Positions 1-32,000 of a stretch of DNA of 32,000 bases are shown in pieces (position 1 is the stretch's first letter; each line of letters starts with the position of its first letter). Below the pieces are notes generated by a model. That model did no database searches and was not told the DNA's origin. It saw nothing but the letters and a program-made list of their open reading frames with translations. A program made the position numbers and the translations under genes. This stretch comes from Dickeya dadantii NCPPB 898 (GTDB lineage: Bacteria; Pseudomonadota; Gammaproteobacteria; Enterobacterales; Enterobacteriaceae), in NCBI RefSeq assembly GCF_000406145.1, contig NZ_CM001976.1, positions 2,625,116-2,657,115 on the forward strand, given 5' to 3'.

Positions 1-792
1 CGCGTCGTTGGCGGTTGGATCCAGTACGGCCCGCTGTTTGCCGTCGAGGCGCTGAAAGTTGATTTCAACCGTCTCAATCCGATCAACCAGATCAAGCAAA
101 TGTTCACCATGCGCAAGCTCACCGACATGCTGACCAACATCCTGAAGGCGGCGACCATCGGGCTGGTGTTCTGGCTGGTGGTGATGCCGCAGCTGGAGTG
201 GCTGGTGGAACTGGCTTACGGCGATCTGACCACGTTCTGGAAAGGGGTGGAAAACGTGCTGAAAAGCGTGGCGCGCACCACCCTTTCCGCGTTGCTGGCG
301 TTGGGAGTGCTCGACTTCGGGCTGCAAAAATATTACTTCCTCAAACAGCAGCGCATGAGCCATGAAGATATCCGCAACGAGTTCAAAAACTCGGAAGGCG
401 ACCCGCACATGAAAGGCCATCGTAAATCGGTGGCGCAGGAGATCCTCAACGAACCGGCCAGCCCGCGCGCCAAACCCAAAGTGGAAGACGCCGATCTACT
501 GCTGGTCAACCCGACCCACTACGCGGTGGCGCTGTTCTACCGCCCCGGCAAAACGCCGCTGCCGCGCATCCTGCTCAAGGGCGAAGACGATCAGGCCAAA
601 GCGTTGATTGCCCGCGCCCATCAGGCCGGCGTGCCGGTGATCCGCTTCATCTGGCTGGCGCGCACCCTGTACCGGATACCGGAAGGCCACTACATCCCGC
701 GCGACACCCTGCAACCGGTGGCGCAGGTCTATAAGGTATTACGTCAATTGGAGAAAGGCCTGCCGGCACGCGATGTGATCGAGATGGGTTGA
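1..792 (+). CDS. hrcU: Type III secretion export-apparatus switch protein SctU (HrcU/YscU/FlhB family), 5' end outside window
   Basis: Frame 1 is open from nt 1 (RVVGGWIQYGPLFAVEALKVDFNRLNPINQIKQMF...) and continuous with track ORF 100-792. FlhB/YscU-family C-terminal domain with the NPTH autocleavage motif (LLLVNPTHYAVAL). The N-terminal membrane part lies upstream of the window. Confidence 0.9.
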   Translation, partial: RVVGGWIQYGPLFAVEALKVDFNRLNPINQIKQMFTMRKLTDMLTNILKAATIGLVFWLVVMPQLEWLVELAYGDLTTFWKGVENVLKSVARTTLSALLALGVLDFGLQKYYFLKQQRMSHEDIRNEFKNSEGDPHMKGHRKSVAQEILNEPASPRAKPKVEDADLLLVNPTHYAVALFYRPGKTPLPRILLKGEDDQAKALIARAHQAGVPVIRFIWLARTLYRIPEGHYIPRDTLQPVAQVYKVLRQLEKGLPARDVIEMG

Positions 793-873
793 CCGATACG
801 GCGCTTCGCTGTTTGACGCCCGCGCCTGCTAGACTGCAACCGGGTATCTTTTTAATCGGAGCACGAGGGCAAC

Positions 874-1368
874 ATGGCAGACAAAATTCACCGCTATCAG
901 GTACAGGTCAGTTGGACCGGCAACCAAGGCGCCGGCACCGCCAGCTATCGCGGTTACAGCCGCAATCATGACATCAGCGCGCCGGGCAAGCCGACGCTGC
1001 CCGGCTCATCCGACCCGAGTTTCCGCGGCGACCCCGCGCGCTGGAATCCGGAAGAGCTGCTGGTGGCGTCGCTGTCCGCCTGCCACAAGCTGTGGTATCT
1101 CGGGCTGTGCGCGGGGGCCGGCGTCACGGTGGTGGCCTACGACGACCGGGCGGAAGGAGAAATGGTGGAAGAGGCCGGCGGCGCCGGGCAATTTCTGTCG
1201 GTCACCCTGCGCCCGCGCGTGGTGATCAGCGCCGACAGCGACCCACAGACTGCTCTCGCGTTGCACCATCAGGCCCACGAGATGTGTTTTATTGCCCGCT
1301 CGGTTAACTTTACCGTCACCCACCAGCCGGACATCGTGGTCGATAACCCGTCGTCGTCGCACCGCTAG
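874..1368 (+). CDS. OsmC/Ohr-family peroxiredoxin-like protein
   Basis: 164 aa. Family-typical pair of Cys motifs (SLSACHKLW and HEMCFIARS). GAGGG Shine-Dalgarno a few nt upstream of the ATG. Confidence 0.8.
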   Translation: MADKIHRYQVQVSWTGNQGAGTASYRGYSRNHDISAPGKPTLPGSSDPSFRGDPARWNPEELLVASLSACHKLWYLGLCAGAGVTVVAYDDRAEGEMVEEAGGAGQFLSVTLRPRVVISADSDPQTALALHHQAHEMCFIARSVNFTVTHQPDIVVDNPSSSHR

Positions 1369-1527
1369 CTAGCTCCTGAGCGGCGGCGGCTTTTACCTCT
1401 CGCCGCCTGCGCATCTGCGTAAAGAAAAGCGTTACCCAGTCAAAAATCGTTTCAATATAATCCTGCGCCAGCGTTAAATATTTGCTATCACGGCAGTTAT
1501 TCTCCTTTTACAGATAAAAGTGCGTTT

Positions 1528-2757
1528 ATGTTCAAATCGTTTTTTCCCACCCCCAAACTGTTTTTCTCCTCCGCGCTGATCTGGTCGCTGGTAGCGGTGA
1601 TCATCTGGTATGGCTGGGGGCGTCCGCTGGGCGATAGCCTGCTGCACATCAGCCAGCCGCTGCCGCAGGGCGCGATACGGTTCCTGTCGCCCGCCTTTCT
1701 GTGGTTCTACGGTTACTATCTGCTGTGCGTGGGTCTATTCGCCGGTGCCTGGGCATGGTTAAGTCCACATCCCTGGCAGCGTTGGTCGATTCTTGGCACG
1801 TCGCTGATTATTTTCGTCACCTATTTTTCGGTCGAAGTCGGTGTGGCGGTCAACGACTGGTACGTTCCTTTTTACGATCTGATCCAGAAAGCGTTGAGCG
1901 CACCTAACGCCGTGACGATTCAGGCGTTTTACCAGCAGTTGCTGATTTTCCTCGGTATCGCGCTGACCGCGGTGACCGTCGGCGTGCTGAACCTGTTTTT
2001 CGTCAGCCATTACGTGTTCCGCTGGCGTACCGCCATGAACGACTACTACACCTCGCACTGGCAAGCGTTGCGCCACATTGAAGGGGCGGCGCAGCGTATT
2101 CAGGAAGACACCATGCGTTTCGCTTCCACCGTGGAAAGCCTGGGGGTCGATTTGGTGAAATCGCTGATGACGTTGATCGCCTTCTTACCGGTGCTGGTCA
2201 GCCTCTCTTCTCACGTCAAATCGCTGCCGCTGATCGGCGAGATTCCCTACGGCCTGGTGATTGCCGCTGTCATTTGGTCGCTGGCAGGTACCGGCGTGCT
2301 GGCGCTGATCGGCATCAAACTGCCGGGGCTGGAATTCAATAATCAGCGGGTGGAAGCCGCCTACCGTAAAGAGCTGGTGTATGGCGAGGATGACGCCAGC
2401 CGCGCCGCGCCGCCTACGGTAAAACAGCTGTTTGGCAACGTGCGGAAAAACTATTTCCGCCTTTACTTCCATTACACCTACTTCAACATCGCGCGGGTGC
2501 TTTATCTGCAAACAGACAATATCTTTGGCATCATCATGCTGTTGCCATCGATCGTCGCAGGCAGCCTGACGCTCGGCCTGATGACGCAGATCACCAACGT
2601 GTTCGATCAGGTGCGCGGCTCGTTCCAGTACCTGATCAACTCCTGGACCACCATCGTGGAACTGATGTCGATTTATAAACGTCTGCGCAGTTTCGAATCG
2701 GTAATTCAGGATGTGCCGATGACCACCGACGCCGCGGATGCCACTTCCGGCGCCTGA
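1528..2757 (+). CDS. sbmA: Peptide antibiotic/microcin transporter SbmA (BacA family inner-membrane protein)
   Basis: 409 aa, collinear with E. coli SbmA as I recall it (MFKSFFP..., [64 protein letters not shown]). Confidence 0.92.
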
Positions 2758-3038
2758 CGGACGCATTCCCTTTCCACGCTGCCGGTGCGACGAGGTATCA
2801 ACCCCACGCACCGGCGGATTCAGACAGACGCCAGCATCCAGCCATGTTTGAACCGGCGCCTGACCTATTCTCCCCTTTGCCTACGCCTTGCATCCGCGTC
2901 GTCGTCGGCGCCATCATACGACAGAGTTTGATCTCACTCGCCCCGTCATGCGCGCCTTCCCTGCCGTTCGAACTATCTGGGTGTATGCCTGGACGTCCCG
3001 ACGAGTAAACAGCAAGCAGAGCATTATTTTTCGGCAGC

Positions 3039-3100
3039 ATACCCGTCATACTTCACGTTGCAGGTGCGTTGGCTTTATTACTCGAATTATTTTGGGTATA
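3039..3100. repeat. Short (internally deleted) ERIC / intergenic repeat unit element
   Basis: Reverse complement reads TATACCCAAAATAATTCGAGT-aata-AAGCCAACGCACCTGCAACGTGAAGTATGACGGGTAT. These are both termini of the enterobacterial repetitive intergenic consensus as I recall it, with the central ~65 bp (the ERIC1R/ERIC2 primer region) missing. Terminal inverted ATACCC...GGGTAT. Confidence 0.7.
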
Positions 3101-3225
3101 GATGAAATGAAAAAATATGACTTAGTGCCGCCATCTGGAAATAATTTTTTGAATAAGTAATAAGAAACGGCAATTCTCCCGCCCCAATTAACTAGTACAC
3201 GAAATCATTTAACAGACTCTGAACA

Positions 3226-3268
3226 GAATAAAAATACGTAAGATCGAATCTGGAATAAAAAACGTAAA
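3226..3268 (+). repeat. Imperfect 16-nt direct repeat (GAATAAAAATACGTAA / GAATAAAAAACGTAAA, 27 bp apart) in the MCP upstream region
   Basis: Read directly at 3226-3241 and 3253-3268, in AT-rich non-coding DNA about 190-230 bp upstream of the 3455 start codon. Function unknown. Confidence 0.4.
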
Positions 3269-3312
3269 CAGTGCGTTATTTCATTATGTCGCTAGCTGTT
3301 TATGTTTAAAAA

Positions 3313-3334
3313 AAATGTGATAACATTCACAGGT
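3313..3334. promoter_or_regulatory. Candidate cAMP-CRP binding site upstream of the first MCP gene
   Basis: AAATGTGATAACATTCACAGGT. The core TGTGA-N6-TCACA (3316-3331) is a perfect match to the CRP consensus half-sites and spacing. It is flanked by A- and T-tracts and centred ~131 bp upstream of ATG 3455. Confidence 0.55.
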
Positions 3335-3454
3335 TTTTTCTCTTCGCTGAAAAAACCCCATCTTCTAATTTTTAAAAAAAACATGGATGTTAACAGATGG
3401 TTAGCCTCTGTTGATCTTGCATTATCGACACATTTAGCCCCATAGGAAGCCTTA

Positions 3455-5428
3455 ATGAATACAATTCTGCATACCTATAACAATCTGAAGGTTGGTATTA
3501 AGCTAGCGATAGGGTTTGGACTGATTTTGATCATGTCCGCCTTCATCATGCTATCGGGAGTTAATGGTTTTCGTAATATTGACGCGTATGTCAATAAATC
3601 CATTATCAGTAATGATATTAATAATAACCTGAACGATGCCAGACGAGCCCGACTCAGTTTTCAGTATACCCATGACTACACCGCGATTAATAAAGTCGGC
3701 GACCTGATGGTAAAAGTCGGCCAGTCGCTGAATCAGGCCAACCAGTTGACCTGGAGCCCCGATGCGCAGAACTTACTGAATCAGCTCAATGACGCCTACA
3801 AAAAATATCTCCCCGGACGGGAAGCGCTGCTTAAAGCCAGTCAGCAGCGCGATGTCGTTGCGCAAAAACTGAATCAGGACAGCAGCGCCGACGTGCTCAA
3901 TACACTGCGTACTCAATTCAGCAACAATGCGATAGCGCCGGAATTACGGCTGGAATTTAGCACGCTGTTCGAACAACTGTCGGAAATTCGCGACCTGACG
4001 CATGAGTTGTTACTGCAACCGTCCCCTCAGGCCGAGTCCAATCTGCGCAAAGCCCTTGGCAACACTCAGACCGCATTCAATCAAGCCCTGCCCAAATTCA
4101 GCGCGGAGCAGCAAGGGTGGCTGAACCAGGCCTGGCGCTTTTTCTCCACCTACAACGGCTACATTGACGATTATATGAGCGCCTTCCGGGATGAAAACGC
4201 CGCCACCAGTACCATGACCGGCGCGGCGACCATTCTGGATAACGCCTCCACCGATTTGTATGCAAGCCAACTGTCGCTGGTCAGCGCCACCACCACCAGC
4301 TCGCAGTGGCAGCTGTTGTTCACCGGTCTGGTGATTATCGCTATCGGGGTACTGATGGCCTGGCGCATCACCCTGCAAATTACCCGTCCGTTGCATCAGA
4401 GCCTGTCGCTGGCGGAACGGATTGCGCAAGGCGATCTGACCGCCTCGATTAACGTTACCCGCCGCGATGAGCTGGGGATGCTGATGTCCGCCATGGCGGC
4501 CATGAACCACAAACTGCGCGAGATGATCGGCGAAATCCGTGAGGGAGTGAGCAACGTGGCGTCCGCCGCGTCGGAAATCGCCGCCGGCAACACCGATCTC
4601 TCCTCCCGCACCGAGCAACAGTCGGCCGCGGTAGTAGAAACCGCCGCCAGCATGGAGCAATTGACCTCCACGGTGAAGCAGAACGCCGACAACGCACATC
4701 ACGCCTCGCAGCTGGCGGCCGATGCGTCAGGCAACGCCACCAAAGGCGGCGAGATCGTCACCAACGTGGTGAGCACCATGAACGAGATCGCCACCAGTTC
4801 CCGCCGCATTTCCGAAATCACCTCCGTCATTAACGGCATTGCCTTCCAGACCAACATTCTGGCGCTCAACGCCGCGGTGGAAGCGGCGCGCGCCGGCGAA
4901 CAGGGCCGTGGTTTCGCGGTAGTGGCCGGCGAGGTACGCAATCTGGCCCAGCGCAGCGCCCAGGCCGCCAAAGAGATCGAAACGCTGATCGGCGAGTCGG
5001 TCACCCGGGTGAACACCGGCTCCACGCTGGTGGAGAGCGCCGGTAAAACCATGGACGAGATTATCCGCTCCATCTCCCATGTGCATGACATCATGGACGA
5101 GATCGCGTCGGCCTCTGACGAGCAGAGCCGCGGCATCAACCAGATCTCCACCGCGGTCGCCGAAATGGACGCCACCACCCAGCAGAATGCCGCGCTGGTG
5201 GAAGAGTCTTCCGCGGCGGCCAATTCGCTGGAAGAGCAGGCGCAAACGCTGGAGCATGCGGTATCGGTGTTCCGTCTCGGTAACAACGAAGCGGCACCGC
5301 GCGCCAGCCTCAGCGCCGGCAAACCGCTGAAACTGACGACATCCGCCGCTAAAGCGACCTCGGCCGCCAAAACCACCGCATTGAGCCGCCCTGCGGCCAA
5401 CGGCAAAGATGACTGGGAGTCGTTCTAA
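3455..5428 (+). CDS. Methyl-accepting chemotaxis protein (large helical periplasmic sensor, HAMP, MA domain, C-terminal xWxxF pentapeptide)
   Basis: 657 aa. Layout: TM1 (about res 13-36), ~250-aa periplasmic region, TM2, HAMP, then the signalling domain with invariant hairpin ([46 protein letters not shown]). Ala/Ser/Pro-rich tail ends in DWESF (cf. NWETF of Tar/Tsr, the CheR/CheB tether). AGGAAG SD before the ATG. Confidence 0.93.
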
Positions 5429-5448
5429 CCGATTTTAACCACGGACAA

Positions 5449-5487
5449 TACAGCATGGCGATATACGGCCATGCTGTATTTATTTTA
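5449..5487 (+). terminator. Rho-independent terminator of the first MCP gene
   Basis: Perfect 11-bp stem TACAGCATGGC / GCCATGCTGTA (5449-5459 / 5468-5478), 8-nt loop, followed by TTTATTTTA. Lies 21 nt after the stop codon. Confidence 0.85.
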
Positions 5488-5949
5488 TGCATGCCGCTAC
5501 GGTCTTTAATCTCCCGCCCCTTTCCCGGCAGTATTATTCTGACATGCACAAACTTTCTTTCCGGCTAAACGCACGTCCGAAATTATCCCTGCATGTTGTC
5601 GTTCCGCATTATTACGTTTTTATGTCGGTCATTTAAAAAACGAATGACGCATTAATCATGACGGTCCGTTCTTTCAATAAGCTGATTGATAATATCACTG
5701 TAGAATATTACGATGCGGAAACATAATTTTTACATTATCTTTCCCTGTGCTGAGGATGAGGTTATGATGTCCGCAGCAGTAACGACCGTTTGATAAAACG
5801 ACGGTATCACCATCGACTATCCTATAACTAACAGCAATAAAACATGGCTTCAGCACTCACTCCCTGAAGCGCTCATGCATTGATATGTTCAATTCGTTTT
5901 TTTTGTTTTCCCCATCACTACCCTGGTAAATCAAAAAAAGGAAGGCCCA

Positions 5950-7905
5950 ATGAAGACTGTTTTTGGCGCTTATAACAATTTCAGAGTCGGTGTGAAGCTG
6001 GCGATGGGATTCGGACTGATATTATTAATGGCGGCGATAATCATGCTGTCAGGGATCAATGGCTTTCAAAATATTGACGCGTACTCCCAAAAGTCCATTA
6101 TCAGCAATAATATTAACAGCTATCTGGAAGAAGCCCGGCGGGAGCGTCTGCGCTTCCAATATACCCACGATTATGCGGCTATTAATAAAAACGGCGAACT
6201 GCTGAATAAAATGACGCAATCGCTGAATGTCGCCCAGACAATGAAATGGGATGCGGACACCCGTATTCTGCTGGATAAGATTATCCAGTCCGGCAAGGAA
6301 TATAATGTCGCGCGGGAAAACCTGATCAGCGCCAGCCAAAAGCGGGACGCTATCGGTCAAAAACTGTCGCAGGATACCATCGGTAAAGTGATTGATACCC
6401 TGCGCGGACAATTCGATGCCGCCACGCTGCCGGCGGAATTACGGCTGGAGTTTATGTACATCAACGAGGGACTGTCGGATATCAAAGATACGGCCCATGA
6501 ACTGACGTTGATGCCCTCCGCCGAAACCGAAGCGGCGCTTCGCAAAGCGTTGAGTACCGCGCAACATGCCATCACGCAGGCGCTGTCAAAATACAGCGCG
6601 GAACAGCAGGCCTGGTTGAATCAGGCCTGGCAGCTTTTCGCCACCTACAACGGGGATATCACCCTTTACATGGCGGCCTATCAGGAAGAGAACGCGGCGT
6701 CTCAGCGCATGGCGGATATCGCGCTGGTTCTTAACCAGTCGGCGACCCAGCTCTACCAAACCCAGTTAGACAAGGTGGATAACATTACCCGCCAGTCGCA
6801 ATACGAACAGTGGATCATCGGGCTGGCGATTATCGCCCTCGGCGTGCTGATGGCCTGGCGCATCACCCTGCAACTTACCCGCCCGCTGCGTCAGAGCCTG
6901 TCGCTGGCGGAGCGGATCGCCCAGGGCGACCTGACCGCGTCCATCACCGTCACCCGTAAAGATGAGCTGGGCCAGTTGATGTCGGCGATGAATGCAATGA
7001 ACCACAAGCTGCGCGATATGATCGGCACTATCCGCGAAGGGGTGAACAACGTGGCGTCCGCCGCGTCGGAAATCGCCGCCGGCAACACCGATCTCTCCTC
7101 CCGCACCGAACAGCAGTCGGCCGCGGTGGTAGAAACCGCCGCCAGCATGGAACAACTGACCTCCACGGTGAAGCAGAACGCCGACAACGCGCATCACGCC
7201 TCGCAACTGGCGGCCGATGCGTCAGGCAACGCCACCAAAGGCGGCGAGATCGTCACCAACGTGGTGAGCACCATGAACGAGATCGCCACCAGTTCCCGCC
7301 GCATTTCCGAAATCACTTCCGTCATCAACGGCATCGCCTTCCAGACCAACATTCTGGCGCTCAACGCCGCGGTGGAAGCGGCGCGCGCCGGCGAACAGGG
7401 CCGTGGCTTCGCGGTAGTGGCCGGCGAGGTGCGCAATCTGGCTCAGCGCAGCGCCCAGGCCGCCAAAGAGATCGAAACGCTGATCGGCGAGTCGGTCATC
7501 CGGGTGAACACCGGCTCCACGCAGGTGGAAAGCGCCGGTAAAACCATGGCCGAGATCATCCGCTCCATCGCCCATGTGCATGACATTATGGGTGAAATCG
7601 CCTCTGCGTCCGACGAACAGAGCCGCGGCATCAACCAGATTTCCAACGCGATAGCCGAAATGGACGCCACCACCCAGCAGAACGCCGCGCTGGTGGAAGA
7701 ATCCTCCGCGGCGGCCAATTCGCTGGAAGAGCAGGCGCAGGCGCTGGAACAGGCTGTCTCGATATTCCGCCTCGGCCATGACGACAACCATCGCCCTACC
7801 CGCTCCGCGCACAAACCCGGCGCCGTCAGCGCTAAAAAACCGCTGATGCTGGCCGGCGCCGGAGCGGGCGCCCGCTCCGGCAACGACGAGTGGGAGTCGT
7901 TCTAA
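5950..7905 (+). CDS. Methyl-accepting chemotaxis protein, tandem paralogue of 3455-5428
   Basis: 651 aa, same architecture as the first MCP. Sensor region ~50% identical to the first MCP (by eye). The signalling domain is protein-identical for ~150 aa. Tail ends in EWESF. AGGAAGG SD before the ATG. Confidence 0.93.
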   Translation: MKTVFGAYNNFRVGVKLAMGFGLILLMAAIIMLSGINGFQNIDAYSQKSIISNNINSYLEEARRERLRFQYTHDYAAINKNGELLNKMTQSLNVAQTMKWDADTRILLDKIIQSGKEYNVARENLISASQKRDAIGQKLSQDTIGKVIDTLRGQFDAATLPAELRLEFMYINEGLSDIKDTAHELTLMPSAETEAALRKALSTAQHAITQALSKYSAEQQAWLNQAWQLFATYNGDITLYMAAYQEENAASQRMADIALVLNQSATQLYQTQLDKVDNITRQSQYEQWIIGLAIIALGVLMAWRITLQLTRPLRQSLSLAERIAQGDLTASITVTRKDELGQLMSAMNAMNHKLRDMIGTIREGVNNVASAASEIAAGNTDLSSRTEQQSAAVVETAASMEQLTSTVKQNADNAHHASQLAADASGNATKGGEIVTNVVSTMNEIATSSRRISEITSVINGIAFQTNILALNAAVEAARAGEQGRGFAVVAGEVRNLAQRSAQAAKEIETLIGESVIRVNTGSTQVESAGKTMAEIIRSIAHVHDIMGEIASASDEQSRGINQISNAIAEMDATTQQNAALVEESSAAANSLEEQAQALEQAVSIFRLGHDDNHRPTRSAHKPGAVSAKKPLMLAGAGAGARSGNDEWESF

Positions 7906-7921
7906 ACCGTTAATTCTGCCT

Positions 7922-7950
7922 CGTTATGGCGGGCGTCGCCCGCCATAACG
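7922..7950 (+). terminator. GC-rich hairpin after the second MCP gene (probable terminator)
   Basis: 13-bp perfect stem CGTTATGGCGGGC / GCCCGCCATAACG with a 3-nt loop, 17 nt after the stop. The downstream T-tract is weak (TGTCGTGCCCTTCGTTTT). Confidence 0.5.
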
Positions 7951-8180
7951 TGTCGTGCCCTTCGTTTTACCACCCAGCGCATAAGCTCAGTCACTCTTCG
8001 CATTTAATGTCGCGCCGATTTCCTGCAATACTGCCCGCACGCGCAATCATCATGTTAATGATATTAAAGCATTATTTATGAAACAAGCCGATGTCGCGCG
8101 TGGTGTTCACCTTTTATCTCTTGATTCATTCAACGCCTGGTTTTATCGGAGGATAAGCGGCGTAGTCGGGCCGACACCGG

Positions 8181-8234
8181 CACGTAACATCCACTGGGCA
8201 CGTAACATCCACTGGACACGTAACATCCCTCTGA
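8181..8234 (+). repeat. 18-bp tandem array, about 2.7 copies (CACGTAACATCCACTGGG / CACGTAACATCCACTGGA / CACGTAACATCCctctga)
   Basis: Read directly. Copies at 8181-8198, 8199-8216 and 8217-8234 (last copy identical for its first 12 nt). Ends 35 bp upstream of SBP start codon 8269. Confidence 0.9.
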
Positions 8235-8268
8235 TACAGGCGCTTAACCATTCACACACGGGGACATT

Positions 8269-9099
8269 ATGCATTTATCTTTTCGCACCATGATTGCCGC
8301 GCTGGCGCTGGCCGCCGCGCCCTGGCTGGCTCAGGCCGAAGCGCCGGCCTCTACCTGGCAACACATCAAACAGACCGGTGAACTGCGTATCGGCGTGGCG
8401 CAGGGTGAACCCTGGTATTTCAAGAACGCGGCGACCGGCGAATGGGACGGTATCGGCTATCAGGTCGGTAAGGTGCTGGCGAAAGACCTCGGGGTCAAAC
8501 TGGTGACGGTGGAAACCACCTGGGGCAACGCGGTCGCCGCGCTGCAAACCGGCCAGATCGACACCATGCTGGTGCTTGACCCCACCGAGGAGCGCAAGAA
8601 AGCGGTCGACTTTCCCGAGCAGCCGTTCTTCTGGTATGCCCAGGGCGTGCTGGTGCGCGACGGCATCAGCGTCGCCGACTGGGAAGACCTCAATCGGCCG
8701 GATGTCAAAATCGGCGTCACGCTGGGGTCCAGCCCGGACCTGCTGCTGACCAAAAACCTGCCGAAAGCGCAGCTGGTGCGTTTCCCCAACATGGATGAAG
8801 GCGTGGCGGCGTTTTATGCCGGACGGGTGGATGCATTGTCTTATTTCCATCCGGCGCTGGCGCTGCAACAGGCCAAAGTCGGCAAAGGCAACCTGATCCT
8901 GCCGAAGCCGATCGTGGCGGTCAGCACCAGCGGCGCCATCCGCAAGGAAAGCGACCAGGCGTTCCACCAGTTCCTCAACGACGAATTCGGCAAGCTCTAT
9001 CAGTCCGGGCAGATTCAGCAGTTCTACGAGCAGGCGTTACAAGCGCGCGGCGTGGATATCAGCAAGGTGCCGCCGGTAATCCGCGAGGCGTGGAAATAA
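8269..9099 (+). CDS. Polar amino-acid ABC transporter substrate-binding protein (SBP family 3), secreted
   Basis: 276 aa. Signal peptide MHLSFRTMIAALALAAAPWLAQA/EAP. Typical family-3 SBP layout (ELRIGV..., GYQVGKVLAKDLGVKLV, IDTMLV). Confidence 0.88.
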   Translation: MHLSFRTMIAALALAAAPWLAQAEAPASTWQHIKQTGELRIGVAQGEPWYFKNAATGEWDGIGYQVGKVLAKDLGVKLVTVETTWGNAVAALQTGQIDTMLVLDPTEERKKAVDFPEQPFFWYAQGVLVRDGISVADWEDLNRPDVKIGVTLGSSPDLLLTKNLPKAQLVRFPNMDEGVAAFYAGRVDALSYFHPALALQQAKVGKGNLILPKPIVAVSTSGAIRKESDQAFHQFLNDEFGKLYQSGQIQQFYEQALQARGVDISKVPPVIREAWK

Positions 9100-9118
9100 C
9101 CGGCGCGATCGGGGAACG

Positions 9119-10528
9119 TCAGCCGGCAAACAGCGGCGCCAGCAGCGCCCCCGCATCCGGCTGACGTTCCAGCTCGAGCAGCGCATCAACAAAGCGCTTG
9201 CTCTGCGTCTCTCCCAGCCGCCGCGACAGATTGTCGCGGCACTTGCGCACAATCTCCGCTTCCGCCATCGGGTTCTGTTCGCACCCCGGCGGATAATCCA
9301 CTGCCGGCGCGTTCAGCCACTGCCCGTCGACGTTGACCCTTACGCGGTTGACAGGCCGCCGCTGCACCGCCATCAACTGCTCCAGCTCGTCATCCACGAC
9401 TAACTCGACCCGCCGGGCAAACGCCAGCAAGGTCGTATTCCGCCGCGCCGCTGCGTCGCTCCAGCGCTGGCGGGGAACGCCGTAAGCCAGGCAGGCCAAT
9501 GCCAGCGGCACGCTGAACTGGGCATCGGTTTCGCTCAGCACCTGCGTATCGGCGAATTGCTGTACCAGCGTCCGACTGCCGATCACCTGAACCCGCGCGA
9601 TCCGATCCGGCGACAGCCTCTGCTGCGCCAGCAATAACTCAAACGCCGCCAGCGCGGTATGCATCCAGCGGCAAACCGGGTAGCGTTTGAAACTGGCATG
9701 GCGCAGTCGCCATTCTTCGCCCAGAGCATCGATCAGCAGCGACGTATCACACCGGTCGGAGCCTGCCATGCGCCAGAACCCATGATCTCCGCCCAGCACG
9801 TCGCGCGGCCCAATGACGCCTTCCCGGTGCAGTAATACCCCGCGCACCCCGGCTTCCGTCGCCGGCGCGTTATAATCCTTGAACGCCACCAGCGGCCGCT
9901 GCCGCCAGTTGTACTTGTGCAGCCCCGGCAGCGGGGTCAGCGACGCCGCCAGCCCGATGGCGTTTTCCAGCCCGGCGGCATCGCAGCCGCTCAGCAGGCC
10001 GAACGCGACCGCCGCGCCAAGCGACTGATGCTGGCACACGCCGTACACCTGCCGGAAACGTTCCGGGCTGGGCTGCTGAGACAGGATCACCCGCCCGTTG
10101 ATTTCCCAGGCGGCCGCCAGCGCGCACAGCAACCGGGCGCCGGATATCTGCCGCCCGTCCAGCGCGGCCAACGCCGCGGCCACCAATGTGGCGCCAGGGT
10201 GCCCCATGCCGCGCCCGTCCCGCTCAAAGCCGTCGTCATAATCCAGCGCGTTCATCGCCGCCGAATTAACAAACGCCGCCCCCAGCGCCGACAGCCCGTT
10301 TGGGCTTCCCAGCACCGGCGATGCGCCCGCCGCATACTGCTGACGCGCCATGCGCTGCGCCTGCAAAAACACCTCGCTCTCCAGCCCGGCGACGCCGCAC
10401 CCCAGCGTATCCAGCAGATGCAGCAGAATTTTCCGCCGCCACACCGTGGGGATCGCCTCTGGGGTAAGCTGGCAGGCAAAACGGGCCAGCGTCAGGGTTA
10501 TTGGGGCGGCATGGTTCGGGGAATACAT
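9119..10528 (-). CDS. MmgE/PrpD-family protein (2-methylcitrate dehydratase superfamily; specificity unknown)
   Basis: 469 aa. N-terminal family hallmark (LARFACQLTPEAIP..RRKILLHLLDTLGCGVAG) and length typical of MmgE/PrpD. Convergent with the SBP gene, with only 19 nt between the stops. Confidence 0.85.
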   Translation of the reverse strand: MYSPNHAAPITLTLARFACQLTPEAIPTVWRRKILLHLLDTLGCGVAGLESEVFLQAQRMARQQYAAGASPVLGSPNGLSALGAAFVNSAAMNALDYDDGFERDGRGMGHPGATLVAAALAALDGRQISGARLLCALAAAWEINGRVILSQQPSPERFRQVYGVCQHQSLGAAVAFGLLSGCDAAGLENAIGLAASLTPLPGLHKYNWRQRPLVAFKDYNAPATEAGVRGVLLHREGVIGPRDVLGGDHGFWRMAGSDRCDTSLLIDALGEEWRLRHASFKRYPVCRWMHTALAAFELLLAQQRLSPDRIARVQVIGSRTLVQQFADTQVLSETDAQFSVPLALACLAYGVPRQRWSDAAARRNTTLLAFARRVELVVDDELEQLMAVQRRPVNRVRVNVDGQWLNAPAVDYPPGCEQNPMAEAEIVRKCRDNLSRRLGETQSKRFVDALLELERQPDAGALLAPLFAG

Positions 10529-10884
10529 CGGTTTGGATTCCTGTCAGGTTCAGGGGGATATGGCAAATATATCGATGATAACACTCCGCTTTCCCGCTGC
10601 TTTATGCCATTTTCGCCGCCGTGTAAACCAAAGGTCATAACCCGGTCATTGCGTACCGGCTACTGTGCCGACGCGTCCCTCGTCGATCCGGTCGTCGCTG
10701 ACAGCCATTGCTCCATCGCGACGCGACTCAGCGAATTTCCCGCTTTCCTTAGCCAAAAATCGGCTATCAATCCGCTTTTTTAGCATTTACTTATCACATT
10801 TTTCGGCTGCTAAGATGCGGTGAATATAAAAAACACCATCGATATAACAATTTGTACGCCATTGGCGTCATCAGGGAAAAACAC

Positions 10885-11556
10885 ATGCGTTATCAATGGG
10901 ATTTTTCCGCCCTGCCGCACTGGTGGCCGTTGCTGCTGGACGGGTTATGGGGAACAGTCCGCATCGGCTTTACCAGCATTCTCATCGGAATGCTGGTCGG
11001 CGCGCTGCTGGCCGCGATGAAACTGTCGTCCACCCGGCTGTTGCGCCTGCCCGCTCACCTGTTCATCGGTTTTTATCGCAACACGCCCGCTATCGTGCAT
11101 TTTTTCTGGATTTACTACGCGCTGCCGGTCCTCAGCCCGCTGACCCTGTCGCCGTTCGCCGCCGCGGTGACGGCCCTGTCGGCGCAGTCGGCCGCGTTTT
11201 ACGCCGAAGTCTACCGCGGCGGCATCCTGTCGATTGCCGAGGGTCAGTGGGAAGGCGCTAAAGCGCTCGGCATGTCGCGCCCGCTGGCGCTGCGACGGGT
11301 GATCCTGCCGCAGGCGTTGCGGCGCATGATCCCGCCGCTGATTGAACGCTCGTTCGAGCTGATTAAATCCACGTCGCTGGCATCGTCGCTGGCTTACGGC
11401 GAACTGTTGTATCAGGCGATGCAGATCAACAGCCAGAGCTTCCGCCCGCTGGAAGTCTACAGCCTGGCGGCGCTGCTCTATTTCACGCTGCTGTTTGTCC
11501 TTAGCCTGCTGAGTCAGTACGTCGAGCGGCGGCTGTCTTACGCCCGCGTACAGTGA
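10885..11556 (+). CDS. Amino-acid ABC transporter permease (His/Glu/Gln/Arg/opine family)
   Basis: The track ORF starts at 10852. I prefer ATG 10885 (MRYQWDF..., AGGGA SD upstream, parallels the MHYQWNF start of the next permease). Contains the EAA-loop region (GQWEGAKALGMSRPLALRRVILPQALRRMIPPL). Confidence 0.88.
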   Translation: MRYQWDFSALPHWWPLLLDGLWGTVRIGFTSILIGMLVGALLAAMKLSSTRLLRLPAHLFIGFYRNTPAIVHFFWIYYALPVLSPLTLSPFAAAVTALSAQSAAFYAEVYRGGILSIAEGQWEGAKALGMSRPLALRRVILPQALRRMIPPLIERSFELIKSTSLASSLAYGELLYQAMQINSQSFRPLEVYSLAALLYFTLLFVLSLLSQYVERRLSYARVQ

Positions 11557-11564
11557 GGTCGCCG

Positions 11565-12239
11565 ATGCACTATCAATGGAACTTTGGCTTTATCTGGCAA
11601 CAGTTGCCGGTCCTGCTGCGCGGGCTGGGCGTCACGCTGGAGCTGTGGCTGCTGGCAGGCATCGGCGGCACGCTGCTCGGTCTGGCGCTGGGCATCGCCC
11701 GCACCGCGCGCCGCCGCGCCGTCCGCCTGCCGGCGATGGCGTTCGTCGAGCTGTTTCGCAACACGCCGGTGCTAATCCAGTTGATCTGGTTTTATTACGC
11801 GCTGCCGGTGCTGCTCGGCATCCAGTTCAGCACCTTTGGCGCGGCGACGCTGGCGCTGACGCTCTACACCGCCGCCTATAGCACCGAAATCTTCCGCGCC
11901 GGTCTGCAGTCGATGGAGCAAGGCCAGTGGGAAGGCGCTAAAGCGCTCGGCATGTCTTACCCGCTGGCGTTGCGACGGGTGATCCTGCCGCAGGTGTTAC
12001 AGCGCATGTTGCCCGCGCTGACCAACCGCCTGATCGAGCTGGCCAAGGTCACCTCGCTGGCGTCGATGCTGGCGGTCAATGAACTGATGTATCAGGGGCG
12101 TCTGCTGAGCAGCGACACCTACCGCCCGCTGGAAATCCTCACCGTGGTGGCGCTGTTCTACTTCGTGCTGATTTGGCCCGGCAGTTATCTGGCCGCGCGG
12201 CTGGAGCGGCGCTGGCGCTCCCCTTTATCAACCCGGTAA
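11565..12239 (+). CDS. Amino-acid ABC transporter permease (second subunit)
   Basis: Paralogue of the preceding permease (GQWEGAKALGMSYPLALRRVILPQVLQRMLPAL). ATG 11565 is preceded by a GAGG SD. Alternative GTG 11553 overlaps the upstream stop. Confidence 0.88.
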   Translation: MHYQWNFGFIWQQLPVLLRGLGVTLELWLLAGIGGTLLGLALGIARTARRRAVRLPAMAFVELFRNTPVLIQLIWFYYALPVLLGIQFSTFGAATLALTLYTAAYSTEIFRAGLQSMEQGQWEGAKALGMSYPLALRRVILPQVLQRMLPALTNRLIELAKVTSLASMLAVNELMYQGRLLSSDTYRPLEILTVVALFYFVLIWPGSYLAARLERRWRSPLSTR

Positions 12240-12277
12240 TTTTTTATCAACCCGGCAACGTTTATCAACCCGGTAAC
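12224..12277 (+). repeat. Tandem triplication (16-nt core TTTATCAACCCGGYAA; periods 19 and 18 bp) re-copying the last codons + stop of the permease gene
   Basis: Cores at 12224-12239 (contains the real stop TAA 12237-12239), 12243-12258 and 12261-12276. The third copy sits 6 nt before ATPase ATG 12283. Confidence 0.9.
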
Positions 12278-12282
12278 CCCTT

Positions 12283-13065
12283 ATGACTGATTCGCAGGAT
12301 ATCGTTTTACGGCTGCGCGGGCTGACCAAAGCATTCCACGGTCAGCCGGTGCTGAAAGGCATCGACCTCGACGTGCGGCGCGGGGAAAAAATCGCCATTA
12401 TCGGCGGCAGCGGCTCCGGCAAGAGCACCCTGCTGCGCTGCCTGAATTTTATGGAAGTGCCGAGCGGCGGCACCGTCGAGCTGGACGGCGAGATACTGGG
12501 GCAGTTGTTGCCGGACGGCACCCGACGCTATGCGGAAAAGCAACTGTGCGCGGTGCGCCAGCGCGTCGGCATGGTGTTCCAGCAATTCAACCTGTTCCCG
12601 CATCTGACGGTGCTGCAAAACGTGCAGGAAGCGCTGCTGTCGGTGAAAAAGCTGCCGCGCGCCGACGCCGCTATCATTGCCCGCCGGCAACTGGAGAAAG
12701 TCGGGCTGGCGGACAAGCTGCACGCACGCCCCGGCAACCTGTCCGGCGGCCAGCAACAGCGGGTAGCGATTGCCCGCGCGCTGGCGATGGAGCCGGAGAT
12801 CATGCTGTTCGACGAGCCGACCTCGTCGCTCGATCCGGAACTGGTGGGCGAAGTGCTGCACACCATTCGCGCGCTGGCGGACGACGGACGCACCCTGTTG
12901 CTGGTGACCCATGAGCTGGGTTTCGCCTGGCATTTCGCCGACCGGGTCATCTTCATCGCCGACGGCGTCATTCACGAAATGGGCAGCGCCGAACAGGTGC
13001 TGCGTCATCCCCAACAACCCCGCACGCAGGCGTTTCTGGCCCGCTTTGCCGAACGCGCGTTTTAA
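12283..13065 (+). CDS. Amino-acid ABC transporter ATP-binding protein
   Basis: 260 aa. Walker A GGSGSGKST, signature LSGGQQQRVAIARAL, Walker B IMLFDEPTSSLD, H-loop VTHE. Confidence 0.92.
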   Translation: MTDSQDIVLRLRGLTKAFHGQPVLKGIDLDVRRGEKIAIIGGSGSGKSTLLRCLNFMEVPSGGTVELDGEILGQLLPDGTRRYAEKQLCAVRQRVGMVFQQFNLFPHLTVLQNVQEALLSVKKLPRADAAIIARRQLEKVGLADKLHARPGNLSGGQQQRVAIARALAMEPEIMLFDEPTSSLDPELVGEVLHTIRALADDGRTLLLVTHELGFAWHFADRVIFIADGVIHEMGSAEQVLRHPQQPRTQAFLARFAERAF

Positions 13066-13074
13066 GGAGTCACC

Positions 13075-13992
13075 ATGAGCGTTTCCTCCCCTTCCACCGC
13101 CAGCAGCCAGGCTTATCGGCAGGACGCCCGCAACGACGAGGTGCAGGTGTACCTCAACGGCGAGTTCGTGCATCGCTCGCAGGCAGTGGTATCGGTGTTT
13201 GATTCGGGTTACGTCTGCGGTGACGGCGTCTGGGAAGGCCTGCGGCTGGTCAACGGCCGGCTGATTTCCCTCGACGCCCATCTGGACCGGCTGCTGGCCG
13301 GCGCGGCCGCCATCCGGCTGGATATCGGCCACAGCCGTGCTGAACTGATCGACATTATGCAGCGCACGCTGGCTATCAACGGCATGACCGATGGCGCGCA
13401 CCTGCGGCTGATGATCACCCGCGGGCGCAAAAGCACCCCGAATCAGGACCCGCGCTTTATTCTTGGCGGCGCGACGGTGGTATGCGTGGCGGAATATAAA
13501 GTGGTGGATGCCGCCGCCAAACAGCGCGGGCTGGCGCTGTTCACCTCCAGTTACCGCACCAGTTCGCCGGACGTGTTCGACCTGCGGCTTAATTCCCACA
13601 GCCGCCTGAATCTGATTCAGGCGCTGTTGCAGGCGATCGAGGCCGGCGCCGACGAAGCGCTGATGCTGGACCCGCACGGTTTCGTCGCCAGTTGCAACTC
13701 CACCAACTTTTTTATCGTGCGGCGCGGCGAACTCTGGACCTCCAGCGGTCGCTATTGCTTTAACGGCATCACCCGCCAGACGGTGATCGACCTGGCGCGC
13801 GCCCAAGGCCTGACGGTGCGGGTGGACGATTTCACGCTGGCGGAAGCGCTGACCGCCGACGAAGCCTTCGTCACCGGCACGCTGGCGGGCATCACCCCGG
13901 TGCGTAAGCTGGATGGCCGCGAGTTTGCCGCCGCGCATCGCGCCATCACCGATCGGCTCAGGCAGTGGTATCAGGAATTTATTGAAGGCTGA
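13075..13992 (+). CDS. Class IV (BCAT/DAAT/ADCL fold) aminotransferase-like protein, apparently lacking the canonical PLP lysine and glutamate
   Basis: 305 aa, strong AAGGAG SD. Collinear with IlvE/DAAT/PabC (GDGVWEGLR, SSYRTSSP, NFFIV..G.L.T, NGITRQ, ADEAFVTGT...ITPV). However, the Schiff-base Lys position reads RLNSHS, and the Glu of the (S/T)EG motif reads ASC (by-eye alignment). Confidence 0.8.
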   Translation: MSVSSPSTASSQAYRQDARNDEVQVYLNGEFVHRSQAVVSVFDSGYVCGDGVWEGLRLVNGRLISLDAHLDRLLAGAAAIRLDIGHSRAELIDIMQRTLAINGMTDGAHLRLMITRGRKSTPNQDPRFILGGATVVCVAEYKVVDAAAKQRGLALFTSSYRTSSPDVFDLRLNSHSRLNLIQALLQAIEAGADEALMLDPHGFVASCNSTNFFIVRRGELWTSSGRYCFNGITRQTVIDLARAQGLTVRVDDFTLAEALTADEAFVTGTLAGITPVRKLDGREFAAAHRAITDRLRQWYQEFIEG

Positions 13993-14047
13993 CGAGTGGA
14001 TGAAGGCTAACTACGCGGAAAACGGCTTGTAGCGGGAAACGGCTTTC
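13983..14047 (+). repeat. Degenerate 17-18-bp-period duplications spanning the stop codon of the aminotransferase-like gene
   Basis: TGAAGGCTGA (13983-13992, includes stop TGA 13990-13992) recurs as TGAAGGCTAA at 14001-14010 (period 18). GCGGAAAACGGCTT (14015-14028) recurs as GCGGGAAACGGCTT (14032-14045). Confidence 0.6.
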
Positions 14048-14098
14048 AGCGCGAGCCACCGTCTCGCCTGGTCGCCGCTTCCGCTTATCGTGCGGACG

Positions 14099-14908
14099 TT
14101 ATGGTCTGTCCGGCTGCAACGTCAGCAGCCGGATAATGGTGTGCATCACCGCGTCGTCGTCGTTGGAGCCGGTAATAAAGCGGGCGGCAGCCTTGGTTTC
14201 CTCAAACGCATTGCGCATGGCGAAGCTATAGTCGCCGCAACGCATCAGCTCAATGTCGTTTAATCCATCGCCAAACACCATGGTTTCTTCCGGCGTCACC
14301 TGCAACAGCGCCTGCAATTTTTCCACCGTACTGCCCTTATGCACCCCAACATCGGCGATGTCGATCCAGGCCGCTTCGGACACCACGATATACGCGCGAT
14401 CGTCATAGGGTGTGAGATGCGCACGAGTCTGATGACAACGCCCTTTTTCATCGAACAGGGAGATTTTGACAAAATCCTCCCGCACCGCGTTGAAATCCGG
14501 CACCAGTCGGACGGTGGCGTAGGATTTTTTCACTTTCTCGATCATTGCCGGCGCCAGCGAGTCTTTCAGCACCGCGCCATCGGGGGTACAGGCGATAATC
14601 ACATGTTCCTGATTCACCGCATCCAGCGTGGCGATCATCTCCCGGCCGAGCGCATTGTCGATCAGCGATTGATAGACGTACTCGCCCCGGTGCCGGATGC
14701 GGGTGGCGCTGTCGCCCAGGATCCAGAAATCCGCCGCCGGTGCGCCGAATAGCTCTTCAACCCGGTCGCTCTGTTTGCCGGTACAGGGTGCAAACTGTAC
14801 CTGCTTGCGCTGCATTAACCCCCTGACCTCGTCAAACAGCGGCCGATTGAACTCGCCGTGGCGGTTGAGAAACGTGCCATCCAGATCGGTAATAATCAGT
14901 TTAATCAT
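14099..14908 (-). CDS. Cof-type HAD-IIB phosphatase (YbiV/YbjI-like sugar-phosphate phosphatase)
   Basis: Motif I IITDLDGTFL, later GDGLNDIELM. Overall similar to E. coli Cof-subfamily phosphatases. ATG 14908 has a GGAG SD 7 nt upstream (track start 14911 is a GTG one codon earlier). Confidence 0.88.
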   Translation of the reverse strand: MIKLIITDLDGTFLNRHGEFNRPLFDEVRGLMQRKQVQFAPCTGKQSDRVEELFGAPAADFWILGDSATRIRHRGEYVYQSLIDNALGREMIATLDAVNQEHVIIACTPDGAVLKDSLAPAMIEKVKKSYATVRLVPDFNAVREDFVKISLFDEKGRCHQTRAHLTPYDDRAYIVVSEAAWIDIADVGVHKGSTVEKLQALLQVTPEETMVFGDGLNDIELMRCGDYSFAMRNAFEETKAAARFITGSNDDDAVMHTIIRLLTLQPDRP

Positions 14909-14936
14909 CACTCTGCTCCATCATGTGTCCGAACGA

Positions 14937-16115
14937 TTAGACCTTCACTGCTTTAGCGCTTAACCCAACCAGCGCCAGCAACACCGCCACCACCAGAAAC
15001 GCAGCCGACAGGCTGCTGTGGTGCGCAATAAACCCGATGCTCGCCGGGCCGGCCAATACCCCGAAATAACCCAGCGTCGTCACCGCCGGCACCGCGGCCG
15101 CCTGCGACATGCTGGTCTGGCGGCCAATGGCGGAGAACATGATCGGCACGATATTGGAACACCCCAGCCCGATCAGCGCATAACCGAGCAACGCTACCGG
15201 CCAGAACGGCACCCACACCGCCAGCATCAGACCGGCGACCGCCAGCGACGCCCCCAGCATCACCATCGGCTGCGGCCCCAGAGCCGTCACCACCCGGTCC
15301 CCGGTCAGGCGACCGAGCGTCATGGCGGCGGCAAAACACGCAAAACCGAGCGCGCCTTGCGCGTCCGGCATCCCGCGGTGCTCGGTCAGGAACACTGCGC
15401 TCCAGTCCAGCACCGTGCCTTCGGCCAGAAACACGGCAAAACAGACCAGGCCCAGCACCAGCACCGCGCCGCGGGGAATGGCGAACGCCGGGCCTTCCGG
15501 CGGATTGGCGTAGGTCAGCAGGCCGGCCAGATGCGTCAGCAATAACACCACCGCCACCAGTACGCTAAGCAGGCTGGCCGCCAGCGGCGACAGCCCCAGC
15601 GACATCATGCCGCTCATTGCTCCGGCGCCAACGATGCCGCCGATGCTGTAAAAGCCGTGAAACCCCGACATCATGGCTTTGCCCGCCGCCTTTTCCACCA
15701 GAATCGCCTGCACGTTCATGGCGCAGTCGGTAGTGCCGACCCCGATGCCGAACACCAGCAGCGCGATCGCCAGCAAAACGGTATCCGGAATCACCGCCAG
15801 CCACGGCAGTATCAGGCAGAACAGCAGCACCGCCAGCGCGATGACTTTACGGCAGCCAAAACGGGTGGTCAGCATCCCGGTGACCGGCATCGCCACCAGC
15901 GCGCCGCCGCCCAGACACAGCAATAGCAGACCAAGCGTACCGTCATCGACGCCGGTATTGAGCTTGGCGAAAGGCACCAGCGCCGCCCATACCGCGGTGG
16001 CGAACCCGGCCAGAAAAAACATCACGCGCGTCGCCCGTTGTTCGCGTCGTCCGGGTTCGTCGCTTACGCGCGCAGATAAAGGGGAGTTGTTCTGGGAATC
16101 CGTTAACTGTTGCAT
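14937..16115 (-). CDS. MFS transporter (YbjJ-like)
   Basis: About 12 hydrophobic segments. Central ...MNVQAILVEKAAGKAMMSGFHGFYSIGGIVGAG resembles E. coli YbjJ. The start is uncertain: ATG 16115 (MQQLTDSQ...) is chosen, and the track start 16175 is a GTG. Neither has a strong SD. Confidence 0.8.
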   Translation of the reverse strand: MQQLTDSQNNSPLSARVSDEPGRREQRATRVMFFLAGFATAVWAALVPFAKLNTGVDDGTLGLLLLCLGGGALVAMPVTGMLTTRFGCRKVIALAVLLFCLILPWLAVIPDTVLLAIALLVFGIGVGTTDCAMNVQAILVEKAAGKAMMSGFHGFYSIGGIVGAGAMSGMMSLGLSPLAASLLSVLVAVVLLLTHLAGLLTYANPPEGPAFAIPRGAVLVLGLVCFAVFLAEGTVLDWSAVFLTEHRGMPDAQGALGFACFAAAMTLGRLTGDRVVTALGPQPMVMLGASLAVAGLMLAVWVPFWPVALLGYALIGLGCSNIVPIMFSAIGRQTSMSQAAAVPAVTTLGYFGVLAGPASIGFIAHHSSLSAAFLVVAVLLALVGLSAKAVKV

Positions 16116-16192
16116 AAAACGATACTGTCTCGTGTGAAAGGAATTGACCAATAACCGCAGCGGCGCGCGGCGCACATCAACGATCCATAAAA

Positions 16193-16984
16193 CTACCCAT
16201 TAAGAACCCGCAGCACCTCTTGATGCAAACGCGGACACCCCGTCGCCAGAATCTGTCCGCCCGCTTCCGGCCGTTCGCCTTGTAGCGTAGTCACCACGCC
16301 GCCCGCCTGCTCGACAATCGGGATAAACGCGGCGATGTCATAGGGTTGCAGCGAATATTCCAGACAGATATCAATGTGCCCGGCGGCCAGCATCGCCATC
16401 GCGTAGCATTCGCCGCCGTAGCGGGTCATCAGCGTGCGCTCGGTGAGGTCATGAAAACGGATCTGTGGATGGCGTTCAATCGGCTCCGGCGAGGTGGTAT
16501 GCAAAATGGCCTGCTCAAGCGGTACATTTTTACGGCTCTCGATGCGGCTTTCTCCCTGCGGGCCTCGATACCAGGCATGCCGTCCATCGGCCCAAAACGC
16601 CTCGCCGGTGAACGGCTGGCTCATCATGCCCATTACGGCGCGGCCCTGGTATAACAGCCCGATCAGCGTGCCCCACACCGGTAGCCCGCACAAAAACGGC
16701 CGGGTGCCGTCGACCGGGTCAAGAATCCACTGGATATCGCCGCTACCGGTCGCGCCGAACTCCTCACCCAAAATCGCGTGCTCCGGGTAGCGTTCGGTAA
16801 TCAACGCCCGAATCGCCCGCTCCGCTTCCCGGTCGGCATCCGTCACCGGATCGAAGCGAAACCCCTCTTTCGGCTTGCTGCCGACATGCAGATTCTGGTG
16901 CGAGCGAAAACGCGGCAGGGTTTGCTGGCTGGCCGCGTCGGCCAGGGTATGAAAAAACGCGATATCCGGCAGTGATTGACGCAT
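16193..16984 (-). CDS. Inositol-monophosphatase-family phosphatase (HisN/SuhB-like)
   Basis: Metal-binding motifs AILGEEFG and WILDPVDGTRPF, and C-terminal YDIAAFIPIVEQAGG. ATG 16984 (MRQSLPD...) is preceded by a GAGGTG SD. The track ORF extends to 17044 without support. Confidence 0.85.
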   Translation of the reverse strand: MRQSLPDIAFFHTLADAASQQTLPRFRSHQNLHVGSKPKEGFRFDPVTDADREAERAIRALITERYPEHAILGEEFGATGSGDIQWILDPVDGTRPFLCGLPVWGTLIGLLYQGRAVMGMMSQPFTGEAFWADGRHAWYRGPQGESRIESRKNVPLEQAILHTTSPEPIERHPQIRFHDLTERTLMTRYGGECYAMAMLAAGHIDICLEYSLQPYDIAAFIPIVEQAGGVVTTLQGERPEAGGQILATGCPRLHQEVLRVLNG

Positions 16985-17051
16985 GGTATTCACCTCTTGG
17001 GATAAAATGCACATCAACAATAGTGGATTGACAAATCGAGTCACAGCGATT

Positions 17052-17111
17052 GATTATGCTCGTTATGCTCGATTTATTTTAAATATAAGGACTGGTTATG
17101 CTCGATTATGC
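17052..17111. promoter_or_regulatory. Reiterated TTATGCTCG / GATTATGC motif in the divergent promoter region (candidate DeoR-type operator)
   Basis: TTATGCTCG at 17054-17062, 17063-17071 and 17096-17104. The last copy contains the deoR-family start codon ATG 17098. ATTATGC occurs again at 17105-17111. Confidence 0.35.
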
Positions 17112-17877
17112 ATCTTTTCCTGAGCAGCGACAATCCCTGATCCGGGATCGGCTGCGCAAGGATGGTCGGGTAGTCTGTACATTGCTGTCACAAGAATTGC
17201 AGGTTTCGGAACACACCATCCGGCGCGACCTGCAGGAACTGGCGCGCGAAGGCGTGTGCAAGCGGGTATACGGCGGCGCGGTCAGCCTGGCTCCTGCTGA
17301 CGGTCACTTCATCACCCGCGCCGCCGCCGACAGCGAGGCCAAAGATCGGCTGGGCCGCGCCTGCGCGGCGCTGGTTCAGGCGGGTCAGTGCATCTTTATC
17401 GATTCCGGCTCCACCAATCTGGCTATCGCCCGGGCGATTCCGACCTCGCTATCCGTGACCGTGGTGACCAACTCCCCCGCTATCGCGCTGGAAATGATGA
17501 AATCATCCCATGCGGAGGTGATCATGCTCGGCGGGCGGGTGCAATCGCGCACCGGCGGCGCGCTCGGTATCACACCGCAGAAACAGCTGGAGAGCATCTA
17601 TTTCGATCTCTGCTTTCTGGGCGGCTGCGCGCTGGACGCCACCGAAGGACTGACCGTGTTCGACTACGAAGACGCGGAATTCAAGCGGGCGGCGGCGCGC
17701 AACAGCAATGAGATCGTGGTGGCGATGACGTCGGACAAGCTCCCGGCGATCGCCCGCTACCATGTCATCCCCTGCGAAGACATCACCACCCTGGTGGTGG
17801 AACAGGCGATCCCGACGGATAAACTCGCGCCTTTTATCGACAAAAAGATGTCTATCCGTTTTGCCGATGCACAATAA
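17098..17877 (+). CDS. DeoR/GlpR-family transcriptional regulator
   Basis: 259 aa. N-terminal wHTH (ERQSLIRDRLRKDGRVVCTLLSQELQVSEHTIRRDLQELAREG) plus a C-terminal sugar-phosphate sensor domain (IFIDSGSTN...). Divergent from the phosphatase-MFS-phosphatase operon. Confidence 0.9.
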   Translation: MLDYASFPEQRQSLIRDRLRKDGRVVCTLLSQELQVSEHTIRRDLQELAREGVCKRVYGGAVSLAPADGHFITRAAADSEAKDRLGRACAALVQAGQCIFIDSGSTNLAIARAIPTSLSVTVVTNSPAIALEMMKSSHAEVIMLGGRVQSRTGGALGITPQKQLESIYFDLCFLGGCALDATEGLTVFDYEDAEFKRAAARNSNEIVVAMTSDKLPAIARYHVIPCEDITTLVVEQAIPTDKLAPFIDKKMSIRFADAQ

Positions 17878-17902
17878 GTCAGCCCTTATGCCGCATGTGT
17901 TG

Positions 17903-17924
17903 CCCGTCCCGGTTCGTGGACGGG
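17903..17924 (+). terminator. Small GC hairpin after the DeoR-family gene (weak terminator candidate)
   Basis: CCCGTCC / GGACGGG 7-bp stem with an 8-nt loop, 26 nt after the stop. The following tract (TATCGCTTCGTCATTT) is only moderately T-rich. Confidence 0.35.
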
Positions 17925-17925
17925 T

Positions 17926-18560
17926 ATCGCTTCGTCATTTCGCTGGCAGCCGGATGACAACATCTGTTTCACGCTGCTGACCGCTTTCCAGTTTTATCCT
18001 TATACCGGTTTTTACGTCTGGCTGCCGCGTCAGGTTACGGTTTACTCTTTCCTCGACCGCCAATTGCAATTAGCTTATGCTATTCATTGTTGTTTTACTT
18101 TTGTTTTTCCATTAACAATATTGCGGGTAATCGTAATGATGGTGGGCTACAAGGCGCCGAGCTTGCGTTTAGCGTCTCCTGTTCGCGTGCGACAGAACCT
18201 GCGTTACTTGCAGTTGTTAACGCATTTCCGTGGCGTCTGGCGGGTGGGGCATTTCCGTATCGCTGCCGTATGTGGTGGATCGCGCATCACCGTTGATCTC
18301 ATCAACGTTAACGCCTGAGCGGCTTTCTCGTCGGTAAGTGCGTGGCGTGCCGCGCCGACGTTTTCGGCCGCACGCATCGTCAGCGGTACCATGACTGACA
18401 CGGCATTTGGGCGGATTCCCTCTGTCGGTGTAACTGTCGTGACCCGTGAAGAGATGCAAACCGGGGTTTATGTGCAGGATCAGGCGTAGTGGACTCGGTG
18501 GACTGGTGACGCTGGGCGGTTGTTACGACCGGGCGAAAACCTCGGCAGCTGAATCGCCTC
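17926..18560 (+). repeat. Decayed, collinear, same-frame copy of fhuA internal segment 18936-19633, also carrying FhuA N-terminal-like motifs
   Basis: Shared ordered blocks include GCTGGCAGCCGGATGA, TATACCGGTTTTTACG.CTGGCTGCCGCGTCAGG, GATGGTGGGCTAC, GTGCGACAGAACCTGCGTTAC, ATCGCTGCCGTATGTG.TGGATCGCGCATC, CAAACCGGGGTTTAT.TGCAGGATCAGGCG and GTTACGACCGGGCGAAAACCTCGGC. Offsets are 1011, 1008 and 1074 nt. See the first finding. Confidence 0.8.
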
Positions 18561-20385
18561 TGACGTGGTTCACCTGCGCGGTTTCACCGCGGTCAACACC
18601 AATCAGTACCTCGACGGCCTGAAATTGCAGGGCGACAACTATTCGGAAGCATCGCTGGACCCTTACATGCTGGAGCGGGTGGAGGTGCTGCGCGGCCCGG
18701 TGTCGGTGCTGTATGGCAAAAGCAGCCCGGGCGGCCTGGTCGCGCTGGTCAGCAAACGGCCGACGGCGGAAACCATCCGCGAAGTCCAGTTCAAGATGGG
18801 AACCGATAATCTGTTTCAGACCGGCTTCGACTTCGGCGGCGCCGTTGATGATCAAGGCGTGTATACCTACCGCCTGACCGGGGTGGCGAAAAGCAGCGAT
18901 ACTCAGCAGGATCTCGCTAAAGAGAAGCGTTACGCCATCGCTCCGTCATTTAGCTGGCAGCCGGATGAAAACACCCGCTTCACGCTGCTGACCGATTTCC
19001 AGAACGATCCGTATACCGGTTTTTACGGCTGGCTGCCGCGTCAGGGCACGGTTAACCCGTTCCTCGACGCCAACGGCAATCAGCATAAGCTATCCACGTC
19101 GTTTAACGATGGCGAAGCCAGCAACAAGATGGCGCGTAACCAGAAGATGGTGGGCTACAGCGCCGAGCATGCGTTTAACGACACCTGGACCGTGCGACAG
19201 AACCTGCGTTACATGCAGTTGGAAACGCAATACCGTGGCATCTACGGCTCGGGCATTTCCGCATCGCTGCCGTATGTGATGGATCGCGCATCCGTTATCT
19301 CTCACGAACGACTGAACAGCTTTACCGTCGATAATCAGGCGCAGGCGACGTTTTCAACCGCCGATGTCAGCCATACCATGCTGTTTGGCGTGGATTACAT
19401 GCGCATGCGCAACGATATCGACGAATATTTTGGTTCGGCATCCTCGCTGAACCTGCTGAATCCGGCTTACGGTGACGACAGCATTCCGGCGGATTCCCTC
19501 TCTCCCTGGAACTTCCTCAACCGTCAGGAGCAAACCGGGGTTTATATGCAGGATCAGGCGCAGTGGAATCAGTGGCTGGTGACGCTGGGCGGACGTTACG
19601 ACCGGGCGAAAACCTCGGCGCAGAATCGCACCTCCGGAACCACCGACGCCAACAGCCAGGGTCAGTTCACCTGGCGAGGTGGGGTGAACTACCTGTTTGA
19701 CAACGGTATCACGCCGTACTTCAGTTACAGCGAATCGTTTGAACCTACCTCAGGCGCCAGCGCCAGCGGCCAGACCTTCAAACCGTCGCTCGGCAAGCAG
19801 TATGAAGCCGGGGTGAAATACGTACCGAAGGATCGCCCGTTGGTGTTGACGGCGGCGGTCTATTCGCTGACCAAGAGCAACAACCTGACCACCGACCCCG
19901 ACAACACCAACTTCAGCGTCCAGAGCGGTGAAATCACGGTGCGTGGGCTGGAACTGGAAGCCAAGAGCGCGCTGACGCAGAACATTAACGTGACGGCGGC
20001 CTATTCGCATGTCAATGCCAAATACACCCACGACACCGACTTGCAAGGTAAACGTCCGTACCAGATTCCCAACAATCAGGCCTCGCTGTGGGCGGATTAC
20101 ACCTTTAACCGTTCAGTGCTCAGCGGGCTGACCATCGGTTCCGGCGTGCGTTATGTCGGTAGTTCCTACGGCGATGCAAACAATACTTTTAAGGTTGCGC
20201 CTTACGGATTGCTGGACGCGATGGTGAAATACGATCTGGCGGCATTCGGTATGCCCGGCTCCAGCCTGGCCGTCAATGTCGATAACTTGCTCAATCGGCA
20301 GTACGTCGCCAGCTGTTATACCGATTACGCCTGCTACTGGGGCAGCGAGCGTCGCGTTACCGCTACGGCGACATTCCGATTCTGA
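18337..20385 (+). pseudogene. fhuA: FhuA-type TonB-dependent ferrichrome/siderophore outer-membrane receptor, 5'-disrupted
   Basis: From 18562 (DVVHLRGF...) to the C-terminal ...RVTATATFRF the frame is intact and collinear with E. coli/Salmonella FhuA (DPYMLERVEVLRGPVSVLYGKSSPGG, QFTWRGGVNYLFDNGITPYFSYSESFEP). Upstream in the same frame is a remnant (SAW...GTMTDT...VVTREEM), cut by TAG 18487-18489 and TGA 18550-18552. There is no start codon, signal peptide or clean TonB box. Confidence 0.85.
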
Positions 20386-20402
20386 TTAATCGGCATTTCA
20401 GT

Positions 20403-20430
20403 GATGGTCGCGGCCAATGCCGCGACCATC
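20403..20430. terminator. Perfect 12-bp hairpin between convergent fhuA and lipoprotein genes
   Basis: GATGGTCGCGGC-caat-GCCGCGACCATC. No clear U-tract on either strand, so terminator function is not certain. Confidence 0.45.
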
Positions 20431-20488
20431 GATGCCAATATCGTTTAAACATCAGTCATATCAGGCGGCAACCCGGCAGGTAATGGCA

Positions 20489-21391
20489 TTACTTTTTCGC
20501 CACCGCGTCTTTAACGTCTTTCATTTCATTCAGCAACGCGGTTAAAACGGCGGTATCCGTTGACTGGCTATTCTTTTCGGTAACAACCGACACACCGCAC
20601 TGCGAATGAGTAGTTACTTTCCCTTTCACCGGTAAAGCAACAGCCTGCAAATACCGTGGGTCATTCACTCTTACATAAACAGTCTCTTCAACTGCCCCTG
20701 CCTTTTTTACCTTAATGACACCATCTCTGCAGGCAGCATAGATAAAGTGGTGCTTAATTTTATCCAGATTCTCCGGCAACGATGGCACAACCCAGTCGGC
20801 AGAAATGGCATCGACGGGCACACTCCCCAATGCTATTTCTGCACTATAACCATCAGATAAATCAATAGATTTGTTATTCTCATTTAATATTTTTTCGTCA
20901 ATGTCTACTGTTTTGGTTTCGACTATTTTAGTCTGAACGGTTTTATTCTTATTCGTAGAAAAGAGAGTCATTGGTATAAGTTTAGTCACTGCAATCGCCA
21001 ATGCACCAAACTCTTTAACAGCCTTTTCTCTGTTATCCTCTGTATCAACTCCAATTTCTTTCACTCTATCTGTATTTTCAATTTTGGACATACTAATGTT
21101 TGTTTTGGTGAACAGGCTTTCTTTAGGAGAAATACCCACTTTGAATTTCTTGTAATCATGATTTAATACTGTGACCTTATATTTTAAAGCGCCATTTTCG
21201 CCATTGGATTTTTTTTCATATTCAGGCTCAAAAATCACCGAGGATGATGCCAGATAAAAGCTGTCGGATATTTTTTTATCCAGCAGTTTTTCGCCTGCCG
21301 GCTTATCACCCTGAATGATTTGATACGACACTTCCGGTTTTACTGCACAGCCCGACATCAGCATCATTGATACGATAATGTACTTTTTCAT
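20489..21391 (-). CDS. Orphan lipoprotein of unknown function, on an AT-rich islet
   Basis: 300 aa. Lipoprotein signal MKKYIIVSMMLMSGC (lipobox L-M-S-G-C). Lys/Glu/Asn-rich, with no motif I recognise. The gene and flanks (about 20440-21720) are visibly much more AT-rich than neighbours. Confidence 0.75.
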   Translation of the reverse strand: MKKYIIVSMMLMSGCAVKPEVSYQIIQGDKPAGEKLLDKKISDSFYLASSSVIFEPEYEKKSNGENGALKYKVTVLNHDYKKFKVGISPKESLFTKTNISMSKIENTDRVKEIGVDTEDNREKAVKEFGALAIAVTKLIPMTLFSTNKNKTVQTKIVETKTVDIDEKILNENNKSIDLSDGYSAEIALGSVPVDAISADWVVPSLPENLDKIKHHFIYAACRDGVIKVKKAGAVEETVYVRVNDPRYLQAVALPVKGKVTTHSQCGVSVVTEKNSQSTDTAVLTALLNEMKDVKDAVAKK

Positions 21392-21742
21392 ATTGCCCTC
21401 GCCCAGATATGATTAGTTTTATAAAAAATAATGAATCCGTTTTTTCAAGAAAGGAAAATAAAGCACAACGAATATCGCCATCATGGCGCATTATAAAATA
21501 ATGGAAAATACAGGGAGTTCTTTAAGAATGACGCAATAAACCAACAATGCAAGTTGCCTGCATTCACTATTTCTTTAAAAGCATTAATCGCATGATTTTT
21601 ATTGTTATTATTTTTAATAACAGTAGGATTAATATCCTCAATAATAAATATTCAACAGAGAGAAAATTACCGGATGGATTATTTTACGCCGCATTGAATC
21701 AGAAACAACGTCAGTAGATTAATGCAATCGCACCGCCGCTAT

Positions 21743-21780
21743 AACAAACAACAACGCCCCTGCCGATTCCGACAAGGGCG
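21743..21780 (-). terminator. Rho-independent terminator of the minus-strand ABC permease operon
   Basis: Minus strand reads CGCCCTTG-tcggaatcgg-CAGGGGCG (7 of 8 pairs) followed by TTGTTGTTTGTT. Starts 44 nt after stop 21824. Confidence 0.6.
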
Positions 21781-21823
21781 CTTAACAGACGAGCCAGCGA
21801 CTGACATCAATCCACAATCAGGA

Positions 21824-22660
21824 TCAACGCCCGCCGCGCAGTTTCTCCGAACGGCGGCGCAGCACCTCCATCACCACCAGCAGCACCAGCGCGGCGGCCA
21901 CCATCATGGTCGCCGCGGCGGCGATGGTCGGGTCGAGGTTTTCACGGATCCCGGCGAACATCTGCAACGGCAGCGTGCGCTGACGCGGACTGGCCAGAAA
22001 CAGCGTGACGATCACTTCATCAAACGAGGTAGCGAAGGCAAACAGCGCGCCGGAGAATACGCCGGGAGCGATCAGCGGCAACGTCACCTTACGAAACGCC
22101 AGCAGCGGCGGCGCGCCCAGACTGGCGGCGGCGCGGGTCAGGTTCTGATCGTAATTCTTCAGCACCGCGGTGACGGTAATCACCACAAACGGCACGCCCA
22201 GCACCGCATGGGCCAGCACCAGCCCGATGTAGCTGTTCAACAGCGACAGCTTGGCGAAAAAGAAGAACATCCCGACCGCCACGATCACCACTGGGGCGAT
22301 CATCGGCGAAATCAGCACCGCCATCACCAGCGATTTACCGCGAAACTCGCCGCGCACCAGCCCGACCGACGCCAGCACGCCCAGTACGGTTGCCAGCACC
22401 GTCGCCAGCGGCGCAATCAGCAGGCTGTTGCCGAGCGCGCTCAGCCATTCGCTGGAGTGGAAAAATTCCCGATACCAGCGCAGGGAAAACCCGGCCAGCG
22501 GGTAGCTGAGAAACGAGCCGCCGTTGAACGACAGCGGCACAATCACCAGCACCGGCACGATCAGAAACAGCAGCATCGCCGCGCCGTAAAAATTGAAGAA
22601 GCCGTTCCACACCCGCAGCAGCTGCGAACCCTGTTGTCTCATTTCCTTCATCGGTTTCAT
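21824..22660 (-). CDS. Spermidine/putrescine-type ABC transporter permease (PotC/PotI/YdcV-like)
   Basis: 278 aa, 6 TM segments. EAA-loop region (LTRAAASLGAPPLLAFRKVTLPLIAPG) and SFDEVIVTLFL. AAGGAG SD 6 nt upstream of ATG 22660. Confidence 0.9.
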   Translation of the reverse strand: MKPMKEMRQQGSQLLRVWNGFFNFYGAAMLLFLIVPVLVIVPLSFNGGSFLSYPLAGFSLRWYREFFHSSEWLSALGNSLLIAPLATVLATVLGVLASVGLVRGEFRGKSLVMAVLISPMIAPVVIVAVGMFFFFAKLSLLNSYIGLVLAHAVLGVPFVVITVTAVLKNYDQNLTRAAASLGAPPLLAFRKVTLPLIAPGVFSGALFAFATSFDEVIVTLFLASPRQRTLPLQMFAGIRENLDPTIAAAATMMVAAALVLLVVMEVLRRRSEKLRGGR

Positions 22661-22675
22661 CGCTTGCTCCTTCGG

Positions 22676-23947
22676 TTAACGCGCCGCCGCGTCGGCGTCG
22701 GTGCGGGTGACTCGGATATACACCACATACAGCAGCACCACGATCACCAGCAGTTGTGTCCCCAGCGCCGCCGCCATTCCCCAGTTCATGGTGGTGTTGG
22801 TGAAGAACGCCACAAAATAGCTGAGCATCTGATCGCCCGGCCCGCCTAGCAGCGCCGGCGTAATGTAGTAGCCAATCGCCATCATGAACACCAACAGCGC
22901 GCCGGCGGTCACTCCGGCGTAGGTCTGCGGCACATACACTCGCCAGAACGCCAGAAACGGATGCGCGCCCAGCGAAATCGCCGCCCGCACATAGTTGGGT
23001 GAAATGCCTTTCATCACCGCATACAGCGGCAACACGAAGAACGGCAACAGAATGTGGGTCATGGAGATGTAGACGCCGATACGGTTAAACACCAGCACCA
23101 GCGGCTCATCAATGATGCCCAGCCCCATCAGCGAACGGTTGATCAACCCGCCGGACTGCAGCAGTACGATCCAACTGGCGGTACGCACAATCAGTGAGGT
23201 CCAGAATGGCAGTAACACCAAAATCATCAGCAGGTTGGCGCGATTATCCGGCTGTTTCGCCAGCCAGTAAGCCAGCGGGTAGCCCAGCGCCACACACAGC
23301 AGCGTTACCACCCCCGCCATCAGCAGCGTGCGCAACAGTACATCAACATACAACGCCTGATCCGCCGGTTGCGCCACCACCTTGTCGGTCTGCGGGTCCA
23401 CCTTGTGGTCGAAGACCGACAGCAGGTAGTAACTGGTAAAAGGCCGCGACGCGCGGTCGATGGTTTTCCAGGTGGTCAGTTCGCCCCACATTGGCTGGTC
23501 GGCAATCAGTTGCTCGCGCAGCCCCGGCTGTTCATCCGACGGCAATTTACGCAGCGTACGGGTGATAAGCTGGCGATACTGGCCGTCTTCATAACCCAAC
23601 CGTTTGGTGATGGTGGCGACCTGCCCGGTACTGCGGGCATTGCGCAGATCGCTCACCAGCGCCCGAAACACGCTTTCATCCGGCACACCTTTGCCGGACC
23701 ATTGCCGCATCGCCTCGATAGTAGTCGGCATGCTGACGCGCAGGTCCGGGTTGGACACGCTTTTGCCCAGAATCGACAGTATCGGGAACAGGAAACTGAC
23801 CAGAATGAACAGGAACAACGGCGCTATCAGTAACAGCGACCGTTTCTGATAGCGGGCCTGCGCCTGACGCAGTTGCTGTTTCAGACTGGTGCGATTCCCC
23901 TCGCCGCCGGCGGGCGGCTCTGCCTTCAACATCTCATTCTGGGACAT
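22676..23947 (-). CDS. Spermidine/putrescine-type ABC transporter permease (PotB/PotH/YdcU-like) with an enlarged first extracytoplasmic loop
   Basis: 423 aa. Core matches PotB-type permeases (YVRAAISLGAHPFLAFWRVYVPQTYAG). About 140 extra residues lie between TM1 and TM2 relative to ~300-aa PotB/YdcU. AAGGAGAG SD. Confidence 0.88.
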   Translation of the reverse strand: MSQNEMLKAEPPAGGEGNRTSLKQQLRQAQARYQKRSLLLIAPLFLFILVSFLFPILSILGKSVSNPDLRVSMPTTIEAMRQWSGKGVPDESVFRALVSDLRNARSTGQVATITKRLGYEDGQYRQLITRTLRKLPSDEQPGLREQLIADQPMWGELTTWKTIDRASRPFTSYYLLSVFDHKVDPQTDKVVAQPADQALYVDVLLRTLLMAGVVTLLCVALGYPLAYWLAKQPDNRANLLMILVLLPFWTSLIVRTASWIVLLQSGGLINRSLMGLGIIDEPLVLVFNRIGVYISMTHILLPFFVLPLYAVMKGISPNYVRAAISLGAHPFLAFWRVYVPQTYAGVTAGALLVFMMAIGYYITPALLGGPGDQMLSYFVAFFTNTTMNWGMAAALGTQLLVIVVLLYVVYIRVTRTDADAAAR

Positions 23948-23983
23948 AAGCGCTCTCTCCTTGTGATCAATACCGGTTCGGGA

Positions 23984-25015
23984 TTACTTCTGGGCGGCCC
24001 AGGCGTTGAAGCGCTGCTCCAGCTCTTCGCCGTGATCGATCCAGAACTCGGTATCCACCTGCACCGACTGGGCCAGGTTATCCGGCGCGGTCGGCAGGTT
24101 GCGGCTGATCGCCGGGTCCAGCAAGGCGGTGGTTTTACCGTTGGTCGGGCCGTAGGCGATGTTTTCCGCGAACACTTTCTGGTTTTCCGGCTGATTGGCG
24201 AACGCGATAAACTGTTCGGCCAGCGCTTTGTGTTTGGAGCCTTTCACAATGGCCCAGCTATCCAGATCGTACAGGCCGTCTTTCCAGACGATATTGATGC
24301 CCGGTTTCTCTTTCTGCGCCACCGCCACGCGGCCGTTGTAGGCGGAGGTCATCACCACGTCGCCCGCGACCAGCCATTGCAGCGGCTGCGCGCCGGATTC
24401 CCACCACTGGATATTGGATTTGATCTGATCGAGTTTCTTGAACGCACGATCGACGCCGGCCGGGGTCGCCAGCACGCTGTAGACCTCTTCACGCTTCACG
24501 CCGTCCGCCAGCAAGGCGATTTCCAGCGTGAACTTGGCGCTTTTACGCAGCGCGCGCTTGCCGGGGAAGTTTTTCACATCCCAGAAATCGGCCCAGCTTT
24601 TCGGCGCTTGTTGCAGTTTATTGGCGTTATAGGTCAGTACGGTGGACCAGACAAAGATCCCTGCGCCACATTCGGAAACCGAACCTTTCACGAAATCAGC
24701 CTGACTGCCCAGTTTTTTCCAGTCCAGCGGTTCAAACAATCCTTCGTTGCAACCACGCAGCAGTTCCGGACCCTCCACTTCCACCACGTCCCAGCCGACC
24801 TGCCCGGTCTGCACCATGGCGCGGATGCGAGCCATTTCACCGTTGTATTCGCCGGCTTCGATGGCCCCCTTGCCTGCCGCCTGGAACGGTTTGTAAAACG
24901 CTTTATCCTGCGCGTCCTTGTTGGTGCCGCCAAAGGAAATCACGGTCAAGTTTTCGGCCCATCCCTGGGAAGCCGTAGCAACGAGCAGAGCGGATAATGC
25001 AAATTTTTTCAACAT
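23984..25015 (-). CDS. Polyamine/GABA-type ABC transporter periplasmic substrate-binding protein (PotD/PotF/YdcS family)
   Basis: Start moved to ATG 25015 (MLKKFALSALLVATASQGWA/ENL signal peptide, AGGAG SD). The track ORF starts 9 codons earlier. SBP family-1 features (TVISFGG..., WESGAQP). Confidence 0.88.
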   Translation of the reverse strand: MLKKFALSALLVATASQGWAENLTVISFGGTNKDAQDKAFYKPFQAAGKGAIEAGEYNGEMARIRAMVQTGQVGWDVVEVEGPELLRGCNEGLFEPLDWKKLGSQADFVKGSVSECGAGIFVWSTVLTYNANKLQQAPKSWADFWDVKNFPGKRALRKSAKFTLEIALLADGVKREEVYSVLATPAGVDRAFKKLDQIKSNIQWWESGAQPLQWLVAGDVVMTSAYNGRVAVAQKEKPGINIVWKDGLYDLDSWAIVKGSKHKALAEQFIAFANQPENQKVFAENIAYGPTNGKTTALLDPAISRNLPTAPDNLAQSVQVDTEFWIDHGEELEQRFNAWAAQK

Positions 25016-25100
25016 GGTCTGGCTCCTGAAAAGAGTAGTCAACGTATGCCCACGTGGGCAAAACCCTTAATTTTTTTTGATGCATAGGCATCAGTTTATA

Positions 25101-25118
25101 AAGCAGTTTTCATGCCAG
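25101..25118 (-). promoter_or_regulatory. Candidate sigma-54 (-24/-12) promoter for the SBP-permease operon
   Basis: Minus strand reads CTGGCATGAAAACTGCTT, i.e. GG-N10-GC spacing exactly as in the TGGCAC-N5-TTGC consensus. The -12 GC lies ~88 nt upstream of ATG 25015. Confidence 0.45.
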
Positions 25119-25235
25119 TTTCTGTCGTCTGCGTTGAAAACCGCGGGATGGCGCCGTAGAGAAACCACGCTATGCAATGTGCACAACGCCTATACTATTT
25201 TTCACGTGATAGCTTGAACTGAATTCGCCTTATTA

Positions 25236-25264
25236 TGGTGCAGCCCGGCAATGAGGCTGCACCA
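25236..25264. promoter_or_regulatory. 10-bp perfect inverted repeat TGGTGCAGCC-N9-GGCTGCACCA between gabD and the SBP gene
   Basis: Read directly. Lies ~120-150 bp upstream of the sigma-54 candidate and 58 nt downstream of the gabD stop. Could be an enhancer-binding-protein site (TGGTGCA/TGCACCA are NtrC-like half-sites in non-canonical order) or a gabD terminator stem without a U-tract. Confidence 0.3.
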
Positions 25265-25321
25265 TGCTGGCTCGAAAAGCCGGATGAACGCCCTTGTTCA
25301 TCCGCCGTCAGGCAGCAGGAG

Positions 25322-26782
25322 TCAGGCTGACGGAGTGAGGTCAACGCAGAGATATTTCATCTCCAGGTATTCCTCGATGCCGAAGCGTGAACCTTCGCGC
25401 CCCAGCCCTGATTGTTTTACCCCGCCGAAGGGGGCCACTTCGTTGGAAATGAGGCCGGTGTTGATCCCCACCATGCCGTATTCAAGCGCTTCCGGCACCC
25501 GCCACTGCCGAATGGCGTCGCGGGTGTAAACGTAGGCGGCCAGGCCGAACTCGGTATCGTTAGCCATCGCCACCGCCTGCGCCTCATCGTCAAACGGGAA
25601 CAGCGGCGCCACCGGGCCAAACGTTTCCTCGCGGGCGAAACGCATGTCGCGCGTCACGCCGCCGATCACCGTCGGGGTGAAGAAGGTGCCGCCGAGCGGG
25701 TGGCGCGAGCCGCCGGTCAGCAATTCCGCCCCTTTCGACAGCGCATCGTCAATATGCTGCTCGACTTTGCCGACCGCATCTGCGTCGATCAGCGGGCCTT
25801 GCATCACGCCGGGCTGGGTGCCGTCGCCCACTTTCAGCTTTTCCACCTCTTCCACCAGCCGGGCGGCCAACGCCGGATAGATACCACGCTGAACATAAAT
25901 GCGGTTGGCGCAGACGCAGGTCTGCCCGCTATTGCGGAATTTGGATGCCAGAATGCCTTTTATCGCCTGCTCCAGGTCGGCATCGTCAAACACGATGAAC
26001 GGCGCATTGCCGCCCAGCTCCAGCGACAGCTTTTTCACTGTCGGCGCACATTGCGCCATCAGGATGCGGCCGACTTCGGTGGAACCGGTGAAACTCAGTT
26101 TGCGCACTACCGGGCTATCGCACAGGACTTTACCCACCGCCGGCGCGTCGCCGGTCACCACCTGCAACACGCCAGCGGGAATACCGGCCTGTTGCGCCAG
26201 TTCCGCCAGCGCCAGCGCGGTAAACGGCGTCTGCTCCGCCGGCTTGACGATCATGGTGCAACCGGCCGCCAGCGCCGGCGCGGCTTTGCGGGTGATCATC
26301 GCCGCCGGGAAGTTCCACGGCGTGATCGCGGCGCACACGCCGATACCCTGCTTGATCACCAGCAAACGCTGGCTGGCCTGCGGCGATTGCAGCACGCTGC
26401 CTTCCACCCGCTTGGCCTCTTCGGCGAACCACTCGATAAACGAGGTGGCGTAGGCGATTTCACCGCTGGCTTCCGCCAGCGATTTGCCCTGTTCGGCGGT
26501 CAGAATGGCCGCCAGATCGTCCTGATTGGCGCGAATCAATTGCGCCCACGCCTGCATCAGCGCCGCACGCTCTTTGCCGGTGCGCTGACGCCACGCGCTC
26601 AGCGCCTGTTCGGCGGCGGTAATCGCCTGCTGGGTCTGCTGCGCCGTCACCAGCGGAATGCTTCCCAGCTCAGCGCCGGTCGCAGGGTTGGTCACGCTCA
26701 GGCGTTCCCCGTTGAAGCTATCTTGCCATTCACCGCCAATCAGGCATTGTTGACGGAATAACGTTTTATTTTTCAGTTGCAT
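25322..26782 (-). CDS. gabD: NAD(P)-dependent succinate-semialdehyde dehydrogenase
   Basis: Collinear with E. coli GabD (LFRQQ.LI.GEW, ITPWNFPAAMITRKA.PALAAGCTM, ELGGNAPFIVFDDADL, FRN.GQTCVCANR, EETFGP.APLF). ATG 26782 (MQLKNK...) is preferred over the track GTG 26800. Confidence 0.92.
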   Translation of the reverse strand: MQLKNKTLFRQQCLIGGEWQDSFNGERLSVTNPATGAELGSIPLVTAQQTQQAITAAEQALSAWRQRTGKERAALMQAWAQLIRANQDDLAAILTAEQGKSLAEASGEIAYATSFIEWFAEEAKRVEGSVLQSPQASQRLLVIKQGIGVCAAITPWNFPAAMITRKAAPALAAGCTMIVKPAEQTPFTALALAELAQQAGIPAGVLQVVTGDAPAVGKVLCDSPVVRKLSFTGSTEVGRILMAQCAPTVKKLSLELGGNAPFIVFDDADLEQAIKGILASKFRNSGQTCVCANRIYVQRGIYPALAARLVEEVEKLKVGDGTQPGVMQGPLIDADAVGKVEQHIDDALSKGAELLTGGSRHPLGGTFFTPTVIGGVTRDMRFAREETFGPVAPLFPFDDEAQAVAMANDTEFGLAAYVYTRDAIRQWRVPEALEYGMVGINTGLISNEVAPFGGVKQSGLGREGSRFGIEEYLEMKYLCVDLTPSA

Positions 26783-26803
26783 AACTACCCTTTCACTCAC
26801 TTC

Positions 26804-28069
26804 TCACTTCGCCAGAACGCTGCTCAGAATCGACAGCGCCTTGCTGAACTGGGTATCCGGAATGGTCAGTGGATACAGGAAACGAATCACGTTGCCGTGC
26901 GTGCCGCAGGTCAACAACAGTAACCCCTGTTCCAGCGCCGCCTGCTGGTATTTTTTGGTGATCTCCGCGCTCGGTTTGCCGGTCTGCGGGTCGTTAAACT
27001 CCACCGCCACCATGGAGCCGCGGGCGCGAATATCCGCGATCGCCGCATTACCGGCTTTCGCTCTTTCCAGCGCTTCCACCAGTGTAGCGCCCAGACGCTG
27101 GGCGCGCTGGCACAGTTGTTCTTCTTCAATCACATCCAGCACCGCCAGCGCCGACGCCACCGCCAGCGGGTTACCGGCATAGGTGCCGCCCAGTCCGCCA
27201 GGGCCCGGCGCGTCCATCACCTCGGCGCGGCCTACCACGCCGGAAATAGGGAAACCGCCGCCCAGGCTTTTCGCCATGGTGATCAGGTCCGCTTTATCGT
27301 CGTAATACTCCATAGCGAACACTTTGCCGGTACGGGCAAAACCGGTCTGCACTTCATCGGCGATCAATAACATGCCGTACTTGTCGCACAGCTGGCGCAC
27401 GCCGCTGATGAACTCCGGCGGCGCGACATTGAAGCCGCCTTCGCCCTGAATCGGCTCCAGCAGAATGGCCGCGACCTGATCGGCGGCGATATCGGTGTGC
27501 AGCAGGCGGTCAATGCTGTCCAGCGCCTGCTCTACGGTGATGCCATGTTGAGCATTCGGGTACAGCGCATGGAAAATGGACCCGGGGAACGGGCCGAATC
27601 CAGTGGAATACGGCGCCACTTTGCCGGTCAGCGTCAGGGTCAACAGCGTACGGCCGTGGAACGCGGCGCCAAAAGCGATCACCCCTGGGCGTTTGGTATA
27701 CGCGCGGGCAATTTTCACCGCATTTTCAACCGCTTCGGCACCCGTAGTGAAGAAAGCGGTCTTGGCCGGGCCGGCGATCGGCGCCAGCGCGTTCAGGCGT
27801 TCCGCCAGCGCCACATAGCTGCCGTACGGGACGATTTGATAAGCGGTATGGGTGAATTTCTCCAGCTGTTCGCGCACCGCCGCCACCAGTTTCGGGTGAC
27901 GGTGGCCGGTGTTCAGCACCGCAATCCCGGCAGCAAAATCAATATACTCGCGCCCTTCAACATCCCACAGGGTGGCGTTCTCGGCCTTGTCGGCAAAGAA
28001 ATCGCACATGACGCCCACGCCACGCGGCGTAGCGGCCAAACGACGTTGATTCAATTCGCTGTTACTCAT
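26804..28069 (-). CDS. gabT: 4-aminobutyrate--2-oxoglutarate aminotransferase (class III)
   Basis: Collinear with E. coli GabT/PuuE (RGVG...FADKAEN..WDVEGREY.DFA.GIAVLNTGH.HPK, LIADEVQ.GF.RTG, GGLGGTYAGNP.A). ATG 28069 (MSNSELNQRR...) with a GGAG SD. The track ORF extends 27 codons further without support. Confidence 0.92.
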   Translation of the reverse strand: MSNSELNQRRLAATPRGVGVMCDFFADKAENATLWDVEGREYIDFAAGIAVLNTGHRHPKLVAAVREQLEKFTHTAYQIVPYGSYVALAERLNALAPIAGPAKTAFFTTGAEAVENAVKIARAYTKRPGVIAFGAAFHGRTLLTLTLTGKVAPYSTGFGPFPGSIFHALYPNAQHGITVEQALDSIDRLLHTDIAADQVAAILLEPIQGEGGFNVAPPEFISGVRQLCDKYGMLLIADEVQTGFARTGKVFAMEYYDDKADLITMAKSLGGGFPISGVVGRAEVMDAPGPGGLGGTYAGNPLAVASALAVLDVIEEEQLCQRAQRLGATLVEALERAKAGNAAIADIRARGSMVAVEFNDPQTGKPSAEITKKYQQAALEQGLLLLTCGTHGNVIRFLYPLTIPDTQFSKALSILSSVLAK

Positions 28070-28195
28070 TATTCTGCTCCGATTCGATGAACACACCGCC
28101 CGACGGGGGCTGACGATTAACGTTCTGATGTTGCTATTTATCCCCTGCATGGCCCTATAATCCAGAGCCAGTTTTTAATATTTGAAGGATCCACT

Positions 28196-29683
28196 TTGCG
28201 CTCACTACTGACCGATTTGCTGTTGCAGGGGCTGGAACAGCAGCAGGAAGGCACCCTCAACAAGCGGTTGTACGACACTATCCGGCTGGCGATTCTGAGC
28301 GGCGATATCGCGCCGGGGCGGCGGCTACCTTCGTCCCGCGACCTGGCGCAGCAGTTGTCGCTGTCGCGCAATACGGTGATCGCCGCCTTTGAACAATTGC
28401 TGGCGGAAGGCTATATCGAAACCCGCACCGGCAGCGGCAGTTACGTCACCGAACAGTTGCCGGACACCCACCCGCCGGATGTGCGCGACGATACCCTGTC
28501 GCCACTGCGCCCGGCGGTGCAGGAAATCTCCCGGCGCGGCATGCACCTGCTGGGCTACGCCGGTGCGTCGGCGCGTCAGTGGGGAGCCTTTATGCCCGGC
28601 ATCCCGGATATCGCCAGCTTTCCGCATGACCTGTGGCGGCGGCTGCAAACCCGGCTGTCTCGCCGCCTGAAACCAGAACAACTCTCCTACTCGCCGATCG
28701 GCGGCTGCCCGGAACTGCAACAGGCGCTGGTGGACTACCTGCGGGTGGCGCGCTCGGTCACCTGTACCCCGGAACAAATTCTGATTACCGAAGGCACCCA
28801 TCAGGCGATGGACCTGCTGGCAAAAATGCTGTGCAACCCCGGCGATCTGGCGTGGATTGAAGACCCTTGCTACTGGGGAATGCGCAACGTGTTGACCATC
28901 AACGGCTTGCGCGTCGCGCCCATCGAGGTGGATGAGCAAGGCATGGTGCCGCCGGAGGACGTCTCGCCCCAATCGGTGCCGCGGCTGATTTGCGTCACCC
29001 CGTCGCACCAGTATCCGCTGGGTGCGGTGATGAGCCTGGCACGCCGCCAGCGCCTGCTGGCACTGGCGCAGGAACACAGCAGTTGGGTTATCGAAGACGA
29101 TTACGACAGCGAATTCCGTTTTTCCGGCAGCCCCATCCCGGCGCTGCAGGGGCTGCAAACCCAACCGCCGGTGATTTACATCGGCACCTGCAGCAAAACC
29201 CTCTATCCGGGATTGCGCGTCAGTTACATGGTGCTGCCGCCGCATCTGGCGCGTGAGCTGAAAACGGCGCACGCCGAGCTATACCGGGGCGGTCACCTGC
29301 TGACACAGCTGACGCTGAGTCAGTTCATCCGCGAAGGTCACTACGCCGCCCACATCCGCCGCATGCGCTTGTTGTACGCGCGCCGTCGCGCCCTGCTGAG
29401 CGAATTGATCGTGCAGCACCTGGGCGAAGATTACCTTGGCTACAACAGTAACGCCGGTCTGCACCTGATTTTGCGGTTGCCCGACCACATCGACGATGTG
29501 GTGTTGAGCGCCCGTATTCTGCAACACGGCGTGATGGTCAAACCGCTGTCCAGTTACTATCTGCGGCCGACGCACCAGCGTGGGCTGCTGCTCGGTTACG
29601 CCAGCGTGGACGACGCCGAGATGGTGCCGGCGTTTGAGGTGATTCTTCGCTGTTTAGGCGCGCTGGAAAACGCGCGCGCCTGA
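28196..29683 (+). CDS. MocR/GabR-type regulator (GntR wHTH fused to a class-I aminotransferase-like PLP domain)
   Basis: 495 aa, TTG start with an AAGGA SD. N-terminal GntR HTH (LYDTIRLAILSGDIAPGRRLPSSRDLAQQLSLSRNTVIAAFEQLLAEGYI). C-terminal AAT fold with the PLP-lysine motif (GTCSKTLYPGLRVSYMV). Divergent from gabT, as for B. subtilis gabR-gabTD and E. coli ydcR-ydcSTUV. Confidence 0.9.
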   Translation: MRSLLTDLLLQGLEQQQEGTLNKRLYDTIRLAILSGDIAPGRRLPSSRDLAQQLSLSRNTVIAAFEQLLAEGYIETRTGSGSYVTEQLPDTHPPDVRDDTLSPLRPAVQEISRRGMHLLGYAGASARQWGAFMPGIPDIASFPHDLWRRLQTRLSRRLKPEQLSYSPIGGCPELQQALVDYLRVARSVTCTPEQILITEGTHQAMDLLAKMLCNPGDLAWIEDPCYWGMRNVLTINGLRVAPIEVDEQGMVPPEDVSPQSVPRLICVTPSHQYPLGAVMSLARRQRLLALAQEHSSWVIEDDYDSEFRFSGSPIPALQGLQTQPPVIYIGTCSKTLYPGLRVSYMVLPPHLARELKTAHAELYRGGHLLTQLTLSQFIREGHYAAHIRRMRLLYARRRALLSELIVQHLGEDYLGYNSNAGLHLILRLPDHIDDVVLSARILQHGVMVKPLSSYYLRPTHQRGLLLGYASVDDAEMVPAFEVILRCLGALENARA

Positions 29684-29893
29684 ATCCCTCGCCTGCTGTT
29701 TAACCGCTCACGTGCCGCCAAAACACGCAGCAGAAAAACCGGTGCAACCGATATCCTTCACGCCGGTTTTTCGCCGTAAAACAACGCACAATAGTGGTGC
29801 TTTTATTTAACACGCGATCACTATTTTGAGGCAAAGCCGATTTGTCGTACACCTTACTGTTCACTGCTGCTGTTCGCTTTGGCGATTTTACCG

Positions 29894-29910
29894 TTGTGCA
29901 ACATGCACAA
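29894..29910. promoter_or_regulatory. Perfect 7-bp inverted repeat TTGTGCA-aca-TGCACAA upstream of the PotA-like gene
   Basis: Read directly, ~175 bp upstream of ATG 30084. The related palindrome TGTGCACA occurs at 25178-25185 upstream of the partner SBP operon. Confidence 0.3.
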
Positions 29911-30024
29911 TAAACTACCCGCCAACGGCTAAGCCTCGGCCTGATTTTCCGCTGGCGTAAGATTCTGCATTGTTCTTTTTTGCCCTCAAAATAATAAGAA
30001 TAACTTCTCAATTAAGCATCAGGC

Positions 30025-30048
30025 ATGACTTATGCATACGTAAGTCAT
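30025..30048. promoter_or_regulatory. 8-bp inverted repeat ATGACTTA-N8-TAAGTCAT close to the PotA-like start
   Basis: Read directly. Ends 36 bp upstream of ATG 30084, in AT-rich promoter-like DNA. Candidate operator. Confidence 0.3.
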
Positions 30049-30083
30049 CAACACCGCGCTACGACACGTGAGAGAAGGGAAGA

Positions 30084-31178
30084 ATGAAAACCTACGTTAG
30101 CTTCAAAAATATTCAAAAAACCTACGATGGCGATCGTCTGGTGGTCAAAAATCTGAATCTGGATATTCAGGAAGGCGAGTTTCTGACCATGCTGGGCCCG
30201 TCCGGCTCCGGCAAAACCACCAGCCTGATGATGCTGGCCGGGTTTGAAACGCCGACGCAGGGTGAAATTCTGCTGCGCGACACCCCACTGCACAACCTGC
30301 CGCCCCATCAACGCGGCATTGGTATGGTATTTCAGAACTACGCGCTGTTCCCGCACATGACGGTGGCGGAAAACCTGGCGTTTCCGCTCTCCATCCGCCG
30401 TATGAACCGCAGCGATATCAAAGACAAAGTGGATCGGGTGCTGGACCGCGTCAAACTGACCAATCTGGCCGACCGTTACCCGGCGCAGATGTCCGGCGGT
30501 CAGCAACAGCGCGTGGCGCTGGCCAGAGCGCTGGTGTTCGAACCGCGTCTGGTGCTAATGGATGAACCGCTGGGCGCGCTGGACAAGCAACTGCGCGAGC
30601 ACATGCAACTGGAGATCAAGGAACTGCACCGGGCGCTGGAGCTCACCGTGGTGTACGTCACCCACGATCAGAGCGAGGCGATGACCATGTCGGACCGGGT
30701 CGCGGTCTTCAACGACGGGATTATTCAGCAGATGGACAGCCCCAGCGACATCTACGAACGTCCGCAGAATGCCTTCGTGGCGCAGTTTATCGGCGAAAAC
30801 AACACGCTGATTGGCACTCAGTCCGGCGGCGACGGCGACTACTATCAGGCCCAGTTGGATGACGGCACCACATTACGCGCGCTGAAAGTCCGCCCCAGCT
30901 CACCAGGCAGAAAAATCCACCTGTGCATTCGCCCGGAACGGGTAAAGGTCAACGCCAGCATGCTGCCGGACGGCGCACAGCAAGTCAGCGCTCGCATCCA
31001 GCAGTTTATCTATCTCGGCGATCATGTACGCATGATGACCGAGGTCGCCGGTCAACCGCAGTTTATGGTGAAACTGCCGGCCAGCGACGTTAACCCGGAC
31101 TGGCAAATCGGCAGCGAAATCAAGTTGTCCTGGCAGCCGGAACACCTGCGCGCGCTGGATGCCGTCACTACGCATTGA
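30084..31178 (+). CDS. Spermidine/putrescine-type ABC transporter ATP-binding protein (PotA/PotG/YdcT-like)
   Basis: 364 aa. Walker A GPSGSGKTT, signature MSGGQQQRVALARAL, Walker B LVLMDEPLGALD, and a C-terminal TOBE-like regulatory domain. GAAGGGA SD. Confidence 0.92.
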   Translation: MKTYVSFKNIQKTYDGDRLVVKNLNLDIQEGEFLTMLGPSGSGKTTSLMMLAGFETPTQGEILLRDTPLHNLPPHQRGIGMVFQNYALFPHMTVAENLAFPLSIRRMNRSDIKDKVDRVLDRVKLTNLADRYPAQMSGGQQQRVALARALVFEPRLVLMDEPLGALDKQLREHMQLEIKELHRALELTVVYVTHDQSEAMTMSDRVAVFNDGIIQQMDSPSDIYERPQNAFVAQFIGENNTLIGTQSGGDGDYYQAQLDDGTTLRALKVRPSSPGRKIHLCIRPERVKVNASMLPDGAQQVSARIQQFIYLGDHVRMMTEVAGQPQFMVKLPASDVNPDWQIGSEIKLSWQPEHLRALDAVTTH

Positions 31179-31217
31179 TCAGTCACTACGCATTGATCAG
31201 TCACTACGCATTGATAT
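31164..31217 (+). repeat. 18-bp perfect tandem triplication (GTCACTACGCATTGATCA x2 + GTCACTACGCATTGATat) re-copying the last 4 codons + stop of the ATPase gene
   Basis: Copies at 31164-31181 (contains the real stop TGA 31176-31178), 31182-31199 and 31200-31217. Confidence 0.92.
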
Positions 31218-31376
31218 TGATGATGGCGACAGACGTTGCCACCGGTTAAGCCGGCGTCAATAATAGAGGGCTAACGCTTGCTGCCCGACGCCATGCCGAC
31301 GCTGGCACGGGTAGCCGCCGGCGTTAGGTTTAACCGCCGTCCGCTACAGACAGGACGCACTACACGGAGCCTTTAT

Positions 31377-31607
31377 ATGCCACATGTTGCCATCAAGTAT
31401 TTTCCCCGCAATCTGCCGGAAACCGTCAAACAGGATTTGGCAAACGAGATCAGTGAATTACTCAAGAAGTATATGAACGCGGAAGACAAGTCGATCTCGG
31501 TGGCCTTAACCGAAGTCGCGCCGGAAAGCTGGAAAGAGGCGGTTTACGACATCGAAATCGGGCCGGAGCTGGATAATCTCACCAAAAAGCCGGGCTACAC
31601 GCTGTAA
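31377..31607 (+). CDS. pptA: Tautomerase PptA (4-oxalocrotonate-tautomerase superfamily, YdcE-like)
   Basis: 76 aa from ATG 31377 with a GGAG SD. MPHVAIKYFPR...SISVAL..V.PESW......EI.P......KKPGY is closely parallel to E. coli PptA (MPHIDIKCFPR...SISIALQQIQPESW...KKPGYSM), with the catalytic Pro at position 2. The track ORF starts 33 codons too early. Confidence 0.85.
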   Translation: MPHVAIKYFPRNLPETVKQDLANEISELLKKYMNAEDKSISVALTEVAPESWKEAVYDIEIGPELDNLTKKPGYTL

Positions 31608-31701
31608 CGACAACGCCTGAAGCAGGTTATCGGCGCTCAAAGGCGGAACAGTGTGATCACCGATCGCTGTGCCCTGAATAATCTGTGTTGCCCCGTCAAA
31701 G

Positions 31702-31724
31702 ACAAGGCTCATGACGAGCCTTGT
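31702..31724. other. Perfect 9-bp hairpin (ACAAGGCTC-atgac-GAGCCTTGT) in unassigned DNA
   Basis: Read directly. Only a 3-T run follows on the minus strand and none on the plus strand, so terminator status is unclear. Confidence 0.3.
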
Positions 31725-32000
31725 AACACAACTGCCCTATCTGTGATTCGCCGCGCCACGGCTTCGTTATTGCTCGTTCTGCGCCATGAAAGCGGCCTTC
31801 CACATTGTTTAGCATTTCCATCAGTCTGTTCAGTTAGTCGCTCCTGACCCCATGGATTCCCCCGGTGAATCTTATGGGCCAGGGACGTCTGCAACCATTG
31901 CGGATCTGACCGTACGCCAGACCATGAATATGGCTCATGTTGTAGTGAAATTAAGTCTCTTTCACTCATCCACTAACTCTGGCATAAAATATGCTAAATT

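What the first reader, a model, noticed from the sequence alone, without database searches (positions are those of the whole stretch)
17878..19675. fhuA 5' end is a mosaic: a decayed in-frame echo of its own barrel that still reads like the authentic FhuA N-terminus
(1) ORF 18565-20385 is collinear with FhuA from the plug (DVVHLRGF..YLDGLKLQG..DPYMLERVEVLRGPVSVLYGKSSPGG) to ...ATATFRF, but has no start, signal peptide or TonB box. (2) The ~635 bp between the DeoR-family stop and that ORF (17926-18560) is a collinear copy of barrel segment 18936-19633 in the same reading frame. Identity is roughly 70-85% in the good blocks, with offsets of 1011 nt at 17942, 1008 nt at 18139 and 1074 nt at 18457. 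The 9-mer GTTCACCTG occurs at the junction (18568-18576) and just beyond the source segment (19665-19673), as expected for a microhomology-mediated tandem duplication. (3) Frame 1 of this same stretch, the frame of the main ORF, reads ..KAPSLRLA..IAAV(5 aa)ITV..SAWRAAPTFSAARIVSGTMTDTAFGRIPSVGVTVVTREEMQT. This matches the FhuA N-terminus as I recall it (..KHSLRKIA..AQAAVEPKEDTITV..ESAWGPAATIAARQSATGTKTDTPIQKVPQSISVVTAEEMAL) with near-identical spacing. (4) An AT-rich promoter-like patch with a Fur-box-like 19-mer (GCTTATGCTATTCATTGTT at 18073-18091, 13/19 to GATAATGATAATCATTATC) lies ~200 bp upstream of the TonB-box-like ITV. (5) Frame 1 is stop-free for 146 codons after the DeoR-family stop and is then broken only by TGA 18316, TAG 18487 and TGA 18550. 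Simple duplication plus decay does not explain the N-terminal motifs, and a simple 5'-decayed pseudogene does not explain the collinear barrel homology. Possible explanations are patchwork template switching (MMBIR-like) between the 5' end and a site ~1 kb downstream, recombination with a second fhuA allele, or an assembly/consensus artefact. FhuA is a phage (T1/T5/phi80) and colicin M/microcin receptor, so loss or remodelling of its 5' end could be selected.
Basis: partly seen in the sequence, partly recalled or inferred. Interest (0 to 1): 0.7.

Follow-up and report, generated by a model that had tools for sequence, protein, structure and literature searches.

The report
Assembly-merge artefact in fhuA 5' end
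The odd "mosaic" at the start of the fhuA iron-receptor gene is a software error in a 2013 draft genome, made when two assemblies were merged letter by letter; the real bacterium has an ordinary, intact gene.

Summary
Window 17926-18557 resembles barrel segment 18937-19629 (81-84% identity, E 1e-98 and 2e-43), and it also resembles the authentic fhuA promoter and N-terminus.

It is not biology. The window is Dickeya dadantii. A complete genome of the same strain (CP023467.1, DSM 18020) is 100% identical over 2,821 nt to the left and 4,814 nt to the right. It differs only in window 17927-18571, where it has a normal 573-nt 5' end and an intact 735-aa FhuA.

The 645-nt window version is reproduced exactly (0 errors in 729 positions) as a column-by-column merge of two sequences:
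- P1, the true 5' end.
- P2, the strain's own barrel bases, arranged as in the fhuA remnant of strain 3937.

At all 196 columns where P1 and P2 differ, the alphabetically higher letter is kept (T>G>C>A). A base always beats a gap.

[quoted passage not shown] So this is a consensus tie-break artefact. The stops, the "decayed duplication", the weak Fur box and the GTTCACCTG "microhomology" are all by-products of it. Interest is low, apart from a warning about these draft records.

The parts
17098..17877 (+). DeoR/GlpR-family regulator gene. Authentic and unaffected.
   Evidence: The translation equals P0145 (WP_038911298.1) exactly. The DNA is 100% identical to CP023467.1.
17878..17926 (+). Authentic start of the deoR-fhuA intergenic region. 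This is the last correct stretch before the corrupted segment.
   Evidence: It lies within the 2,821-nt left flank (15106-17926) that has 0 mismatches to L096 (CP023467.1).
17927..18571 (+). Corrupted segment: 645 nt in the draft against 573 nt in reality. It is a column-wise merge of P1 (the true promoter plus the first ~129 codons of fhuA) with P2 (barrel bases laid out as in the 3937 remnant). The alphabetically higher base is kept, and a base beats a gap.
   Evidence: All 120 mismatches and 72 gaps against CP023467.1 fall here. The model reproduces 17882-18610 with 0 violations, and the higher letter wins at 196 of 196 discordant columns. All 657 P1 bases and 665 of 667 P2 bases are used, whereas shuffled P1 gives 66-84 violations. 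Only the order A<C<G<T fits among the 24 possible orders.
17920..18396 (+). Part of the corrupted segment that is overlaid by barrel bases 18932-19383.
   Evidence: Traceback of the three-sequence alignment gives jumps 17920->18932 and 19382->19477. blastn gives 17926-18337 ~ 18937-19334.
18397..18571 (+). Part of the corrupted segment that is overlaid by barrel bases 19478-19652.
   Evidence: blastn gives 18396-18557 ~ 19473-19629. The jump coincides with the internal deletion of the 3937-type remnant, whose junction reads CCATGCTG|ACAGCATTCC.
18073..18091 (+). Corrupted copy of the real Fur box. The draft reads GCTTATGCTATTCATTGTT (13/19 to consensus). The true sequence is GATTATGATAATCATTGTT (16/19), starting 62 nt upstream of the ATG.
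   Evidence: alignments.
18137..18318 (+). Spurious 60-codon ORF. It begins at the authentic fhuA ATG and then reads merged sequence. It is annotated in the public record as a hypothetical protein.
   Evidence: P0135 (WP_152490684.1) is a 100% match. Its cluster has one member, on a single contig of 4,829,443 bp.
18572..20385 (+). Authentic remainder of fhuA, covering plug residues ~131 onward, the whole barrel and the stop codon.
   Evidence: 100% nucleotide identity to CP023467.1. The last 603 residues equal P0134 exactly. Pfam Plug and TonB_dep_Rec_b-barrel are recorded for P0134 and P0001.
18929..19383 (+). Barrel segment that survives as the first part of the fhuA remnant in strain 3937. 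It is the source of the first overlay.
   Evidence: L087, L093, L094 and L095 align to 18929-19383 at 97.1% with 0 gaps.
19478..19652 (+). Barrel segment that survives as the second part of the 3937-type remnant. It is the source of the second overlay.
   Evidence: The remnant ORF that spans the junction equals ADM98713.1 of D. dadantii 3937.

Best explanation

That draft was built by merging a de novo assembly with a reference-guided assembly on strain 3937. Strain 3937 has lost most of fhuA. It keeps only an internal barrel fragment directly after deoR, equal to window 18929-19383 plus 19478-19652.

The proposed chain of events is as follows:
1. The reference-guided contig carried the sequenced strain's own barrel reads in the place of the 3937 remnant.
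2. When the two assemblies were aligned, this ~630-nt fragment was laid against the first ~570 nt that follow deoR in the de novo contig. Those ~570 nt are the real promoter and N-terminal coding region. The rest of the gene was treated as one long insertion.
3. With one vote per assembly, every disagreement was a tie. The software resolved each tie by taking the alphabetically larger character, so T>G>C>A>gap.
4. The result is a T-rich, A-poor hybrid of intermediate length. It reads partly like both parents and contains accidental stop codons.

Shown: the two parents, the tie rule, the reference's architecture, and the intact gene in the same strain.
Inferred: which program did this, why its aligner placed the fragment there, and that the record is the NCPPB 898 draft.
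For: 1. Same-strain truth. CP023467.1 (DSM 18020, named in PMC7348025) matches the window with 0 mismatches over 15106-17926 and 18572-23385. It has a 573-nt normal 5' end and a 735-aa FhuA. Its 5' end has no similarity to its barrel (best E 0.5).
2. Exact reconstruction. The column-wise maximum of P1 (L096) and P2 (own barrel bases in 3937 layout) gives the window sequence with 0 violations in 729 positions. The higher letter wins at 196 of 196 discordant columns, and shuffled controls give 66-84 violations. The rule was first seen without assuming it: with T>G>C>A, the higher-ranked letter was kept at 180 of 194 discordant columns.
3. Only A<C<G<T works. It gives 4 violations, against at least 20 for each of the other 23 orders.
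4. P2 has the 3937 architecture, including its internal deletion. The remnant ORF equals ADM98713.1 of strain 3937 exactly, and sits next to ADM98712 (DeoR) and ADM98714.
5. P2 carries the sequenced strain's own SNPs, not 3937's. Using the L087/L088 remnant bases as P2 adds 8 violations, and no site favours them over the strain's own barrel. This is what reads mapped on a reference would give.
6. Method on record. [quoted passage not shown]
7. The bias toward higher letters is confined to this segment. Outside it, differences from relatives are balanced, for example 274 up and 262 down against L082.
8. The spurious ORF exists in only one public genome.
Against: - The merging program and its tie rule are not documented in the papers I read.
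- Two bases of P2 (the TT at the left junction of the remnant) are missing from the merge. This needs the extra, plausible assumption that the reference-guided contig was ragged at a junction that no read of this strain spans.
- I could not read the source record's header. Its identity as the NCPPB 898 draft rests on three things: identical DeoR and FhuA sequence, 7.6 kb of identical flanks, and a 2013-era UniParc identifier on a 4,829,443-bp contig.
- Raw reads were not available.
Confidence: 0.92

Rival explanations
1. A real tandem or segmental duplication of the barrel segment replaced the 5' end of fhuA, by microhomology-mediated or MMBIR-like template switching, and then decayed.
For: A collinear direct repeat with E 1e-98. 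A GTTCACCTG 9-mer near both ends. Natural deletion alleles with a barrel fragment directly after deoR exist in other strains.
Against: The same strain's complete genome has no second copy and has an intact gene. No base in the segment is private to it, so there is no decay. Every difference from the barrel copy equals the authentic 5' base, and the choice follows alphabetical order in 196 of 196 cases. The C that creates the 9-mer is itself an artefact base.
Confidence: 0.01
2. Recombination or gene conversion between an intact allele and a remnant-type allele, for example after horizontal transfer, produced a fine-scale natural mosaic through heteroduplex repair.
For: Both allele types circulate in D. 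dadantii. The left boundary of the mosaic coincides with the remnant's left junction.
Against: The two parents share no homology here, so no heteroduplex could form. Parental tracts are mostly 1-3 informative sites long. The barrel-type bases carry this strain's own SNPs, not those of any remnant allele. The alphabetical rule and the intact gene in the same strain also argue against it.
Confidence: 0.01
3. The artefact arose another way, for example from a mixed culture, mis-mapped reads or a polishing step, rather than from a two-assembly merge with a tie-break.
For: The merging software is undocumented. Forced alignment of heterologous reads between shared flanks can also blend sequences.
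Against: A read pile-up would be decided by depth and quality, not by alphabetical order with no exceptions. The flanks show no sign of a second strain. The second parent has exactly the layout of the stated reference, 3937, but the sample's own bases. That is the signature of a reference-guided contig.
Confidence: 0.06

Closest known systems
Consensus or merge errors in draft genomes (meta-assembly of de novo and reference-guided contigs; reference bias at structural differences)
   Same: The error sits exactly where the sample and the reference differ structurally (intact fhuA against the 3937 remnant). The flanks are perfect. An independent finished genome of the strain lacks it.
   Different: Usual merge errors are joins, collapses or reference-derived fills. 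Here two unrelated sequences were interleaved base by base under a deterministic alphabetical tie-break. The product mimics a diverged duplication at ~80% identity and passes as a pseudogene.
FhuA, the ferrichrome TonB-dependent outer-membrane transporter (Pfam Plug PF07715 plus TonB_dep_Rec_b-barrel PF00593)
   Same: 18572-20385 is authentic fhuA. The true gene of this strain encodes 735 aa with a signal peptide, a TonB-box region (DTINV) and a plug and barrel, and it has a Fur box upstream.
   Different: As written in the window, the gene has no usable 5' end. That is an error in the record and not a truncated receptor.
Natural fhuA deletion remnants in D. dadantii (strain 3937, ADM98713.1)
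   Same: The barrel-like parent of the mosaic has the remnant's exact layout: it starts at 18929, has an internal deletion of 19384-19477, and ends at 19652.
   Different: The window's strain does not carry the remnant. Only its layout was imported, through the reference-guided assembly, and the bases are the strain's own.

Membership tests
Assembly-merge (two-sequence consensus) artefact | Every base of the odd segment is explained by one of two identifiable parent sequences, with no private changes | tested here: met
   0 violations in 729 positions. All 657 P1 bases and 665 of 667 P2 bases are used.
Assembly-merge (two-sequence consensus) artefact | The choice between parents follows a non-biological deterministic rule | tested here: met
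   The alphabetically higher letter wins 196 of 196 times, and a base beats a gap. Only the order A<C<G<T fits among 24. The rule was seen without being assumed (180 of 194).
Assembly-merge (two-sequence consensus) artefact | An independent assembly of the same strain lacks the feature while the flanks are identical | tested here: met
   CP023467.1 has 0 mismatches in 2,821 + 4,814 nt of flank, and a 573-nt normal 5' end.
Assembly-merge (two-sequence consensus) artefact | One parent reflects the structure of the reference used for assembly | tested here: met
   P2's layout equals the 3937 remnant, including its internal deletion. 3937 (NC_014500) is the stated reference for the D. dadantii meta-assemblies.
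Assembly-merge (two-sequence consensus) artefact | Raw reads do not support the sequence | not testable with these tools
   No access to the 454 reads.
Tandem or segmental duplication followed by decay | Two copies are physically present in the genome | tested here: not met
   The complete genome of the strain has one barrel copy. Its 5' end shows no similarity to the barrel (best E 0.5).
Tandem or segmental duplication followed by decay | Differences between the copies are independent mutations | tested here: not met
   Every difference from the barrel equals the authentic 5' base or a gap column of the alignment.
FhuA / TonB-dependent transporter | Plug and 22-strand barrel domains (PF07715, PF00593) | tested here: met
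   Precomputed Pfam hits exist for P0001 and P0134. The window ORF is identical to the last 603 residues of P0134.
FhuA / TonB-dependent transporter | Signal peptide, TonB box and Fur-regulated promoter at the 5' end | tested here: inconclusive
   Present in the true sequence: MITTQ...AYA/DDTITTDTINV and a 16/19 Fur box starting 62 nt upstream. In the window they are scrambled by the merge, with three stop codons. Function was not tested.

The most novel reading that the evidence does not exclude
The hybrid 645-nt sequence was physically present in the culture sequenced in 2013, as a laboratory variant of the type strain in which the fhuA 5' end had been rewritten. The perfect alphabetical rule would then be a coincidence. 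A more modest reading, which really is supported, concerns other strains: fhuA is a presence/absence polymorphism in D. dadantii, and the model strain 3937 keeps only a twice-deleted barrel fragment.
Probability: 0.01. Interest if true: 0.8.

Novelty: not a real feature. Interest (0 to 1): 0.08.

Why it matters
Biologically it does not matter. The type strain of D. dadantii has a normal, Fur-regulated fhuA.

Practically it is a useful warning:
- A public draft, with a RefSeq protein derived from it (WP_152490684.1), contains a fabricated sequence that looks like a diverged internal duplication and a truncated phage and siderophore receptor.
- The same merging step was used for other Dickeya drafts of 2013: NCPPB 3537, 569, 3274, 516, 3533, 2511, 3532, MK10 and MK16.
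- Similar hybrids may therefore sit wherever a sample carries sequence that its reference has deleted.
- The signature is easy to screen for: a T-rich, A-poor patch in which all differences from relatives go toward the alphabetically higher letter.

Tried and rejected
- Decay of a duplicate: rejected, because there are no private substitutions.
- An L086/L088-type remnant as donor of the barrel-like bases: rejected. The SNPs are the strain's own, and the layout needs the internal deletion of the 3937 type.
- Sanger-style double-peak overlay: considered, but not compatible because the two parents are out of register with indels (reasoning).
- Long-read polishing of a mixed culture, or forced read alignment: considered. 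It is not compatible with a tie rule that has no exceptions, nor with the clean flanks.
- A synthetic or model-generated window: rejected. Flanking genes differ from relatives mostly at synonymous sites, and the ORF is in RefSeq.
- Exact-product look-ups for the window's DeoR, the 606-aa ORF, the 84-aa ORF, the 300-aa ORF and P0135 found nothing. The same-strain genome was reached only through P0134.
- AT-skew outliers at 1.5-1.8 kb and 10.9-11.7 kb lie in ORFs and were not pursued. The second overlaps a pair of adjacent paralogues, and 11.9-32 kb showed no other biased window.
- One script call was an empty no-op.

Full report
**What is in the window.** The deoR-family gene ends at 17877, and a long ORF (18565-20385) matches FhuA from the plug onward. 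The 635 bp in between is a collinear direct copy of barrel DNA about 1 kb downstream. The matches are 17926-18337 ~ 18937-19334 (80.6%, E 1e-98) and 18396-18557 ~ 19473-19629 (84%, E 2e-43). Frame 1 is open for 146 codons and is then broken by three stops.

**Relatives.** The closest species-representative locus is Dickeya undicola (L001). It has an intact receptor and no internal repeat. Protein search gave D. dadantii FhuA (P0001, 735 aa, 98%). Look-ups then brought in many D. dadantii loci (L081-L095). Aligning the window's 5' segment (W5) to six intact alleles showed that W5 is also truly homologous to the authentic promoter (Fur box, Shine-Dalgarno site, ATG) and to the N-terminal coding region. 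W5 therefore resembles two unrelated sequences at once.

**The rule.** I aligned W5 separately to an intact 5' end and to the barrel, without assuming any rule. Of 635 positions, 337 agreed with both parents, 182 with the barrel only and 111 with the 5' end only. Just 5 agreed with neither single parent.
- Where the two parents differ, the base kept follows a fixed order: T beats A 32:0, T beats C 41:2, T beats G 26:3, G beats A 37:3, G beats C 22:3, and C beats A 22:3.
- This is alphabetical order. It also explains why W5 is A-poor and T-rich (106 A and 186 T, against 156 A and 148 T in the barrel).
- In a three-sequence dynamic programme run under all 24 possible orders, A<C<G<T gave 4 violations and every other order gave 20-98.

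**The second parent.** Several D. dadantii genomes have lost most of fhuA. L086 and L088 keep only a fragment equal to window 18929-19652, directly after deoR. L087, L093, L094 and L095 keep the same fragment with a further internal deletion of 19384-19477.
- The barrel-like parent of W5 has exactly the second layout. The alignment traceback jumps 17920->18932 and 19382->19477.
- The ORF that spans that internal junction is, residue for residue, ADM98713.1 'Ferrichrome-iron receptor [Dickeya dadantii 3937]'. It lies between the 3937 DeoR regulator (ADM98712) and ADM98714.
- The bases of this parent are the window strain's own barrel alleles, not those of the remnant-bearing strains. Using the L087/L088 remnant sequences as this parent adds 8 violations, and no site favours them.
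- Sample bases in a reference layout is what a reference-guided assembly produces.

**The source record and its method.** The 60-codon ORF at 18137-18318 is WP_152490684.1. It is found in a single D. dadantii record, on a 4,829,443-bp contig, with a 2013-era UniParc number. [quoted passage not shown] The companion paper gives no further detail on the merging.

**The truth for this strain.** The window's DeoR protein equals P0145 exactly. The 603 C-terminal residues of its FhuA ORF equal P0134, a 735-aa FhuA encoded on CP023467.1. PMC7348025 names that record as D. dadantii DSM 18020. From my own knowledge, DSM 18020 is the type strain and the same strain as NCPPB 898.
- The fetched locus L096 matches the window with zero mismatches over 15106-17926 and 18572-23385.
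- All 120 mismatches and 72 gaps lie in 17927-18571, where the finished genome has 573 nt instead of 645.
- In the finished genome, the 5' end has no similarity to the barrel (best E 0.5).
- The true gene has a signal peptide, a DTINV TonB-box region and a 16/19 Fur box starting 62 nt upstream of the ATG.

**Exact reconstruction.** P1 is the true 5' end from L096. P2 is window 17882-17918 + 18929-19383 + 19478-19652. The column-wise alphabetical maximum of the two, with a base beating a gap, reproduces window 17882-18610 with no violation in 729 positions.
- At all 196 columns where the parents differ, the higher letter is present.
- All 657 P1 bases and 665 of 667 P2 bases appear.
- Shuffling the inside of P1 gives 66-84 violations.
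- The only imperfection is the absence of two T's at the remnant's left junction. No read of this strain spans that junction.

**Scope.** Outside W5, differences from relatives show no directional bias (for example 274 up and 262 down against L082), and no other 300-nt window between 11.9 and 32 kb is biased. Flanking genes differ from relatives mainly at synonymous sites and without indels. The region downstream of fhuA is clean. The first ~11 kb of the window could not be compared with a close relative.

**Interpretation.**
- The stops at 18316, 18487 and 18550, the 'weak' Fur box, the AT-rich patch and the C in GTTCACCTG are all products of the tie-break.
- The strain has an ordinary intact fhuA.
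- It remains inferred that the merging aligner laid the ~630-nt reference-guided fragment against the first bases after the shared deoR flank and opened a single long gap for the rest of the gene. It is also inferred that the record is the NCPPB 898 draft.

**Verdict.** It is not a real feature of the organism, so interest is low apart from data-quality implications.

Noticed in passing
L086, L088 and L087, L093-L095 compared with window 18929-19652 and 20430; repeat pair 19639-19654 / 20425-20440: There is a real polymorphism at this locus. Many D. dadantii genomes, including the model strain 3937 (ADM98713.1), have lost fhuA except for a 724-bp internal barrel fragment. The 3937 type has a further 94-nt internal deletion. 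The right deletion junction lies in a 16-nt imperfect direct repeat (ACCACCGACGCCAACA / ACCATCGATGCCAATA). Other strains keep an intact gene. This could reflect loss of a phage or bacteriocin receptor.
   Followed up: partly
window 20489-21391 (- strand): The 300-aa hypothetical ORF next to fhuA is much more variable between D. dadantii strains than its flanks (77-93% nucleotide identity against 97-99%). Against L082, L084 and L086, non-synonymous differences are at least as many as synonymous ones; against L081, synonymous ones predominate (26 to 14). The ORF is absent from D. undicola L001.
   Followed up: no
L083 12272-14477 and L085 3638-5844 (Logan contigs): In two run-level assemblies, fhuA is split into 556 + 131/180-aa pieces. 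These could be real frameshifts or assembly errors; this was not resolved.
   Followed up: no
window 3476-5280 vs 5971-7775, and 11076-11490 vs 11756-12170: Two other diverged direct repeats (77.7% and 72%) lie within intact adjacent ORFs (657/651 aa, and two neighbouring ORFs of 234 and 228 aa). They look like ordinary tandem paralogues. The second pair lies partly outside the region checked for the letter-order bias, and the first pair lies wholly outside it.
   Followed up: partly
window 17878-18300 compared with 18565-20385, against L081/L086 and L082: The strain's true sequence changes affinity across the fhuA 5' end. deoR and the intergenic region are closest to L081/L086-type strains, while the fhuA body is closest to L082-type (98.4-99%). 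This is consistent with an old natural recombination breakpoint near the start of the gene.
   Followed up: partly
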